Origin: Escherichia coli | Lineage (GTDB): Bacteria > Pseudomonadota > Gammaproteobacteria > Enterobacterales > Enterobacteriaceae | NCBI RefSeq assembly: GCF_011045215.1 | Contig: NZ_CP049201.1 | Reading direction: 5' to 3' (one strand) | DNA length: 64,000 nt | Shown: in pieces, positions 1-64,000 of the stretch | Layout: each line of letters opens with the position of its first letter | Position numbering within the stretch: the first letter of the stretch is position 1 | Notes under the pieces: generated by a model | Database searches by the model: none | The model's input: the letters and a program-made list of their open reading frames with translations, nothing else | Told to the model about the DNA's origin: nothing | Program-made: the position numbers and the translations under genes

Positions 1-2
1 GA

Positions 3-719
3 GTGCTATTTGATAGCGCCAGAATGACATTAAGTCGACAAGAGAAAATAGTCAGGCTCTCCGAGTCAGAGTGCCATTTACTGCTGGCTTTTTGGCTTGG
101 ATTGTATAAAAAAGAAGAGATAATCAATTATGTCTGGAAAAATCGCAGCGGATGCGTTTCTGAATCGAGCTATTACAAACTTATCAATCAACTGCGAAAT
201 AACTTCAATCGGGTGGGGCTTCACGCATCAGATATTGTTACACATCCCCGGGTGGGAATATCGTTATCGATAACGCTGACTTCCGCTGATGAAATGTGCG
301 ACCTTCAGCAACAAAACGATGATGGGGCGCAGAAAATAAAATTCCGTGCCCTTTTGTCGCACCGGTTTATGGTTAAATGTAAAAACATGCGAGTACTTTG
401 TTGCACCAGCGGTGTGGTATTGCTGATAGGTATTATCCTCATTTTTAGTTTTCCCAGCGATACAACATGGAATAAATCTGATAAGGAGTTCACCTCGCTT
501 GGCGAGTTTGATGGTTATATTTTCTTTAAAATGAAGACGGATAAATTGACATTCAAGCAAGTCATCGCCGCATATACATCGATGACATTAAAACCTGACC
601 CGCAAAATGGTCATTATCTTTATTACATCAGGGAGCCTGATATCAATCTTTTATTTCAGTGTTTAAATCCGATTGAAAACGTGGTGCCAAAATGTTTAAC
701 CATAAAAGAACAGTACTGA
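3..719 (+). CDS. ToxR/CadC-like membrane-anchored transcriptional regulator (MarT/YqeI-like); 5' end probably cut by window edge
   Basis: N-terminal OmpR/PhoB-type winged-helix pattern (LLLAF...VW...SYYKLINQLR), single TM helix (VVLLIGIILIFSF), C-terminal periplasmic part with Cys pair; paralog of 1397-2137. Confidence 0.6.
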   Translation: MLFDSARMTLSRQEKIVRLSESECHLLLAFWLGLYKKEEIINYVWKNRSGCVSESSYYKLINQLRNNFNRVGLHASDIVTHPRVGISLSITLTSADEMCDLQQQNDDGAQKIKFRALLSHRFMVKCKNMRVLCCTSGVVLLIGIILIFSFPSDTTWNKSDKEFTSLGEFDGYIFFKMKTDKLTFKQVIAAYTSMTLKPDPQNGHYLYYIREPDINLLFQCLNPIENVVPKCLTIKEQY

Positions 720-1198
720 TTACGATGACGGTCATTGCGCTGGTGCTGATCGTGATATTTGGCAGAAACGGGTGGAGTGTTCAGCGAAATGTTATGAATG
801 TGGATAATTTTATTTGTACATCTAAATCAATAGTTTATATTGAACCTATGAAGATGAAACTGCGTGGTACGTTTGTGCTGGATCTTGAGTCAGACCGAAT
901 CGCCATTCATTATGAAGTTGAACAGGCGGATCATAAGGAAAAACTTTTTTTCCAGGATGTTCATATCAGTAAATTACTCCGAACAGGTATCAGAACGTTC
1001 ACATTTAAAGTCAGCTCAGTAAATAAATTTTCTGCTGATTCAACCGGAGATATGTTTTCCTGGTTACGTCTCCTTCAACCCGGTACGGTGAATGAGTTGA
1101 ATATTGTCCAGATCGGTCAAAATGCATATCTGTATTCGTTGAACAGGCATTTATATAATATTTGTACGACAAGCACCAACGCGGTGAATACGCACTAA
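692..1198 (+). CDS. small membrane protein, ToxS/FidL-like partner of the upstream regulator
   Basis: Overlaps upstream gene by 28 nt; N-terminal TM helix; paralog of 2110-2598 (shared C-terminal YLYSLNRHLYNICT motif). Confidence 0.5.
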   Translation: MFNHKRTVLITMTVIALVLIVIFGRNGWSVQRNVMNVDNFICTSKSIVYIEPMKMKLRGTFVLDLESDRIAIHYEVEQADHKEKLFFQDVHISKLLRTGIRTFTFKVSSVNKFSADSTGDMFSWLRLLQPGTVNELNIVQIGQNAYLYSLNRHLYNICTTSTNAVNTH

Positions 1199-1396
1199 TA
1201 GCTGTGTAATGGCCGGTCTATATGGGCATTGTGGCGGGTGTTGATAACGGAAGGGACTATTACATGTCCAATTTCGTCTGGAGCTGGCCTGTGTTAATAT
1301 GAACGCTGAAGGTTCCGTAAGGCTCTTAACTCAGTGCCTGGCAAGGCTGTACAACGGCAGAATCGGATACTCAATGAATAAATTGCAGAAGAAACC

Positions 1397-2137
1397 ATGA
1401 GCGAGCAAAAGTATCTTATCGACAATCGCGTGATATTTGATTCTGAGCGTATGTCATTGACTCACTCAGACAAAACGGTGAGCATTTCAGAATCCGAAAC
1501 GAATTTGCTGCTTGCTTTCTATAAGGGGTTATTCAAAAAGGATGATTTAATCGGCTGGGTCTGGGGGCGTAAGGGAGTCGTAGTTTCTGATGCCAGCTAT
1601 TATAAGCTCATCAATCAGTTACGTAATACTTTCGACAAAATAGGTCTACCGCCCTCATCTGTGGTGACGCGGCCCAAAGTCGGCGTTGAGCTGGTTTTAT
1701 CCATCACGCTCATTAAGCCTGCGACTCCCCGACAACCTGCTGCTGAACCGGTAGAACACTCAGCCGAATCCTTCAGCGAAACCCCGACAATACATGAACA
1801 CAATAAAACCGCTGTAGCAGGCCAGAGAGACTGGCTTTTTCTGGTATTGGCCGCGCTGTTGATGATCGCAGGATTTGGCGCCAGTCTGTGGGAGAGCCAT
1901 CCCTACTTTTCAGTGCCCGTTACCCATGACGGTTACTATTTTTATAAAGTAAGTAACGATAAAACGTCCTTCGAGGATGTGGCTGCGGCCTATGCAGAAT
2001 TGACAATTCCGGTGATTAAGCAGAATGGACGTCATATTTACTATATCAGAGTGCCGGATACCCATATTTTCGTCCAGTGCCTCAACCCACTCACCGTAGC
2101 GGAGCCAAAATGTATTACCCTAAAAGAACGTTATTAA
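1397..2137 (+). CDS. ToxR/CadC-like membrane-anchored transcriptional regulator (MarT/YqeI-like)
   Basis: Same architecture as 3-719: winged-helix N-terminus, TM helix (LFLVLAALLMIAGFGA), periplasmic C-terminus ending KCITLKERY. Confidence 0.65.
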   Translation: MSEQKYLIDNRVIFDSERMSLTHSDKTVSISESETNLLLAFYKGLFKKDDLIGWVWGRKGVVVSDASYYKLINQLRNTFDKIGLPPSSVVTRPKVGVELVLSITLIKPATPRQPAAEPVEHSAESFSETPTIHEHNKTAVAGQRDWLFLVLAALLMIAGFGASLWESHPYFSVPVTHDGYYFYKVSNDKTSFEDVAAAYAELTIPVIKQNGRHIYYIRVPDTHIFVQCLNPLTVAEPKCITLKERY

Positions 2138-2598
2138 GAATATTCACCGTGTTCTTTATTCTCGTCTCCGTGATGTTATGGGTACAGGTAATAAAGAAGC
2201 ACGCGGTCAGTCACCCCTCCGCGGGCAATTTTTTCTGTGCCACCAAAACGATAAGCAACATACAGGCGAAGGGGATAACCGTTGCGGGGGATATTGTCAT
2301 CGACTTCAAAACGCAACGTATTACGTTACAGCATGATGTGAAACAGCATAATAATGCGCATAGCCTGTTATATCGGGATGTTTACATGAAAAATCTGCGG
2401 CGCGTCACTGACGATCTTTTTACGTTTGAGATTGATTCTGTAAAGATATTTCCTGATGACAATGTCGGGAATTTTTTCTCCTATTTTCGCCTGCTCCATC
2501 CGGGGGGCCGCAACGAATTGCGAATTCAACGCATTGGCGAGAAAACCTATCTTTTTTCGCTTAATCGTCAGATTTATAACGTCTGTACAGCAAGTTGA
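2110..2598 (+). CDS. small membrane protein, ToxS/FidL-like partner
   Basis: Start chosen at MYYPKRTLL to match paralog; 28-nt overlap with upstream gene, N-terminal TM helix. Confidence 0.5.
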   Translation: MYYPKRTLLRIFTVFFILVSVMLWVQVIKKHAVSHPSAGNFFCATKTISNIQAKGITVAGDIVIDFKTQRITLQHDVKQHNNAHSLLYRDVYMKNLRRVTDDLFTFEIDSVKIFPDDNVGNFFSYFRLLHPGGRNELRIQRIGEKTYLFSLNRQIYNVCTAS

Positions 2599-2878
2599 AC
2601 TGCACAGGAATGCCCCGAGAGATTCTCTGAGGCCGTATGATAAGAGAGCGGTAAGCGGTAAGGTAACTGAAAGCTCATTACTTATTTAAATACATGGGTT
2701 TATATCAATCGTTCTGATTCTGTTCAACAGTGACAGAGTGAGATTATGATTTTTGTAAGATCTTCTTCCAGACTTTATCTGCCCTGATTAGCTATATTTT
2801 CGCCGCTGTAAACGGACATCAGAATACGTTTAAGTAGTCGTAATTAATGCTTTTTTCAATAAGATAAAGAGGGAGTAT

Positions 2879-3424
2879 TTGTCCATGTCTACGCGACTTC
2901 GTGGCGCTGCAATAATTTGTTTTTGTCTGCTAGCCTCATCTCAGAGTATGGCTAGTGGCACACATACGGTATCAATGGGGTATGCTCAAACACATCTGAG
3001 CGCATTAAAAAGCTCGAACAGCAAAGATCTTCATGGCTTTAATATAAAATATCGCTACGAGTTTGACGAACGCTGGGGCTTTATTGGTGCGTTAACGGCG
3101 ACTCGCCACGAAGTTGAGCATTATAGCTGGCAATCAGCAAAATTAAAAAAAGAGGGTACCGATACCATTGATTATAGTTCGGTAATGTTTGGCCCAACTT
3201 ATCGCTTTAATGATTACATCAGCCTGTATGGCAATGCAGGTATGGCGAGAATGAAAATGAAAAATACTCACTCAAACGAATCAACGGATGATTCGTTTGC
3301 ATACGGGGCCGGGGTAATATTTAACCCGTTAACCAACCTATCGCTTGATCTTTCCTGGGAAGCGTCAAAATTCTATTCTGTCGATGCCAATACGTTTGGC
3401 GTAAGCGTTGGCTATCGCTTTTAA
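2879..3424 (+). CDS. Ail/Lom/PagC/OmpX-family outer membrane beta-barrel protein
   Basis: Signal peptide, alternating beta-strand pattern, C-terminal GVSVGYRF ending in aromatic residue; RBS-like GGAG upstream. Confidence 0.75.
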   Translation: MSMSTRLRGAAIICFCLLASSQSMASGTHTVSMGYAQTHLSALKSSNSKDLHGFNIKYRYEFDERWGFIGALTATRHEVEHYSWQSAKLKKEGTDTIDYSSVMFGPTYRFNDYISLYGNAGMARMKMKNTHSNESTDDSFAYGAGVIFNPLTNLSLDLSWEASKFYSVDANTFGVSVGYRF

Positions 3425-3485
3425 AAATTGTACTCCCAGGGAGTGGGGATAAGTAAAATCATATTAAAGAAATTAAGGTTTATCC

Positions 3486-3842
3486 ATGAAATATATATTA
3501 CCAGCTCTTTTTACGGTGTTTTTAACCGCCTGTAGCGCTAACTCATTACATTCGGGGGCGGAACGGGTTCGTGTGACTCATAACGAGCCTGGAAAAGAGT
3601 GTTCGTGGTTAGGCGACATCACTGGCAGCCAGGGCAACTTTTTTACCGGAGGTTGGACCTCGAACAGTAACCTCGAAACAGGCGCGCGGAATGATATGAA
3701 AAATCAGGCCTGGAAAATGGGTGGAAATGTTGTTGTGCTGCTAACGCAACGCGCAGGGCAAACAGGCAGTTCGTACAATGGCAGTGGTTCAAGTCAGCAA
3801 ACTAACGTGACGCTAAGCGGATCGGTCTACCGTTGCCCATAG
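3486..3842 (+). CDS. small lipoprotein
   Basis: Lipobox LTAC after signal peptide; 118 aa; Gly/Ser-rich periplasmic body. Confidence 0.55.
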   Translation: MKYILPALFTVFLTACSANSLHSGAERVRVTHNEPGKECSWLGDITGSQGNFFTGGWTSNSNLETGARNDMKNQAWKMGGNVVVLLTQRAGQTGSSYNGSGSSQQTNVTLSGSVYRCP

Positions 3843-4018
3843 TCTACTATATTTCATTGATGAACAGAGAGCAGATATCAACATTGACGATTGCGGTCTG
3901 CTCTGATTCATAAATGTCATAAAGGAATGATATTTCATTTTTTTGAAGGTTATTATGATAATTTCTTTTATGCCGGAAAATATATCTTATATTACTTGTG
4001 GGTATGTTGTTGTAAGGT

Positions 4019-4594
4019 ATGGATATACATTTTAAAGCACAATCTCCTGAGGCAGTAACGCTCGCCGTGTGGCCAGATAATAATCCTCTGTTCACTGACT
4101 CTCTTGCCCATTTGATCACCGAAATAAACGTAATAAATCGCGTAGAAGATTTTCTTTTCGTCAATTTTTGCATCGATAACTTTATATACTTTATTCATGA
4201 TGAGTGGCTTGAAAAGTTGAACAAGTCAGGCCTGAGGGGGGTGCTGGTTATTGACCGTTTTATGCATTCGCTGGCGAATTATTGGCGTGAAAAACAACAG
4301 GATATTATCTTGTTATCGGTTGGCGATCGGGACCTGACGTCATTTGTATCGGCCCTGAATAGCCTGTCTTATGGACAAAGCAGGGTGCTAGAAGATGTCA
4401 TGCCGATAACAGAAAAAGAAATTTTTGTGTTACGTAAACGCCTCTCCGGTATGTCCGTAAGAAATATCGCACTCACCCTTAATTGCTCGGTTAAAAGTAT
4501 TTATTATTGCCAGTATTCTTTATTAAAAAAATTGAGGCGTTCGTCACGAATAGGCGAGATTTATATCCATCACTCTCACGTGCATGAGACTTAG
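4019..4594 (+). CDS. LuxR/GerE-type HTH transcriptional regulator
   Basis: C-terminal LuxR-type HTH (ITEKEIFVLRKRLSGMSVRNIALTLNCSVKSIYYCQYSLLKKL); AT-rich gene. Confidence 0.55.
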   Translation: MDIHFKAQSPEAVTLAVWPDNNPLFTDSLAHLITEINVINRVEDFLFVNFCIDNFIYFIHDEWLEKLNKSGLRGVLVIDRFMHSLANYWREKQQDIILLSVGDRDLTSFVSALNSLSYGQSRVLEDVMPITEKEIFVLRKRLSGMSVRNIALTLNCSVKSIYYCQYSLLKKLRRSSRIGEIYIHHSHVHET

Positions 4595-4798
4595 TCGTTA
4601 GCCTGTTTTTTCTGGCGGAATGACGGCATAACCCGGAAGGGATATGCCGCCTGCTTCAGCCTATCACGCCATCAACGCAAAAACTCCCCAGCCAAAATAC
4701 TCCCGGCTGTAGGTAACATTACGCATCGGCGCCGCGCTTAACTCTGCCCGAACCTCAAGCGCGAAACCTGATCCTACCCACGTAATATGGACACAGGC

Positions 4799-5665
4799 CT
4801 AAGCGAGGTTCTGGTTTTCAAATTGTTCCGGACTGAGGCCGCCACACCAACTGTGCCGCCGCCACCGATTGTAATCACATTCGATATAATTAAACACCGT
4901 TGCCCGCATTATTTCCCGGCTGATAAAGTGTTCTCCATGGATACATTCCACTTTCAGCGAATGAAAGAAGCTTTCCACGCAGGCATTATCGTAGCAGCAA
5001 CCTTTTGCGCTCATACTTCCACGCAGATTATGCCGCTTCAGTTGCGCCTGATAATCTGCTGAACAGTACTGGCCTCCACGGTCCGTGTGAACGATAACGT
5101 TCCGGGGCCTCTTACGCCGCCACAGCGCCATCTGCAGGGCATCGCAGGCCAGTTGCGCCGTCATGCGTGGCGACATTGACCAGCCAATAACGGCACGTGA
5201 CCACAGGTCAATGACCACTGCCAGATACAGCCAGCCTTCATCTGTACGTAAGTACGTGATGTCTCCTGCCCACTTCTGGTTCGGGCCACTGGCGTAAAAA
5301 TCCTGCTCCAACAGATTTTCTGACACAGGCAGGCCGTGTGCGCGGTAGCTGACCGGGCTGAACTTCCGGGAGGCCTTTGCCCTCAGTCCCTGACGGCGCA
5401 GGCTTGCCGCCACGGTTTTTACGTTAAAGGGGTAACCCTGAGCACGCAGTTCATCCGTCAGGCGTGGGGCACCGTAACGCTGTTTTGACCGGGTAAAAGC
5501 CGCGAGGACAACGCTGTCGCAGTGTTGGCGGAACTGCTGACGCGTGCTTATCCTTGTCCGCCGCTGACACCACGTATACCAGCCGCTGCGGGCCACCCGG
5601 AGCACGCGGCACATTGCTTTGATGCTGAACTCAGCCTGATGTTTTTCAATAAAGACATACTTCAT
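4799..5665 (-). CDS. insF: IS3 transposase OrfB (DDE integrase domain)
   Basis: 288-aa translation matches IS3 InsF as remembered ([24 protein letters not shown]...). Confidence 0.9.
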
Positions 5666-5970
5666 TTCAGGCGCTTCGCGAAGTATGTCGCGGCCTTTTG
5701 GAGGATAGCCAGCTCTTCATCCCGTTCTGCCAGCTGGCGTTTGAGACGTGCAATCTCGGTAGACATCTCCAGTTCACGTTCAGAAGACGTCTGCTGATTT
5801 TGCTGTTTACTGCGCCAGTTGTAGAGCTGTGATTCATACAGGCTGAGTTCACGGGCTGCGGCAGTAACACCGATGCGTTCAGCAAGCTTCAGGGCTTCAC
5901 TGCGAAATTCAGGCGAATGCTGTTTACGGGGTTTTTTACTGGTTGATACTGTTTTTGTCATGTGAGTCAC
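5662..5970 (-). CDS. insE: IS3 transposase OrfA (HTH)
   Basis: Translation [31 protein letters not shown]... matches IS3 InsE as remembered; overlaps orfB as expected for programmed frameshift. Confidence 0.9.
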
Positions 5971-6016
5971 CTCTGACTGAGAGTTTACTCACTTAGCCGC
6001 GTGTCCACTATTGCTG

Positions 6017-6175
6017 GGTAAGATCACATCGCTATTAATATTTTGACGAATGATAAGGTATTCAAGGCAGGGTTAAGACGTAAGATGCGAAAAGCAGCCA
6101 TGGACAGAAACTATCTCGCGTCAGTACTTGCGGGGAACTGGCTTTCGTAATCTTGCCCTGATCCCGATAGCGGTC
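6017..6175 (+). pseudogene. ISAs1-family (H-repeat) transposase 3' fragment
   Basis: Nucleotide similarity to 18355-18490 (catcgctattaatatt...caaggcagg...gactacctcgcgtcag), encodes [20 protein letters not shown]. Confidence 0.6.
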
Positions 6176-6337
6176 TAATTATTTATAGCACAAGTGGTTT
6201 TTCAATGAATGGGGAAGATCAAGTGAAAAATAATATTCATTAAAAATTGAATAAAATTGAGAGAAGTATATCTCTTTTTAAAAAAGATCCTATTACTTGA
6301 TAGAAGTAATGGTAATTTATGATATGTTCTTATTACA

Positions 6338-6589
6338 TTGAAGAGTATAACTCTTTCCAAAACAGAATTAACATCATCCGTTCTTAAGCAATATCGATTG
6401 GAACTTCTGAAGTATCATGTTGAACTTGTTGAGTTATTTAATAAATATTATATTGTGAATTATAATCCTCAAAGACCCTATCGTATGCATATGTTTCCTC
6501 CTGTGGATGCGGTAGATGGACTTGTGTTTGGTGAAGTGGACCTGAGTAGAATTAGAGATAATATGAATCAGATCTCAAGGAGAATATAA
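6338..6589 (+). CDS. hypothetical protein, possibly 5' part of a frameshifted gene continuing to about 6800
   Basis: 83-aa ORF in AT-rich DNA; a second open frame follows immediately in a different frame. Confidence 0.3.
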   Translation: MKSITLSKTELTSSVLKQYRLELLKYHVELVELFNKYYIVNYNPQRPYRMHMFPPVDAVDGLVFGEVDLSRIRDNMNQISRRI

Positions 6590-6906
6590 GAATTGGAAAG
6601 GAGCTTTCCTTTCAGGCTGCTTTAACTTCGGTAAAATACGTTCTTGAAGCACCAGATAATAAAGTCGGTAATATTGCCACTATTGAGTTTTTCATCAAGG
6701 TTAATTACGAGAATAACCCTTCTGATAAAGCTGAAGTTGAGAAGGTGCTTAATGAATCAGAACTGAAGAATGCTCTTAAGTCCAGAATTCTTGATGATAC
6801 TGTCAGGCAACACAGATGATTAAATCATCTGGATGTATTTAATGCATAAACATTTCTGAATGATACATAAAAATTGTATTTAATGTTTCCCTCCTGGAGA
6901 ATCTCT

Positions 6907-7191
6907 ATGCCCACAGCAGCCAGACTCAGCGATAAAGGCACCCAGCATGACGGTTATTATGAGACCACCATTATTGCAGGCTCCTCCACCGTCTTTATTG
7001 ATGGTATGCCCGCCGCCCGTCAGGGCGATCCGCTGACACCGCATTCCAAACCTGACCATCCCCCTCACCCCCGTAAAATCGCAGGCGGCTCTGCCACTGT
7101 CTTTATTGACGGTAAACCTGCCGCCAGAACCGGCGATGCCATTGACTGTGGCGGCGTGGTTATCGGTGGCGGCACGGTAAATATAGGCTGA
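6907..7191 (+). CDS. PAAR-domain protein (T6SS spike tip)
   Basis: Two repeats of the PAAR motif (FIDGMPAARQGD, FIDGKPAARTGD), about 95 aa, directly upstream of vgrG. Confidence 0.8.
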   Translation: MPTAARLSDKGTQHDGYYETTIIAGSSTVFIDGMPAARQGDPLTPHSKPDHPPHPRKIAGGSATVFIDGKPAARTGDAIDCGGVVIGGGTVNIG

Positions 7192-7211
7192 TTAATTATC
7201 AGGGAGGCTGT

Positions 7212-9611
7212 ATGCCCTCAGAAGGATTACGTTTCACGCTGTCGGTGGACGGTATCGTGGAGATGGCGACGGCGGTGGTGAGCTTCCGTCTGTACCAGCA
7301 CCACTGCACGCCGTTCATCCTGGATGTGGATATCGCCAGCGGGCTGTCTGACCTGACGGCGGAGGATTTTCTGGAGAAGAGCGCGGTGCTGACGGTCTGG
7401 CAGGGTGATATCCCGCAGCGTTACGTCAGCGGTATCGTGACGGAGGTGCAACTGGGGGAGAACAACGACTGGCAGATGCGTTATTCCCTGAGCATCAGCC
7501 CGCCGCTGTGGCGGGCAGGGTTACGGCAGAACTTCCGTATCTTCCAGCAGCAGGACATCCAGACGATATCAGCACAGCTTCTGAGAGAGAACGGAGTGAC
7601 GGCATGGATGCCGCTGTTTTATGAAGACCATCCGGCGCGGGAGTTCTGTGTGCAGTACGGGGAAAGCGACCTGGCGTTTCTGGCGCGGCTGTGGGCGGAG
7701 GAGGGGATTTTCTTCTTTGAGCGGTTTGCGGCGGACAGTCCGGAGCAGAAGCTGACGCTGTGCGACGATGTGGCGGGGCTGTCACAGGCGGGAGAGCTTC
7801 CGTTTAACCCGGACACATCGGCAGGAGCGGAGACGGAGTGTCTCAGTACGTTCCGTTATGAGGCGCATGTCCGCCCGTCGTCGGTGCAGAGTCAGGATTA
7901 CACGTTTAAGGTGCCGGACTGGCCGGGGATGTATGAGCAGCAGGGTGAGAACCTGAACGGACAGCTGGCGCAGTACGAGATATTTGATTATCCGGGAAGG
8001 TTCAAGGATGAGCAGCACGGCAAGGATTTCACGCTGTACCAGATGGACAGCCTGCGCAGTGATGCGGAAAAGGCCACAGGGCAGAGTAATTCACCGAAGC
8101 TGTGGCCGGGAACGCGGTTTACGCTGACGGGGCATCCGCAGAAGATGCTGAACCGTGAATGGCAGGTGGTACAGAGCATACTGTCAGGAAGCCAGCCGCA
8201 GGCGCTGCACGGCAGCCAGGGGAGGGGAACCACGCTGGGAAATCAGTTAGAGGTGATACCGGCAGACCGGACGTGGCGTCCACGGCTGCAAAGCAAACCG
8301 AAGGTGGACGGGCCGCAGAGTGCCATTGTGACCGGGCCGAAGGGTGAGGAGATATTCTGCGACGAACATGGCCGGGTACGGGTGAAGTTCCACTGGGACC
8401 GTTATCACGGGATGACGGAGGCGAGTTCATGCTGGGTGCGGGTATCGCAGGCGTGGGCGGGGCCGGGGTTCGGTAACCTGGCGATACCGCGGGTGGGCCA
8501 GGAGGTGATTGTTGACTTCCTGAACGGCGACCCGGACCAGCCCATCGTCACGGGACGGACCTACCATGAAGATAACCGCTCCCCGGGCGACCTGCCGGGA
8601 ACGAAGACGCAGATGACGATACGGTCGAAGACCTATAAAGAAAGCGGATTTAACGAGTTGCGGTTTGAAGACGCCACCAGTAATGAGCAGGTGTATATCC
8701 ACGCGCAGAAGAACATGGATACGGAGGTGCTCAACGACCGGACAACGGATGTGAAGCATGACCATACGGAGACCATTGGTAACGACCAGAAGATAACGGT
8801 GGTGAAGGGGCAGACGGTTGAGGTCGGGACCAGAAAAGAAGGAGGCCACGACCAGAGTATCACGGTGGCGAACGACCGGAGCATAACGGTACGTAACGAC
8901 CAGACGCTGAAGGTGACAAATGACCGGACGGTGAGCGTGAGTCACGATGACGGTCTGTACGTCAGAAATGACCGTAGGGTGACGGTGAAAGGGAAGCAGG
9001 AGCATAAGACGACGGGTAACCACATCAGCCTGGTGGAGGGGAAGCACAGCCTGGAGGTGAAGGGGGACCTGGCGGAGAAGGTGAGTGGCGCGCTGGGGAT
9101 AGAAGTGGACGGGGATATCGTGCTGGAGAGCAGCAGCCGGATAAGCCTGAAGGTGGGTGGCTCGTTTATCGTCATTCAGCCGGGCGGAGTGGATATTGCC
9201 GGGCCGAAGATAAACCTGAACGGTGGGGGCAGTGCGGGGACACCGGTGGGGACGATGCAGCCGGCGGTGCTGGAGGCTCCGGAGGATGAGAGCAGTGATG
9301 ATGGCAGTGATGACTCCGGAGAGGATAGTGGCAATCCCGCAGGGAGTGACGGAGGAGGTGATGGCGGTGACGATGAAGATGATCCTGAAAAATATACCCT
9401 CCAGTTCCATTTTACGGACGATGACGGGATACCGTATTCAGAGACGCAGTATATTGCCTTTTTTGAGGATGGCACACAGACGCGTGGTGAAACAGACAGA
9501 GAGGGATATACAGAAATATTTTATACAGATACAGCACAGGAAATTAAAGTCCAATTGTTATTTTCGGATGCTTTTTATATTGAGCCGGAGGGGCATTATG
9601 GCAGGGAATAA
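7212..9611 (+). CDS. vgrG: T6SS spike protein VgrG with acidic linker and C-terminal extension
   Basis: 799 aa; gp27/gp5-like core, beta-helix repeats (NDRT.. repeats), acidic stretch EDESSDDGSDDSGEDSG, then about 70-aa C-terminal tail. Confidence 0.9.
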   Translation: MPSEGLRFTLSVDGIVEMATAVVSFRLYQHHCTPFILDVDIASGLSDLTAEDFLEKSAVLTVWQGDIPQRYVSGIVTEVQLGENNDWQMRYSLSISPPLWRAGLRQNFRIFQQQDIQTISAQLLRENGVTAWMPLFYEDHPAREFCVQYGESDLAFLARLWAEEGIFFFERFAADSPEQKLTLCDDVAGLSQAGELPFNPDTSAGAETECLSTFRYEAHVRPSSVQSQDYTFKVPDWPGMYEQQGENLNGQLAQYEIFDYPGRFKDEQHGKDFTLYQMDSLRSDAEKATGQSNSPKLWPGTRFTLTGHPQKMLNREWQVVQSILSGSQPQALHGSQGRGTTLGNQLEVIPADRTWRPRLQSKPKVDGPQSAIVTGPKGEEIFCDEHGRVRVKFHWDRYHGMTEASSCWVRVSQAWAGPGFGNLAIPRVGQEVIVDFLNGDPDQPIVTGRTYHEDNRSPGDLPGTKTQMTIRSKTYKESGFNELRFEDATSNEQVYIHAQKNMDTEVLNDRTTDVKHDHTETIGNDQKITVVKGQTVEVGTRKEGGHDQSITVANDRSITVRNDQTLKVTNDRTVSVSHDDGLYVRNDRRVTVKGKQEHKTTGNHISLVEGKHSLEVKGDLAEKVSGALGIEVDGDIVLESSSRISLKVGGSFIVIQPGGVDIAGPKINLNGGGSAGTPVGTMQPAVLEAPEDESSDDGSDDSGEDSGNPAGSDGGGDGGDDEDDPEKYTLQFHFTDDDGIPYSETQYIAFFEDGTQTRGETDREGYTEIFYTDTAQEIKVQLLFSDAFYIEPEGHYGRE

Positions 9612-10401
9612 TAATACTAGTGGGACTTCACAACCCGAGTCGCAAGTATGTGTAGTACCGCAAAAAATTACAAATAAATTTAAAATAATGATGAGTAAGG
9701 CTTGTAAAGCACAGAAAATGGTTTTATTGAAAAGAGCAGATGATATTATGTCATGGGAGGGGGAACAACAACGAGATTTTATTAAAGTTTTTGGCCTTAA
9801 AGGCGAGGACATTATAAAAATCAGAAAGGTTGGGGAAGATACTGGGAAACGAATGCAAGCGAGACTATTCATAATGGATGGCATCAGACAAATAATGACG
9901 ATTGCAAATGGTTTGACGATCGAAAGCTATAAAGATTATACGAACTGCAATGAATTTGCTGCTTTTATTAGTCCACATCTTGATCCTCCTTACATTGTAA
10001 ATATCGGAGCGCATTTTGAATACAGACATGGTATAAAACAGTCGGTTACAGGTAGAGACTCTCATGTAAGTACACTTTGCCATGAAATGTCCCATATATT
10101 TTGGTATTGGGGTGACAATCAAAAAGGTGGTATGTGGACTCAGGATTATACGGGTATTAATAAGTTCGCAACAAGTAATAAGGATGAAGTTAGCTATGAG
10201 AAACATGTTTCAGTGGCTAATGATCTGGTTACATTGCGTAAAGATCAGTTATTTGAGAATGCATATAATGTTGAAAGATATTTTTATATAAAATTAAATG
10301 ATGAAGATATTGAAGCTCAAGATGAGAATATGTTAGCAAAAAAAGTAGAGGATAAAATAAAAGAGATAGAAAAATGTTTTGATGAGTTGATGGGGAAATA
10401 A
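9598..10401 (+). CDS. putative T6SS effector, HExxH zinc-metallopeptidase-like
   Basis: Start overlaps vgrG stop by 14 nt; HEMSH motif (LCHEMSHIFWYW); AT-rich versus GC-rich vgrG; the longer listed ORF 9223-10401 is an in-frame read-through of vgrG sequence. Confidence 0.6.
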   Translation: MAGNNNTSGTSQPESQVCVVPQKITNKFKIMMSKACKAQKMVLLKRADDIMSWEGEQQRDFIKVFGLKGEDIIKIRKVGEDTGKRMQARLFIMDGIRQIMTIANGLTIESYKDYTNCNEFAAFISPHLDPPYIVNIGAHFEYRHGIKQSVTGRDSHVSTLCHEMSHIFWYWGDNQKGGMWTQDYTGINKFATSNKDEVSYEKHVSVANDLVTLRKDQLFENAYNVERYFYIKLNDEDIEAQDENMLAKKVEDKIKEIEKCFDELMGK

Positions 10402-10402
10402 G

Positions 10403-11242
10403 ATGAAGAGGTTGGCTTTCTATAATCTAAATTATGTTGTACTGATGGTTTTTTTTCTTTGTTTTTTGCCATTATCTATTGCAATTGCAATAGATAATGA
10501 GAATCTTTTTGTAAAAAAATACAGATTCGGTTTTGAACGAAGAAATGACAATGGGAAACCAATTATTTATCTTAGCCATAATTTAGCGCCAGAGGAAAAT
10601 ATAAGTAATGAATTAACAAATGATGTTGTTGTTAAATTGGTGGTTAAGCCACATGCTGAAAATATTTTAGCTACTATAACTTTTTATAACAGTAGTACTA
10701 AATCGTATTTTCTCCCCAGAATATATTATCCAAAGAACTTCCAAAAAGGAAATGGAGATGTATTTGATGCTTTGTGTGATGACGAATTCTTGATTACATC
10801 AGGAAATATTAGCTTAGACTATCTAGGAGGCTTTTGTCCCTTTGAGCTTGATTTGAATTTGAGCCGATGGGTGGAAATTACGGCAGGTAAAAAAATATCT
10901 TTTGATGTAAAATTGAATGATATGCATTCATTTCTCCCCAGTTTAAATAATTATCATATAAAAACATTAAACTACAAACTTGTTAGGAGAAAATGGTTTG
11001 TATTAAAATCAATTAATGAAACATTCCTCTCTATTTTGATGAAAAGATACTCATGTAATGAATATGATTTTAGAGCTATATCATTTAGTGGAGAGGGATG
11101 TGATAATTATGAATTTGATAAAAATACGTTTTTTTTTGTTAATCAAATATTAGATAAAGATGATGAGCAACATTCTGTTCATATTAGGTCTAATGAATTT
11201 TCCATCAATATCGATGGAAGCTTGGTAAAGCAACCTTATTGA
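10403..11242 (+). CDS. putative cognate immunity protein (exported or membrane-anchored)
   Basis: Starts 2 nt after effector stop; N-terminal hydrophobic signal/anchor (VVLMVFFLCFLPLSIAIA); AT-rich. Confidence 0.5.
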   Translation: MKRLAFYNLNYVVLMVFFLCFLPLSIAIAIDNENLFVKKYRFGFERRNDNGKPIIYLSHNLAPEENISNELTNDVVVKLVVKPHAENILATITFYNSSTKSYFLPRIYYPKNFQKGNGDVFDALCDDEFLITSGNISLDYLGGFCPFELDLNLSRWVEITAGKKISFDVKLNDMHSFLPSLNNYHIKTLNYKLVRRKWFVLKSINETFLSILMKRYSCNEYDFRAISFSGEGCDNYEFDKNTFFFVNQILDKDDEQHSVHIRSNEFSINIDGSLVKQPY

Positions 11243-11299
11243 TTAAAATGTATCGCAGGTTTTATTTTCTGTAATGCTGGTGCATGTGCGTAAATATTT

Positions 11300-11730
11300 C
11301 TTAAGAGCCGGAAACACCTCTTCCGCCTTTATCGACGATAAACCTACCGCCAGAACCGGTGATGCCATTGACTGCGGTGGCGTGGTTAAAGGTGGAGGGC
11401 GATGTGGTGCTGGAGAGCAGCAGCCGGATAAGCCTGAAGGTGGGCGGCTCGTTTGTGGTCATCCATTCAGGGGGCGTGGACATCGTCGGGCCGAAAATCA
11501 ATCTCAATAGCGGCGGTAGTCCGGGAACGCCGGTGCCGACGCTGCAACCGGCGGTTCTGAAAGCGCTGGCAGATGATAAAAGTTTAGCGGCTGAGCAAAA
11601 TGATAGTAATGCATCGTCCGATCAGAATGATAACAACGATGAGGGTGAGGAAGCGCCAGAAAAATCGGTGTGTAAGGAGTGCCTGAAAAGGGCGCAAGAA
11701 GCCGCCGCCGTTTTTGCGCCTCGTGGATAA
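11300..11730 (+). pseudogene. PAAR 3' fragment fused to vgrG 3' fragment (deletion scar of a second PAAR-vgrG copy)
   Basis: 11310-11398 is near-identical to PAAR 3' end (7090-7180); 11398-11560 near-identical to vgrG 9120-9280; a distinct C-terminal tail follows. Confidence 0.7.
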
Positions 11731-11736
11731 GGGAGA

Positions 11737-12506
11737 ATGACAATGATAACAGTATCGCCACACGCTACCGATCAAGACAAATATATTATCTGGCTGAAGC
11801 AAGCTGAATCATTCTGTTCTGCCGCTGGTTTGGATTACATAGATGTGCTTGTTGACCAGGCTGGAACCGACCAACCTTTGCAAAATGATATGCTTCATCT
11901 GTCGCCAGCCATTCACTGGTATGCCCTGTTTGAAGGAACGCCTGAAGCTGAGACGATGGAGTATTCCCCTGTAGTGTTACGCCTGTACTTTGCGCTCAGT
12001 AGCCATCGCAAATTTCTGGCACAACTGATGGCGTCATTTGCTGATACGCCGCGTCTTACTTTGTTGATATCCCCTCTTACATTCGACCTGCTGGGCGGCA
12101 TCTTCAGGTATTGTCACAGGTTCAGTGGGAAGAACAGACCGGATTGCTGCGTTACTATGATAATCGGGTGTTCCCTTTACTGTTCACACATGTTTTGACT
12201 AACGAGCAGCAGGCGACATTTACTGATATTGCGTTGTTCTGGAGCTGGTTAGACCGTGATGGTGAGATTAACTGGAAATCAGGAAGTTTTTCACCAGAAC
12301 GCAGGCTTACTGACAACCCGGAGATGAATCGGGTGGATGATGTACAGGTGGGATTGATGGGCTGTATCTGCGACGCTGAAGTCCTGATGAAGGAGAAAGC
12401 AGTCAGTGAACTCAGTCAGGAAAGCTATTTTGCCCACTGTCTTGATATTGCTTTCAGGGCCAATGACGCGAAATATTTCGGAGCTTTGCGGGACTTCGAA
12501 GGATAA
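11737..12506 (+). pseudogene. hypothetical T6SS accessory protein (adaptor-like position), apparently frameshifted
   Basis: Two overlapping ORFs (11737-12198, 12111-12506) in different frames, directly after the vgrG tail fragment. Confidence 0.35.
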
Positions 12507-12819
12507 TATTGTGGTGATGTACGGGGAGATTTATCTGTTTAAAAGTCCGTAGCTGTTAATATCAAGAGATAATCGTGAAATAAACGGAAAATCAAGCTCG
12601 ACATGTAATGGTAGTATCCATCATGTTGCATTTGTGTTCGATCGTAATGTCAGTTCACTTGGCTGCAATATATTTTGCGTAATATCATCAATGCTCTGTC
12701 GATATTCCAATGTGTGACAATCGAAAGATATGCATTTTATTTGCTTCTATGTCAAAACTTTATTGTCGTAGAAACAATACCCATCAATTAAAATCTCTCA
12801 AAGTAAAAGAACCAGCAAC

Positions 12820-13362
12820 ATGTCCAGCAAAATAAGAAATGGAATGAATATAACAAAAGTAGTTAAAGGCTGTCTGGTATTAATTTTGATGGTGATTTCT
12901 GGTTGCTCAGCAGATAATTACGACGATTATACTGCAGGTGATCTCCGGGCAATAAATCATATTAAAGGTATCAGTATTAATTGGTTCACCGTAAATGGTT
13001 ATCGGGTCCATGGTTTGGGCGGTGGATATTGCTGCATAATGTTACCAAAGAAGTGGCATTCTGGATTAAAAGCCCGGATCGAGTGGGAAGTAGACCCGAC
13101 CCCCCTTGAACCTATTGCAATGAAAAAAGAAGGTTTTGGCTATGAAGAAGATGCTTATGCTAAACATGCTGCAAATTATCAAAAATATAAAGTAATTGTT
13201 GACATCCCGGAATACGGCGCTGAACGTTGTGGCCTGACCGTTCATTTTCTGCCGTGTAATCAGATTAAAGTGACAACCGTCTGCGAGGGCTATGGCACAC
13301 CGAATTATCCTATCAAAGAACCCCGCGAGATGAAGGAACCTGCAACATGTCCAGCAAAATAA
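12820..13362 (+). CDS. lipoprotein, candidate Tle1 immunity (Tli-like)
   Basis: Lipobox ISGC after signal peptide; Cys-rich periplasmic domain; 3' end overlaps tle1 start. Confidence 0.5.
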   Translation: MSSKIRNGMNITKVVKGCLVLILMVISGCSADNYDDYTAGDLRAINHIKGISINWFTVNGYRVHGLGGGYCCIMLPKKWHSGLKARIEWEVDPTPLEPIAMKKEGFGYEEDAYAKHAANYQKYKVIVDIPEYGAERCGLTVHFLPCNQIKVTTVCEGYGTPNYPIKEPREMKEPATCPAK

Positions 13363-15440
13363 GTGGTCTGGCTTTTCCGTGTTATGCCCCCCCGGTGTTC
13401 CCTGAAGATGGGCGATTAATATTATCTGAAGCGCAGGTAAACGCGAACTACCTAAAACAAATCAATAAAACAGAAGAGCACAAAACCAACTGTAGTAAAC
13501 AGGCTGGATTTAGAATTGGCTTTACGTGTAATCAAAGTATGCATATTAGTCTGTTTTTTGATGGTACAAATAATAATGAATATAATGACACTCCTGGACA
13601 CCCAACCAATATTGCCAAACTGTTTCATACGACCTATCAGAACGCAGAAGAACAGGGATATTTTAACTACTATATACCGGGTGTAGGCACACCATTTCCC
13701 AAGATAGGTGAAATGGATTACAGCAACAGCGGGCTGGAGTTCGCTACTGGTGGTGAAGATCGAATTAATTGGGCATTATTACGCCTCGTGGATGCCCTGA
13801 GCTATTCCATTGACCCTTCCCATAAGCGACTGGATGATAATGTGGCAAAAGAGCACATTCCTCTTATGCGCGCTCCCTGGCCTATGACTGGTGAAGTGAA
13901 TCGTCGCAATGTGATTAACCCCTACCTGGAAAAATTACAGGGACTGTTAGAGCAAGCCAGTCCGCGCCTGCTAAACGTAAAGCTGTTTATCTACGGATTT
14001 TCCCGTGGCGCAGCGGAAGCACGAACTTTTGTTAACTGGTTGACTCAGTTAGCTTGCCCGCAGGAGCAACAGGTGATGCTGGCCGGGTTAGCTGTCAGTA
14101 TTGAGTTTTTGGGGCTGCTGGATACCGTAGCTTCTGTGGGGGCGGCGCATGTTTTACCGGGCGCTGCCGGTCATATGGGATGGGCCGATAGTACTCAGCA
14201 ACTCCCTGATGAGAGGCAGTTTCCCGGCCTGATTAAATGCTGCCGCCACTTCGTTGCCGCGCATGAGCAGCGGCTGTGCTTTCCGCTGGATTCAATCCGT
14301 CGTCCAGACGGAAATTATCCTTTAAATGCAGAGGAAATTATCTATCCGGGGATGCACTCTGATGTCGGTGGTGGCTATCCCGTTCGCGATCAGGGGAAGT
14401 CCTGTGGTGACTCAGGCGAAATTCTTTCTCAGATAGCACTGCATGATATGTATCTTGCTGCATTTGATTCAGGAGCACCACTTGCTGTTTATTCTAAATT
14501 TGTTACTCCATTAATAAAAGGTGTGTCGCCTCTGCGAATTATGAGTCCTTCTAGCGTAAAGGAATTTACGATTGCTAATTCATTAACAAAACGCTTCAAC
14601 ATCTGGCGACAAACGCTGCTGAACACCACCTTGCAGGGTACAGAAGAAATGATTGATACGAGGGAAGGTTATCACTCCTATCAACTTGCCCAGGTTCTTG
14701 AAAGCGCAATTAGCGATCAGATCGGCTGGATCACCGCCTGGCGTATCGGTCGCTATGCGAATAACAGCCTTCTTGTGCAACCTTTTTATATTAAGGCGCC
14801 ACAGCTGGATAAAGATGGACTTGATAAAGAGGCTAAAGCGCGTAAAGAACAAATGGAAAATATTGAAAAAGAGCGGGCGAACAAGCAGAAAGGGAATGGC
14901 ACACTTGATGAAAGTAATCAGGGCATTCCTATCCTTGACCCAACCAATGCTCAGTATCAGTTGCGAGAGGCAGCCCGAGAATTTCAGAGCGATTATAAAG
15001 GATGGACGCGCGATATTAACGGCAGCGTCATGGAGAAAGCCATTCAGATTCTTGTGGATGTCATTCCTAAATATCCGGTGTATCTGATTAATGGCGATGA
15101 TGAAGCAAAAGAATATCAGCAAATTAAGGCTATGGGAGACGGACTCTATCCACAATTTTTTATTGATTCACTGGGAACGGGAACGCGTACTCAGCCATGC
15201 GCTGAATTACTGGCCCTCTATGATGACCAGGTTCACGACTCCCGCGCCTGGTTTATGCAAAGTTCGCTGGGTGGACGTGAACCCTGGGGCGGTTATTTTC
15301 GCTACCGCATGATTTACTTCGGTGATGAGGCTAATAAAGAGCTGAAGCTAATCTCTGCAGATGGCAAAGTTGTTGGCGATCAGCCCACATCCAACCGGGT
15401 CATTTATTGGATGGAATCGAAAACGGTGAGCCGAGGTTAA
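13347..15440 (+). CDS. tle1: T6SS phospholipase effector, Tle1 family (DUF2235 alpha/beta hydrolase)
   Basis: 697 aa; GxSxG lipase motif in YGFSRGA; located in the vgrG island. Confidence 0.75.
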   Translation: MSSKISGLAFPCYAPPVFPEDGRLILSEAQVNANYLKQINKTEEHKTNCSKQAGFRIGFTCNQSMHISLFFDGTNNNEYNDTPGHPTNIAKLFHTTYQNAEEQGYFNYYIPGVGTPFPKIGEMDYSNSGLEFATGGEDRINWALLRLVDALSYSIDPSHKRLDDNVAKEHIPLMRAPWPMTGEVNRRNVINPYLEKLQGLLEQASPRLLNVKLFIYGFSRGAAEARTFVNWLTQLACPQEQQVMLAGLAVSIEFLGLLDTVASVGAAHVLPGAAGHMGWADSTQQLPDERQFPGLIKCCRHFVAAHEQRLCFPLDSIRRPDGNYPLNAEEIIYPGMHSDVGGGYPVRDQGKSCGDSGEILSQIALHDMYLAAFDSGAPLAVYSKFVTPLIKGVSPLRIMSPSSVKEFTIANSLTKRFNIWRQTLLNTTLQGTEEMIDTREGYHSYQLAQVLESAISDQIGWITAWRIGRYANNSLLVQPFYIKAPQLDKDGLDKEAKARKEQMENIEKERANKQKGNGTLDESNQGIPILDPTNAQYQLREAAREFQSDYKGWTRDINGSVMEKAIQILVDVIPKYPVYLINGDDEAKEYQQIKAMGDGLYPQFFIDSLGTGTRTQPCAELLALYDDQVHDSRAWFMQSSLGGREPWGGYFRYRMIYFGDEANKELKLISADGKVVGDQPTSNRVIYWMESKTVSRG

Positions 15441-16275
15441 GTTCATAAGATTGAGGGGTTGGTGACCGGGAAAATGTAGACATGTAGTGCCTATTCACCC
15501 CAGTTCAAACCCATCCGCATCCCGCCATGCCGGAAACTTCACACTGTACTCCCAGGGAAAAATCACGTAATGCTGTTTTTTTTGTACTAAATAATTCGCA
15601 TTTTATGTTCAATAATTGAGGTGTTCCTTATTACCTAAAGCTGTTTTTCATTGCTTATACATGATCAAATACTCATTGCATAATTAAGGGGGACAAAATG
15701 GAACTTAAAAAATTGATGGAACATATTTCTATTATCCCCGATTACAGGCAAGCCTGGAAAGTGGAACATAAATTGCCAGATATTCTATCTGTTAACTATT
15801 TGCGCCGTTATTTTTGGTGCATAAGGCTGGGAAGATATAGATGATTTGGGGAAACACATCCCGATTTTTTGAAGTGATATGGTGATTTTGAAAATGGTAT
15901 TCCTGTTCACGATATCATTGCCAGAGTTGTATCCTGTATCAGTCCTGCAAAATTTCATGAGTGCTTTATTAACTGGATGCGTGACTGCCATTCCTCAGAT
16001 GATAAAGATGTCATTGCAATTGATGGAAAAACGCTTCGGCACTCTTATGACAAGAGTCGCCGCAAGGGAGCGATTTATGTCATTAAAATCCGTCTTCATA
16101 TTATTTGCGATGTCCCTGATGAACTTATTGATTTCACGTTTGAATGAAAAGGGCTGAAGAAATTATGCATGGCAGTCTCCTTTCGTTCAATAATAACAGA
16201 ACAAAAGAAAGAGCCAGAAATGACGGACAGATATTATAGCATTTCTGCTGATTTAACCGCAGAGAAGTTCGCCAC

Positions 16276-18337
<2,062 letters not shown>

Positions 18338-18648
18338 TTATTTTCAGGGATACGGAACATCGCTATTAATATTTCAAAGAAAGATAAGATACTCAAGGCA
18401 GGGGCAAGATGTAAGATGTGAAAGCAGCTGCGGACAGAGACTACCTCGCGTCAGTCCTTGCGGGGGCGGGCTTTCGTAATCTTACTCTGCAAGGGATGAT
18501 GAAAAGTGCAACTTTATTCCACGCAGCTATTTAGACAGCGTACAGTAAACAAACGAAAGTTGTTATTTCAATGGTCAGGGCAAGAGCATAAAGTGTTTAC
18601 TACACACTATGCTCTTGTCCTGGAGTCAGGTCTTGTTTGGAGGGATAA

Positions 18649-19152
18649 ATGGTAGATATTGTCGAGGCCGATAAAACGGATATTTATTTCATTCAGGAGA
18701 GTGTTTATGGCAAAATCGGGTTGCCAGCTTTTGGTAATACAATAGGACCATCCGCACAGCAGGTTGTTAAAAAGGTATTCGCTGTCGTTAAAGAACGAGA
18801 TAAAACACATGCAAAACAGAGATTATTGTTGGAATATAATGGTAACAAACTCTGGATGAATGCTATTGATGGCAGTGAAGCTATCCTACCAATAGAATTT
18901 TCTAAGCGATACGAACTTTCATTATTCAATACTACTAATTTTGGAGAAGATCCTTTTCCTGATGTTAATTTATATAATAATATGAAATCAAGTTTTTTTG
19001 TAAGGTTTGGTGGAACATCCCATCCCGAGGCTTGGGCTATTTATAATGCAAGTACGAAAGAGGTTAAATATATAGAAACTGCAAGAGAAATTGATAAAAT
19101 ATTCAGTGATTTTAACTTGAGTGGTGCATTGCCAATTCACATTGGTCAATGA
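18649..19152 (+). CDS. hypothetical protein
   Basis: 167-aa ORF in AT-rich DNA between ISAs1 fragments; no recognisable motif. Confidence 0.4.
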   Translation: MVDIVEADKTDIYFIQESVYGKIGLPAFGNTIGPSAQQVVKKVFAVVKERDKTHAKQRLLLEYNGNKLWMNAIDGSEAILPIEFSKRYELSLFNTTNFGEDPFPDVNLYNNMKSSFFVRFGGTSHPEAWAIYNASTKEVKYIETAREIDKIFSDFNLSGALPIHIGQ

Positions 19153-19218
19153 TTTTTTAAATTGTGTGATTAAATAATTGAACATTAATGATGATTTATA
19201 GCATCATTATTCTATAAC

Positions 19219-19731
19219 ATGAATAAACGGATTGAATGTGTTATGTTAAAAATGAGTTTATACGTAATAATATTGTTATTTTCCTTTCAGATTAGTGCAG
19301 CCATTACTAGCAAGGAAAGTGAGGTTGTTTCACCATTATTAATGGATGTTAATTCTTCACTAACAATGGAAAATATTTCTGAATTATCCACATCATCGGA
19401 ACCATCGCAACAGGGGGTATTTCCTGTAATATGTACTCGACTTCATCCTGGTTCCGTAATGAAACGCCAGTTATTAACCGGCTGGGGGCCTGTTTTTATA
19501 ATTGGTGATGATCCTTTTTCTCTGCGCTGGATGAGTGAACATCTGGAGATCCTTAAATCGCTAAATGCCCTTGGTTTGGTTGTTAATGTTGAATCAGTAG
19601 AACGAATGGAGGTATTACAGCAGCGGGCTGATGGGTTATTGTTATTGCCAGTTATCTGCGATAATTTCGTGCAAACTCTGCAATTAAATGCTTATCCGGT
19701 ATTAATCACAGAGATGGAAATATCACAATGA
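19219..19731 (+). CDS. hypothetical exported or membrane protein
   Basis: 170 aa with N-terminal hydrophobic segment (LYVIILLFSFQISAA); AT-rich. Confidence 0.4.
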   Translation: MNKRIECVMLKMSLYVIILLFSFQISAAITSKESEVVSPLLMDVNSSLTMENISELSTSSEPSQQGVFPVICTRLHPGSVMKRQLLTGWGPVFIIGDDPFSLRWMSEHLEILKSLNALGLVVNVESVERMEVLQQRADGLLLLPVICDNFVQTLQLNAYPVLITEMEISQ

Positions 19732-19759
19732 TTAATAACATAATTACTGCAAATAATAT

Positions 19760-19990
19760 TGTAATTTTGAAAATGGTAATCCTGTTCACGACACCATAAT
19801 TAGAGTTATGTCTTGTATCCGTTCAGTATAATTTCACGAGTGCTTTATTAACTGGATGCGTGACTGCCATTCATCAAATGACAAAGACGTCATCGCGATT
19901 GATGGAAAAGCACTTCCACACTCCTATGATAAAAGTGGTCGCAGGAGAGCGGGCTTTCGTAGTCTTCCCCGACTCTCCCCAGCCCTAAAC
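19760..19990 (+). pseudogene. ISAs1-family (H-repeat) transposase internal fragment (yafF-like)
   Basis: Encodes [53 protein letters not shown]; paralogous to 15890-16060. Confidence 0.6.
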
Positions 19991-20004
19991 ACAACCCCCA
20001 CTCA

Positions 20005-20781
20005 CTACAACCTAAACTCATCCGCATCCCGCCATGCCGGAAACTTATCGCGATATTCCCTTAACACCGCCATCGACAGCTCCGCATCAATGCGCGTTGC
20101 CTGATGCGCGTCGGCAGTAGCGATAATCTCGCCTTGCGGATTAATCACCCGGCTGTCACCGCGATAATGGCAGCCGTTGCCATCGCTGCCGACGCGATTG
20201 CATCCCGCCACATACGCCTGATTCTCAATCGCGCGGGCCGTCAGCAATGCCTGCCAGTGCAGAGAGCGCGGAGCAGGCCAGTTGGCGACGTACAGGGCGA
20301 GGTCATAATCGTTGAGATTGCGCGACCACACAGGAAAACGTAAGTCGTAGCACACCAGCGGCAAAATACGCCAGCCGCGCCATTCCACAATCACTCGCGC
20401 ATTGCCCGATTTATAATGTAGATGCTCATCTGCCATGCGGAACAGATGACGCTTATCATAAAAATGTACCGTGCCGCCCGGCTCAACCAGCAAAAAGCGG
20501 TTAACCGAACCAGACTCCGTTTGTAATGCAACACTGCCTGCAATCAGCGCATTGCACTGCTGCGCTTTAGCTGTCATCCAGTTCACTACGTCATTTTGTG
20601 CTAGCGACGAAGCTGCCGCTTCCATGGCAAAGCCGCTGGTAAACATCTCCGGTAGAACGATCACATCGCGCCCGGTAATACCTTCCAGTTGACGATCAAA
20701 ATGACGCAGGTTGGCAGGACCATCCATCCACACCAGTGGTTGCTGCAAAAGCGTAATCTTCAAACCAGGCACGGTGTACAA
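20005..20781 (-). CDS. yafV: omega-amidase / nitrilase-family hydrolase YafV
   Basis: CN-hydrolase family sequence with conserved catalytic region; expected neighbour of ivy and fadE. Confidence 0.9.
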
Positions 20782-20925
20782 CTCCTTTATGCGAAGGGTT
20801 TTATAACTTTAACACCTTATCAGGCAGTTGCCTTAGCGCAGAATAAATTGATAACAAATGCTGATATTGGAAATATCTGATTTGCAAATTATCGTGTTAT
20901 CGCCAGGCTTTAGGAGGTTAATAAC

Positions 20926-21399
20926 ATGGGCAGGATAAGCTCGGGAGGAATGATGTTTAAGGCAATAACGACAGTCGCCGCACTGGTCATCGCCACCAGT
21001 GCAATGGCGCAGGATGATTTAACCATTAGCAGCCTTGCAAAGGGCGAAACCACCAAAGCTGCATTTAATCAGATGGTGCAAGGGCATAAGCTGCCTGCCT
21101 GGGTGATGAAAGGCGGTACTTATACCCCTGCACAAACCGTAACGTTGGGAGATGAGACGTATCAGGTGATGAGCGCGTGCAAACCGCATGACTGTGGCTC
21201 GCAACGTATCGCTGTGATGTGGTCCGAGAAATCTAATCAGATGACGGGGCTGTTCTCGACTATTGATGAGAAAACGTCGCAAGAGAAACTCACCTGGTTG
21301 AATGTGAACGATGCGCTTTCGATTGATGGTAAAACGGTGCTGTTCGCGGCGTTGACCGGCAGCCTGGAAAACCATCCGGATGGCTTTAATTTTAAATAA
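20926..21399 (+). CDS. ivy: inhibitor of vertebrate lysozyme Ivy
   Basis: 157 aa, signal peptide, CKPHDCG motif. Confidence 0.9.
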   Translation: MGRISSGGMMFKAITTVAALVIATSAMAQDDLTISSLAKGETTKAAFNQMVQGHKLPAWVMKGGTYTPAQTVTLGDETYQVMSACKPHDCGSQRIAVMWSEKSNQMTGLFSTIDEKTSQEKLTWLNVNDALSIDGKTVLFAALTGSLENHPDGFNFK

Positions 21400-21441
21400 T
21401 TAGCGGATAAAGAAACGGAGCCTTTCGGCTCCGTTATTCAA

Positions 21442-23886
21442 TTACGCGGCTTCAACTTTCCGCACTTTCTCCGGCAACTTTACCGGCTTCGTCGCCAGCT
21501 CTTCCGGATCAAAGTCATCAACGTTAATACTGCGCAGACGGCTTTCTTCCGCTTTCACCAGAATAGCGGCTTCATCTTTATCAATCAGCCCCTTCGCCAG
21601 CGCGTTGTGCGCCAGTTCATCCAGACGGGTAAATGGCAGATTTTTACCCAGCTCTTTACAGATCCGCTGATGAATCGGGTCGGCGGCAATCACATCCACC
21701 AGCGCCTCTTCCAGTAAACCAACCGGGTTATGCTCGCTCGGCGTCAGGTACTGACCGCGACCAATACGTGAACGAGTGGCGTTCGGCACTTGTAAAATCT
21801 TCGCCACTTTATGATCCAGCTTGTCAGACGGTGCCAGATAATGACGTCCGGTCGGGAAGATCACCACATTCAGCAGCCCGGCAACCACGCGGTTCGGGAA
21901 GTTTTGCAGTAAATCGTCCATCGCCTGTTCTGCCTGATACAGCGCATCCTGTACGCCCCAGTGCACCAGCGGCAGATCGGCTTCATTACGGCCTTCGTCG
22001 TCATAACGCTTCAGAACGGCAGAGGCGAGGTAAAGCTGGCTTAAAATATCCCCCAGACGTGCCGAGATACGCTCACGACGTTTCAGGCTGCCGCCCAGCA
22101 CCGCCATCGAGACATCAGAAAGCAGGGCGAGGTTGGCGCTCAGGCGGTTCAGGTGTTGATAGTAGCGTTTAGTGGCATCGCCGGTTGGCGTGCTGCTGGT
22201 TAAACCGCGCGTCAGGCCCAGCCAGAAGCTGCGAACTTTGTTGCTACCGACGTGACCGATATGTTTGAACAACAGTTTATCGAACGCGTTAACGTCATTG
22301 TTCTTCGCTGCTTCCATCTCTTCCAGCACGTACGGATGGCAACGAATCGCCCCCTGGCCGAAGATCATCATGCTGCGGGTCAGAATGTTAGCCCCTTCAA
22401 CGGTGATGGCAATCGGTGCGCCCTGGTAAGCACGCGCCAGGAAGTTGCTTTGCCCGAGCATAATGCCTTTGCCACCAGTGATATCCATCGCATCAATAAT
22501 CGACTGCTGCCCGCGGTGGGTACAGTGATACTTAACGATAGCCGACAGCACGGCAGGTTTTTCGCCGAGCATAATGCCGTAGGTAATCAGCGATGCCGCA
22601 GCATCCATTACATAAGCGTTCCCGGCAATACGCGCCAGCGGCTCTTCAATCCCTTCCATCTTACCAATAGAAATTTTGAACTGACGACGAATGTGCGCAT
22701 ACGCACCCGTTGCCAGCGCTACTGATTTCACGCCGCCGGTTGAGTTGGAAGGCAGGGTGATGCCGCGGCCTACCGAGAGGCACTCCACCAGCATCCGCCA
22801 GCCTTGCCCGGCCATTTTCGGCCCACCGATGATGTAATCGATCGGTACGAAGACATCTTTACCGCGCGTCGGTCCGTTCTGGAACGGTACGTTCAGCGGG
22901 AAGTGGCGACGACCAATTTCCACGCCCGGCGTGGTGGTCGGGATCAGCGCACAGGTAATACCTAAATCTTCTGTGCCACCCAGCAGCTTTTCCGGGTCGG
23001 AGAGTTTAAACGCCAGCCCAAGCACGGTCGCAATCGGTGCCAGCGTAATGTAGCGTTTGTTCCAGGTCAGTCGCATGCCCAGCACCTGCTGGCCCTGCCA
23101 TTCACCCATGCAGACAATCCCGGTATCCGGAATCGCGCCCGCATCGGAACCCGCTTCCGGGCTGGTTAGTGCAAAGCAAGGGATTTCCTGACCACGCGCC
23201 AGACGCGGCAGATAGTGATCTTTCTGCTCGTCAGTGCCGTAATGTTGCAGCAGCTCGCCCGGGCCTAATGAGTTCGGCACGCCGACGGTAATCGCCAGGA
23301 TCCCGCTCACGCCGGAGAGTTTTTGCAGCACGCGAGACTGGGCATAAGCCGAGAACTCCAGCCCGCCGTACTCTTTTTTGATAATCATCGCGAAGAAACG
23401 ATGCTCTTTAAGGTACGCCCACAACTCCGGCGGCAAATCAGCCAGCTCATGGGTGATCTGGAAATCATTCGCCATCCGGCAGGCTTCTTCTACCGGACCG
23501 TCGAGAAACGCTTGCTCTTCTGCGGTCAGGCGCGGCTGCGGATAGTTATGCAGCTTTTTCCAGTCCGGCTTGCCCTGGAACAAGTCGCCCTCCCACCAGG
23601 TGGTGCCCGCATCAATCGCTTCTTTCTCAGTGCGCGACATCGGCGGCATCACCTTACGGAAACCGCGAAATACCGGCGCGGAAATCATCGACTTACGCAT
23701 AGGCGCAAAGTTAAATGGCACGAGGATAATGGCCAGAGGCACCAGTACCCACGCCGACCACAGACCAGCAACGCCGAGGGCGGCTGTCCAGGCGAGCAAA
23801 ATCAGACTGCTGATAAATAAGCTCACGCGGTGATAGAACAACGCGCCGAGCAGGAGAACCGTAGCGAGAATACTCAAAATCATCAT
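21442..23886 (-). CDS. fadE: acyl-CoA dehydrogenase FadE
   Basis: 814 aa from MMILSIL start; N-terminal TM segments, acyl-CoA dehydrogenase body. Confidence 0.95.
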
Positions 23887-24125
23887 AACGAAAAGCCCCT
23901 TACTTGTAGGAGGTCTGACCACTTGTGATGATATGGTTGTAGTGGATGTAAAAACATTTAGCAATGTGTTTACAATATAATTACAACAAAGCTCACATTG
24001 TTGCTGTTTTTATCCGCACTTCAGGTCAAAAAGTCCTGGTCATAGCACCTGCCCGTACTTCTCGCTTTTGGCGGTATCCGGTACACTGCATTTTGTCTAT
24101 TACATTTATGCTGAAGGATATCCTC

Positions 24126-24704
24126 ATGTACCAGGATCTTATTCGTAACGAACTGAACGAAGCGGCGGAAACGCTGGCTAACTTTTTAAAAGATGACGCC
24201 AATATTCACGCCATTCAGCGCGCGGCGGTCCTGTTAGCAGACAGCTTTAAAGCCGGTGGCAAAGTGCTTTCCTGCGGCAACGGCGGTTCCCATTGCGACG
24301 CCATGCACTTTGCCGAAGAGTTGACCGGTCGCTACCGTGAAAACCGTCCGGGCTACCCGGCGATTGCCATTTCTGACGTTAGTCATATTTCCTGCGTCGG
24401 TAATGATTTCGGTTTCAATGATATTTTCTCCCGCTACGTTGAAGCGGTAGGCCGCGAAGGCGATGTACTGCTGGGGATCTCCACATCTGGTAACTCTGCA
24501 AACGTGATCAAAGCGATCGCAGCGGCGCGTGAGAAGGGGATGAAAGTGATCACCCTGACCGGTAAAGACGGCGGCAAAATGGCTGGCACGGCGGATATCG
24601 AAATTCGCGTTCCGCACTTTGGTTATGCCGACCGCATTCAGGAGATTCACATTAAAGTGATCCATATCCTGATCCAGTTGATTGAAAAAGAGATGGTTAA
24701 GTAA
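24126..24704 (+). CDS. gmhA: D-sedoheptulose-7-phosphate isomerase GmhA
   Basis: 192 aa, SIS domain ([16 protein letters not shown]). Confidence 0.95.
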
Positions 24705-24707
24705 GTC

Positions 24708-24865
24708 TGGCGTAGGCCGGATAAGACGTTTACGCCGCATCCGGCATTTGTGCGCTGATGCCTGATGCGACGCTGACGCGTCTTATCATGCCTACAAATC
24801 TGTACGCGAACCGTAGGCCGAATAATGCGTTCACGCCGCATCCGACCTGAAAATTCTTAAATCAA
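24708..24865. repeat. REP/BIME palindromic elements
   Basis: GCCGGATAAG...GCCGCATCCGGC and TGCCTGATGCGACGCTGACGCGTCTTATCATGCCTACA units. Confidence 0.6.
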
Positions 24866-24909
24866 TCTTCGCCGGGGGCCATGCGCTCCCGCTGTTGTGG
24901 AGGTTACCC

Positions 24910-25677
24910 ATGTGCGAATTGCTCGGGATGAGCGCCAACGTCCCTACCGATATCTGCTTTAGTTTCACCGGTCTGGTGCAGCGTGGTGGTGGAACCGGGC
25001 CACATAAAGATGGCTGGGGCATTACCTTTTACGAAGGTAAAGGCTGTCGCACATTTAAAGATCCGCAACCCAGCTTTAACTCACCTATCGCCAAACTGGT
25101 CCAGGACTACCCGATAAAATCCTGTTCGGTGGTGGCTCATATTCGCCAGGCTAATCGGGGCGAGGTGGCGCTGGAAAATACTCACCCGTTTACCCGCGAG
25201 TTATGGGGGCGTAACTGGACTTATGCCCATAACGGGCAACTGACGGGCTACAAATCACTGGAAACCGGCAACTTCCGCCCGGTAGGCGAAACCGACAGCG
25301 AAAAAGCCTTCTGCTGGCTCCTGCATAAATTAACGCAGCGTTACCCGCGCACACCGGGCAACATGGCGGCGGTATTTAAATATATCGCCTCACTGGCGGA
25401 TGAACTGCGGCTGAAGGGCGTTTTCAACATGCTGCTTTCTGACGGGCGCTATGTGATGGCATATTGCTCGACTAATTTACACTGGATCACCCGCCGCGCG
25501 CCGTTTGGCGTGGCAACGTTGCTGGATCAGGATGTGGAAATCGACTTCAGCTCGCAGACCACACCGAATGATGTGGTCACGGTGATTGCAACACAGCCGC
25601 TGACGGGCAATGAAACCTGGCAAAAGATTATGCCAGGCGAATGGCGCTTATTTTGCCTCGGGGAGCGTGTAGTTTGA
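24910..25677 (+). CDS. yafJ: class II glutamine amidotransferase YafJ
   Basis: Starts MCELLG (N-terminal catalytic Cys after Met), 255 aa. Confidence 0.9.
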
Positions 25678-26388
25678 TGCCAGCTGTGGTTGCACAACTT
25701 CGTGGCTTAACGGCTTGCTGACCACGTAACGACCATTGACCACAGAAACGGTCGGTGGCTTACGGGTTTGCTCAAAGTAGTCGTAACCCGGCTTCAGTTG
25801 CTCCCAGAAGTCCTTAAAGTCGGAATATTTATGGCGCTTCATATTAGCGTCGGTCATGCGGAACGGGTAAATACTCACTTGCACGCTCGGCTGACCAAAC
25901 ACCAGCGCACCAGTAACGAACTGGAAGATCTCATCAATACCCTGATTGGTCATCGCGTAGCAGCCGATGGAAACACAATCGCCGTGGATCATCAGGTATT
26001 TCCCTTCATAACCATGCGCACGGTCATAGGCATTGGGGAAACCAATATTAATCGCTTTGTAGTAACGGCTGTCTGGTTTTAACTGATTACGCTGGACGCT
26101 ATAAAACCCTTCCGGGCTTTTGAAATCGCCCTGACGCTGTTTTGGCCCTAAGCCGCCGGAATATTTACAGATTTTATAACTGTCGAGCAGCTGATATTGC
26201 TCGCCCATTTTGACGTAGAGATCGAGCGTACGTTCTTCCTTGAAGATCTGGATGTAGACAGGGGATCCCATCAACTGCTGCTTATACTCTTTGCTCACTG
26301 GCGTGGTCGAGCTACTGCTGCCCAGCAAACCGGCAAACGAAACGCACGGGATCAACAACATCGCAAGAATTAATGCGATTTTACGCAT
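25648..26388 (-). CDS. yafK: L,D-transpeptidase family protein YafK
   Basis: 246 aa, signal peptide, YkuD-like domain with catalytic region HGDCVSIGC. Confidence 0.9.
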
Positions 26389-26543
26389 ACTGCTTATTCC
26401 TTGATAAAACGGTTACACACGCCAGGACGGCAAAATGGATCCCAAATCGGAATAGTCTGGATTTGGAAGGCTCACATTATCACCAAAAGAGTTTTACGCA
26501 AGCCTGTCGGCGCAGGGTTTACAAATTTCATCGGAAGCGGGCT

Positions 26544-26822
26544 TTACCCAAAGAGCGCCGCGTGAGTTCCAGTTCTCTCAAATCGTAAAAGTTTATCGGT
26601 AAGTTTGTAAATCAGGATCCAGTCCGGTTCGACATGAGCATCGCGATAACCTTTCCATGAACCTTGCAGCGGGTGGTCTTTATAAACAGCTGGAAGCGGT
26701 AAAGTATTATTGATAAGAAGCGTCATAAGATATTTCAATTTATTCATATCCATATGACGCTTTTGTGCAAGTTTTACATCCTTTGAAAATTGTCCCGAGT
26801 ATTCAATATCCCTTTGAAACAT
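26544..26822 (-). CDS. yafQ: type II toxin YafQ (RelE/ParE fold mRNA interferase)
   Basis: 92 aa; directly downstream of dinJ with 2-nt spacing. Confidence 0.9.
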   Translation of the reverse strand: MFQRDIEYSGQFSKDVKLAQKRHMDMNKLKYLMTLLINNTLPLPAVYKDHPLQGSWKGYRDAHVEPDWILIYKLTDKLLRFERTGTHAALFG

Positions 26823-26824
26823 AT

Positions 26825-27085
26825 TTAAATTCCTAATTTATCAAATAAATCATCGGCGTCTTTGGCCTTATGAACATCAACGCCAGCTTCGCTGTTTTTG
26901 ATTGATTGAATAGTTAATTGATTAGGCTCGCGTAAATCAAACGGCAATGCCTTTTCACGCGCGACCTTTGTGAGGGTTATGCGAACCAGGTCAGAGATGG
27001 TCAGCCCCATCCCGGCCAGTACGTCCGCCGCCTGATTCTTCAGATCTTCATCGATTCGTGCGCGAACAAACGCGTTAGCAGCCAT
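26825..27085 (-). CDS. dinJ: antitoxin DinJ
   Basis: 86 aa RHH-type antitoxin upstream of yafQ. Confidence 0.9.
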   Translation of the reverse strand: MAANAFVRARIDEDLKNQAADVLAGMGLTISDLVRITLTKVAREKALPFDLREPNQLTIQSIKNSEAGVDVHKAKDADDLFDKLGI

Positions 27086-27294
27086 TGGGGTATCTCCTGT
27101 GCTGTATATTTATTCAGCTTGAATTGTAGCTCAAATGAGCAACAGCGGCAATTCATGAGCAATTCAATAAACTGATGTATTTACATAATTCACTGAAATA
27201 TATATGTTAATTTTATAATAATGGTTTATTAAGTTTGTTCAGAAACGATCCGGGATACACTGCAACATTAAAGCATGACCAGCCATTATTGAGT

Positions 27295-28044
27295 ATGTCC
27301 TTGCCGTCGATTCCATCCTTTGTATTGTCGGGATTACTGTTGATTTGTTTGCCGTTTTCTTCATTTGCCAGCGCCACCACATCACATATCTCTTTCAGCT
27401 ACGCCGCCCGCCAGCGGATGCAAAACCGTGCGCGTTTATTAAAACAGTACCAAACCCATCTGAAAAAACAGGCCAGCTATATTGTGGAAGGCAATGCCGA
27501 AAGCAGAAGGGCGCTACGCCAGCACAACCGGGAGCAGATAAAACAGCATCCAGAATGGTTTCCTGCACCGCTCAAGGCGAGTGACAGACGCTGGCAGGCG
27601 CTGGCGGAAAACAACCACTTTCTAAGCAGTGACCATCTGCATAACATCACCGAAGTGGCGATTCACCGCCTGGAACAGCAACTTGGCAAGCCTTACGTCT
27701 GGGGCGGCACGCGGCCCGATAAAGGCTTCGACTGTAGCGGGTTGGTTTTTTATGCCTACAACAAGATCCTTGAGGCTAAGCTCCCGCGCACAGCCAATGA
27801 GATGTATCACTACCATCGGGCAACGATTGTGGCGAACAACGACCTGCGCCGGGGAGATTTGCTGTTTTTCCATATTCACAGTCGTGAGATTGCCGACCAT
27901 ATGGGGGTGTATCTGGGCGACGGTCAGTTTATTGAGTCAACGCGCACCGGGGAAACCATTCGGGTATGTCGGTTAGCTGAACCTTTCTGGCAGGATCATT
28001 TTTTAGGCGCGCGGCGGATTTTGACGGAGGAGACGATTTTGTAG
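27295..28044 (+). CDS. yafL: NlpC/P60-family peptidase lipoprotein YafL
   Basis: Signal peptide; NlpC/P60 catalytic Cys in GFDCSGLV and His downstream; 249 aa. Confidence 0.85.
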   Translation: MSLPSIPSFVLSGLLLICLPFSSFASATTSHISFSYAARQRMQNRARLLKQYQTHLKKQASYIVEGNAESRRALRQHNREQIKQHPEWFPAPLKASDRRWQALAENNHFLSSDHLHNITEVAIHRLEQQLGKPYVWGGTRPDKGFDCSGLVFYAYNKILEAKLPRTANEMYHYHRATIVANNDLRRGDLLFFHIHSREIADHMGVYLGDGQFIESTRTGETIRVCRLAEPFWQDHFLGARRILTEETIL

Positions 28045-28120
28045 GACGGATAAGGCGTTTACGCCGCATCCGGCAATTGTGCGCGGATGCCTGATGCGAC
28101 GCTGACGCGTCTTATCAGTA
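28045..28120. repeat. REP element
   Basis: GGCGTTTACGCCGCATCCGGCA...TGCCTGATGCGACGCTGACGCGTCTTATCA. Confidence 0.6.
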
Positions 28121-28220
28121 TCTACAAATTTGTGCGTTTTTGCGAGCTGCTTTCCCGTTATTCCATCACCTCATTGTCGACCTTTCCTTTTCCTCTTACC
28201 GTTGAGAAAAAGGAGTCGCT

Positions 28221-28718
28221 ATGTCGGAATATCGTCGTTATTACATCAAGGGGGGAACATGGTTTTTCACGGTAAATTTACGGAATCGTCGAAGCCATCT
28301 TCTGACCACCCAGTTCCAGACGCTCCGTAACGCCATTATTAACGTTAGGCGAGACAGACCTTTTGAAATTAACGCCTGGGTCGTTTTGCCGGAGCATATG
28401 CATTGCATATGGACATTACCCGAAAGCGATGATGATTTTTCCTCTCGCTGGCGGGAGATTAAAAAGCAATTCACCCATGCTTGTGGATTGAAAAATATCT
28501 GGCAACCGCGTTTTTGGGAGCATGCCATTCGTAATACAAAAGACTATCGCCATCATGTTGATTATATTTATATAAATCCAGTGAAACATGGTTGGGTAAA
28601 GCAGGTGAGTGATTGGCCATTCTCAACGTTCCATCGCGATGTAGCGCGAGGGTTATATCCCATCAATTGGGCGGGAGACGTTACGGATTTGAGTGCCGGG
28701 GAGCGTATTATTTTATAA
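28221..28718 (+). CDS. rayT: REP-associated tyrosine transposase RayT (IS200/IS605-like HuH)
   Basis: 165 aa, HuH motif region (PEHMHCIW), flanked by REP clusters. Confidence 0.85.
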   Translation: MSEYRRYYIKGGTWFFTVNLRNRRSHLLTTQFQTLRNAIINVRRDRPFEINAWVVLPEHMHCIWTLPESDDDFSSRWREIKKQFTHACGLKNIWQPRFWEHAIRNTKDYRHHVDYIYINPVKHGWVKQVSDWPFSTFHRDVARGLYPINWAGDVTDLSAGERIIL

Positions 28719-28719
28719 T

Positions 28720-29135
<416 letters not shown>

Positions 29136-29137
29136 TC

Positions 29138-30850
29138 TTACATCAACGCCCCCATAATCTTCAACTCCAGCTCGTCCGGCACTTCATTATACGACAGCAC
29201 ATGCAGTCCCGGCGCAAACAATCTCGCATAGCGCGCCAGCAAAGGGCGAAGCTGCGGCGGCACCAGCAGCACCGGGTCTTTCCCCGCCGCTTTCATCTGC
29301 TCTTTTACCTGCGGCATCGTGTTCTGGAACTGGTTGAGCATATTCGGGTCGACCGGCACGCTGTCGAGCATCACTTTCCCGCCCTGTTGCGCCTGATTCA
29401 CCACGTTGGTCAGCAGATTTTCCAGCTCATTATTCAGCGTATACACCGTCAGCTCCTGCTTGCGAACAAACGGATGGGTAATGCTGCGCCGCAGCGCCAG
29501 GCGCACATCGGCTGCCAGCAGAATATGATCTTTGGTCACCGCGCTACTGGCGACCAGCACGGTGGCGATGGTGACGATATCGCGCAGGGAAACGCCTTCA
29601 GTCAGCAGCGCCCGGTACACTTTCAGCAACTGGCTGTAATTGAGCGCCGCGCTTAAATCCTCCGCCAGGCGCGGTGCCATCGACGACAAACGATTATGCA
29701 ACTGCGTAATATCATCATAGTTAAACAAATCAGGAATATAGCTACGCACAATCTTATTCACATGGGTGGCAATCACGCTGGCGCTGTCGATCACCTGATA
29801 CCCCATATTCAGCGCCTTCGCTTTCTGCGCGGGCTGGATCCAGGTCACCGGCATCCCATACGCCGGGTCGTTCCCCAGCACGCCGTCTATCTCGCCGTAG
29901 GTTTCGCTGGAGGGCAGGGCCATCAGTTTATCCGCCGGAATATCCGCTTCATCAGCCTTTATGCCGTTGATGAAAATGGCGTACTGGCTGGGCTTAAGGC
30001 GGAAGTTTTCCCGAATGCGGATCTCCGGCAGCAGCACGCCGTTGCCGTCGGATATCACCTGCCGCACGCCGCGAATCCGCTGGGTGAGCGGGTTGCCCTG
30101 TGCTTTATCGACCAGCGCCACCAGCTTGTAACCGAGGCTTAAACTGATAGGCTCAATCAGCGGTATCGTTTCCCAACTGACCTGCTGCTCGCTGGTTTCG
30201 GTGATGGTGCGGGTCAGCGTTTCGAGGCTTTTCTCTTCCGCCTCCGCCGCCTGCGGGCGTTTGCTCATCCGCCAGCCGGTAAAGCCAAGCAGGGCGCTGA
30301 ACAGCAAAAATGGCAGGTGCGGCATTCCCGGCACCACCGCCAGCACGAACATAATTCCGGTGGCGGTGTAGAGCACCGACGGGCTCGCCAGCAACTGGTG
30401 GCGCACGTCATGGGCGATATCGCCGTTGTCGCTGACGCGGGTAACGATAATCGCCGCCGCGGTGGAAAGCAGCAGGGAAGGGATCTGCGCCACCAGCCCG
30501 TCGCCGATGGTCATCAGCACATACTGCTGGAAGGCGGCATCGGCGCTCAGGTTGTATTTAAATATCCCGATACAGACGCCGCCGATCAGGTTGATGGCCA
30601 GAATCATCATCCCGGCGATGGCATCCCCGCGCACAAACTTCGATGCCCCGTCCATCGCGCCGTAGAAATCGGCCTCGCTGGCGACATCTTTACGCCGGGT
30701 TTGCGCCTGCGCCTGGTTGATCAACCCGGCGTTAAGATCGGCGTCAATCGCCATCTGCTTGCCGGGCATCGCGTCCAGGGTGAAGCGGGCAGAAACCTCG
30801 GAAATACGCTCGGCCCCTTTGGTGACGACGATAAAGTTGATTGTAAACAG
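29138..30850 (-). pseudogene. lfhA: FlhA-like flagellar export protein fragment (Flag-2 locus remnant lfhA)
   Basis: FlhA cytoplasmic and C-terminal TM region (FTLDAMPGKQMAIDADLNAGLI...), N-terminal about 110 aa missing; the 5' part of the long ORF is antisense of lafU. Confidence 0.75.
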
Positions 30851-31607
30851 CGTCAGTAAATCCGAGCGTGAAAGCATTATCGCCGCGCTGCACGGGCAGT
30901 CGATTTTCAACGGTGGCGGGCTGTCGCCGTTAAATAAAATCAGTCCGACGCATCCGCCGAAACCTGCCACCGTGGCGGTGCCGGAAGAGACGGAGAAAAA
31001 AGTGCGCGACGTCAACGAGAAAACGGCGCTGCTGAAGAAGAAATCCGCCACCGAGCTTGGCGAGCTGGCAACCAGTATCAACACCATCGCCCGTGATGCG
31101 CATATGGAAGCGAATCTGGAGATGGAGATTGTCCCGCAGGGATTACGCGTGCTGATTAAAGACGACCAGAACCGCAATATGTTTGAACGCGGCAGCGCGA
31201 AGATTATGCCGTTCTTTAAAACGCTGCTGGTGGAGTTAGCGCCAGTGTTCGACTCGCTCGATAACAAAATTATTATTACCGGGCATACCGATGCGATGGC
31301 CTACAAAAACAATATCTACAACAACTGGAACCTTTCGGGTGACCGCGCGCTTTCGGCTCGTCGGGTGCTGGAAGAGGCCGGAATGCCGGAAGATAAAGTG
31401 ATGCAGGTAAGCGCAATGGCGGATCAGATGCTGCTGGACGCCAAAAATCCGCAAAGCGCGGGCAACCGGCGCATTGAGATTATGGTGCTGACTAAAAGCG
31501 CGTCCGATACGCTGTATCAATACTTTGGTCAGCATGGAGATAAAGTGGTGCAGCCGCTGGTGCAAAAGCTGGATAAGCAGCAGGTGCTTTCACAACGAAC
31601 GCGCTAA
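30850..31607 (+). pseudogene. lafU: MotB-like protein fragment with OmpA-like C-terminal domain (Flag-2 remnant lafU/mbhA)
   Basis: OmpA/MotB peptidoglycan-binding motif (ITGHTDAMAY...NWNLSGDRALSARRVL), lacks N-terminal TM region. Confidence 0.7.
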
Positions 31608-31677
31608 ATGCTGAATCTTTACGCATTTCTCAAACCCTGAAATCACTGTATACTTTACCAGTGTTGAGAGGTGAGCA

Positions 31678-32733
31678 ATGCGTAAAATCATTCATGTGGA
31701 TATGGACTGCTTTTTCGCAGCGGTGGAGATGCGCGACAATCCCGCCCTGCGCGATATCCCTATTGCTATTGGCGGCAGCCGCGAACGTCGGGGGGTGATC
31801 AGCACCGCCAATTATCCCGCGCGTAAATTTGGCGTACGTAGCGCTATGCCGACAGGGATGGCGCTCAAATTATGCCCGCATCTCACCTTGCTTCCGGGGC
31901 GCTTTGACGCCTACAAAGAAGCCTCAAATCATATCCGTGAAATCTTCTCGCGCTACACCTCGCGCATTGAACCGTTGTCACTGGATGAAGCTTATCTCGA
32001 TGTCACCGACAGCGTCCATTGCCACGGTTCTGCGACCCTCATCGCCCAGGAAATCCGCCAGACGATTTTCAACGAGCTGCAACTGACGGCGTCTGCGGGC
32101 GTGGCACCAGTAAAGTTTCTCGCCAAAATCGCCTCCGACATGAATAAACCCAACGGCCAGTTTGTGATTACGCCGGCAGAAGTTCCGGCATTTTTACAAA
32201 CCTTACCACTGGCAAAAATCCCCGGCGTCGGCAAAGTCTCGGCGGCAAAACTGGAAGCGATGGGGCTGCGGACCTGCGGTGATGTACAAAAGTGTGATCT
32301 GGTGATGCTGCTTAAACGCTTTGGCAAATTTGGCCGCATTTTGTGGGAGCGTAGTCAGGGGATTGACGAACGCGATGTTAACAGCGAACGGTTGCGAAAA
32401 TCCGTCGGCGTGGAACGCACGATGGCGGAAGATATTCATCACTGGTCTGAATGTGAAGCGATTATCGAGCGGCTGTATCCGGAACTTGAACGCCGTCTGG
32501 CAAAGGTAAAACCTGATTTACTGATTGCTCGACAGGGGGTGAAATTAAAATTCGACGATTTTCAGCAAACCACCCAGGAGCACGTCTGGCCGCGGCTGAA
32601 TAAAGCTGATCTAATCGCCACCGCGCGTAAAACCTGGGATGAACGCCGCGGCGGGCGCGGTGTGCGTCTGGTGGGGCTGCATGTGACGTTGCTGGATCCG
32701 CAAATGGAAAGACAACTGGTGCTGGGATTATGA
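31678..32733 (+). CDS. dinB: DNA polymerase IV (Y-family)
   Basis: 351 aa, [18 protein letters not shown]-terminus. Confidence 0.95.
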
Positions 32734-33182
32734 ATAACATACAAATAAGAAACTATCAGCCTGGCGATTTTCAGCAACTATGCGCTATTTTCCTTAGAGC
32801 GGTTACGATGACCGCCAGTCAGCATTATTCACCACAACAAATTGCTGCCTGGGCGCAGATTGACGAATCTCGCTGGAAGGAGATACTCGCGAAATCACAA
32901 GTGCGGGTTGCAGTCATTAATGCACAACCGGTTGGTTTTATTTCCCGCATTGAACATTATATCGATATGTTATTTGTTGACCCTGAATACACCCGCCGTG
33001 GGGTTGCCAGCGCTTTGTTAAAACCTTTGATTAAGTCTGAATCCGAACTTACGGTGGACGCCAGCATAACCGCAAAACCCTTTTTTGAACGTTATGGTTT
33101 TCAGACAGTTAAGCAGCAGCGCGTTGAATGCCGTGGAGCTTGGTTTACTAATTTTTATATGCGATATAAACCGCAACATTAA
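32730..33182 (+). CDS. yafP: GNAT-family acetyltransferase YafP
   Basis: 150 aa; 4-nt overlap with dinB stop. Confidence 0.85.
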
Positions 33183-33415
33183 ATCCAGCTTGCAATGAAA
33201 ATAACGCCCGCCTGGTATGTGCGCGTTTTCTTATTCCACAAACTGCAAGGAGGTAAATCATGACAAATCCTTTATCAATGACTCTTTGCAGACCTTTCCA
33301 GGATTAATTCTTTTTTTCTTGCCCTGGATTCGTCTGCCATTTCCTGATTTTTATATTTATATACTCTAAATAATTCGAGTCGCAGTACATGCAACTTGAA
33401 GTATGACGAGTATAA

Positions 33416-33682
33416 ATGGAATGGTACATGGGCAAATATATTCGTCCCTTATCCGATGCGGTATTTACCATCGCATCTGATGACCTGTGGATCGAGAGTT
33501 TAGCGATCCAACAATTACACACCACGGCAAATTTACCCAACATGCAGCGCGTAGTGGGGATGCCAGATTTACACCCCGGACGCGGCTACCCGATTGGCGC
33601 AGCGTTCTTCTCTGTTGGTCGTTTTTACCCGACAAGACGTCGCTGTAACGGTGCTGGAAACAGAAACGGGCCGCTACTCTGA
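33416..33682 (+). pseudogene. ykfJ: RtcB-like ligase N-terminal fragment (ykfJ-like)
   Basis: 88-aa ORF ending in frame-shifted tail; sits upstream of prfH as in K-12. Confidence 0.5.
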
Positions 33683-34151
33683 CACGCTGCGTTCGGCGCT
33701 GGTTTCTCTGGATGGCGATAACGCATGGGCATTAAGCGAAAGCTGGTGTGGCACTATTCAGTGGATTTGTCCGAGTCCGTATCGGCCTCATCATGGGCGC
33801 AAAAACTGGTTTCTGGGCATTGGGCGTTTTACCGCTGATGAGCAGGAGCAATCCGATGCGATCCGGTATGAGACGCTGCGTTCGTCGGGGCCGGGTGGTC
33901 AACATGTCAATAAAACCGACTCGGCGGTACGCGCCACGCATTTGGCATCCGGTATTAGCGTGAAGGTTCAGTCAGAGCGTAGTCAGCATGCTAACAAGCG
34001 GCTGGCACGATTGCTGATTGCCTGGAAGCTGGAGCAACAGCAACAGGAAAATAGCGCAGTGCTGAAATCGCAGCGGCGAATGTTCCATCACCAGATTGAA
34101 CGTGGCAACCCGCGACGAACGTTCACAGGGATGGCTTTTATCGAAGGATAA
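33594..34151 (+). pseudogene. prfH: peptide chain release factor homolog PrfH, N-terminally truncated
   Basis: GGQ motif ([17 protein letters not shown]); N-terminal region out of frame. Confidence 0.7.
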
Positions 34152-34207
34152 TGAAGGATGAAACTGCCGGAAGGCGATTAAACGCCATCCGGCAGCAAAT
34201 CAAATAA

Positions 34208-35665
34208 TTACTTCGCCGGAATTTCTTTCAGCAGTTCAGTCAGCAGTGTCCAGTAATGACCTACGCTTTCGATGTGAACTTGCTCATCCGGAGAGTGTGG
34301 ACCGGTGATTGTTGGCCCGATAGAAACCATGTCCATTTCCGGATACGGTTTTTTGAACAGACCACATTCCAGGCCCGCGTGGATAATCTGGATGTTCGGC
34401 GTCTTGTTGAACAGGCGCTGATAGGTTTCACGTACCAGATGCATCACCGGAGAATTAGCGTCCGGCTGCCAGCCAGGATATGCGCCTTTTGCTTCGGTTT
34501 TCGCGCCAGCCAGTTTACCCAGCGAATCCAGCATGCTCACCACGTAGTCTTTACCGCTGTCGATCAGAGAACGGATCAGGCAGTGAATTTCTACGTTATT
34601 GTCAGTCATGGTCACCACACCGACGTTCAGGGAGGTTTCGACCACACCTTTTGCCACGTCGGAATTGCGGATCACACCGTTCGGGGTGGCGTTCAGCAGA
34701 CGAATAAAGGTATCGCGAGATTTCGCAATCAGGGCAGCTTTATCGTTCGCTACAGAGTCCAGCAACAAGGCCAGATTTTTCTCTTTCTCTGCCAGCTCGT
34801 TTTTCAGGATCTCCTGATAGGTATTCACCAGAGATTTCAGGGTGTCGACTTTATCAGCTGCGACAGCAATGGTCGCAAAGGCTTCACGCGGGATGGCGTT
34901 ACGCAGTGTGCCGCCGTTGAAATCAATAAGACGCAGATCCAGTTCTTCTGCATGACCCGCCAGGAAGCGCACCAGCAGTTTGTTGGCATTACCGAGGCCA
35001 ACGTGGATTTCACCGCCGGAGTGACCGCCTTTCAGACCTTTTAAGGTTAACTTGAAGGTTTCAAAACCAGCTGGAACCGCTTCACGATCTAAATGCAGGT
35101 TGGAGGTGAAGTCGATACCCCCCGCGCAACCCATGTAGATTTCACCTTCTTCTTCGGAGTCGGTGTTAATCAGAATATCAGCCTGCAACCAGTTGCTCTG
35201 TAAGCCGAACGCACCGTCCATACCGGCTTCTTCGGTCATGGTCAGCAGCACTTCCAGCGGGCCGTGAACCACGTTTTCGTCAGCCAGAACCGCCAGCGCA
35301 GAGGCCATACCAATGCCGTTATCCGCACCCAGCGTGGTGCCGCGCGCTTTAACCCATTCGCCATCAATATAAGGCTGGATAGGATCTTTCGTGAAGTCAT
35401 GCACAGTGTCGTTATTTTTCTGCGGCACCATATCGAGGTGGGCCTGCAAGACGACCGGTTTACGATTTTCCATACCTGCGGTAGCAGGTTTACGAATCAG
35501 GATATTACCTACCTGATCGCGTTCGACATGGAAACCTTTCTCTTTTGCCCAACCAACAATGTATTCAGCGAGTTGCTCTTCATGATAGGACGGGTGAGGA
35601 ATAGAACAGATTTTGGCAAAAATATCCCACAGCGGCTGTGGAGATAATTGAGACAGTTCAGACAC
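34208..35665 (-). CDS. pepD: cytosol non-specific dipeptidase PepD (M20 family)
   Basis: 485 aa, M20 metal-binding motifs (HLDMVPQ, ADNGIG). Confidence 0.95.
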   Translation of the reverse strand: MSELSQLSPQPLWDIFAKICSIPHPSYHEEQLAEYIVGWAKEKGFHVERDQVGNILIRKPATAGMENRKPVVLQAHLDMVPQKNNDTVHDFTKDPIQPYIDGEWVKARGTTLGADNGIGMASALAVLADENVVHGPLEVLLTMTEEAGMDGAFGLQSNWLQADILINTDSEEEGEIYMGCAGGIDFTSNLHLDREAVPAGFETFKLTLKGLKGGHSGGEIHVGLGNANKLLVRFLAGHAEELDLRLIDFNGGTLRNAIPREAFATIAVAADKVDTLKSLVNTYQEILKNELAEKEKNLALLLDSVANDKAALIAKSRDTFIRLLNATPNGVIRNSDVAKGVVETSLNVGVVTMTDNNVEIHCLIRSLIDSGKDYVVSMLDSLGKLAGAKTEAKGAYPGWQPDANSPVMHLVRETYQRLFNKTPNIQIIHAGLECGLFKKPYPEMDMVSIGPTITGPHSPDEQVHIESVGHYWTLLTELLKEIPAK

Positions 35666-35925
35666 GTTAAGTCTCCTTGTCGATCACCCGCAAAACAGTA
35701 TTGCAGGTCACAGGGTTAGCAGAAAATGTTGTCAACACAAGACATGCTTGCGAGATATGTTTGAGAATACCACTTTATCCCGCGTCAGGGAGAGGCAGTG
35801 CGTAAAAAGACGCGGACTCATGTGAAATACTGGTTTTTAGTGCGCCAGATCTCTATAATCTCGCGCAACCTATTTTCCCCTCGAACACTTTTTAAGCCGT
35901 AGATAAACAGGCTGGGACACTTCAC

Positions 35926-36384
35926 ATGAGCGAAAAATACATCGTCACCTGGGACATGTTGCAGATCCATGCACGTAAACTCGCAAGCCGACTGATGCCT
36001 TCTGAACAATGGAAAGGCATTATTGCCGTAAGCCGTGGCGGTCTGGTACCGGGTGCGTTACTGGCGCGTGAACTGGGTATTCGTCATGTCGATACCGTTT
36101 GTATTTCCAGCTACGATCACGACAACCAGCGCGAGCTTAAAGTGCTGAAACGCGCAGAAGGCGATGGCGAAGGCTTCATCGTTATTGATGACCTGGTGGA
36201 TACCGGTGGTACTGCGGTTGCGATTCGTGAAATGTATCCAAAAGCGCACTTTGTCACCATCTTTGCAAAACCGGCTGGTCGTCCGCTGGTTGATGATTAT
36301 GTTGTTGATATCCCGCAAGATACCTGGATCGAACAGCCGTGGGATATGGGCGTCGTATTCGTCCCGCCAATCTCCGGTCGCTAA
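35926..36384 (+). CDS. gpt: xanthine-guanine phosphoribosyltransferase
   Basis: 152 aa, PRPP-binding motif [11 protein letters not shown]. Confidence 0.95.
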
Positions 36385-36475
36385 TCTTTTCAACGCCTGG
36401 CACTGCCGGGCGTTGTTCTTTTTAACTTCAGGCAGGTTACAATAGTTTCCAGTAAGTATTCTGGAGGCTGCATCC

Positions 36476-37720
36476 ATGACACAGGCAAACCTGAGCGAAA
36501 CCCTGTTCAAACCCCGCTTTAAACATCCTGAAACCTCGACGCTAGTCCGCCGCTTTAATCACGGCGCACAACCGCCTGTGCAGTCGGCCCTTGATGGTAA
36601 AACCATCCCTCACTGGTATCGCATGATTAACCGTCTGATGTGGATCTGGCGCGGCATTGACCCACGCGAAATCCTCGACGTCCAGGCACGTATTGTGATG
36701 AGCGATGCCGAACGTACCGACGATGATTTATACGATACGGTGATTGGCTACCGTGGCGGCAACTGGATTTATGAGTGGGCCACCCAGGCGATGGAGTGGC
36801 AACAAAAAGCCTGTGCGGAAGAAGATCCGCAACTCAGTGGTCGTCACTGGCTGCATGCGGCTACGTTGTACAACATTGCCGCCTATCCTCATCTGAAAGG
36901 AGATGACCTGGCCGAGCAAGCGCAGGCTTTGTCAAACCGCGCCTATGAAGAGGCCGCTCAGCGTCTACCGGGCACGATGCGGCAGATGGAGTTTACCGTA
37001 CCTGGCGGTGCGCCCATCACCGGCTTTTTGCATATGCCGAAAGGCGATGGCCCGTTCCCGACGGTATTAATGTGTGGTGGTCTGGATGCGATGCAGACGG
37101 ACTATTACAGCCTGTATGAACGTTATTTTGCGCCGCGCGGCATTGCGATGCTGACTATTGATATGCCGTCGGTGGGCTTTTCTTCAAAATGGAAGCTCAC
37201 CCAGGACTCCAGCCTGTTGCATCAGCACGTCTTAAAGGCACTGCCTAACGTACCGTGGGTGGATCACACTCGCGTCGCGGCCTTTGGTTTCCGTTTCGGC
37301 GCTAACGTTGCCGTGCGTCTGGCATACCTTGAATCGCCGCGTCTGAAAGCGGTTGCCTGTCTTGGTCCGGTAGTTCATACCCTGTTGAGTGATTTTAAGT
37401 GCCAGCAACAGGTGCCGGAAATGTATCTTGACGTTCTGGCGAGTCGTTTGGGGATGCATGATGCTTCCGATGAAGCGTTGCGCGTGGAGCTGAATCGCTA
37501 TTCATTAAAAGTGCAAGGATTGCTGGGACGTCGCTGCCCAACGCCAATGTTATCAGGCTACTGGAAGAACGATCCGTTCAGCCCGGAAGAGGACTCACGC
37601 TTAATCACCTCATCATCTCATGACGGTAAATTATTAGAGATCCCATTTAACCCGGTGTATCGGAATTTTGACAAAGGTCTTCAGGAAATCACCGACTGGA
37701 TCGAAAAACGCTTGTGTTAA
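36476..37720 (+). CDS. frsA: esterase FrsA (fermentation/respiration switch protein)
   Basis: 414 aa alpha/beta hydrolase; conserved neighbour of gpt and crl. Confidence 0.9.
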
Positions 37721-38179
<459 letters not shown>

Positions 38180-38217
38180 GTGAAATGTGCCGGATGCATC
38201 ACATCCGGCAATAATCA

Positions 38218-39273
38218 TTAAAACTGATAGGTCATGCCAACCGCGACAATATCATCATTATTAATATTCAATTTGTTATCGCTATCCAGTTGGTTGATTT
38301 TATAATCAACAAACGCTGACATATTTTTGTTGAAATAATACGTAGCACCGACGTCGATATAATTGACCAGATCTTCATCACCGATACCTTCAATATCTTT
38401 CCCTTTCGATAAGACATAACCCAGCGATGGACGCAGACCAAAGTCAAACTGGTATTGAGCGACCGCTTCAAAGTTCTGTGTCTTATTGGCAAAGCCGCCA
38501 GTTATTGGCGTCATTTTGCGAGTTTCAGAATAGAAAGTTGCCAGATAAATATTATTGGCATCGTATTTCAGACCTGTTGCCCATGCTTCTGCTCGCTTGC
38601 CTGTGCCACGGCTTTGCAGGTTCTGCTCGTTGGTGCGATCTGAGTTGGTATAGGCCCCACTAATGGCGAAATCGCTGCCGCCAAAGTCATATGTCAATGA
38701 CGTGCCGAAGCCATCGCCGTTTTGCTTTTTAACGTCGCGGTTTTCGTTTTTCCCTTGATATTGCAGGGTTAAGTTCAGACCATCGATAACGCCGAAGAAG
38801 TCGGTGTTCCTATACGTCGCCAGACCGCTGGCGCGTTTGGTCATAAAGTTGTCGGTCTGCGCCGAGGAGTCGCCACCAAATTCCGGGAACATATCGGTCC
38901 AGGCTTCCACGTCATACAACGCGCCCAGGTTACGGCCATAGTCGAAAGAACCCAAATCTTTATACTTCAATCCGGCAAAAGCGAGACGCGTTTTTTGCTG
39001 TGCAGTATCACTCTCCGCTTTATTTCCGGCAAACTCCGCTTCCCAACGACCATAACCAGTCAGTTGATCGTTAATTTGTGTTTCGCCTTTAAAACCAAAA
39101 CGGATATAACTCTGGTCGCCATCTTTACTGTCGTTATCACTCATATAATGCATGGCTTTAACTTTGCCATAGACATCCAGTTTATTACCGTCTTTGTTAT
39201 ATATTTCTGCGGCCTGTACGGATGCAGATGCCACAATGCCCATCACCACTAATGCCAGAGTGCTCTTTTTCAT
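38218..39273 (-). CDS. phoE: phosphate-starvation porin PhoE
   Basis: 351 aa from MKKSTLAL; porin C-terminal ...GMTYQF. Confidence 0.95.
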
Positions 39274-39560
39274 TTTCATTCCTGATTTTAATTAACGCGC
39301 GAATATTCTGCGGGAGAGCCCCGTTGAAAACAGGAAAGTTTTTAACCTGAGATTGTTAAAGATATATTACAGATTAATGATATTCTTAAAATGTGGTAAT
39401 TTAGTAAATCTGTAATAAAAGCGTAAACAACTGCCGCTACGCTTGCTGATCCCGCGCAACAAAACACCATGCTTTGCTCGCAGATGGTTGGCAACCGACG
39501 ACAGTCCTGCTAAAACGTTCGTTTGATATCATTTTTCCTAAAATTGAATGGCAGAGAATC

Positions 39561-40664
39561 ATGAGTGACAGCCAGACGCTGGTGGTAAAACTCGGCACCA
39601 GTGTGCTAACAGGCGGATCGCGCCGCCTGAACCGTGCCCATATCGTTGAACTTGTTCGCCAGTGCGCGCAGTTACATGCCGCCGGGCATCGGATTGTTAT
39701 TGTGACGTCGGGCGCGATCGCCGCCGGACGTGAGCACCTGGGTTACCCGGAACTGCCAGCGACTATCGCCTCGAAACAACTGCTGGCGGCGGTAGGGCAG
39801 AGTCGACTGATTCAACTGTGGGAACAGCTGTTTTCGATTTATGGCATTCACGTCGGGCAAATGCTGCTGACTCGTGCTGATATGGAAGACCGTGAACGCT
39901 TCCTGAACGCCCGCGACACCCTGCGTGCGTTGCTCGATAACAATATCGTTCCGGTAATCAATGAGAACGATGCTGTCGCTACGGCAGAGATTAAAGTCGG
40001 CGATAACGACAACCTTTCTGCACTGGCGGCGATTCTGGCGGGTGCCGATAAACTGTTGTTACTGACCGATCAAAAAGGTTTGTATACCGCTGACCCGCGC
40101 AGCAATCCGCAGGCAGAACTGATTAAAGATGTTTACGGCATTGATGACGCACTGCGCGCGATTGCCGGTGACAGCGTTTCAGGCCTCGGAACTGGCGGCA
40201 TGAGTACCAAATTGCAGGCCGCGGACGTGGCTTGCCGTGCGGGTATCGACACCATTATTGCCGCGGGCAGCAAGCCGGGCGTCATTGGTGATGTGATGGA
40301 AGGCATTTCCGTCGGTACGCTGTTCCATGCCCAGGCGACTCCGCTTGAAAACCGTAAACGCTGGATTTTCGGTGCGCCGCCTGCGGGTGAAATCACGGTA
40401 GATGAAGGGGCAACTGCCGCCATTCTGGAACGCGGCAGCTCCCTGTTGCCGAAAGGCATTAAAAGCGTGACTGGCAATTTCTCGCGTGGTGAAGTCATCC
40501 GCATTTGCAACCTCGAAGGCCGCGATATCGCCCACGGTGTCAGCCGTTACAACAGCGATGCATTACGCCGTATTGCCGGACACCACTCGCAAGAAATTGA
40601 TGCAATACTGGGATATGAATACGGCCCGGTTGCCGTTCACCGTGATGACATGATTACCCGTTAA
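39561..40664 (+). CDS. proB: glutamate 5-kinase
   Basis: 367 aa from [16 protein letters not shown]; amino-acid kinase and PUA domains. Confidence 0.95.
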
Positions 40665-40675
40665 GGAGCTGGCCG

Positions 40676-41929
40676 ATGCTGGAACAAATGGGCATTGCCG
40701 CGAAGCAAGCCTCGTATAAATTAGCGCAACTCTCCAGCCGCGAAAAAAATCGCGTGCTGGAAAAAATCGCCGATGAACTGGAAGCACAAAGCGAAATCAT
40801 CCTCAACGCTAACGCCCAGGATGTTGCTGACGCGCGAGCCAATGGCCTTAGCGAAGCGATGCTTGACCGTCTGGCACTGACGCCCGCACGGCTGAAAGGC
40901 ATTGCCGACGATGTACGTCAGGTGTGCAACCTCGCCGATCCGGTGGGGCAGGTAATCGATGGCGGCGTACTGGACAGCGGCCTGCGTCTTGAGCGTCGTC
41001 GCGTACCGCTGGGGGTTATTGGCGTGATTTATGAAGCGCGCCCGAACGTGACGGTTGATGTCGCTTCGCTGTGCCTGAAAACCGGTAATGCGGTGATCCT
41101 GCGTGGTGGCAAAGAAACCTGTCGCACTAACGCGGCAACGGTAGCGGTGATTCAGGACGCCCTGAAATCCTGTGGCTTACCGGCGGGTGCCGTGCAGGCG
41201 ATTGATAATCCTGACCGTGCGCTGGTCAGTGAAATGCTGCGTATGGATAAATACATCGACATGCTGATCCCGCGCGGCGGGGCTGGTTTGCATAAACTGT
41301 GCCGCGAACAGTCGACGATCCCGGTGATCACAGGTGGTATAGGCGTATGCCATATTTACGTTGATGAAAGTGCAGAGATCGCTGAAGCCCTGAAAGTAAT
41401 CGTCAATGCGAAAACTCAGCGTCCGAGCACATGTAATACGGTAGAAACGTTGCTGGTGAATAAAAACATCGCCGATAGCTTCCTGCCCGTATTAAGCAAA
41501 CAAATGGCGGAAAGCGGCGTGACATTACACGCAGATGCAGCTGCGCTGACACAGTTGCAGGCAGGCCCCGCGAAGGTGGTGGCGGTTAAAGCCGAAGAGT
41601 ATGACGATGAGTTTCTGTCATTAGATTTGAACGTCAAAATCGTCAGCGATCTTGACGATGCCATCGCCCATATTCGTGAACACGGCACGCAACACTCCGA
41701 TGCGATCCTGACCCGCGATATGCGCAACGCCCAGCGTTTTGTTAACGAAGTGGATTCGTCCGCTGTTTACGTTAACGCCTCTACGCGTTTTACCGACGGC
41801 GGCCAGTTTGGACTGGGTGCGGAAGTGGCGGTAAGCACACAAAAACTCCACGCGCGTGGCCCAATGGGGCTGGAAGCACTGACCACTTACAAGTGGATCG
41901 GCATTGGTGATTACACCATTCGTGCGTAA
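40676..41929 (+). CDS. proA: gamma-glutamyl phosphate reductase
   Basis: 417 aa aldehyde dehydrogenase-family protein directly after proB. Confidence 0.95.
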
Positions 41930-42043
41930 ATAAAACCGGGTGATGCAAAAGTAGCCGTTTGATTCACAAGGCCATTGACGCATCGCCCGGTTAGTTTTAA
42001 CCTTGTCCACCGTGATTCACGTTCGTGAACATGTCCTTTCAGG

Positions 42044-42119
42044 GCCGATATAGCTCAGTTGGTAGAGCAGCGCATTCGTAATGCGAAGGTCGTAGGTTCG
42101 ACTCCTATTATCGGCACCA
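42044..42119 (+). tRNA. thrW: tRNA-Thr (anticodon CGU)
   Basis: GCCGATATAGCTCAGTTGGTAGAGCAGCGCATTCGTAATGCGAAGGTCGTAGGTTCGACTCCTATTATCGGCACCA, cloverleaf with CGT anticodon and 3' CCA. Confidence 0.9.
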
Positions 42120-42133
42120 TTTAAATCAATAAG

Positions 42134-43297
42134 TTACACATCATTAGTACCTTCCTTATTTTTTGACTGGGACAAATTTGGGACCGATGGGTTCAGGATC
42201 GAGTCTATTTGCCGTGCGTGTTCGGTAAGGTGATTAGGTGCAAGGTGAGCATATCGACGAACCATTTCGATAGACTCCCAGCCTCCCATTTCCTGTAACA
42301 CTGACAACGGGACTCCGGCTTGAACCAGCCAACTTGCCCAGGTGTGTCTCAAGTCGTGAAATCTGAAATCATCAATACCAGCCCGTCTCAGCGCCGCTTT
42401 CCAGGCTGTGTTTGCGTCATACCGCATCTTCCTTACTGTTGGCGCTTTCGTTCCGTCTGGTTTGGTACAGCTTTCCTTGTACACAAATACCCAACGGTGA
42501 TGATTCCCGATTTGTTTTTTCAAAACGCGACATGCAGTATCATTCAGCGCAACGCCAATTGCGCGGTTTGATTTACTCTCTTCCGGGTTTATCCATGCCA
42601 CCCGGCGCTGCATGTCTATTTGTTGCCATTCAAGGTTGATGATGTTCGAGCGTCTTAAGCCTGTTGCCAGTGCAAATTCAACAACAGACTTTAATGGCTC
42701 CGGACATTCATCAATCAGCCTTTGTGCTTCATGGGGCTCCAGCCAGCGGATCCGTTTATTCTTTGGTTGAGGCACTTTAATAATTGGTGCCTTATCCAGC
42801 ATTTTCCATTCACGCTCTGCGGCTCTTAGTAGGGCCTTTATAAATGAAAGATGCGTAGCCTTCGTTGCAACGGACGCTGGTTTTGGCGTGTATTCTGGAA
42901 CAGGTTTCCCTTTTTTTCTGCATGCTTCTGCCCTGAGTCTCCAGTTTTCCTCATGACGCCGGTTCGTCATTTTCTGCATTGCTGAATAAATTTTTGATTC
43001 AGTAATGTCTCTTAGTTGCATTCCTGCGAAATGTTGAAGCCAGAATCCGATCCGGCTTTTGTCATCGTCCAGTGATTTTTTATGTGCTTTCTCTTCAAGC
43101 CACCTGACACACGCTTCCTCGAACGTTATATCAGGTATTTCACCAAGTTTGCTGACCCGCCATGCTTCAGCCTTTAGCTTGTCATGGAGTTCTGTCGCCT
43201 GCCTTTTGTCCTTTGTTCCAAGAGACTGTTTAAATCTTTTACCGTTCGGCAATGTGAAACTGGCGTACCATATTTCACCTCTGCGGAAGAGTGACAT
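42134..43297 (-). CDS. int: phage integrase (tyrosine recombinase, P22-like)
   Basis: 387 aa, C-terminal catalytic R..HxxR..Y region ([11 protein letters not shown]...RYAHL); adjacent to tRNA. Confidence 0.9.
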
Positions 43298-43524
43298 TTT
43301 CTTTCCTCTGTTATGCCATCACCCGCGCTCACCTGGACAGTATGCAGCGGAGACTGAAGAGCCGCAATGCAGGCTTGTCGTGTTGTGAGGTAAGGAGATT
43401 TATTCTTAGTGGGATCTTTGCGTGTTGCCTGAAGACGCCCTGTGCGTATCCAGTTGGTGGCAGTCGGTCTGGATATCTTGAGAAAATGACAGGCCTCATC
43501 GAGTGTGAGGCTGTATGGCTCCAT
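43174..43524 (-). CDS. xis: excisionase
   Basis: 116-aa ORF from [31 protein letters not shown] (HTH), overlapping int 5' end. Confidence 0.6.
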
Positions 43525-43829
43525 TATTTCACCTCTTGCTGTGACATTGTTGAAAAATGGATACCAGCTCGTTGCTGCCAGACGATCCAACCGAGAGTCA
43601 TATCCCATGCCATGTATTCGTTATTGCCGTTTTTTGCTCTCCGACGATCTACTAAGTCACCGAAACGCTTTTCCATGAATAATTCATAAGCTTCGCGTTC
43701 ATCTGGTTCTACTTCCAGAGATAGGAGTGCGATTTCATAAGCACGGCGCTCAATATCGTCTCGCACGTCAAGGCTGCTGATACGCTCTTTAATTTCTTTA
43801 ATCAGTTCTTTGTCGGTAAAAGTGGTCAT
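43524..43829 (-). CDS. hypothetical phage early protein
   Basis: 101-aa ORF tightly packed in early-left operon. Confidence 0.4.
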   Translation of the reverse strand: MTTFTDKELIKEIKERISSLDVRDDIERRAYEIALLSLEVEPDEREAYELFMEKRFGDLVDRRRAKNGNNEYMAWDMTLGWIVWQQRAGIHFSTMSQQEVK

Positions 43830-44191
43830 TATGCTCCAGCCTCCGGTGCTTTTGGCATTACTGCCCAGTGAGTGATATTGACGTTTTCAAGGTCCCCGAC
43901 CTGAAATGTCCACTGCCATTCTCCGGTTTCTTTTTGTCCCCAGGTGTACCAGAGAGAACGCCAGCCAATTAGCCAGCCTTCTCCGTTAGCATCGAATAAC
44001 AAAACACTTTCATTTGCTGGTGGCAGTTCAGTTGACACTGGTATTACTTTGTTTTCCTGTGCTGCACATTTAGCTTCAAGCGCATCGAATTTACGCACCA
44101 GGTATTCAGCATCTGTTTCATTTACTTTCAGATCTCGCGGTACACATCTCCCACGAAGAAACCCTTCCATTTCGAAAACATTCATGCGCAT
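43829..44191 (-). CDS. phage protein, DUF551-like
   Basis: C-terminal ...ITHWAVMPKAPE resembles the DUF551 signature; start/stop overlap with neighbours. Confidence 0.45.
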   Translation of the reverse strand: MRMNVFEMEGFLRGRCVPRDLKVNETDAEYLVRKFDALEAKCAAQENKVIPVSTELPPANESVLLFDANGEGWLIGWRSLWYTWGQKETGEWQWTFQVGDLENVNITHWAVMPKAPEAGA

Positions 44192-44730
44192 TTGCGTAAC
44201 TCCGATAACTCGTTAAAGCGTTCCATAAACATCCCGTAGGCATGGCCCGGTGCCAGTGGAATCACGTTGAACATCTCTGTTGCCGGGATACCTTCCAGTA
44301 CAGGCCAGAAAGAGCCATCATCAAGCCCGAGATCGCGGCGTTCGGTTGCCAGCATGATGAGATCGGCATATTTCACGGGTGTACTCATAACTGGGGGTAA
44401 CCCGTATTTCTCACGGATTACGGCGTCTATTTTTTCTTCCATCCGTTTATAGTCAGGAAGAAGGCGTTTCAGTGGTGCGGGAATGTCCTGGCAATACGCT
44501 TCTGTTGCATCATGCATTAACGCTTCAAAAGCAAATTCCTGCGGCACCAGCTGGCTGCAAAGAACCGCATGTTGGGCGACGCTGTAGAAGTGCGAAAGAT
44601 GACCGGCAAAGCGACAGATATTTGAAAGGGAAACCGCGATATCGTTAATATCGATGTCGTCTTTATTTATCTTGTCATAATAAAAATGCTTCCCGGAAAA
44701 AGTTTTAATAAATGACATTTTGTTCTCCAC
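44182..44730 (-). CDS. HD-domain phosphohydrolase (YfdR-like 5'-deoxynucleotidase)
   Basis: HD motif (LMHDATEAY) and upstream His (HFYSVAQH). Confidence 0.65.
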   Translation of the reverse strand: MENKMSFIKTFSGKHFYYDKINKDDIDINDIAVSLSNICRFAGHLSHFYSVAQHAVLCSQLVPQEFAFEALMHDATEAYCQDIPAPLKRLLPDYKRMEEKIDAVIREKYGLPPVMSTPVKYADLIMLATERRDLGLDDGSFWPVLEGIPATEMFNVIPLAPGHAYGMFMERFNELSELRKCA

Positions 44731-44845
44731 GTATATGCACTACACCGCGCTGAATTCTGGTAAAAGGAAGCCCTCACCATCCGGTGATTATTGAGTTAAT
44801 TACGTTTCCATAAATGCCCCCGCAGGGGCATTTGCAGTAATGAAA

Positions 44846-45670
44846 TCAGGCGGTGAAAGTACCAATAAAGGTTTCTACTTTGCTGTCCTTGAATTTCTCA
44901 ACAAGCAGATCACGAAATTCGTTAGCCATTTCTTCCTGCACCGCCTCCAGCTGAATAATGCGCAGAACCAGTACCGGACGATCGCCAGTGATAATGCTGA
45001 GGCGTAATTTAAACGGACGTTCTTTCAGACCTTCAAACGGAATGCATTTAAATTCAAATGCCACTGGCATAATGTCTTTGGTCTTCGCTTCGACAGACTC
45101 CATCAGGGAGCGTTTGCCGCTGAAGTCATTATCTTCAAAATCAGCGGTCTGGTTTGCTTCAATCGTGATTTTACGGACCGCCGCAGCCGCTTTTGTTGCC
45201 TGAATGGTGTCACCATTAGCATCAAAGCCCACAAGGTAGTCGGCCCAGTCTTCAATCCATTCTGCCAGTGATTTCTGGGAGTTACGCTCGCCATTAACAG
45301 ACAACAGAGCAGAGAACGGTGCTGTCTTTTTCAGTTTGAGAGTGGCGGTGTTATCTGCGTGACCTGGTTCATCAATAGTACCCAGGTTAAGCACACTGAC
45401 GGCACGCATATTATCAGCATCGATAAAGCAGCGGGTGCCTTCATCTGCAAGATCTTTAGAATAACGGGTAAAGTCATCGATGCTGGCAGTGGAAAGCGCA
45501 CCACGGAAACGGAAGCGATTTAAATTAAATTTTTCCAGATCATGAATGCGGAAATTCTCAGGCAATGCCACAGCATCGGCACCAATCTTACTGATAATTT
45601 CATTAACACCCTGAGCAGAAATAAGGGCATGGATTTGATTAATTGCGGTTGCGTCTAAGTTCTGAGACAT
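44846..45670 (-). CDS. phage protein, DUF2303 (YfdQ-like)
   Basis: 274 aa, resembles CPS-53 YfdQ as remembered. Confidence 0.55.
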
Positions 45671-45735
45671 AATAAGTCCTCACTATATAAAGATATTCAG
45701 TGATGAGATAAATAATCAGTTTATTACGAACGATA

Positions 45736-46098
45736 TTAACGACCTGCTGCGCGGAGTTTTCCGTCAGGTTCACCGGCAAGAGTCAGTAATTGTCCCTGGT
45801 CTTCCTGCAGAATAGTCAGGCGACCACCGCGATTGACATACATCGGCGTTTCGGTGGTGTCTTCTTCGGAAATTTTCCCGCGGTTAGTTGGGCGAACATA
45901 TGAGAGTTTGTGTTTGATTTTCACACGGTTCTCATCAAACGGTTCGATTTCCAGATTGAGTGAGACCTTCCCTTTGGTTTTCGTGTTCATCACACCGGAA
46001 GCGACCTCACTGAGAACTGCGCCGATTTTGGTTTCAAATACGCCGCCGTCCAGCTCCCCGATAAATGCCTGCACATCAGTACTGCGTTCGCTAGCCAT
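45736..46098 (-). CDS. hypothetical phage protein
   Basis: 120-aa ORF from MASERSTDVQ; the longer listed ORF extends upstream without support. Confidence 0.4.
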   Translation of the reverse strand: MASERSTDVQAFIGELDGGVFETKIGAVLSEVASGVMNTKTKGKVSLNLEIEPFDENRVKIKHKLSYVRPTNRGKISEEDTTETPMYVNRGGRLTILQEDQGQLLTLAGEPDGKLRAAGR

Positions 46099-46536
46099 TT
46101 TGCTGCTCCTCATCATATCGACCCTGCAAGGTCGGTTGGTTTCTCCACAAAACAGAGAAGAACACCTGCGGTGGCAGCCGCCCGGATGGATTGGGTTATG
46201 AGCCCGTCGTCCGGTGATGCTCTTCTCTGTTTTGCAAAAAAGGACGGTACCAGCCGGAAGCAAGGGTACAAACTGGTACCGCCAGGACTACACACAGCAT
46301 AAAGTTGTGGTGCCGGGTGCCTCCCGGTGCCTGGCGAAGGTTGCACACCAGGCGGGTGGGTATCCACAGAAGGTCGACTGTCAGCCTCAACCTTAACCCG
46401 CGTGCGCTGAGCCGCATTCACCACAACGCTAAGGATTCTCTTTGGTTGAAAATACTTAGCTGTTATGTGCCTGTCTTTTCACCACTTCAGGCTCGGTGGT
46501 ATCCTTTTAAGCCCGTATACATAAAAGGAAAATCAA

Positions 46537-46782
46537 ATGACTTTTGATGAAAAAGAACTTGATAATGCAATTAATAAAATCATCGTAACGTCGCTCTTTT
46601 CCTGTCTCAGCGACACTCAGCAGAAACAGTTCTACGAATCGGCTTTCAACATGATCGAGCGTTGTTGTTTCTGCGATGCCGACGAGTTACCTGAAAAAAT
46701 CAGGAAACAGTTGGCTGATGCTCTTCGAGTGCGACTTTCTGACCAATTTTCTGAAATGTGCTCTCCGAATTTGGACAAATAG
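46537..46782 (+). CDS. hypothetical small protein
   Basis: 81-aa ORF with GGA-type RBS upstream; overlaps a minus-strand ORF, so only one is likely real. Confidence 0.3.
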   Translation: MTFDEKELDNAINKIIVTSLFSCLSDTQQKQFYESAFNMIERCCFCDADELPEKIRKQLADALRVRLSDQFSEMCSPNLDK

Positions 46783-47168
46783 AAAAAGGCCATTTCCATT
46801 CAGGGTCTGATGGAAATACTTCAGCCTGTTCCAAAGCACGGCGTAAAGAGAACACAACTCCAGCCATAATCTGATGTTTCCCATTGGTCCAGCTATCGCC
46901 GCTCTGATCTACAGGGGCGGCTATGTCGTATGACCAAACGACTTCACAGTTATTGTTTAAAATCTGGACTTTCATTTCATACACCTGCTTTAACATGAGT
47001 GCCTAGTGGCACAACATGACTCAACGAATCATCCTGGATTTCATATGCCCCAGGCGGCTACTTCGTGGGCGTCCTGCCTGTTCGTTGTTTCTTTTGGGTA
47101 CATTATGTATCTCAAAGGTACATTGTCAAGTATAAAAAAACCTGCCGAAGCAGGTTCATAAACATTGA

Positions 47169-47843
47169 TTAGGCTTTGATTTTGTATCTTCTTGGTTTTC
47201 CTGAGAAAATCACTGTACCAATTATAGAGCAATTACCGTTGATCTTAATGTAAGGCTCAGGCCAGTTTGGGTTTAACGCTTTGAGATAACGCTGTGTCCC
47301 ATCTTCTATCAACCTTTTGAAGGTGGTTTCGCCTGTATCGTGCATCAATGCAATAACGTCGTCACCGTGGCAGGCAGGTACTTCAGGATCGACAAAAATC
47401 ATGTCTCCCGGGCGGTACTCATCAATCATTGAATCACCTATCACCCGCAAGATATAAGTCATTTCCCCACAGGGTACAGGGCAGGGATACGTTTCTGCTG
47501 TGCTCAAATCAACCTCAGAATATCCAACTTCTTTCCATGCTCCGGCCTGTACCCATGATATGACAGGGACTAATGTGATTTGTTTATTAGTGATTGAAAC
47601 ATCAGGTTTTTTTGTGATGTTCGTTGTCTGGTGTTCTTGATCGAGCCATCCGACAGGCAGGTCGAAACATTTTTCGATGTGTCGTGCCATGCTGTCACCG
47701 ATATTTTTAGTAGCACCATCTCCCATAAACCTGCTGGTCTGGGTTGGCTCGCGATCAATCATAGTGGCAAAGGAAGAATTCCCGCCAACACCATCTCTCA
47801 GTTTTCTGGCGTTAGACCGCCGGATGTCATGGATTGTTTTCAT
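47169..47843 (-). CDS. cI: phage repressor CI (HTH plus S24 LexA-like peptidase domain)
   Basis: 224 aa; C-terminal S24 domain with Ser (GDSM) and Lys; divergent from cro. Confidence 0.85.
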   Translation of the reverse strand: MKTIHDIRRSNARKLRDGVGGNSSFATMIDREPTQTSRFMGDGATKNIGDSMARHIEKCFDLPVGWLDQEHQTTNITKKPDVSITNKQITLVPVISWVQAGAWKEVGYSEVDLSTAETYPCPVPCGEMTYILRVIGDSMIDEYRPGDMIFVDPEVPACHGDDVIALMHDTGETTFKRLIEDGTQRYLKALNPNWPEPYIKINGNCSIIGTVIFSGKPRRYKIKA

Positions 47844-47933
47844 AACGAAATTAAAACCCTTGTACCGTTAAGGTACAAGTATCTTGAAGGTTCATTTCAA
47901 TCATGTAATATGTACACCGGAGGTACATATTGT
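47844..47933. promoter_or_regulatory. cI/cro divergent promoter-operator region
   Basis: Inverted repeats with GTAC cores: cttgtaccgttaaggtacaag (47857-47877) and atgtacaccggaggtacat (47911-47929). Confidence 0.5.
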
Positions 47934-48134
47934 ATGAAAGCGTATTGGGACTCTTTAACCAAAGAACAGCAGGGCGAGTTGGCCGGAAAAGTTGGCTCAA
48001 CACCTGGCTACTTACGGCTGGTTTTCAATGGCTATAAAAAAGCCAGTTTTGTGCTGGCTAAAAAACTTGAGCAATGCACGTCAGGTGCAATTACGAAATC
48101 TGACTTAAGACCGGATATCTATCCGAAAGATTAG
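47934..48134 (+). CDS. cro: Cro-like repressor
   Basis: 67-aa ORF from MKAYWDSL, divergent from cI; the longer listed ORF overlaps cI antisense. Confidence 0.65.
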   Translation: MKAYWDSLTKEQQGELAGKVGSTPGYLRLVFNGYKKASFVLAKKLEQCTSGAITKSDLRPDIYPKD

Positions 48135-48165
48135 CAGAACACTTTCAATTTTTAACCACAGAACG

Positions 48166-48729
48166 ATGAGGCTAACCGTGGGTAAGCATCACTGGAAAAT
48201 AGAAAAACAGCCTGAGTGGTACGTGAAAGCTGTCAGAAAAACTATCGCGGCGTTGCCGGGTGGTTACGCTGAAGCGGCTGACTGGCTCGATGTAACAGAA
48301 AACGCTTTATTCAACCGCCTTCGTGCAGATGGCGATCAGATTTTCCCGCTGGGATGGGCAATGGTTTTACAGCGTGCTGGTGGCACTCACTTCATTGCTG
48401 ATGCTGTGGCGCAGTCTGCAAATGGCGTCTTTGTGTCTCTTCCTGACGTCGAGGATGTGGACAACGCCGATATCAACCAACGCCTGCTGGAAGTCATTGA
48501 ACAGATCGGCAGTTATTCAAAACAGATTCGTTCAGCAATTGAAGACGGTGTAGTGGAACCGCATGAGAAGACAGCAATTAACGACGAGCTGTACCTCTCA
48601 ATTTCGAAGCTGCAGGAGCATGCAGCACTGGTCTACAAAATTTTTTGCATTTCAGAAAGTAATGACGCCCGCGAGTGTGCAGCTCCGGGCGCCGTGGCGT
48701 GTCGTGACTGTGGAGAAACTAACGCATGA
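48166..48729 (+). CDS. phage regulatory protein (CII-like / YdaT-family position)
   Basis: 187 aa immediately after cro; product assignment by position only. Confidence 0.4.
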
Positions 48730-49073
48730 ACAGTTTAACAACACACTACCGTCGCTCGCAACTGATTGCGCTTCCTGTACCGGGTGGAAAAGCGAAGGTG
48801 GAGTATTGCTATGCAGTAAATGTACCAGGTGACAGGGAAATTGTAACCCACAGCTTTGCAGAGTGGGCTGTGGGTGATTTCAACCGGCAGAAGGAGACAG
48901 TCCTTTGCGACAAGTTAACCGCTGGTTCAAAGATCACTACGGAGTGCCCGTCAGAGTCATTCGTTGGGAGCCGGAAACACAACGTGTTATCTACCTCCGC
49001 GAAGGCTATGAGCATGAGTGCTTCAGCCCGCTCGAACAGTTTCGTCGTAAATTCAGGGAAATAGAGGTCGGTC

Positions 49074-50015
49074 ATGAGCACTAAATTAACCGGCTATGTA
49101 TGGGATGGTTGCGCTGCATCAGGCATGAAATTATCCAGCGTGGCAATTATGGCCCGCCTGGCTGATTTCAGTAATGACGAAGGTGTGTGCTGGCCATCAA
49201 TTGAAACCATTGCCCGCCAGATTGGCGCGGGAATGAGTACCGTCAGAACGGCTATCGCACGGCTGGAAGCAGAAGGCTGGTTAACGCGTAAGGCGCGTCG
49301 CCAGGGTAACCGCAATGCGTCGAATGTTTATCAGCTTAACGTTGCGAAGCTTCAGGCAGCGGCATTTTCTCAACTGTCAGATTCTGACCCGTCAAAATCT
49401 GACGCATCAAAATCTGACCCGTCAAAATTTGATGCGTCGAAATCTGGCAAAAAAGCGGGTTTTCACCCGTCAGAATCTGGCGGGGATCCGTCAGTAAAAT
49501 CAAAACATGATCCGTCAGATAAAAAAACTTCTCGTCCGGACGCTTCGCAACCGGACACGCAGACGGCTGAACAGGAGTTTTTAACTCGCCATCCTGATGC
49601 GGTTGTATTCAGCCCTAAAAAGCGCCAGTGGGGAACGCAGGATGATTTGACCTGCGCACAGTGGCTCTGGAAAAAAATCATCGCCCTGTACGAGCAGGCC
49701 GCCGAATGTGACGGCGAGGTGGTTCGTCCCAAAGAACCGAACTGGACAGCCTGGGCAAACGAAATTCGCCTGATGTGTGTGCAGGATGGTCGTACTCATA
49801 AACAAATCTGCGAGATGTACAGCCGCGTCAGTCGCGATCCGTTCTGGTGCCGTAACGTGCTCAGCCCGTCGAAGCTGCGGGAAAAATGGGATGAGCTTTC
49901 CCTGCGCTTATCGCCGTCCGTCAGCACGTACACCGAAAAACGCGAAGACCCGTACTTCAAAGCCAGTTACGACAACGTGGACTACAGCCAGATCCCGGCA
50001 GGATTCAGGGGGTGA
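49074..50015 (+). CDS. replication initiation protein (lambda O-like) with internal iteron-encoded repeats
   Basis: HTH N-terminus (GMSTVRTAIARLEAEGWLT), repeated SDPSKSDASKSDPSKFDASKS segment. Confidence 0.7.
   Translation: MSTKLTGYVWDGCAASGMKLSSVAIMARLADFSNDEGVCWPSIETIARQIGAGMSTVRTAIARLEAEGWLTRKARRQGNRNASNVYQLNVAKLQAAAFSQLSDSDPSKSDASKSDPSKFDASKSGKKAGFHPSESGGDPSVKSKHDPSDKKTSRPDASQPDTQTAEQEFLTRHPDAVVFSPKKRQWGTQDDLTCAQWLWKKIIALYEQAAECDGEVVRPKEPNWTAWANEIRLMCVQDGRTHKQICEMYSRVSRDPFWCRNVLSPSKLREKWDELSLRLSPSVSTYTEKREDPYFKASYDNVDYSQIPAGFRG
49375..49445. repeat. tandem about 18-bp iterons, candidate phage replication origin
   Basis: tcaaaatctgac(c/g)c(g/a) repeated 4 times inside the O-like gene. 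Confidence 0.5.
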
Positions 50016-50506
50016 GCATGAGTCTTTTGAATGACGTTCAGAAATTCATTGAAGCCCATCCGGGCTGTACTTCCGGAGATATTGCGGATGCTTTTGCCGG
50101 TTACTCACGGCAGCGCGTTCTGCAGTCAGCAAGCAAGTTACGTCAGAGTGGGCGTGTGGCTCACCGTTGTGAAGGAGATACACGCAGACATTTCCCGCGC
50201 CTGACTGAGAGAGCGCAGGAACCGGAACCACAACCAGTTCGTGAAACCAGACCTGTGCGCAATTTCTATGTCGGCACTAACGATCCCCGTGTGATTTTGT
50301 GCCTGACCCGCCAGGCGGAAGAACTGGAGTCCAGGGGCTTATACCGTCGTGCTGCAACCGTGTGGATGGCGGCATTCCGTGAAAGCCACTCCCAGCCAGA
50401 ACGAAACAATTTTCTGGCGCGTCGTGAGCGGTGCTTACGGAAAAGCAGCAAGCGCGCTGCATCGGGTGAAGAGTGGTATCTGTCAGGGAATTACGTGGGG
50501 GCTTAA
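50012..50506 (+). CDS. phage protein with PerC-like C-terminal domain
   Basis: AEELESRGLYRRAATVWMAAFRES resembles the PerC/Pch signature. Confidence 0.45.
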   Translation: MSMSLLNDVQKFIEAHPGCTSGDIADAFAGYSRQRVLQSASKLRQSGRVAHRCEGDTRRHFPRLTERAQEPEPQPVRETRPVRNFYVGTNDPRVILCLTRQAEELESRGLYRRAATVWMAAFRESHSQPERNNFLARRERCLRKSSKRAASGEEWYLSGNYVGA

Positions 50507-51159
50507 TGAGTAATAAATATTGCCAGGCGCTGGTGGAACTGCGGAACAAACCAGCCCATGAACTGAAGGAAGTGGGCGATCAGTGGCGCACGCCGGACAA
50601 CATTTTCTGGGGAATTAACACCCTGTTTGGCCCGTTTGTTCTGGATCTGTTCACTGACGGTGATAACGCCAAATGTGCCGCGTATTACACGGCGGAAGAC
50701 AACGCGCTGGCGCATGACTGGTCAGAACGTCTTGCGGAGCTTAAAGGTGCTGCCTTTGGTAATCCCCCATACAGCCGCGCCAGTCAGCATGAGGGGCAAT
50801 ACATCACCGGCATGCGTTACATCATGAAACATGCCAGTGCCATGCGTGATAAGGGCGGGCGCTATGTTTTCCTGATCAAAGCTGCCACCAGCGAAGTGTG
50901 GTGGCCGGAAGATGCAGATCATATTGCTTTTATTCGCGGGCGTATTGGTTTTGAACTGCCTGTCTGGTTTATCCCGAAAGACGAGAAGCAGGTACCGACA
51001 GGAGCTTTTTTCGCTGGTGCTATTGCTGTTTTTGACAAGACCTGGAAGGGACCGGCAATCAGCTACATCGGGCGCGATGAACTTGAGGCATGTGGTGAGG
51101 CGTTTCTGGCGCAGGTTCGCCAGCAGGCGGAAAAACTGGTCAGGGAGATGGCGGCATGA
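50506..51159 (+). CDS. phage DNA N6-adenine methyltransferase (Dam-like)
   Basis: NPPY motif (FGNPPYSRA); start at MSNKYCQ. Confidence 0.75.
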   Translation: MSNKYCQALVELRNKPAHELKEVGDQWRTPDNIFWGINTLFGPFVLDLFTDGDNAKCAAYYTAEDNALAHDWSERLAELKGAAFGNPPYSRASQHEGQYITGMRYIMKHASAMRDKGGRYVFLIKAATSEVWWPEDADHIAFIRGRIGFELPVWFIPKDEKQVPTGAFFAGAIAVFDKTWKGPAISYIGRDELEACGEAFLAQVRQQAEKLVREMAA

Positions 51160-51482
51160 CGACGTTAACTCAATGCCAGCAGCAGGTGCTGGATATGCTG
51201 ATTTCTTATCAGAAAGAACGTGGCTTCCCGCCAACCAATCAGGAGGTGGCAACCATGCTGGGATACCGTTCGGTGAATGCAGCGGTGGAGCATCTTCGCG
51301 CACTGGAGAAAAAAGGCGTCATCACGATAAAGCGTGGCGTGGCCCGGGGGATAACGCTTCATACCGCGGTGAAGGACGACGACAGCGAGGCGGTCGGGAT
51401 TATCCGCGCACTGCTTGCCGGTGAGGAAAACGCAAGGCTGCGTGCAACCCACTGGTTACATGAGAGGGACCTGAAAGTATGA
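51156..51482 (+). CDS. LexA-like DNA-binding domain protein
   Basis: N-terminus resembles LexA winged helix (QQQVLDMLISYQKERGFPPTNQEVATMLGYRSVNAAVEHLRALEKKGVI). Confidence 0.6.
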   Translation: MTTLTQCQQQVLDMLISYQKERGFPPTNQEVATMLGYRSVNAAVEHLRALEKKGVITIKRGVARGITLHTAVKDDDSEAVGIIRALLAGEENARLRATHWLHERDLKV

Positions 51483-51868
51483 AGCTGATCCTGCCTTTTC
51501 CGCCCAGCGTGAACACGTACTGGCGACACCCCAACAAAGGGGCGTTTGCTGGTAAGAGCCTGATAAGCGCGGCGGGGCGAAAATTCCAGAGCGCGGCGTG
51601 CGCAGCAATAGTTGAGCAGTTACGTCGTCTGCCGAAACCAACGTCGGCACCTGCTTCAGTGGAGATCGTGTTGTTTCCTCCGGATAACCGGATCCGCGAT
51701 CTGGACAACTATAACAAGGCGCTGTTTGACGCCCTGACCCACGCGGGTGTGTGGGAAGACGACAGTCAGGTGAAAAGAATGCTGGTGGAGTGGGGGCCGG
51801 TTATCCCGGAAGGGAAGGTCGAGATCACTATCAGTAAGTACGAGAAAACGGCGGGTGCAGCCGCCTGA
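51479..51868 (+). CDS. rusA: Holliday junction resolvase RusA
   Basis: 129 aa, conserved DLDNYNKALFDAL region. Confidence 0.85.
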   Translation: MKLILPFPPSVNTYWRHPNKGAFAGKSLISAAGRKFQSAACAAIVEQLRRLPKPTSAPASVEIVLFPPDNRIRDLDNYNKALFDALTHAGVWEDDSQVKRMLVEWGPVIPEGKVEITISKYEKTAGAAA

Positions 51869-51887
51869 TTAAGAGGAGAAACGAAGT

Positions 51888-52685
51888 ATGAATAATCTGA
51901 TGGTCATTGATGGTATTGAAGTTCGTCGTGATGCTTATGGGCGTTACAGCCTGAACGATCTGCACAGGGCTGCCGGTTCTCAGGATAAGCATAAGCCTGC
52001 ATTCTGGCTCCGCAATGAGCAAACCGAACGTTTAATAAGCGAGTTGCAGATTTGCAACTCGGTCAATATAGAGCCAGTTAACGTTAGTCGTGGCGGAAAT
52101 AACCAGGGGACGTATGTCTGCAAAGAACTGGTGTATGCCTATGCAATGTGGATCAGCCCGTCATTCCATCTGAAGGTGATCCGTACTTTCGATATGGTAA
52201 CCAGCGCACCGGAAAAATTATCCGGGCAGGCTGCTGACAAGATGCAGGCTGGCGTGATTCTGCTGGACTTTATGCGCCGGGAGTTAAACCTGTCTAACTC
52301 ATCTGTGCTTGGGGCCTGTCAGAAACTCCAGGAGGCTGTTGGCTTACCGAATCTGGCACCACGCTATGCCATTGATGCTCCTGCTGACGCGCCTGATGGC
52401 TCAAGTCGCCCTACGCTGTCGCTGAGTGCACTGCTGAAACAGTATGGTATCCGCCTGACAGCTAATCAGGCATATCACCAGATGGCGAAGCTGGGGATCG
52501 TTGAACAACGCGAACGATACAGCCGTACCGCGATTAACAACATCAAAAAATTCTGGTCGCTGACGGCGAAAGGCTGCATGTTCGGCAAGAACATTACCAG
52601 TCCTGCAAATCCGCGCGAGACGCAGCCGCATTTCTTCGAATCCCGATTCCCTGAGCTGTTAAAGCTGCTCGATACCGTTCATTGA
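51888..52685 (+). CDS. KilA-N domain protein (antirepressor-like)
   Basis: N-terminal KilA-N-like region (VIDGIEVRRDAYGRYSLNDLHRAAG). Confidence 0.5.
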   Translation: MNNLMVIDGIEVRRDAYGRYSLNDLHRAAGSQDKHKPAFWLRNEQTERLISELQICNSVNIEPVNVSRGGNNQGTYVCKELVYAYAMWISPSFHLKVIRTFDMVTSAPEKLSGQAADKMQAGVILLDFMRRELNLSNSSVLGACQKLQEAVGLPNLAPRYAIDAPADAPDGSSRPTLSLSALLKQYGIRLTANQAYHQMAKLGIVEQRERYSRTAINNIKKFWSLTAKGCMFGKNITSPANPRETQPHFFESRFPELLKLLDTVH

Positions 52686-52686
52686 G

Positions 52687-53682
52687 GTGACCGTGAGAGC
52701 ACTACTGACCCCTGAAATTGCCCCGCGTATGGGGATCGTATTGTTCAGACCAGGTTCAGAGCTGATGCCCCTGTTTATGCAGGGGCGTGTACTGCTGGAG
52801 CCTGAGCCGGAACGTTATTCATCTTTCGCCAGTGGTGCCGTTCCCGCGGCATCACAACCGCTGGCGGATGATCCTGCTGTTCGGGCCGTGTTCCGCAATG
52901 AGGCAGTGATCCGTCGTGCTGGTGGCGTGGAATGTCTTGAAAGCTGGTTACTTCGTGAAAAAGGCTGCCAGTGGCCTCATTCCGACTGGCACAGCGAGAA
53001 CATGACCACAATGCGACACGCTCCGGGCGCAATCCGTCTGTGCTGGCACTGTGATAACCAGCTGCGCGATCAGTTCACGGAACGGCTGGAATCAATGGCA
53101 ACGGATAACTGTGCCCGCTGGGTGTTGTCTGTTGTGCGTCGGGATCTCGGTTTTGATGATAGTCACGTTGTGACAATGCCGGAACTGTGCTGGTGGCTGA
53201 TTCGTAATGACCTGGCGGATGCCTTACCGGAAAGTGCAGCCCGTAAGGCACTGAGATTACCAAAGCCTGTTGTGCCGTCTGTCACCCGGGAAAGTGACCT
53301 TGTGCCTTCGGTTCCTGCCACCAGCATCATCCAGGATAAGGCAAAAAAGGTGCTGGCGCTGAAAGTGGATCCGGAGTCGCCGGAGTCTTTTATGTTACGC
53401 CCAAAACGTCGCCGCTGGGTTAATGAGAAGTACACGCGCTGGGTTAAGACACAGCCGTGTGCATGTTGTGGAAAGCCCGCTGATGATCCCCACCACCTGA
53501 TAGGCCACGGTCAGGGGGGAATGGGTACAAAAGCGCATGACCTCTTTGTGTTGCCTTTGTGCAGAAAGCATCACGACGAGCTGCATGCGGATACCGTGGC
53601 ATTTGAAGAGAAGTATGGCTCCCAGCTGGAGCTGATATTTCGTTTTATCGATCGTGCGCTGGCAATTGGCGTGCTGGCCTGA
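52687..53682 (+). CDS. phage protein, DUF968-like (Cys/His-rich)
   Basis: C-terminal CxxC...HH...PLCRKHHDELH pattern. Confidence 0.5.
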   Translation: MTVRALLTPEIAPRMGIVLFRPGSELMPLFMQGRVLLEPEPERYSSFASGAVPAASQPLADDPAVRAVFRNEAVIRRAGGVECLESWLLREKGCQWPHSDWHSENMTTMRHAPGAIRLCWHCDNQLRDQFTERLESMATDNCARWVLSVVRRDLGFDDSHVVTMPELCWWLIRNDLADALPESAARKALRLPKPVVPSVTRESDLVPSVPATSIIQDKAKKVLALKVDPESPESFMLRPKRRRWVNEKYTRWVKTQPCACCGKPADDPHHLIGHGQGGMGTKAHDLFVLPLCRKHHDELHADTVAFEEKYGSQLELIFRFIDRALAIGVLA

Positions 53683-53696
53683 TTTGGTGGAGAAAG

Positions 53697-54065
53697 TTGA
53701 TGCGTGATATTCAGATGGTTCTTGAGCGTTGGGGAGCATGGGCGGCGAGTGATAGTTCAGGCGTTGACTATTCACCTATAGCTGCTGGGTTTAAGGGACT
53801 TCTTCCCTATACCAGCAAGAAACGCTTGGCTTGTTCGGATAGTGATGCATTAATTATTGAAGGTTGTCTTGCTCGTCTAAAGCAAAAAAGACCTTATGAG
53901 CATTCGCTTCTTGTGGCACATTATTTATACAGAATATCCAAGCGTAAGATTGCAAAGGCGCGTGGAAAGGATGAGAAATTGATACGTATAGAAATACAGC
54001 TAGCCGAAGGATTTATTGATGGCTGCCTTTCCATGCTAGATCTAACATTAGATTTGGACGTTTAA
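53697..54065 (+). CDS. Q: late-gene antitermination protein Q
   Basis: 122 aa with LERWGAWA motif; positioned before the lysis genes. Confidence 0.65.
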   Translation: MMRDIQMVLERWGAWAASDSSGVDYSPIAAGFKGLLPYTSKKRLACSDSDALIIEGCLARLKQKRPYEHSLLVAHYLYRISKRKIAKARGKDEKLIRIEIQLAEGFIDGCLSMLDLTLDLDV

Positions 54066-54066
54066 T

Positions 54067-54091
54067 AATACGCCCCATGCAGGGGCGTATT
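54067..54091. terminator. bidirectional hairpin terminator between Q and the KAP NTPase gene
   Basis: Perfect inverted repeat aatacgcccc-atgca-ggggcgtatt flanked by A/T runs. Confidence 0.5.
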
Positions 54092-54093
54092 AT

Positions 54094-55425
54094 TTACTGG
54101 ATGAATGACATTTGATTAATATATTTTATCAATAACTCTCTGGGTGTAGTACTCCAAAAATTTAGGTGTTCATAATCAGTATAAACATTGGTGAATTTTT
54201 TAAGTTCTTCATCACTTTTAGGGGCAAATCGCTCATTAAGAGTAATACTGTCTTTAATTATTCCGAAGAATACAATAGATATTTCAGGAATTTGCGATCT
54301 TCTCTCATAAGAATAAGGTATTTCTTTTATGTTAAGCAGATCTGCTAAATGAGATATAGATTCTGCGGTAATTTCTTGTTTTAGTTTTTCCTTGTCACCA
54401 AAGCAATGTATGAAGACAGCTACGACAAAGATCTTATTTATTAAAGGATCACTGCTTTTGTACTCATCGTCGTTTAATAGTTGAAAAATGTTAAGATTGC
54501 GTGAAAAAGTTTGTGTTTCACGTAAGGATAAGTTGGTTCGTTGAATTAAATCACGGATAAATCTACCAGATAAACTATTAATTTCATTTAATGATTTTGT
54601 CTTGTCTACAAGGTAATTCCAATATATAACAGATGTTTTACATACGACGTGACCATTTATTAAACATGTGTCTGGAAGCGTGATGGTATATTTTATAAAC
54701 TTGTCAAGATACTTTTGTGAGTTAATACTATAACCATAAATATGATTTATCGATGCTTTTAATTGTTCTGTGTTTGTAACTAAAATAAAAAAGACATTAT
54801 TGATGTCAAAAATGTGTTTTATTGTTTCAATGACATTTGTTGAAAAACTCGGCTTACATCGGTCTAATTCATCAATTATAATTACTATCTTTTGACTTTC
54901 TGAAATGCTTTCGATGCAAGATTTAAGTGAATTTATGTTTTTCTCTGATTCCATATGGTCTTCAAGCAAATTTTCAATAGTCCCATCTATTGCTGCATTG
55001 CTTGCTTTCTTCATCGCATCTTGGAATTCTTCGGAAACTTCACTAGCCTCCTGTCGTAAAAACCAACCTGCACCAGCTTTTAGTACCGTTTTTAAACCAA
55101 AGCGAATTGCAGGAAGAGATCTCTTAATGAAGTGTTGTTTTTCTTCCTCAGGTAAAATGCTGGCAATTGCAGAGGTTATGAGAAGTAATGGAGATTCTGC
55201 ATGATCCCCTTTAAAGGCATCAATATAAACAACTTTAGATTCAGTTTCTTGCTCAATAATGAGATTTTTCAGTTTGATACTAAATTCTGTTTTCCCTGTT
55301 CCCCATGCGCCGTCTATTACCAGTGGTGAAATGTCTGCCTCTGGTTTTAGCAACTTGATGATATTTTCAGCGATGTTTCTGCGTTGGAACTCGTCACGTT
55401 CAGTGAAAGATAGTGTATCTAACAT
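54094..55425 (-). CDS. KAP-family P-loop NTPase (prophage cargo; candidate defense protein)
   Basis: 443 aa; Walker A DGAWGTGKT, Walker B IIIDELDR; AT-rich; antisense to the late operon. Confidence 0.75.
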   Translation of the reverse strand: MLDTLSFTERDEFQRRNIAENIIKLLKPEADISPLVIDGAWGTGKTEFSIKLKNLIIEQETESKVVYIDAFKGDHAESPLLLITSAIASILPEEEKQHFIKRSLPAIRFGLKTVLKAGAGWFLRQEASEVSEEFQDAMKKASNAAIDGTIENLLEDHMESEKNINSLKSCIESISESQKIVIIIDELDRCKPSFSTNVIETIKHIFDINNVFFILVTNTEQLKASINHIYGYSINSQKYLDKFIKYTITLPDTCLINGHVVCKTSVIYWNYLVDKTKSLNEINSLSGRFIRDLIQRTNLSLRETQTFSRNLNIFQLLNDDEYKSSDPLINKIFVVAVFIHCFGDKEKLKQEITAESISHLADLLNIKEIPYSYERRSQIPEISIVFFGIIKDSITLNERFAPKSDEELKKFTNVYTDYEHLNFWSTTPRELLIKYINQMSFIQ

Positions 55426-55487
55426 AATATAAACCTATTAACTCCTACAGTAAAAAACGAATAATACGACTTTGGGATTAAAAATCA

Positions 55488-55516
55488 TTAACGCGGTCCG
55501 CAAAAATTCTTGTAAT
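55488..55516 (+). promoter_or_regulatory. candidate late promoter (PR'-like)
   Basis: TTAACG -35 and TGTAAT -10 with 17-bp spacer, upstream of terminator and holin. Confidence 0.35.
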
Positions 55517-55548
55517 CTGTTAAGAGTGGTTACTTCGCCACACAGCTT

Positions 55549-55582
55549 AAACCCGCCGTCGAGCGGGTTTTGTCGTTTTTGT
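55549..55582 (+). terminator. intrinsic terminator (tR'-like, Q target)
   Basis: aacccgc-cgtcga-gcgggtt hairpin followed by ttttgtcgttttt. Confidence 0.45.
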
Positions 55583-55721
55583 TGCTGGGGATTCGTTGGG
55601 CCTGGCCTATCCAGCAGTTATCCATTGGTTCGGCTCTTTGACGTTTCCGCTTCTGATTTGCGGTACATGATGTTCCCTCAATTTGCACCTGCTGTATCAG
55701 CGAGGTGAGAGATAACTACAA

Positions 55722-56048
55722 ATGCCTCATAACCCAAATACTTGGCTGGACTTGGTCCAGAGCTGGTGGCGTGGAGACACACCGCTGGGCGCAGTGATTA
55801 TGTCGATTGTTATGGCTGGTTTGCGTATCGCCTACTTTGGTGGTGGTGGCGGCTGGAAGCGAAAAACGCTCGAGATTTTGCTCTGTGGCGCTCTGACTCT
55901 GACTTTTGCATCCGCGCTTGAGTATGTCGGATGGCCTAAATCACTTTCTGTTGCCATTGGTGGTGGCGTTGGGTTGATCGGTGTCGATGCTATTCGTGGG
56001 GCTGCAATGAGAGTAATCGGTAATAAGTTTGGTGGCTCTAAGGAGTAA
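55722..56048 (+). CDS. S: holin
   Basis: 108 aa, hydrophobic helices, charged C-terminus; directly upstream of endolysin. Confidence 0.6.
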   Translation: MPHNPNTWLDLVQSWWRGDTPLGAVIMSIVMAGLRIAYFGGGGGWKRKTLEILLCGALTLTFASALEYVGWPKSLSVAIGGGVGLIGVDAIRGAAMRVIGNKFGGSKE

Positions 56049-56051
56049 TTT

Positions 56052-56528
56052 ATGCAGGTACTAAATTCCCAGCGTAAAGCTTTCCTCGATATGGTGGCAT
56101 GGTCAGAAGGAACGGATAACGGGCGACAACCGACACGTAACCACGGTTATGATGTTATTGTTGGCGGCGAACTGTTCACTGATTACTCCGATCACCCTCG
56201 CAAACTTGTCACGCTAAACCCCAAACTCAAATCAACAGCCGCCGGGCGTTATCAGCTTCTTTCACGCTGGTGGGATGCTTACCGTAAACAGCTTGGTTTG
56301 AAAGACTTCTCCCCCAAAAGCCAGGACGCAGTGGCATTGCAGCAGATTAAAGAGCGTGGCGCTTTACCGATGATTGATCGCGGTGATATCCGTCAGGCTA
56401 TCGATCGTTGCAGCAATATCTGGGCGTCATTACCCGGCGCTGGTTACGGTCAGTATGAACATAAAATCGGTGACCTGATTGCCCGATTCAAAGAGGCTGG
56501 CGGGGTGGTAAATGAAGTTGAGCTATAA
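56052..56528 (+). CDS. R: endolysin (lambda R-like lytic transglycosylase)
   Basis: Matches lambda R as remembered (NSQRKAFLDMVAWSEGTDNGRQPTRNHGYDVIVGG...). Confidence 0.9.
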   Translation: MQVLNSQRKAFLDMVAWSEGTDNGRQPTRNHGYDVIVGGELFTDYSDHPRKLVTLNPKLKSTAAGRYQLLSRWWDAYRKQLGLKDFSPKSQDAVALQQIKERGALPMIDRGDIRQAIDRCSNIWASLPGAGYGQYEHKIGDLIARFKEAGGVVNEVEL

Positions 56529-56973
56529 GCTGGTTATCGTTGCTTTCTTCGTTACTGTCATTGGTTCTTTCATCTGTTCAGTGAATCGTTACCACAATAA
56601 AGCCATTGAATACAAAATGCAGCGTGATGAGAATGCTATGGCATTAGATTCGGCTATGGCGACCATCTTTGATATGCAGAAGCGTCAACGTGACGTAGCA
56701 GAACTTGACGCCAGATACACAAAGGAGCTTGCTGATGCTAATGCGACTATCGAAAGTCTCCGTGCTGATGTTTCTTCTGGGCGTAAGCGCCTGCAAGTCG
56801 CCGCCACCTGTGCAAAATCAACGACCAGAGCCAGCGGCATGGGCGATGGAGAAAGCCCAGGACTTACAGCAGATGCTGAATTCAATTATTACCGTCTCCG
56901 AAGTGGAATCGACAGGATAACCGCACAGGTTAATTACCTACAGGAATACATCAGAACTCAATGCATGAATTAA
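56512..56973 (+). CDS. Rz: i-spanin Rz
   Basis: 153 aa, N-terminal TM, coiled-coil body; overlaps R stop. Confidence 0.8.
   Translation: MKLSYKLVIVAFFVTVIGSFICSVNRYHNKAIEYKMQRDENAMALDSAMATIFDMQKRQRDVAELDARYTKELADANATIESLRADVSSGRKRLQVAATCAKSTTRASGMGDGESPGLTADAEFNYYRLRSGIDRITAQVNYLQEYIRTQCMN
56735..56920 (+). CDS. Rz1: o-spanin Rz1 (lipoprotein embedded in Rz, +1 frame)
   Basis: Lipobox GVSAC followed by Pro-rich segment; start codon choice uncertain. Confidence 0.6.
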   Translation: MLMRLSKVSVLMFLLGVSACKSPPPVQNQRPEPAAWAMEKAQDLQQMLNSIITVSEVESTG

Positions 56974-57582
56974 AAGAGGCAGATTGATCGTGTTTTCGAA
57001 GTGTTATACCACGCCCGTTCTGTTAATTTGGCAAAATCTGTTCTGATGCAATGAGTATCGAAAGATTTATTGGACTGGTTGCTTTGGTTATCACTGTTAT
57101 CGCTGGAGTTGTTGGCCTAGGGCGTATCCGTGGCACTAGTAAAAGAAGAGGTTAAAACTGCTCTGTTATACACTGAAGTTAACGCAGCGGCTAAGCACTC
57201 AGCAGCAGGACACCGTGTAGAGGCAACGGAAGAGGCCAGAAATATACAGCAGACTATTAACCATATTCCTGGTGACTCTGTTGAGCGCGGTATGCATAAG
57301 AAATACAAACGTACAATTTGAAGTGGTATATTTTTCTTGTTAGTAGATGAATATAATATACCACACAGAATACGATATAATTATTGCTCATGCTTACCTA
57401 AATATGAAAAACAATAAAGTTATAAGTAGACAAGTGTTTTGTTACTTTTAATAATTGATGTGATGTATATATTAAGATTGAAAAATTTAATCATTCTTTC
57501 CACATATAAATTAAGTGGTTCCCTTAGCTTGTCATTTTTGATGATAAGTGAGAGAATATGAACATTATATGATGGAGATAAT

Positions 57583-57894
57583 ATGTCAAACATAAAAATC
57601 AAACAAGCTATTGAAAAGATTGCGGAGTTCAGAGCAGCATCTGCTGCGATGGCTGATGCTCACATGGTTCTTATTACAGAGCTATTGAACTCAATTGAGG
57701 ATATCCGCAAAAACTCTGGTGATAATCTCTCTGAGTTTGAAAAAGGACAGGTTGCTCTCTACATAAAAATTAGCCCAGTTGTGAAAAATGGAATTTCGAG
57801 TATTGAAAAATATAATGAGTCTTTAAGTTCAGACTATGTTGAGGCTATGAACTCCTTATCTAAAATTGCGGGAGGGAATTCAAATGTCGATTGA
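57583..57894 (+). CDS. hypothetical protein (first gene of AT-rich three-gene cargo operon)
   Basis: 103-aa ORF with RBS, predicted helical; AT-rich. Confidence 0.4.
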   Translation: MSNIKIKQAIEKIAEFRAASAAMADAHMVLITELLNSIEDIRKNSGDNLSEFEKGQVALYIKISPVVKNGISSIEKYNESLSSDYVEAMNSLSKIAGGNSNVD

Positions 57895-58270
57895 AGATGT
57901 TGGAAGCATCCTTGATAGATTAAAAGTAGCCAGGATCGAAAATAAAAAAATTGAAGAGTCAGCTGGAAAAGCAGAGGAAAATGCTGTTAACTCTAAGCAT
58001 ACTGATGGTAAAACACGAAGCGCCTTAACTATTACGTTTCTCTGGTTCTTTTTTTGCCTTCTTATTTTTAGCTGTCTTTTTGTTCTTTGGTATAATAATT
58101 CTGTTGTGAATTGGGCTTTAGAGTTAAAGAGCAAAGGTGTTGATGATTACGTTCAATATTTAAAGCCACTCGAGCTGGAAAAGGTATTGTCAATAATGAT
58201 TACTGCCCTTGGTACTTCATTAGGATTTATAATTGGGTATTATTTTAAGGATAAAGAAAATCATTCTTAA
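57884..58270 (+). CDS. hypothetical two-TM membrane protein
   Basis: Start MSIEDVG overlapping upstream stop; two hydrophobic helices (LTITFLWFFFCLLIFSCLFVLWY, VLSIMITALGTSLGFIIGYYF). Confidence 0.4.
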   Translation: MSIEDVGSILDRLKVARIENKKIEESAGKAEENAVNSKHTDGKTRSALTITFLWFFFCLLIFSCLFVLWYNNSVVNWALELKSKGVDDYVQYLKPLELEKVLSIMITALGTSLGFIIGYYFKDKENHS

Positions 58271-58315
58271 TATAGAGTTATCTCTAAAGATAACGAATTT
58301 TAATAGGAGGGTAGA

Positions 58316-58618
58316 ATGTCTGAACTGAATTATGAAGCAATAGGTCGCTGCAAAATCCTTAATGAAAAGATCAAAGATCTTCATGCTGAACGAATGAAAG
58401 CTATTGGTGATTTACGTACTGCTGTCTATGCCCTTCATCAGAAAGGGAATGTAAACCTCATCCCACCAGAAATTGTTGAATTCAACCCCCAATCGCTTAC
58501 ATCCCTTGTAGAGAAGGTTGGTCACTATGATGGTGAGCTGATGCGAGCTGTACATGAGTACAACAACTGGTGTGTAGAAGCAGGCGAGAAACCCGTAAAA
58601 CTTATAAAGCTAGACTGA
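58316..58618 (+). CDS. hypothetical protein
   Basis: 100-aa ORF with GGAGG RBS; followed by hairpin plus T-run at about 58630-58665. Confidence 0.4.
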   Translation: MSELNYEAIGRCKILNEKIKDLHAERMKAIGDLRTAVYALHQKGNVNLIPPEIVEFNPQSLTSLVEKVGHYDGELMRAVHEYNNWCVEAGEKPVKLIKLD

Positions 58619-58703
58619 AACAACAAATTTATGCAAATCATTAGCCTCGCACATGCGGGGCTTTTTTATGCGCACCACACATGCACATCAAAGAGAGTCT
58701 TCA

Positions 58704-59054
58704 ATGCCGCCACGAATCCCAAAAGCCTGCCGTGTTCGCGGTTGCCGCCATACCACGACTGACCCGTCAGGCTACTGCGAAAGCCACAAAAGCGAAGGCT
58801 GGAAGCAATACAAACCTAGACAATCCCGTCATCAGCGCGGCTACGGTTCGAAGTGGGACAGTATCCGCGCGCGTGTCCTGAAGCGTGACAAAGGCCTGTG
58901 TCAGTTATGTCTGCGTGCCGGTGTGGTGCGTGAGGCGAAAGCCGTTGACCACATCATCCCTAAAGCGCATGGCGGCACTGATGCCGACTGTAATCTGCAG
59001 AGTCTGTGCTGGCCGTGTCATAAGGCGAAGACGGCCCGTGAACGGCTGAAGTGA
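58704..59054 (+). CDS. HNH endonuclease (terminase-associated)
   Basis: Cys-rich HNH motif (CQLCLRAG...VDHIIPKAHGGTD...NLQSLCWPCHKAK). Confidence 0.8.
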   Translation: MPPRIPKACRVRGCRHTTTDPSGYCESHKSEGWKQYKPRQSRHQRGYGSKWDSIRARVLKRDKGLCQLCLRAGVVREAKAVDHIIPKAHGGTDADCNLQSLCWPCHKAKTARERLK

Positions 59055-59179
59055 TAATAATTCTCAACTGTCTGAGGGGAGGGGCGGGTCAAATCCCTGT
59101 GACCTGACGTCTTCCGGACTGCCCGCCCCATCGTTTTTTTATACCCGCGAAAAATGAAATTTAACCAGGAGTGCCGCAT

Positions 59180-59674
59180 ATGGCTGGAACGGCGGGGCGT
59201 TCCGGGCGTCGCCCCAAGCCAACGGCGCGCAAGGCGCTGGCCGGAAACCCCGGCAAGCGAGCCCTGAACAAAGATGAACCTGTTTTTACGCCCATCAAAG
59301 GTGTTGAGCCACCGGAGTGGTTCGCAGAAGAAGATCTCCCTCTCGCCACGATCATGTGGCAACTGACAACCAAAGAACTCTGCGGTCAGGGCCTGCTGTG
59401 CGTGACTGACCTGGCGGTACTTGAGCGGTGGTGCGTGGCCTATGAGTTCTGGCGACGTGCCGTGAAAAATATTGCCAGCCAGGGCAACACCATCACCGGT
59501 GCAATGGGCGGCAGGGTCAAAAACCCGGAGCTGACCGCCAAGAAAGAACAGGAGTCCGAGATGAGCAGCACGGGGGCAATGCTCGGACTCGACCCCAGCA
59601 GCCGCCAGCGTCTGATAGGCCTGGCGGGGCAGAAGAAAGCCACTAACCCGTTTCTGAAAATCATCGAATCATGA
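59180..59674 (+). CDS. terS: terminase small subunit (P27/HK97 type)
   Basis: Start [14 protein letters not shown] typical of P27-family TerS; immediately upstream of terL. Confidence 0.75.
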
Positions 59675-61404
59675 GCCGGAAATCTTACCCCAACGTAAAT
59701 GCTGCCAATCAGTATGCCCGTGATGTCGTGCGGGGAAAGATTGTGGCCTGCCATTTTGTGATTCAGGCCTGCCAGCGCCATCTTGATGACCTGATGGCGG
59801 AAAAAAGTAAGTCGTTTCGTTACCGCTTCGACAAGGACCTGGCTGAACGGGCCGCCAAATTTATTCAGCTGTTGCCGCACACCAAGGGTGAGTGGGCATT
59901 TAAGAGGATGCCCATCACGCTGGAGCCGTGGCAGCTCTTTGTGATCTGCTGCGCGTTTGGCTGGGTCAATAAAGGCTCCCGGCTGCGCCGCTTCCGTGAG
60001 GTGTATACCGAAATCCCCCGTAAGAACGGCAAATCGGCAATCTCTGCCGGTGTCGCCCTGTATTGTTTTGCCTGTGATAACGAGTTTGGCGCGGAAGTGT
60101 ATTCCGGTGCCACGACAGAGAAACAGGCGTGGGAAGTCTTTCGCCCGGCGCGACTGATGTGTAAACGCACACCCATGCTGACGGAAGCGTTCGGGATTGA
60201 GGTTAACGCCTCAAACATGAACCGTCCGGAGGATGGCGCGCGGTTTGAACCGCTGATCGGTAACCCCGGTGATGGATCATCACCCCACTGTGCGGTGGTG
60301 GATGAATATCACGAGCACGCCACCGATGCGCTTTACACCACGATGCTTACCGGGATGGGGGCGCGACGTCAGCCACTGATGTGGGCCATTACTACTGCCG
60401 GGTACAACATTGAGGGGCCGTGCTACGACAAACGGCGGGAAGTTATCGAGATGCTCAACGGTTCGGTACCCAACGATGAACTGTTCGGGATCATCTATAC
60501 CGTTGACGAAGGTGACGACTGGACCAACCCACAGGTGCTGGAAAAAGCCAACCCGAATATCGGGGTGTCGGTTTACCGTGAGTTTTTGTTAAGTCAGCAA
60601 CAGCGTGCGAAAAATAACGCCCGTCTGGCAAACGTCTTTAAAACAAAACACCTCAATATCTGGGTGTCGGCGCGTTCGGCGTATTTCAACCTGGTGAGCT
60701 GGCAGAGCTGCGAGGATAAATCACTGACTCTTGAGCAATTCGAGGGGCAGCCGTGCATTCTGGCCTTTGACCTGGCGCGTAAACTGGATATGAACAGCAT
60801 GGCGCGACTTTATACCCGCGAGATTGACGGTAAAACGCATTACTACAGTGTGGCCCCGCGTTTCTGGGTACCGTATGACACGGTGTACAGCGTCGAGAAA
60901 AATGAAGATCGCCGGACAGCCGAACGCTTTCAGAAATGGGTGGAAATGGGCGTCCTGACCGTTACCGATGGTGCAGAGGTGGATTATCGCTACATCCTCG
61001 AAGAGGCCAAAGCGGCGAACAAAATCAGCCCGGTCAGCGAGTCACCCATCGACCCCTTCGGGGCGACCGGGCTGTCACATGACCTTGCTGATGAAGACCT
61101 GAATCCCGTCACTATCTTCCAGAACTTCACCAATATGTCCGATCCGATGAAAGAGCTGGAAGCAGCGATTGAATCGGGACGTTTTCATCATGACGGCAAT
61201 CCCATCATGACCTGGTGTATCGGCAACGTGGTCGGCAAAAACATGCCGGGTAACGATGATGTGGTGAAACCCGTCAAAGAGCAGGCGGAAAACAAAATTG
61301 ACGGTGCAGTTGCGCTGATTATGGCGGTTGGCAGAGCCATGCTGTACGAGAAAGAAGACACGCTGTCTGATCACATTGAGTCCTACGGGATCCGCTCGCT
61401 TTAA
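59671..61404 (+). CDS. terL: terminase large subunit
   Basis: 577 aa, ATPase Walker A-like (IPRKNGKS) and C-terminal nuclease region. Confidence 0.85.
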
Positions 61405-61415
61405 CTGAGGTAATT

Positions 61416-61598
61416 ATGATCATGCTGATTCTCGCGCCTCTGGTGGGCGTGCTGGGGGTGCTTTTGCTGGCGTATGGTGCCTGGCTGATTTATCCCCCTG
61501 CGGGGTTTGTTGTTGCCGGGGCGTTGTGCCTGTTCTGGTCGTGGCTGGTGGCGCGATATCTCGACCGTACACAGCTGTCTGTTGGTGGAGGTAAATAG
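61416..61598 (+). CDS. small membrane protein
   Basis: 60-aa ORF with two hydrophobic helices between terL and portal. Confidence 0.3.
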
Positions 61599-62839
61599 TG
61601 TTCTTTTCGGGATTATTTCAACGAAAAAGTGACACACCGGTGACCACGCCAGCAGAGCTGGCGGATGCTATCGGGCTGTCATACGACACCTATACCGGAA
61701 AGCAGATCAGCAGCCAGCGGGCCATGCGACTGACGGCGGTTTTTTCCTGCGTCAGGGTGCTGGCAGAGTCGGTCGGGATGTTGCCCTGCAATCTGTATCA
61801 CCTGAACGGCAGCCTGAAGCAGAGAGCCACTGGCGAACGTCTGCATAAGCTGATCTCCACGCATCCCAATGGCTATATGACGCCGCAGGAGTTCTGGGAG
61901 TTGGTGGTCACCTGTCTGTGCCTGCGGGGAAACTTTTACGCCTACAAAGTGAAAGCATTTGGCGAAGTGGCTGAATTGCTGCCCGTCGATCCCGGCTGTG
62001 TGGTACCGAAGCTTAACAGTAGCTGGGAGCCGATCTATCAGGTCACATTCCCGGATGGCTCCACGGATGTACTGAGCCAGGAGGATATCTGGCATGTGCG
62101 TACGCTGACGCTGGACGGACTGGTGGGGCTGAATCCCATCGCCTATGCCCGCGAGGCAATATCGCTGGCAGCTGCGACCGAAGAGCACGGGGCCAGACTG
62201 TTCAGCAATGGCGCGGTGACGTCGGGTGTGTTGCGTACAGAGCAGACGCTGTCAGATCAGGCTTATGAGCGCCTGAAGAAAGATTTTGAGGAGCGTCACA
62301 CCGGGCTTGGCAATGCTCACCGCCCGATGATCCTTGAGATGGGGCTGGACTGGAAGTCGATGGCGCTGAACGCCGAGGACAGCCAGTTCCTGGAAACCCG
62401 CAAGTTTCAGCTTGAAGAAATCTGTCGTCTGTTCCGTGTGCCATTGCACATGGTGCAGAACACCGATCGTGCCACCTTCAACAATATCGAAGAACTGGGG
62501 CTGGGATTTATCAACTATTCACTGGTGCCGTATCTGACCCGCATTGAGCAGCGGATCAACACCGGACTGGTACGAAAAAGTAAGCAGGGCGTTTATTACG
62601 CCAAATTTAACGCCGGGGCGTTACTGCGCGGGGATATGAAGTCCCGTTTTGAAGCCTACGCCACCGGGATTAACTGGGGAATTTACTCTCCCAATGACTG
62701 CCGCGACCTGGAAGATATGAATCCGCGTCCCGGTGGTGATGTCTATCTCACACCGATGAACATGACCACGAAACCCTCCGATGGCAGTAAAGCCGGTAAG
62801 CAGAAGGATAACGCCAATGCAGACGAAACAACGTCTTGA
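61598..62839 (+). CDS. portal protein (HK97 family)
   Basis: 413 aa, position after terL and before prohead protease. Confidence 0.8.
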   Translation: MFFSGLFQRKSDTPVTTPAELADAIGLSYDTYTGKQISSQRAMRLTAVFSCVRVLAESVGMLPCNLYHLNGSLKQRATGERLHKLISTHPNGYMTPQEFWELVVTCLCLRGNFYAYKVKAFGEVAELLPVDPGCVVPKLNSSWEPIYQVTFPDGSTDVLSQEDIWHVRTLTLDGLVGLNPIAYAREAISLAAATEEHGARLFSNGAVTSGVLRTEQTLSDQAYERLKKDFEERHTGLGNAHRPMILEMGLDWKSMALNAEDSQFLETRKFQLEEICRLFRVPLHMVQNTDRATFNNIEELGLGFINYSLVPYLTRIEQRINTGLVRKSKQGVYYAKFNAGALLRGDMKSRFEAYATGINWGIYSPNDCRDLEDMNPRPGGDVYLTPMNMTTKPSDGSKAGKQKDNANADETTS

Positions 62840-63467
62840 TGTACCGCTGAGTCTGAAATCTGTCAGTGACTCCGGTGAGTTTGAAGGGTATGGCTCCGTC
62901 TTTGGTGTAAAGGACAGCCACGATGATGTGGTGATGTCCGGGGCATTTGCTGCTTCCCTGCGGGCGTGGAGTGACAGAAAAGCGTTACCTGCGCTGCTCT
63001 GGCAGCACCGCATGGATGAACCCATCGGTGTTTACACCGAAATGAAGGAAGACGATGTCGGGCTTTACGTCAGGGGACGGTTGCTTATTGATGATGATCC
63101 CCTCGCAAAACGCGCACATGCACACATGAAGGCCGGTTCGTTAACCGGCCTTTCTATTGGGTACGTCCTGAAAGACTGGGAATACGACCGGAGCAAAGAA
63201 GCCTTTCTGCTGAAAGAAATCGACCTCTGGGAAGTCAGCCTGGTGACGTTCCCGTCTAACGACGAGGCGCGGATCAGCGACGTCAAGAACGCACTGGCCC
63301 GCGGGGAAATCCCCGAACAGAAAAAAATCGAAAGAGTCCTGCGTGATGTCGGACTCTCCCGTACCCAGGCCAAAGCATTCATGGCCGGGGGCTATGGCGC
63401 ACTGTCCCTGCGCGACGCTGAGGATGTGGGCTCTGCACTGAATGCACTGAAAAATCTGAACTTCTAA
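62817..63467 (+). CDS. prohead maturation protease (HK97 family)
   Basis: Start MQTKQRLD; overlaps portal 3' end; about 216 aa. Confidence 0.75.
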   Translation: MQTKQRLDVPLSLKSVSDSGEFEGYGSVFGVKDSHDDVVMSGAFAASLRAWSDRKALPALLWQHRMDEPIGVYTEMKEDDVGLYVRGRLLIDDDPLAKRAHAHMKAGSLTGLSIGYVLKDWEYDRSKEAFLLKEIDLWEVSLVTFPSNDEARISDVKNALARGEIPEQKKIERVLRDVGLSRTQAKAFMAGGYGALSLRDAEDVGSALNALKNLNF

Positions 63468-63481
63468 TCAGGAGAAATACG

Positions 63482-64000
63482 ATGGCGGTTGATATTAAAG
63501 ATGTCGAACAGGTCGCGCAGGAGCTGCAGCAGAAGTTTGACGACTTCAAAGCAAAGAACGACAAGCGCGTGGATGCGATTGAGCAGGAAAAAGGCAAGCT
63601 TGCCGGGCAGGTGGAAACCCTGAACGGGAAACTCAGCGAGCTGGAAAATCTCAAAAGCGACCTTGAAAAAGAGCTGCTTGAGCTGAAACGTCCGGCTGGT
63701 GGAGCGCAAAATAAACTGGCCACCGAGCATAAAGAGGCGTTTGTGGGCTTCCTGCGTAAAGGCCGTGAAGACGGTCTGCGCGATCTGGAGCGTAAGGCAT
63801 TGCAGGTGGGTACCGATGAAGACGGTGGCTACGCCGTGCCGGAAGAACTGGATCGCAACATTCTTAACCTGCTGAAAGATGAAGTGGTGATGCGTCAGGA
63901 AGCCACGGTGATCACCGTTGGCGGTTCCGACTACAAAAAACTGGTGAATCTGGGCGGTACGGCTTCCGGATGGGTGGGGGAAACGGATACGCGATCCCAG
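63482..64000 (+). CDS. major capsid protein (HK97 fold), 3' end beyond window
   Basis: ATG at 63482 with AGGAG RBS; coiled-coil delta-domain-like N-terminus; open to window edge, so absent from the complete-ORF track. Confidence 0.65.
   Translation, partial: MAVDIKDVEQVAQELQQKFDDFKAKNDKRVDAIEQEKGKLAGQVETLNGKLSELENLKSDLEKELLELKRPAGGAQNKLATEHKEAFVGFLRKGREDGLRDLERKALQVGTDEDGGYAVPEELDRNILNLLKDEVVMRQEATVITVGGSDYKKLVNLGGTASGWVGETDTRSQ

Follow-up and report, generated by a model that had tools for sequence, protein, structure and literature searches.

Textbook Q cassettes, among them the canonical ones of phages lambda and 21, are contiguous, and the known accessory genes associated with them (stx) are part of the late transcript that depends on Q. 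In lambda, with its 6S RNA, and in the Stx phages, with StxS, transcripts from a constitutive late promoter end at a nearby terminator until Q has been made and allows read-through, and accessory genes are found in the interval between Q and S. The locus described here resembles these systems in both respects, but the Q protein of lambda belongs to PF03589, a family unrelated to PF06530, and stx is located downstream of tR', in sense orientation and under Q control, whereas the cargo here lies upstream of PR', is antisense and would be independent of Q. The small RNA StxS was rejected as a homologue, as its leader from PR' to tR' measures 258 nt compared to about 50 nt here and belongs to a different cassette.

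A closer likeness exists to phage 21 (6P18, 6P19, 6JNX; record OL657228), whose antiterminator Q21 shares PF06530, the Q21 family according to Yin et al. (2022), and the predicted fold with the Q protein of the present locus, albeit at only about 20% sequence identity. The order of elements at PR'21 is also the same, namely a -35 element, a spacer element that represents the Q-binding element (QBE), a -10 element, the start, a leader of about 50 nt, the terminator and the lysis genes. In phage 21, however, the -35 element begins 7 nt past the Q stop codon, whereas about 1.46 kb of antisense cargo intervene here; the QBE of Q21 consists of two direct 8-bp repeats (ATTGAGCA/AATGAGCA), whereas the candidate QBE here is a single 9-bp palindrome; and phage 21 carries a pause element, TAAGCT, at +2 to +7, whereas none was identified in the present cassette.

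The second relevant comparison is prophage DLP12 (qsr') of E. coli K-12, where quuD-nmpC-essD represents the same slot with a PF06530 Q and one or more hairpins past its stop codon. The cargo of DLP12 is the antisense porin gene nmpC, which is interrupted by IS5, instead of a KAP gene. Its leader and terminator correspond to those of the present locus (38 of 39 leader nt are shared) and precede the holin, but its Q belongs to another cluster (48% identity between QuuD and the Q protein studied here) and its spacer element is TTTACGTACGTAAA. The DLP12 lysis operon is described in a citing paper, at second hand, as being under the control of a phage Q-type antiterminator. K-12 Qin was rejected as a second copy, as its annotated Q (ydfT) has about 250 aa and the layout of the locus is different.

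From our point of view, the locus analysed here, which is part of a 64,000-nt stretch of E. coli DNA (the window), is probably the late switch of a lambdoid prophage that is split by a cargo slot, with the cassette downstream of the cargo being Q's own target. The left half is the Q21-family antiterminator gene and the right half, about 1.46 kb away, would be its target cassette, composed of an A-tract with a -35-like hexamer, GCGGTCCGC as the candidate QBE, the -10 hexamer TAATCT, the start A55525 and a leader of roughly 50 nt that ends in tR'. Beyond it follow the lysis genes for holin, endolysin and spanin. Between the two halves lies what appears to be a self-contained AT-rich module that comprises a hairpin, the antisense KAP gene and about 54 bp holding its putative promoter. 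Since Q is a diffusible protein, it could reach its site in trans despite the gap, and would then allow RNA polymerase that has started at PR' to pass tR'. ETEC H10407 (NC_017633.1:309353-312248) and strain VTB97420v carry this locus as well. The features are as follows (positions in the window).

53700 to 54065, plus strand: Q, late antiterminator gene of the Q21 family, 121 aa (PF06530, predicted fold)
54066 to 55479, no strand assigned: AT-rich cargo module of about 1.41 kb, from the Q stop codon up to roughly -45 relative to the late promoter
54067 to 54093, no strand assigned: 13-bp hairpin between the convergent Q and KAP genes (fold energy)
54094 to 55425, minus strand: gene for a KAP-family P-loop NTPase, 1332 bp, 443 aa (PF07693, PDC-S20)
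55461 to 55466, minus strand: TATTAT, best candidate -10 of the cargo's own promoter (tentative, by eye)
55480 to 55582, plus strand: promoter-leader-terminator cassette (comparison with relatives)
55480 to 55493, plus strand: UP-like A-tract and -35-like hexamer TTAACG (55488-55493), conserved
55493 to 55506, plus strand: spacer element GCGGTCCGC plus A5, Q-type-specific, candidate QBE
55513 to 55518, plus strand: TAATCT, -10 hexamer of PR' (TAnnnT pattern among variants)
55518 to 55529, plus strand: TGnTAAG(A/G)G-TGG motif around the start, kept even in diverged leaders
55525, plus strand: predicted late transcript start, +1 = A (homologous K-12 start site)
55526 to 55541, plus strand: hairpin of the 5' leader, +2 to +17 (MFE and centroid folds)
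55549 to 55582, plus strand: tR'-like intrinsic terminator, stem-loop 55549-55570 with T-rich tail TGTCGTTTTT (scanner, fold)
55722 to 56048, plus strand: holin gene S, first late gene past the cassette (PF05106, E=4.5e-25)
56052 to 56528, after holin S: R-like endolysin ORF (GH24 annotation in matching genomes)

The cargo slot in related loci

Q is not directly followed by PR' in this prophage, as its stop codon (54065) is separated by 1,422 nt from the -35-like hexamer (55488). The same arrangement was found in relatives. When loci were sampled by Q similarity, all of them (78/78) carried the same Q type followed by GCGGTCCGC, a TAnnnT -10 hexamer and a short leader with a terminator. The element lies 27-46 bp from Q in six of these loci and 0.7-2.3 kb from it in the other 72, which carry cargo. 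Relatives without cargo, such as PPyecE_EH1910, have the identical cassette close behind the Q stop codon, at distances given as 8-30 nt and as 27-46 bp. Where the present locus is compared with relatives that have no cargo or another cargo, the left-hand break of homology coincides with the Q stop and the right-hand one lies immediately ahead of the A-tract. Unrelated antisense cargos occupy the identical two junctions in phages SfII and cdtI and, as nmpC, in K-12 DLP12. The earlier note had placed the cargo exactly between Q and the late promoter with its terminator, and both the empty relatives of the same Q type and the other antisense inserts at the two junctions bear this out.

A block-sampled set of 96 loci comprised 25 empty ones and 71 with cargo, the latter falling into 23 groups. 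Pooling of the sets yielded about 55 cargo types from 186 loci, the majority of which come from two IMG/VR samplings with common contigs and are phylogenetically related. Most of these types are without annotation; their GC content is 0.30-0.44 and antisense orientation dominates in about 50 of 53. Judged by these comparisons, the slot appears to be general, with antisense cargo at exactly these junctions in most loci of this Q subfamily.

One could also imagine that the KAP gene was never inserted, such that the ancestor already had a filled slot and deletions gave rise to the empty junctions between Q and PR'. The high share of filled loci in the Q-based sampling (72/78) and the observation that the Q frame of empty loci extends a few codons into the A-tract would agree with such a history. 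We nevertheless regard it as unlikely, as the identical junctions enclose about 55 AT-rich contents unrelated to each other, which points to repeated replacement, and as the canonical cassettes of phage 21 and lambda have no gap. It may be added that an ancestrally filled slot would alter the history of the locus and not its present architecture.

Returning to the slot as a site of cargo insertion, PADLOC candidates were matched by 7 of the first 23 cargo groups, and the matches include PDC-S20, PDC-M68A, PDC-S42, PDC-M53A, OLD/HEC-04-like and NsnA-like proteins; the remaining groups are unannotated or encode porins or NA37-like proteins. As such, the slot resembles morons and the P2/P4 hotspots (Rousset et al., 2022; PMC9122126), which likewise combine conserved flanks with swappable, AT-rich and self-contained genes and matches to defence candidates. 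Unlike the P2/P4 hotspots, it lies inside a regulatory cassette, that is between a regulator gene and its presumed DNA target, and its polarity is almost strictly antisense. In the open-access literature we found no account of a cargo slot between Q and the late promoter.

It is conceivable, if still rather speculative, that the QuuD-like branch as a whole maintains a dedicated, polarity-constrained slot whose cargo always faces Q, ends in a hairpin that shields Q from antisense RNA, is on in lysogens and is run over by early rightward transcription in lytic growth, that this slot harbours dozens of defence candidates which have so far escaped annotation, and that the Q proteins of the branch read a palindrome that switches with Q type, unlike the direct repeats of Q21. 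Most loci of this large Q subfamily have the cassette in split form, the gap being filled by antisense cargo that should not depend on Q. In practical terms, the junctions suggest a rule for harvesting accessory and putative defence genes, with the stop codon of a PF06530 Q as the left border and the spacer element, 17 nt and GnTAAG as the right one. The slot would also explain the long-known odd place of nmpC in K-12 DLP12.

Q and its candidate binding element

The assignment of Q is based on a Pfam search, in which PF06530 was matched over the full profile (positions 1-118) with E=2e-51 and 173 bits at a cut-off of 26; Q21 of phage 21 scores 87 bits on the same profile. A predicted model (AF2; pLDDT 80, pTM 0.71) suggests a Q21-like fold, as the best 11 fold matches in the PDB are all Q21 chains (TM 0.63-0.70), followed by region 4 domains of ECF sigma factors. 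Over the four Q clusters the N-terminus is conserved, and the C-terminal helix-turn-helix region is the most variable part of the protein. A CII-type site (TTGYN6TTGY) is absent from the Q gene, which hence contains nothing paQ-like. At 54042-54069, within the last part of Q, the scanner reported a promoter-like match that was discarded, as such matches are at chance level and as it would fire directly into the hairpin behind the gene.

Downstream of the cargo, GCGGTCCGC occurs once in the window, occupies the position of the mapped QBE of phage 21 and is invariant in 22 unique promoter variants of the same Q type, the flanks of which vary. In 182 of 182 loci the spacer element was predicted by the Q cluster, with four Q types pairing with four different elements. 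On the basis of these comparisons, Q may bind GCGGTCCGC, and the four combinations of Q type and spacer element that occur in nature could be used to study DNA recognition in this branch of Q proteins.

The pairing could, however, arise from physical linkage alone, because no cargo group is common to two Q clusters and Q, cargo and element might therefore be inherited together. The palindrome would then be functionless or the operator of another regulator, and Q would read the TGnTAAGAG-TGG motif or the leader RNA, which would fit with the conservation of both the leader motif and the N-terminus of Q across all four clusters. What speaks against this possibility is that an element of 9-10 nt is invariant within a Q cluster while the adjoining bases vary, that Q differs most in its helix-turn-helix region, and that the element sits where phage 21 has its QBE. 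As such, linkage without recognition appears quite unlikely, and we continue with GCGGTCCGC as the candidate site of Q.

The late promoter cassette

Upstream of the spacer element, all variants keep an A-rich run and, next to it, (C/T)TANCG. Over about 30 variants of the -10 hexamer, the A at position 2 and the T at position 6 are constant and position 1 is T with the exception of one C, whereas the middle is variable. The hexamer at 55513-55518 sits 7 nt upstream of the base homologous to a start site mapped by Cappable-seq in K-12 DLP12 (U00096.2:576452, plus strand, equal to NC_000913.3:577229), which corresponds to 55525. This start had been predicted before the K-12 data were looked up, with the coordinate offset being uncertain by +/-1 nt; the K-12 signal is weak (relative read score 1.7), and it belongs to a locus with a 48% identical Q and a different spacer element. 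Among the entries listed in the Term-seq supplements of Adams et al. (2021), no 3' end was found near the K-12 homologue of tR', and we found no link to PR' in the paper on the prophage sRNA svsR.

Where phage 21 or lambda would lead one to expect a sigma-dependent pause element, none was identified. The stretch from +1 to +12 is without a NANNNT hexamer; a conserved TAAGAG is present at -4 to +2, and the register may be a different one. The TGnTAAG(A/G)G-TGG motif, which lies at -7 to +5 of the mapped start, is similar to the TAAGCT pause element of phage 21. Four candidates picked by eye in the leader (TTACTT, TACTTC, CAGCTT and TAAACC) were rejected, as their A2 and T6 are unstable across variants.

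This leaves room for a shifted register, in which the TAnnnT hexamer at 55513-55518 would itself be the sigma-dependent pause element, CAAAAA at 55501-55506 the -10 element and the start located about 12 nt further upstream (near 55510-55514). TAnnnT is what sigma region 2 reads, no other pause element was found, and the hexamer follows the candidate QBE at a distance of 11 nt, compared to 12 nt between the QBE and the pause element in phage 21. The only mapped start of the K-12 homologue, however, lies 7 nt downstream of the hexamer with none listed upstream, and the A/T hexamer adjoining the palindrome (CAAAAA, CATTTT, CAAATT) lacks a consistent A2 and T6. We hence consider the shift improbable and retain TAATCT as the -10 hexamer of PR'.

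With regard to RNA structure, 26-28 of 31 diverse leaders retain the outer three pairs of the leader hairpin, G-U substitutions included, which is modest evidence for the fold; the RNAalifold consensus of the 31 leaders was weak, at -1.6 kcal/mol. A long-range helix between GnTAAG and CTTA(A/T) was rejected, as two compensated variant types were outnumbered by broken ones and as the helix would lie partly upstream of the mapped start. The stem of tR' is kept in relatives with altered pairs (CCCGC/GCGGG, CCTCGC/GCGGGG and CCCGT/ACGGG).

The geometry of the annotated PR'21 and the start site of the K-12 homologue thus corroborate the identity of the late cassette as it had been proposed from the sequence, and the tR'-like hairpin with its T-run at 55549-55582, ahead of the holin gene, was also found by the scanner. 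The -35/-10 pair that had been assigned to 55488-55516 exists as such (TTAACG, TGTAAT at 55511-55516 and a 17-bp spacer), but the -10 was misplaced by 2 nt, the conserved hexamer being 55513-55518; the consensus scanner omits the pair because position 2 of this -10 is a G. In the window as a whole, the scanner reported 8 promoter-like matches versus 7.1 expected and 3 terminator-like matches versus 2.3 expected, and promoter and terminator of the cassette stand above chance only because of the comparison with relatives and the external mapping of the start, not by virtue of the window alone.

These chance-level matches, the pause element that was not identified and an Rfam scan of 53600-56100 that returned no family at E<=1 would be compatible with 55480-55582 being a constitutive promoter and terminator, as in a small-RNA gene or a generic insulator, with Q acting elsewhere or being defunct, yet this is hardly credible given that the cassette follows every sampled Q (78/78) regardless of cargo, that its spacer element switches with Q type, that its layout is that of PR'21 with the lysis genes directly downstream, and that the 28 nt between the Q and KAP stop codons are filled by the hairpin and leave no space for another promoter. 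In E. coli genomes that match the locus, the endolysin gene behind the holin is labelled glycoside hydrolase family 24, or family 104 in some records.

The KAP gene, the hairpin behind Q and cargo expression

The earlier note had described a 1.3-kb antisense KAP gene in the gap, and the antisense ORF at 54094-55425 indeed matches PF07693 (KAP_NTPase) with E=6e-70. Over residues 3-442 the protein further matches positions 4-449 of the 450 of PADLOC profile PDC-S20 (E=9e-177), a full-length likeness to what is itself a candidate system defined by genomic association, whereas the weaker PADLOC matches to PifA (1e-17) and QatA are confined to the P-loop NTPase region. On these profile matches, the KAP gene is a candidate anti-phage gene.

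The 28 nt from the Q stop to the KAP stop codon are occupied by a hairpin, AATACGCCCC-ATGCA-GGGGCGTATT, with its onset 1 nt past the Q stop codon (54063-54065). Its folding energy is -21.4 and -21.5 kcal/mol on the two strands (z about -5.3), a value that none of 200 shuffled sequences matched, and most other cargo types also open with a strong hairpin of their own directly past the Q stop. The consensus scanner reports no terminator here for either strand, since the A/U-rich flanks lie within the stem and no clean T-run follows. As for the claim of a strong bidirectional hairpin, folding and shuffling thus support the strength; the hairpin probably terminates the cargo gene and possibly works in both directions. 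Termination of cargo transcripts at this point would spare Q from antisense RNA.

Because the cargo lies upstream of PR' and in the opposite orientation, it should be outside the Q-dependent late transcript. The proposed insulation of the cargo accordingly holds with respect to late transcription initiated at PR', which fires away from it, but not with respect to early rightward transcription through Q, unless the hairpin terminates the latter. The cargo may be active in the lysogen and suffer interference from early read-through during lytic growth. Genes in the slot should be on in lysogens and not amplified upon induction, which is the opposite of stx.

In the 54 bp upstream of the KAP start codon, neither the scanner nor inspection by eye revealed a convincing promoter, TATTAT at 55461-55466 being the best candidate -10; the sole minus-strand scanner match near the start (55454-55426) would begin transcripts inside the ORF. 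The cargo shows two traits of a moron, with presence or absence among related phages and a deviant base composition, the GC content being 0.26-0.41 (about 30% for the gene) compared to about 0.55 upstream.

Position of the cargo between Q and the late promoter

The region is part of an E. coli lambdoid prophage, and 2.9 kb of it (53400-56300) recur at 95-99.9% identity in complete E. coli genomes (41 of 5,426, ETEC H10407 among them). From left to right, it is organized as follows:

directly left of Q: DUF968 gene
53700-54065: late antiterminator gene Q, matching the whole PF06530 profile (2e-51)
54067-54093: post-Q hairpin, 13 bp
54094-55425, antisense: cargo gene for a KAP-family P-loop NTPase of 443 aa (Pfam, 6e-70)
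between the KAP ORF and the holin: 296 bp of intergenic DNA
55722-56048: holin S, followed by an R-like endolysin ORF and then Rz

The GC content drops from ~0.55 upstream to 0.26-0.41 over the KAP gene and is back up at ~55500. Past Rz and ahead of the HNH/terminase region, there is a second AT-rich island (57300-58630; GC 0.23-0.40) with three sense-strand ORFs (57583-57894, 57866-58270 and 58316-58618), none of which has a Pfam match; it may represent a second cargo region, located inside the late transcript. In the nin-like region, a gene at 51156-51482 encodes a 108-aa protein that consists of the LexA DNA-binding domain alone (PF01726, 3e-19), without the peptidase domain, and is flanked by genes that we named, from their sequences, putative DNA methyltransferase and putative RusA-like.

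Among the phage-genome neighbours identified by megablast, PPyecE_EH1910 carries a homologue of 55480-55575 within a few bases of Q and no KAP gene, and 1720a-02 and PhiR49_2, whose match spans are just as short, appear to be alike. In Shigella phage SfII and phage cdtI, the gap is filled by two unrelated antisense genes, and the DLP12 prophage of E. coli K-12 shows the same layout as the window, namely quuD, antisense nmpC, the leader with one mismatch, and essD. A 39-nt leader block (55519-55557) was found exactly in >120 IMG/VR contigs and, wherever the upstream DNA sufficed, was preceded by a PF06530-type Q (38-100% identical), with the end of the Q alignment either 53-60 bp or 861-3020 bp away in this leader-selected set. 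The left junction of the slot is the Q stop codon, where most cargo types have a strong hairpin of their own, and the right junction lies just before the A-tract of the late promoter PR', at about -45 relative to the start. Since empty and otherwise-filled relatives share both junctions and the promoter cassette, the claim of the earlier note that the cargo sits between Q and the late promoter is borne out.

The promoter cassette as the probable target of Q

Four lines of evidence support the cassette at 55480-55582 (A-tract, -35, spacer element, -10, leader and terminator tR') as the target of Q: its pairing with the Q type, a layout shared with phage 21, the signature of the -10, and a mapped start. 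Clustering of the Q proteins at 70% identity gave four clusters, and the element between -35 and -10 follows the cluster, being GCGGTCCGC in the window type, GCGTACGC in the SfII type, ACGTACGT in the QuuD type and GGAATTCC in the fourth type (96/96 loci in the first set, 182/182 loci pooled). In the cluster of the window's Q, the 10 nt GCGGTCCGCA are unchanged in 22 distinct promoter sequences while adjacent bases vary, and the exact spacer element occurs once within the 64-kb window.

The hexamer abutting the leader block has A2 and T6 fixed in ~30 variants, with T at position 1 except for a single C and a free middle. From this TAnnnT pattern, we assign the -10 to 55513-55518 and predict the start at A55525. 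The late promoter is thereby predicted at the site for which the earlier note had proposed its -35/-10 pair (55488-55516), but with a different -10. The consensus scanner did not call the proposed pair because TGTAAT has a G at the critical position 2. As the promoter-like (8 vs 7.1 in shuffles) and terminator-like matches (3 vs 2.3) in the region are not above chance, the promoter/terminator reading is unproven from the window alone.

After the start at A55525 had been predicted, we found a K-12 Cappable-seq TSS at U00096.2:576452 (+). By an offset of +777, which we infer from the essD coordinates in U00096.2 and a neighbouring strong TSS and which may be 1 nt off, it equals NC_000913.3:577229, the base homologous to A55525. 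The TSS is weak (score 1.7, threshold 1.5), and the chance of one falling within +/-1 nt of the predicted base is ~0.5%, given that the data set reportedly holds ~16,500 TSS over both strands. According to a citing paper, the DLP12 lysis operon is under a phage Q-type antiterminator. DLP12 also has a strong plus-strand TSS beside the nmpC start codon (U00096.2:576081, score 90; genome 576858, position 4359 of our K-12 locus L124, NC_000913.3), which is directed towards PR' and essD and is far stronger than the PR' start.

The Q21 family corresponds to PF06530 (Yin et al. 2022), and Q21 itself scores above the Pfam threshold. By direct sequence comparison, the similarity of the window's Q to Q21 is marginal (E=0.055). 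For its AlphaFold model (pLDDT 80), the best 11 PDB matches are all Q21 chains (TM 0.63-0.70) and ECF sigma region 4 domains rank next, which suggests a Q21-like fold. In the curated record of phage 21, the -35 is annotated seven nt past the Q21 stop, and its spacer to the -10 contains the Q-binding element; the start follows 7 nt past the -10, a pause element spans +2..+8 and the terminator ends at ~+50. The window cassette has the same order of -35, spacer element, -10, start and terminator; its candidate binding element, however, is a single short palindrome instead of two direct 8-bp repeats. No sigma-dependent pause element was identified in the window cassette, and the invariant TGnTAAG(A/G)G resembles TAAGCT of phage 21 but spans -7..+2 from the mapped start. 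One could read the sequence in another register, in which TAnnnT serves as pause element and the -10 is the A/T hexamer beside the palindrome, and this would fit the phage 21 spacing (11 vs 12 nt); being at odds with the mapped start, it seems improbable to us, and we retain TAnnnT as the -10.

In line with the earlier note, a tR'-like hairpin (55549-55570) with a T-rich tail was called ahead of the holin by the scanner. The terminator stem and a 5' leader hairpin (+2..+17) are kept in diverged leaders with some pairs changed, the formal covariation signal for both being weak. Some diverged leaders that follow the same Q type (L145, L156, L164, L181, L197) have no canonical hairpin plus T-run within 66 nt of the start; these phages may have their terminator elsewhere or use a different type.

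Occupancy and contents of the slot

The first locus set was chosen by leader sequence, and a second was resampled by Q protein in order to remove that selection. It comprises 80 loci whose Q shares 74-100% identity with that of the window; 78 of them have usable downstream DNA, and all 78 show GCGGTCCGC (at most one change), 17 nt and then a G[TCA]TAAG leader. Only six are empty (27-46 bp); 72 carry 0.7-2.3 kb of cargo. Pooling of both sets (186 loci) yielded ~55 cargo groups by k-mer clustering, with a GC content of 0.30-0.44, and ~50 of the 53 groups that contain an ORF of ≥100 aa are antisense-dominant.

The KAP NTPase matches the PADLOC candidate PDC-S20 over its full length (9e-177) and shows weaker similarity to PifA and QatA. 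Elsewhere the slot holds:

PDC-M68A (HNH nuclease)
PDC-S42
PDC-M53A (the SfII cargo)
an OLD/HEC-04-like ATPase with an ORF that is putatively cytosine-5 DNA methyltransferase-like by sequence motifs
an NsnA-like protein
NA37-like proteins
a porin (nmpC)

Many cargo proteins have no match in Pfam or PADLOC. L127 (IMG/VR 2537561620_000010) shares its Q with the window at 100% identity, and its Q-to-leader distance is 1 nt shorter (1452 vs 1453 nt); the representative of its cargo group has no ORF longer than 214 aa, and the KAP gene is probably frameshifted there. The 1.3-kb cargo of L005 and L054 (Q cluster 3) has no ORF of at least 80 aa on either strand (longest 62 aa) and could be decayed, or code for small proteins or RNA.

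Novelty and proposed function of the arrangement

The Q21-family antiterminator, the PR'/tR' cassette, the moron and the KAP NTPase are all of known kinds. To our knowledge, three points are undescribed, namely the position and antisense polarity of the cargo, the generality of the slot, which is filled in most loci of this Q subfamily and has ~55 different contents, and the Q-type-specific palindromic element; a description of the slot was not found in open-access literature text. The stx cargo, in contrast, lies downstream of tR', and not upstream of PR' and antisense.

A seemingly self-contained antisense module parts Q from its probable target cassette, and PR' is directed away from the cargo. 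Q would act in trans across 1.46 kb. Lambda Q was reported to act preferentially in cis (Burt and Brammar 1982), and if this holds for the window's Q, its action might be somewhat weaker where the slot is filled. Cargo expression in the lysogen would rely on a promoter within the 54 bp that separate the start codon of the cargo gene from the A-tract of PR', where TATTAT (55461-55466, minus strand) is the leading candidate, and during lytic growth early rightward transcription past Q would meet this transcription head-on. The post-Q hairpin could halt cargo transcripts before they run antisense into Q, and such a guard would explain why nearly every cargo has a hairpin of its own. As the earlier note had stated, the hairpin is strong (-21.4 kcal/mol on either strand, z ~ -5.3), but it lacks a clean T-run and was not called a terminator by the consensus scanner. 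Its loop (54077-54083) reads ccccATGCAgggg in the window and the reverse complement ccccTGCATgggg in the otherwise near-identical locus L120, a difference to be expected if a perfect hairpin undergoes inversion or template switching.

What the first reader, a model, noticed from the sequence alone, without database searches (positions are those of the whole stretch)
54094..55425. KAP-family P-loop NTPase carried antisense between Q and the lysis cassette: candidate single-gene anti-phage system
A 443-aa ORF with Walker A (GAWGTGKT) and Walker B (IIIDELDR) typical of KAP NTPases lies between the Q antiterminator gene and the holin, on the opposite strand to the whole late operon. Its composition is much more AT-rich than the flanking phage genes and it has its own hairpin terminator (54067-54091). 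The Q-to-lysis gap is a well-known cargo slot in lambdoid prophages. KAP NTPases recur in defense islands but, as far as I know, have no settled mechanism. The C-terminal two thirds has no motif I recognise and could carry an effector or sensor domain.
Basis: partly seen in the sequence, partly recalled or inferred. Interest (0 to 1): 0.8.

Follow-up and report, generated by a model that had tools for sequence, protein, structure and literature searches.

The report
Prophage KAP ATPase, candidate phage defence
A dormant virus in this E. coli genome carries one extra gene for a soluble ATP-burning switch protein, in a swap-in slot where related viruses carry other anti-virus genes; it most likely protects the host from other phages, but its family is already catalogued as an untested defence candidate.

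Summary

New here: the 1.44-kb cassette (54042-55479) sits between Q and a conserved late-control element. In this slot, sister prophages and phages SfII, SfIV and PA-2 carry at least nine different cassettes, all antisense. One matches the models for DS-1, a DefensePredictor system. Three more are PADLOC candidates, and one is the lc/nmpC porin. KAP homologues in five genera keep the Q-adjacent position. Others sit between cI and int of 186-like prophages. The gene is under purifying selection (dN/dS ~0.2). The closest solved folds are the defence ATPases RdrA and BrxC.

Verdict: a probable single-gene anti-phage ATPase and a new member of a known kind. Its mechanism is unproven.

The parts
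54094..55425 (-). CDS of a 443-aa soluble KAP-family P-loop NTPase (PADLOC PDC-S20; RefSeq 'KAP family NTPase', WP_050921965.1 in a 99.9%-identical locus)
   Evidence: ORF. Pfam PF07693 E 8.9e-70 over residues 15-317. PDC-S20 E 9.4e-177 over residues 3-442. phrog_8614 E 1.8e-188. RefSeq annotation. dN/dS ~0.2.
55288..55311 (-). Walker A motif GAWGTGKT (residues 39-46)
   Evidence: Motif search. G42, G44 and K45 are invariant in 100 homologues.
54859..54885 (-). Walker B / KAP signature VIIIDELDR (residues 181-189)
   Evidence: Motif search. D185, E186, D188 and C190 are invariant.
54895..55149 (-). Long helical hairpin (residues 93-177) inserted between Walker A and Walker B, at the position where membrane-bound relatives carry transmembrane helices; here it is not hydrophobic
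   Evidence: AlphaFold2 model, helices 93-127 and 132-177, with pLDDT 62-69 in the middle of the insert (residues ~121-150). Maximum Kyte-Doolittle 19-residue hydropathy 1.35.
54097..54474 (-). C-terminal six-helix bundle (residues 318-443): the fastest-evolving part and the presumed recognition surface
54064..54094 (.). 13-bp perfect hairpin filling the gap between the convergent Q and KAP genes and overlapping both stop codons; presumed bidirectional terminator or insulator
   Evidence: Folds at -23 / -21.4 kcal/mol, z -5.2 / -5.7. Compensatory C-G to T-A change in Citrobacter loci. Not called by the T-run rule.
55426..55479 (-). 54-bp AT-rich (28% GC) upstream region of the KAP gene; it must hold the gene's own promoter and ribosome-binding site, but these are not verified
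   Evidence: GC content. One 9/12 promoter-like match at 55454-55426, though promoter-like sites are no commoner here than in shuffles. Homology to sister prophages starts only at 55480.
54042..55479 (.). The exchangeable cassette: the region with no similarity to sister prophages that share both flanks
   Evidence: blastn breakpoints against L002, L024, L004, L022 and L023 fall at 54019-54043 on the left. Breakpoints against those five loci plus L020 and L003 fall at 55479-55493 on the right.
53697..54065 (+). Left flank: small (122-aa) Q antiterminator of the QuuD type, convergent with the KAP gene
   Evidence: phrog_79 E 3e-44. RefSeq 'antiterminator Q family protein'.
55480..55580 (+). Right flank: conserved late-control element (presumed pR'/Q-loading region) ending in an intrinsic terminator at 55549-55580
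   Evidence: Near-invariant in 7 loci whatever the cargo. Directly follows Q in cargo-free L004 (Stx2 phage) and L024. Terminator-like site called. Present in 2509 of 5426 E. coli genomes.
55722..56048 (+). First late gene downstream: lambda-family holin, followed by endolysin 56052-56528 and Rz 56512-56973
   Evidence: phrog_126, phrog_90 and phrog_13.

Best explanation
The gene is a single-gene cargo cassette of an E. coli lambdoid prophage. The prophage is SfII/e14-like, with an HK97-type head, and is integrated beside tRNA-Thr. The gene encodes a soluble, minimal KAP-family P-loop ATPase. It most likely protects the lysogen against infection by other phages.

Proposed mechanism, with shown and inferred steps marked:
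1. The gene is transcribed from its own promoter in the lysogen. It runs antisense to Q and lies upstream of the late promoter element, so it needs no prophage induction. The position is shown. Expression is inferred from the lc/nmpC precedent in the same slot, and from homologues that sit on the same strand just downstream of the cI repressor gene in 186-like prophages.
2. The protein is an AAA+/STAND-like switch ATPase with intact Walker A, Walker B, sensor-1-like N218 and lid R302 (conservation shown; the functional labels for N218 and R302 are my inference). It probably forms a ring of about seven subunits, like RdrA and QatA (inferred).
3. The variable lid helices (residues 260-296) and the C-terminal helical bundle (318-443) recognise a protein or DNA structure of the invading phage. 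The variability is shown. The target is unknown.
4. Recognition switches on ATP-dependent assembly or hydrolysis. The ATPase itself is then the effector, because there is no nuclease, protease, TIR or membrane domain. It would act either by trapping or remodelling the phage component, or by a PifA-like energetic collapse of the cell. This step is inferred, and the choice between the two is open.
5. During the prophage's own induction, convergent transcription from the early operon through Q could silence the cassette. This is speculative, but it would explain why every cassette in this slot is antisense.
For: Identity:
- Pfam KAP_NTPase E 8.9e-70.
- PADLOC PDC-S20 E 9.4e-177, full length; PifA N-terminal domain E 1e-17; QatA E 6e-12.

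Functional gene:
- dN/dS is about 0.2 among five E. coli alleles with dS up to 0.13.
- All amino-acid changes fall in residues 131-421. Site 288 is R, Y, D or C.

Position in a swap-in slot:
- The cassette spans 54042-55479, between conserved flanks.
- At least nine different cassettes occupy the same slot, all antisense.
- One matches the NCBIfam DS1 anti-phage models, named for the DefensePredictor DS systems (the second gene above the curated cut-off; the first is split in that strain). That study validated a system with the same YejK nucleoid-associated domain.
- Others are PDC-M53A/B (also in inducible phage SfII), PDC-S42, and an HNH effector-like protein of the PDC-M68A type.
- The porin lc/nmpC also sits there.

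Family distribution:
- Homologues at 43-65% identity in Citrobacter, Klebsiella and Cronobacter sit in the same place next to Q, with different lysis cassettes.
- Homologues at 41-43% (global alignment; 43-47% by local BLASTP) in E. coli and Yersinia sit between cI and int of 186/P2-like prophages, on the cI strand.
- Distant ones lie next to a Schlafen-like gene or an Eco57I-type restriction-modification gene.

Published precedent:
- PDC families were found embedded in BREX, DISARM and type I RM loci.
- Single-gene KAP NTPases protect Enterococcus, and the one tested (EF_KAP) needs its Walker B motif (PMC12632615).
- PifA excludes T7 (PMC13001434).
- QatA forms heptamers or octamers and binds DNA (PMC13279940).
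Against: - No experiment on this protein or on any PDC-S20 member was found. 'PDC-S20' occurs in no held paper, and the PDC set is described as untested.
- The protein matches none of the validated-system models in PADLOC or NCBIfam beyond domain level.
- It has no recognisable effector, so the killing or blocking step is conjecture.
- The KAP gene stays tightly linked to DUF968-Q across five genera. This could instead mean a role in the phage's own late-gene control.
- dN/dS is below 1 even in the C-terminal part (0.3-0.7, based on few substitutions), so there is no proof of an arms race.
- The promoter of the gene is not identified.
- The slot survey covers about 15 loci picked by similarity, not a random sample.
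Confidence: 0.6

Rival explanations
1. The KAP ATPase serves the prophage's own life cycle. For example, it could tune Q-dependent late transcription, lysis timing or DNA packaging, which would make it phage equipment and not an immune gene.
For: The DUF968-Q-KAP order and the convergent orientation, with a 26-38-bp gap (28 bp in the window), are kept in E. coli, Citrobacter, Klebsiella and Cronobacter, while the lysis cassettes downstream differ. The closest non-defence folds are the DNA-bound initiator ATPases Cdc6/Orc1 and DnaA and the transposition regulator TnsC.
Against: Sister prophages with 94-99% identical flanks replace the gene with unrelated cassettes or with nothing (L004, L024), and SfII and SfIV are viable phages without it. 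The same family sits in a completely different place (cI-int) in 186-like prophages, which have no Q of this type, and in a PM2-like element. Its low GC (33% against ~55%) marks it as foreign cargo. PHROGs lists the family as of unknown function.
Confidence: 0.1
2. It is a lysogenic-conversion or 'moron' gene that benefits the host in a way unrelated to phages, or it targets other mobile elements such as plasmids, satellites or conjugation.
For: The Q-lysis region of lambdoid phages also carries non-defence morons such as stx (L004) and porins. PifA, the founding bacterial KAP member, is plasmid-borne, and one paper notes that phage exclusion may not be its primary role (PMC12632615).
Against: A soluble cytoplasmic ATPase with no signal peptide or membrane segment is an unlikely virulence or surface factor. 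All nine full-length genomic contexts examined in relatives at 41-65% identity are prophages or phage-like elements. Family members were first flagged inside BREX/DISARM/RM loci. Neighbouring occupants of the slot are mostly defence-type.
Confidence: 0.12
3. It is only one half of a system. The ATPase is a sensor or regulator that needs a partner encoded elsewhere (in the host or the prophage), as RdrA needs RdrB and QatA works with QatBCD. Alone it would do nothing.
For: The best structural matches are ATPase subunits of multi-gene systems (RdrA, BrxC). There is no effector domain. In Qat, the KAP subunit is dispensable for defence against some phages.
Against: The cassette holds one gene. 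Only 54 bp lie upstream and a 28-bp hairpin lies downstream. No conserved second gene travels with it across the Q-slot, cI-int and other contexts. PADLOC classes the family as single-gene ('S'). Single-gene KAP proteins were sufficient in Enterococcus.
Confidence: 0.15

Closest known systems
PADLOC 'phage defence candidate' PDC-S20 (Payne et al., bioRxiv 10.1101/2024.01.29.577857)
   Same: Full-length match to model PDLC04956 (E 9.4e-177, residues 3-442 on profile 4-449 of 450), and a single-gene architecture. This protein is a member of that family.
   Different: PDC families were defined from copies embedded in BREX, DISARM or type I RM loci and are untested. Here the gene is prophage cargo in the Q-late-promoter slot. 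That context is new information and not a difference in kind.
PifA of the F plasmid (T7 exclusion; founding bacterial KAP NTPase)
   Same: A soluble KAP NTPase without transmembrane helices. The N-terminal ATPase domains are homologous (E 1.1e-17, residues 7-252 on profile 13-255). Both are carried by a mobile element and are single-protein actors.
   Different: The PifA profile is 720 positions long, with a large C-terminal region absent here (443 aa). There is no pif operon context. Whether this protein causes membrane leakage, and what triggers it, is unknown.
RdrA, the ATPase of the RADAR defence system (PDB 8fnt, 8fnu, 8hr8)
   Different: RdrA chains are 780-850 residues in the solved entries and work with the adenosine deaminase RdrB. 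No RdrB-like gene is nearby, and no RdrA model matched in PADLOC at E <= 1. Sequence identity is only 12-15%.
EF_KAP and related KAP NTPase defence proteins of Enterococcus and gut metagenomes (PMC12632615)
   Same: Single-gene KAP NTPases that reduce phage plaquing by up to 6 logs. EF_KAP needs its Walker B motif and is reported not to act by abortive infection. This is the best experimental precedent for a stand-alone KAP defence.
   Different: EF_KAP has two N-terminal transmembrane helices and a 322-aa C-terminal 'effector' region. The protein here is soluble, and its extra domain is only ~125 aa. The hosts are Gram-positive, and the genes were found next to serine recombinases.
QatA of QatABCD, and Tmn (YobI family)
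   Same: QatA is a KAP-family ATPase that forms heptamers or octamers and binds DNA, with a weak domain-level match (E 6e-12). Tmn is a P-loop defence ATPase that senses a phage protein and raises its ATP turnover (abstract listed).
   Different: The NCBIfam QatA score is 35 bits against a cut-off of 600, and there are no qatBCD genes. Tmn has two transmembrane helices inside the P-loop domain and exports Mg2+. This protein has a soluble helical hairpin at that position.
lc / nmpC porin genes of phage PA-2 and prophage DLP12
   Same: The same genomic slot and the same antisense orientation between a QuuD-type Q gene and the conserved element upstream of the lysis genes. From my own knowledge, lc is a classical lysogenic-conversion gene expressed in the lysogen.
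   Different: An unrelated protein (an outer-membrane porin) with an unrelated mechanism. It is relevant only as a precedent for expression and function of cargo in this slot.

Membership tests
KAP family P-loop NTPase (Pfam PF07693) | Significant full-length match to the family HMM | tested here: met
   E 8.9e-70, 235.7 bits, model positions 1-292 of 293, residues 15-317.
KAP family P-loop NTPase (Pfam PF07693) | Walker A GxxxxGK[ST] and the Walker B signature hhhhD[DE]LDR | tested here: met
   GAWGTGKT at 39-46 and VIIIDELDR at 181-189. These residues are invariant in 100 homologues.
KAP family P-loop NTPase (Pfam PF07693) | Transmembrane helices: the family is described as membrane-bound with four TM helices; some members such as PifA lack them | tested here: not met
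   An 85-residue helical hairpin is inserted between Walker A and Walker B, but the maximum 19-residue hydropathy is 1.35, so no membrane segment is predicted. PifA also lacks these helices, so this does not exclude membership.
PADLOC PDC-S20 (single-gene phage defence candidate) | Full-length match to a PDC-S20 HMM and a single-gene organisation | tested here: met
   PDLC04956 E 9.4e-177, profile 4-449 of 450. The cassette holds one gene.
PADLOC PDC-S20 (single-gene phage defence candidate) | Demonstrated anti-phage activity | not testable with these tools
   The PDC set is described as untested. No held paper mentions PDC-S20.
PifA (F-plasmid T7 exclusion) | Full-length similarity to PifA, including its C-terminal region | tested here: not met
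   Only profile positions 13-255 of 720 are matched (E 1.1e-17). The protein is 443 aa.
QatABCD (QatA) | Score above the curated QatA cut-off and neighbouring qatB, qatC and qatD genes | tested here: not met
   NF041923 gives 35.3 bits against a cut-off of 600. The neighbours are Q and the holin.
RADAR (RdrA) | RdrA-type ATPase encoded next to the adenosine deaminase RdrB | tested here: not met
Tmn / YobI-family NTPase | Two transmembrane helices inserted within the P-loop domain | tested here: not met
   No hydrophobic segment, and the insert is modelled as a soluble helical hairpin.
STAND / Avs-type NLR-like defence proteins | Tripartite architecture: an effector domain, a STAND NTPase and a long repeat sensor | tested here: not met
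Prophage cargo ('moron') cassette in a variable slot | Flanks conserved among related prophages, interior replaced by unrelated genes, deviant base composition, own transcription signals | tested here: met
   Breakpoints fall at ~54042 and ~55480. At least nine alternative cassettes and two empty sites were seen. GC is 33% against ~55%. A hairpin lies at the 3' end. The promoter is not verified.

The most novel reading that the evidence does not exclude
This 443-aa soluble KAP ATPase may be a complete immune system in one small protein. Its fast-evolving helical lid and C-terminal bundle would recognise a phage component. ATP-driven ring assembly would itself neutralise the infection, with no nuclease, protease, NADase or pore. 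That effector logic is not yet described for bacterial defence ATPases.

In addition, the Q-to-late-promoter slot of QuuD-type lambdoid phages may be a so far unmined defence hotspot. Its strictly antisense layout could switch the cargo off by convergent transcription when the prophage itself goes lytic. At least three cassettes seen there match no known or candidate system: the TIGR04255 three-gene set, the SDH Clp-fold protease and the SfIV pair.
Probability: 0.25. Interest if true: 0.7.

Novelty: new member of a known kind. Interest (0 to 1): 0.48.

Why it matters
KAP NTPases were predicted to act in conflict systems twenty years ago. The bacterial members studied so far are large, membrane-bound or part of multi-gene systems (PifA, Tmn, QatA, RdrA, EF_KAP), and none has a settled mechanism.

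This protein is a minimal, soluble, single-gene member. It lives in E. coli, it has natural alleles that differ at a handful of surface positions, and phage panels for its host are well developed. If it defends, it would be the easiest KAP protein on which to work out what such an ATPase senses and how it stops a phage without a separate effector.

The second value is positional. The slot between Q and the late-control element holds a model-level match to a DefensePredictor system (DS-1), several catalogued candidates, and at least three cassettes with no match to anything known. It is therefore a cheap place to look for further systems.

If the protein does not defend, the finding is an ordinary prophage accessory gene.

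Tried and rejected
- Megablast of the gene against 50,697 phage records found nothing. tblastn found only distant relatives, at most 45% identity.
- A profile search of all PDB sequences gave no relative beyond generic AAA+ Walker motifs (best E ~1e-3, PEX1). No close KAP structure is solved.
- A transmembrane insert was rejected on hydropathy.
- Membership of PifA, QatA, RdrA, Tmn and Avs was each considered and rejected on architecture or neighbours (see the membership table).
- The promoter scan found no more sites than in shuffled sequence (8 against 7.0 +/- 3.1). The only site upstream of the gene abuts the start codon, so the promoter is unassigned.
- I could not pick out convincing -35 and -10 hexamers in the conserved element at 55480-55548 by eye. 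Its identity as pR' rests on position and conservation only.
- Rfam found no RNA family in 53000-59000 apart from one sub-threshold hit.
- Literature searches for 'PDC-S20', for KAP with prophage, and for a lambdoid Q hotspot found no study of this family or slot.
- The Brenes & Laub prophage-defence paper is cited by 16 held papers but is not itself held. The DefensePredictor supplements are not held either. I cannot exclude that a homologue was tested in either study. However, the NCBIfam DS models, which cover DefensePredictor systems, did not match this protein.
- The pseudogene or chance-ORF reading was rejected on dN/dS and on intact alleles.
Full report
**1. The observation**

It has a Walker A motif GAWGTGKT at residues 39-46 and a Walker B motif VIIIDELDR at 181-189.

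Its left neighbour (53697-54065, plus strand) is a small Q antiterminator (phrog_79, E 3e-44). Its right neighbours are a lambda-type holin, an endolysin and an Rz spanin, all on the plus strand.

The gene has 32.7% GC. The window averages 48.6% and the phage genes upstream have 53-57%.

The 28-bp gap between Q and the ORF is filled by a perfect 13-bp hairpin (54064-54094) that overlaps both stop codons. It folds at -23 and -21.4 kcal/mol on the two strands, far better than shuffles (z -5.2 and -5.7). The Citrobacter homologue locus keeps it with one compensatory pair change. It has no clean T-run, and the terminator scan did not call it, so 'terminator' is an inference.

The ORF is a real gene. 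It has thousands of homologues. Five E. coli alleles that differ by up to 13% at synonymous sites all keep the frame, with dN/dS about 0.2.

**2. What the protein is**

Pfam matches the KAP_NTPase model end to end over residues 15-317 (E 8.9e-70). About 70% of the protein is the KAP module.

No membrane segment is predicted (maximum 19-residue hydropathy 1.35).

An AlphaFold2 model built on 100 homologues is confident (pLDDT 91.8, pTM 0.88). It shows three parts:
- an alpha/beta ATPase core;
- an 85-residue helical hairpin inserted between Walker A and Walker B, at the position where membrane-bound relatives carry transmembrane helices;
- a helical lid followed by a six-helix C-terminal bundle (residues ~318-443).

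In 100 homologues the invariant residues are the nucleotide-binding ones, plus N218, Y230-G231, F243 and R302.

This bundle is the fastest-evolving part of the protein. Identity to homologues is 0.13-0.24, against 0.41-0.56 for residues 1-320. Among E. coli alleles, all amino-acid changes lie between residues 131 and 421, with a cluster at 260-288. Site 288 carries R, Y, D or C.

**3. What is already catalogued**

- PADLOC matches the protein full length to PDC-S20 (E 9.4e-177). It gives only domain-level matches to PifA (E 1e-17, N-terminal 255 of 720 profile positions), QatA and mad8.
- PDC families are 145 untested 'phage defence candidates' found embedded inside BREX, DISARM and type I RM loci (bioRxiv 10.1101/2024.01.29.577857).
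- NCBIfam gives only a far sub-threshold QatA match (35 bits against a cut-off of 600) and no match to its DS anti-phage models.
- PHROGs lists the family as of unknown function.
- RefSeq calls it 'KAP family NTPase'. The whole Q-KAP-holin arrangement is present in 49 of 5426 complete E. coli genomes, including ETEC H10407.
- No held paper mentions PDC-S20.
- KAP NTPases as single-gene defences have been shown in Enterococcus (up to 6 logs; EF_KAP is Walker B dependent and reported as non-abortive; PMC12632615).
- PifA excludes T7 through membrane depolarisation and lacks transmembrane helices (PMC13001434).
- QatA forms heptamers or octamers and binds DNA (PMC13279940).

**4. Where the gene sits**

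Comparison with sister prophages that share both flanks puts the breakpoints at about 54042 and 55480. The left breakpoint is 24 nt before the Q stop codon.

The right flank starts with an element that is nearly invariant in every locus examined (TAACGCGGTCCGC...TGTTAAGAGTGGTTACTTCGCCACACAGC). It ends in an intrinsic terminator at 55549-55580.

In cargo-free relatives, an Stx2 phage (L004) and L024, this element follows Q directly. Part of it is present in 2509 of 5426 E. coli genomes.

I read it as the late promoter, Q-loading region and tR'-type terminator. This is an inference from position and conservation, because I could not assign promoter hexamers.

If the reading is right, the KAP gene lies between Q and the late promoter. 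It is then outside the late transcript and convergent only with the early transcript that ends at Q.

**5. The slot is a cargo hotspot, and its occupants are mostly defence-type**

All cassettes found in the same place are on the antisense strand:

| Cassette | Locus |
|---|---|
| HNH effector-like protein (PDC-M68A, E 7e-27) | L002 |
| PDC-M53A + PDC-M53B | L003, and the inducible Shigella phage SfII |
| PDC-S42 plus a 140-aa ORF | L023 |
| A cassette matching the NCBIfam models DS1_1 and DS1_2 'anti-phage protein' (DS1_2 at 375 bits, cut-off 315; DS1_1 split into two ORFs, each below its cut-off) | L019 |
| Three-gene set with a TIGR04255 protein | L020, L021 |
| SDH Clp-fold serine protease | L022 |
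| Two unknown genes | phage SfIV |
| Porins nmpC and lc | DLP12 and phage PA-2 |

The DS1 model names follow the DS numbering of DefensePredictor. That study experimentally validated a system with a YejK nucleoid-associated domain.

The lc/nmpC case shows that the slot also carries the classical lysogenic-conversion porins. The statement that lc is expressed in the lysogen comes from my own knowledge.

The sample is about 15 loci chosen by similarity, not a census.

**6. Where relatives of the protein sit**

- Homologues at 65%, 62%, 46% and 43% identity, in Citrobacter, Klebsiella, Citrobacter and Cronobacter, all lie convergent with a DUF968-Q pair. The lysis cassettes downstream differ: different holin families, and lysozyme against chitinase-type endolysin.
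- Their Q proteins are 74-80% identical to the window's Q, so the KAP gene diverges faster than Q.
[quoted passage not shown] Many prophage defence genes sit in this kind of position.
- A Photobacterium homologue sits in a PM2-like element.
- Distant ones lie beside a Schlafen-like gene or an Eco57I-type enzyme.
- All nine full-length contexts examined for relatives at 41-65% identity are prophages or phage-like elements.

**7. Most likely function and mechanism**

The best-supported reading is a prophage-borne, single-gene anti-phage ATPase (confidence about 0.6).

Shown:
- family membership and intact catalytic motifs;
- purifying selection;
- cassette structure;
- a hotspot with defence-type neighbours;
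- prophage-specific distribution;
- closest folds are defence ATPases;
- a variable C-terminal surface, and no effector fold.

Inferred:
- expression in the lysogen from a promoter in 55426-55479;
- ring assembly like RdrA and QatA;
- recognition of a phage component by the lid and C-terminal bundle;
- the ATPase itself as the effector, acting by trapping or remodelling its target or by a PifA-like energy collapse.

I slightly favour direct interference. There is nothing in the protein with which to damage the cell, and the Enterococcus KAP protein was reported as non-abortive. This preference is weak.

Speculative: convergent read-through from the early operon shuts the cassette off when the prophage itself is induced. 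This would explain the strict antisense rule in the slot.

**8. Rivals**

- A role in the phage's own late control. The conserved Q linkage suggests it. Free replacement of the cassette, empty sites, viable phages without it and its presence in Q-less prophages argue against it.
- A non-phage conversion function.
- One half of a system whose partner lies elsewhere.

Each rival has a simple experimental test, listed under the next steps.

**9. Novelty and score**

The family is already a listed, untested candidate, and stand-alone KAP defences now have experimental precedent. It is a new member of a known kind.

What this analysis adds:
- the corrected domain map;
- the absence of any effector fold;
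- the structural link to RdrA and BrxC;
- the natural allele series;
- the definition of the Q-to-late-element slot as a strictly antisense cargo hotspot, which also holds cassettes unknown to current databases.

I score interest at about 0.48. A specialist would not be surprised. The protein is still an unusually tractable entry point to the unsolved KAP mechanism, and the slot is worth mining.

Noticed in passing
window 57400-58650: A second AT-rich island (31-38% GC) lies between Rz and the HNH/terminase genes. It has three small plus-strand ORFs (57583-57894, 57866-58270 with a hydrophobic stretch, 58316-58618). They match PHROGs of unknown function and have no significant PADLOC match (only a marginal 2TM_IV hit, E 0.003, for the middle ORF). 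Sister prophages carry different genes there (L002 229 aa, L003 169 aa, L020 184 aa) or none (L022). This looks like a second cargo slot, in the same position where Tai tail-assembly-inhibition systems are reported (PMC11364771).
   Followed up: partly
window 55480-55580; L003, L019, L020, L005: The presumed late-control element is nearly identical next to Q alleles that are only 46-51% identical to the window's Q. If the element is the Q-loading site, either very different Q proteins use the same site or the specificity lies elsewhere. This is unexplained.
   Followed up: no
L020/L021 1605-3332; L022 2284-3279; L040 (phage SfIV) 1460-2882: Three cassettes in the Q slot match no PADLOC family and no named NCBIfam defence model. 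They are a three-gene set including a TIGR04255-family protein, a 331-aa SDH-family Clp-fold serine protease, and a 356-aa plus 108-aa pair in SfIV. By position they are untested defence candidates.
   Followed up: partly
L019 1059-3449: The DS-1-like cassette in strain UID2309220009 has its nucleoid-associated (YejK-like) gene split into two overlapping ORFs, which match the two halves of the NCBIfam DS1_1 model. That copy is probably frameshifted.
   Followed up: no
L015/L016 5494-5976 (Yersinia 186-like prophage): In Yersinia, a 160-aa ORF lies between cI and the KAP homologue. It matches phrog_2561, labelled 'DNA ligase' (E 3e-39), and weakly matches PADLOC PDC-S48. The E. coli 186-like loci lack it, so it may be a second cargo gene.
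   Followed up: no
L037 1576-3237; L036 83-3253: Distant KAP homologues (32-35% identity) lie next to a Schlafen/AlbA_2 plus HATPase_c_4 protein, and next to a 1056-aa Eco57I-type methyltransferase/restriction enzyme near a terminase and an integrase. This is consistent with a defence-island association outside the enterobacterial prophages.
   Followed up: no
L034 (Photobacterium sp. TY1-4 chromosome): A 41%-identical homologue sits inside an element that encodes a rolling-circle Rep-like protein and a protein with PM2-type P2_N/P2_C domains. This looks like a corticovirus-like prophage that carries the same cargo family.
   Followed up: no
window 42044-42119: The only tRNA gene in the window is tRNA-Thr (CGT). 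In the 99.9%-identical genome, the prophage integrase lies directly after this tRNA, next to proA. The window is therefore about 42 kb of chromosome followed by the left 22 kb of the prophage.
   Followed up: partly
window 50473-51159: A 228-aa ORF lies between the PerC-like and LexA-like genes. It has no counterpart in the annotation of the best-matching genome (L001), and a phage N-6-adenine methyltransferase occupies the corresponding position in L004. This early-region gene is variable between otherwise near-identical prophages.
   Followed up: no
window 58580-58673: A sub-threshold Rfam match to the sRNA STnc100 (23.8 bits against a gathering score of 47, E 0.043) lies at the end of the second AT-rich island. 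It is probably chance.
   Followed up: no

Follow-up and report, generated by a model that had tools for sequence, protein, structure and literature searches.

A very probable SfV/SfI-type cos site between the HNH endonuclease and small terminase genes of an Escherichia coli prophage

The non-coding gap that separates an HNH endonuclease gene from the small terminase gene terS in an Escherichia coli prophage raises two questions: whether phage DNA is cut there for packaging, and what part a GC-rich inverted repeat and a run of T residues within it might play. The gap occupies positions 59055-59179 of the window, by which we mean the whole stretch of 64,000 nucleotides that was analysed, and is bounded by the HNH stop codon at 59052-59054 and the terS ATG at 59180. 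An earlier note, reasoning from the arrangement of HK97-like phages, had proposed that this gap holds a cos site or packaging initiation region.

Genes around the gap follow the HK97-like order of HNH, cos, terS, terL, portal and S78 prohead protease. The upstream gene encodes a packaging-associated, gp74-like HNH endonuclease (58704-59054, plus strand; Pfam HNH, E=2.7e-14; PHROG 144), and its N-terminal 42 amino acids are 45% identical to those of HK97 gp74. Its mechanically called open reading frame starts at 58653, but a 351-nt coding sequence is annotated in SfI and in E. coli VTB97420v, and judged from these annotations the true start is 58704. Downstream, terS (59180-59674, plus strand) encodes a small terminase of the P27 family (Terminase_4), and by our reading of the sequence its ATG is preceded at a distance of 8 nt by the Shine-Dalgarno motif AGGAG (59167-59171, plus strand). 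It is followed by terL (59671-61404, plus strand), which encodes an HK97-type large terminase with both ATPase and nuclease regions (Pfam TerL_ATPase and TerL_nuclease) and matches the crystal structure of HK97 TerL, 6Z6D, at E=3.4e-26. The gap therefore has the HK97-type, HNH-associated placement, lying between HNH and terS with an HK97-type terL directly downstream. Gene order and the match to 6Z6D support the HK97-like reading of the earlier note.

Within the gap, positions 59120-59129 (plus strand; TGCCCGCCCC) are an exact match to the mapped 10-nt cohesive end of Shigella phage SfI and represent the putative cosN equivalent. Run-off sequencing of SfI virion DNA, compared with the prophage, found the 10 nt 5'-TGCCCGCCCC-3' to be absent and so identified them as the cohesive end (PMC3636060). 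The SfI record terminates in ...GGACTGCCCGCCCC (...CTGCCCGCCCC) and restarts with GTCGTTTTTTT, and window positions 59116-59140 read GGAC TGCCCGCCCC ATCGTTTTTTT. Numbering from the cut, with +1 at 59130, the window differs from SfV at 2 of 131 positions (-75 to +56) and from SfI at 2 of 110 (-54 to +56), the +1 base being A in the window and SfV and G in SfI. Megablast against phage records returned 96-98% identity to Shigella phages SfI, SfII, SfIV and SfV, and several phages of E. coli and Salmonella gave matches in this range as well. The linear records of the four Shigella phages all start within the gap, at window positions 59055 (SfII), 59113 (SfIV and SfV) and 59130 (SfI). The announcement of the SfII genome places cos at bp 59-125, equivalent to window positions 59113-59179, and this announcement and the SfIV paper both describe the cos as common to these phages. 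The window TerS is 98% identical to the SfV/SfI-type TerS, Megablast identity to SfV/SfI is 97-98%, and the combination of a near-identical cos core and terS identifies the site as that of an SfV/SfI-like prophage.

These identities make it very probable that an SfV/SfI-like (e14-like) temperate myovirus prophage, integrated beside tRNA-Thr, has its cos site in the gap and that the site works by the mechanism proposed below. The placement of cos in the HNH-terS gap is borne out by the SfI match and by flanks near-identical to those of SfV, SfI, SfII and SfIV; because the cohesive end equals one mapped on SfI virions, we take the cos reading to be correct but already known. A different mode of packaging, in which headful (pac) packaging rather than cos cutting starts in the gap, appears exceedingly improbable. 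Pac sites also often lie just upstream of terS, and nothing more specific speaks for one here. By contrast, the prophage has a TerL of the HK97 cos type and an HNH partner gene, and SfI has defined ends, which its authors contrast with the pac phages Sf6 and SfX (PMC3636060).

Variation among related loci was unevenly distributed across the site. Loci retrieved by TerS similarity were all 99-100% identical and serve as a record of polymorphism, not of covariation; since such near-identical loci are unfit for covariation analysis, divergent relatives were taken by tblastn of the phage collection. Across 77 near-identical IMG/VR loci, the spacer between an upstream G-rich box (the G-box, discussed below) and the cut site (59094-59115) varied at 13 of 22 columns, compared with 1 of 14 at the cut site, and positions 59116-59179 as a whole held 3 variable columns out of 64. 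Polymorphism counts upstream of 59076 were discarded because indels shift the ungapped register there. The spacer could not be aligned across lineages. Directly 5' of the cohesive end lies a conserved GGAC (59116-59119, plus strand), of whose GAC (-13 to -11) the A and C occur in all seven divergent lineages and the G in six.

A run-off read copies its template to that template's 5' end. Both SfI run-off reads lack the 10 nt, leaving a gap, and the overhangs would therefore be 3'-protruding, since 5' overhangs would give a 10-nt overlap. We infer the same polarity for the window, with the top strand cut after 59129 and the bottom strand between 59119 and 59120. HK97 likewise has 10-nt 3' overhangs (PMC11331095, PMC9410871), although one of these papers elsewhere gives '12-nt' (PMC9410871). 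Burkholderia phage phi644-2 has ten-base 3' extensions, with a right end of 5'-CGCCCGCTTC-3' that was used as cos in phiE125 (PMC2920897).

An alignment anchored at the cut and comprising the window, SfI/SfV, two Klebsiella groups, Burkholderia phiBtTUL1a, Moraxella Mcat30, Serratia OS31 and HK97 contained zero gaps. The phi644-2/phiE125 extension CGCCCGCTTC and the ten bases that close the HK97 record, CGCCGCCAAA, fall in the register of the window's cohesive end, and all are preceded by GAC. Across the aligned lineages the overhang begins with (C/T)GCC, and the start of terS lies at +50/+51 in both HK97 and the window. The register of Pseudomonas phage D3 rests on its record ends plus a presumed 9-base 3' end. 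The ends of the Burkholderia vB_PR1 record are defined by assembly and were set aside as uninformative for the cos register.

Compared individually, two relatives outside the SfV group share different parts of the site with the window. In Burkholderia phages phiE125, phi1026b and phi644-2 the overhang aligns base for base with that of the window, with 7 of 10 bases identical. The phiE125 type carries GGGAC before the overhang and a TerS 50% identical to the window's, and the distance from the cut to the CCCGCGAAA box is 11 nt in both. Upstream, this type has a G-box variant, GGGGAGGGGGGGAG, followed by AAAAAG, and shows no complementarity between G-box and overhang. HK97 resembles the window in a G-run with TCAAATC that ends 41 nt before the cut, in a GAC followed by the overhang, in an A/T tract, and in homologous TerL and HNH proteins. 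It differs in its overhang, CGCCGCCAAA, and in having no inverted repeat between G-box and overhang.

A further difference from HK97 concerns the small terminase and points to its likely binding site. A putative TerS recognition site, equivalent to cosB, lies at 59141-59163 (plus strand), with the core CCGCGAAA at 59145-59152 (+16 to +23). The minimal TerS site of HK97 spans +15 to +29 downstream of the cut and involves specific contacts plus an A-tract (PMC11331095), and the equivalent stretch of the window holds ATACCCGCGAAAAAT. The core at +16 to +23 was identical in all six lineages with a P27-type TerS, whose proteins are 33-88% identical, whereas HK97 has CTAACCCGATTTTTT as its downstream box. 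HK97 TerS (gp1) belongs to another sequence family than the P27/Terminase_4 protein of the window, with no Pfam hit and no BLASTP similarity to it. Serratia OS31 (L095/L100) and Klebsiella Kp4886-3 (L096/L101) combine features of both types: their HNH proteins are 72-73% identical to HK97 gp74 and their upstream spacer is HK97-like, yet they have a P27-type TerS and the downstream box CCGCGAAA. Since the box tracks the P27-type TerS family, 59141-59163 is likely the TerS site, a reading that draws support from this natural swap. The two mosaics also suggest that cos is modular and that recombination takes place at the cut site or close to it.

Vibrio phage H2 (L091), whose TerS is 49% identical, has a different layout, with HNH abutting terS across a 6-nt gap and no G-box. 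Its match to CCGCGAAA falls within the HNH coding sequence and was rejected as probably coincidental. This lineage must have its cos at another place, or one that overlaps the coding sequence of HNH.

The inverted repeat and T-run to which the earlier note drew attention are both present in the gap. The arms, GGGGCGGG (59081-59088) and CCCGCCCC (59122-59129), are complementary at 8 of 8 positions and lie 33 nt apart; a run of seven T residues (59134-59140, +5 to +11, plus strand) begins 4 nt after the right arm and is part of an A/T tract. Only two all-G/C 8-mer inverted repeats with a loop of at most 60 nt occur in the 64-kb window. When the 125-nt gap was shuffled 2000 times with dinucleotides preserved, a perfect inverted repeat of at least 8 nt arose in 151 cases (7.6%), so the repeat alone is not remarkable.

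Such a repeat followed by T residues could be read as a Rho-independent terminator of the HNH or late-lysis transcript. The candidate lies 27 nt after the HNH stop codon, and RNA from 59076-59145 folds with an 8-bp G/C stem (-26.8 kcal/mol) followed by U7. However, the geometry is not that of a terminator, with a 33-nt loop and 4 nt between stem and U-run, and a terminator scan made no call at the repeat. The RNA fold of the window scored only z=-1.7, and the folds of relatives scored about 0. Rfam covariance models gave zero matches in 59055-59179, and a structured RNA in the gap was rejected on that basis. Nor do the arms change together: in natural variants (L008, L031) the left arm is GGGGGAGG while the right arm stays as it is, relatives with determined ends have lost the pairing, and arm pairing in a 19-sequence alignment was 80.5% compared with 78.9% in column shuffles, 81 out of 500 shuffles being as high. 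The T-run is replaced in relatives by AATTTTTT, AATTTTC or AAAAAATTTTT, whatever upstream stem exists, and what persists in the A/T tract (+5 to +11) is T at +9 in seven of seven lineages and at +7 in six of seven. Furthermore, terS and terL lie downstream and must be transcribed from the same late operon, and a far better terminator-like hairpin, strong and followed by T6, is found at 58643-58662 (z=-3.4), just upstream of the true HNH start.

We consider a terminator very unlikely on these grounds, and the hairpin flavour that the repeat had been given did not hold up, in view of the geometry, the z-scores and the uncompensated left-arm variants. The repeat is not a hairpin or terminator signal, and hairpin formation is not required. 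Rather, the sticky end supplies the right arm with its last eight bases, and the left arm forms the 3' portion of a separate, conserved element, the G-box. Similarly, the T-run is a section of the A/T-rich tract that is conserved directly behind the cut, and not a terminator U-tract.

The G-box, GGGGAGGGGCGGG followed by TCAAA (59076-59093, plus strand), is a conserved upstream element of cos that holds the left arm. In ungapped register, G occurs at -49, -48, -47 and -43 and AAA at -39 to -37 in all seven lineages, HK97 included. In phages of Escherichia/Shigella, Klebsiella and Moraxella and in Pseudomonas D3, the form GGGGNGGGGCGGGTCAAA(A) stands about 31 bp before the inferred bottom-strand nick, and degenerate forms occur in Burkholderia phages and HK97. 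At the record end of D3 (L104) the sequence is GGGGTGGGGCGGGTCAAAAC, one base nearer that end. The G-box pattern occurs once in the 64-kb window.

To cover more distant phages, IMG/VR was scanned with GGGGNGGGGCGGGTCAAAA, a pattern of 18 specified bases that deliberately excludes the abundant SfV type. At least 120 contigs matched, compared with only a few that we estimate chance would give, and the matches listed form 14 clusters with unalignable flanks. Among the clusters listed, 13 of 14 had an HNH match upstream of the box, the remaining one having its box at the contig edge. The distance from the end of the HNH match to the box is usually 4-160 nt, but 665 nt in one cluster. An HK97- or SfV-type terL followed about 0.5-1 kb downstream, again in 13 of the 14 clusters listed with a contig edge as the exception. 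Wherever the contigs listed extend far enough, the box lies between the HNH match and the terS/terL region. The TerS type, by contrast, varies among the G-box clusters listed, being P27-like, gp1-like, D3-like or undetected.

We found no occurrence of the G-box motif string in the open-access literature searched, and the papers on HK97 cos that we consulted discuss only the downstream TerS site, not upstream elements (PMC11331095, PMC9410871). Conservation of the box between HNH and terS in very divergent phages is thus a mildly new point. As a speculation, the G-box could be an undescribed cos sub-site, acting either as an analogue of cosQ, that is, a termination or bottom-strand-nick signal, or as a docking site for HNH or TerL; we offer this tentatively and regard it as possible but on balance doubtful. 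If it were true, cos would be modular, its upstream half fitted to HNH/TerL and its downstream half to TerS, and a cosQ-like G-box would be a signal sensed as the last DNA enters the portal.

The comparison with cosQ draws on the tripartite logic of lambda (cosQ-cosN-cosB), in which an upstream element, a nick site and a downstream small-terminase site lie by the terS equivalent. The window G-box is on the packaged-last side of the cut, as is lambda cosQ. Lambda itself has 12-nt 5' overhangs, a Nu1/gpA terminase and an IHF-dependent cosB, and is not known to have an HNH partner. The window instead has a Terminase_4 TerS, an HK97-type TerL and a 10-nt cohesive end, and its cos falls outside the lambda family.

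Complementarity between the G-box and the cut region also allows a reading in which the repeat is a genuine dyad-symmetric DNA signal needed for cos cleavage: the same G-rich motif would occur on both strands at a distance of 41 bp, and two copies of a single protein, HNH or TerL, would bind to it. In 8 of 19 lineages the cut region, 31-44 nt downstream of the G-box, contains a perfect complement to 6-8 nt of it, with a shuffle-based Fisher p of 0.0014. In a control with mirrored G-boxes, the true box had 6 wins, 13 ties and 0 losses. However, the signal is mostly one of G-run versus C-run composition, with the mirror control differing by only 1-2 nt, and complementarity is 5 nt or less in HK97, a Burkholderia phiE125-type phage and Klebsiella phages. 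Because HK97 and phi644-2/phiE125 have determined ends but no dyad, the dyad is not essential for the class. It is recurrent but dispensable, and we regard a requirement for it in cleavage as quite unlikely.

Taken as a cos site of the SfV/SfI type, the gap would function as follows. After induction, concatemeric phage DNA would be cut at the gap by terminase; by homology with HK97, the TerL nuclease would make the cut with the aid of the neighbouring HNH protein, and TerS would position the complex. In the literature consulted, stimulation of cos cleavage by HNH has been shown for HK97 gp74 only (PMC11331095, PMC9410871). Identity with mapped relatives predicts that the staggered cut leaves the 10-base end TGCCCGCCCC (59120-59129). 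TerS may bind at about +12 to +29 (59141-59158), with CCGCGAAA as the core. Packaging would then run rightwards from 59130 into terS, terL and beyond until the next cos terminates it. The function of packaging initiation named in the earlier note stands but is incomplete, as such sites also serve termination, which is established for HK97 (PMC9410871, PMC10359639). The predicted cuts would fix the ends of the prophage genome, with the left end at 59130 and the right end at 59129 with a 10-nt extension. Such ends aid annotation, judgement of prophage integrity, and prediction of the DNA that could be mobilised by the phage or by a satellite carrying the same cos.

The wider context of the locus agrees with assignment to the SfV group. 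A tRNA-Thr(CGT) gene lies at window positions 42044-42119, and in the closest complete genome, E. coli VTB97420v (98.9% identity), the order is proA, tRNA-Thr, integrase. Gene order there continues with Q, a KAP NTPase, holin, endolysin and spanin genes, four hypothetical genes, HNH, terS and terL, followed by HK97-type head genes and then contractile tail genes. The window tRNA and the proA order in the closest genome place integration at the thrW tRNA-Thr beside proA, and the prophage is an SfV/e14-like myovirus at thrW, the site used by Shigella serotype-converting phages. SfI, SfV, SfII and SfIV have the same 10-nt end and the same order of HNH, cos, terS and terL, and the SfI/SfV group shares the thrW integration locus by proA with the window's closest genome. 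The window differs from the SfV group in representing another host strain or prophage copy and in having an AT-rich moron upstream of HNH, where the preceding gene is 27 nt away in SfV and 61 nt away in ST64B.

Queried with positions 57000-60000, 1230 of 5426 complete E. coli genomes gave a match, mostly to the HNH-terS-terL portion only, and a single one of the 5426 matched at 80% coverage or more. The cos is an ordinary, already-known site in a prophage module of those 1230 genomes. The locus holds little new biology, since mapping in SfI revealed its cohesive end in 2013 and its mechanism follows the HK97 paradigm. Researchers on HK97-type terminases may find use in the conserved G-box, the TerS-family-specific CCGCGAAA box and the natural swaps of cos halves.

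An intact cos could also be an unused relic, in a cryptic prophage whose site never functions in the host. In E. coli, prophages of the e14-like and SfV-like kinds are frequently defective; the early region of the closest complete genome contains an IS1 and a frameshifted gene, and the window stops at 64000, which puts the tail genes out of reach. Against this, cos and the HNH, terS, terL, portal and protease genes are all full length in the window, and the cos core is invariant among relatives. We consider a relic fairly unlikely; it concerns activity rather than identity, and the element would still be a cos site.

Several features beside the cos site are of separate interest. An AT-rich insert (57150-58620, 25-38% GC) lies between the spanin gene and HNH, and its three small open reading frames at 57583-57894, 57866-58270 and 58316-58618 match PHROGs without an assigned function, with 57866-58270 also giving a weak match to the PADLOC family 2TM_IV. 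In another AT-rich island, between the Q antiterminator and holin genes, a 443-aa KAP-family NTPase is encoded at 54094-55425 (minus strand). It matches the PADLOC candidate defence family PDC-S20 (E=9e-177) and, by this homology, is probably a prophage-borne defence gene. The hairpin region upstream of HNH (58580-58673) overlaps a sub-threshold match to Rfam STnc100 (23.8 bits, compared with a gathering score of 47). Within codons 3-7 of terS there is an inverted second copy of the overhang sequence (GGCGGGGCG; 59124-59135 versus 59188-59199), and the 5' region of terS also contains a 22-nt inverted repeat that is 73% complementary (59192-59213 versus 59233-59254). Finally, in the Salmonella phage As1 scaffold (L098), HNH is truncated near codon 65 and, at about nt 490-510, joined directly to CTCGAATTTTT..., which corresponds to position +1 of the predicted left genome end. 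Either this junction is an assembly artefact arising at a physical DNA end, or the upstream half of cos has really been deleted.
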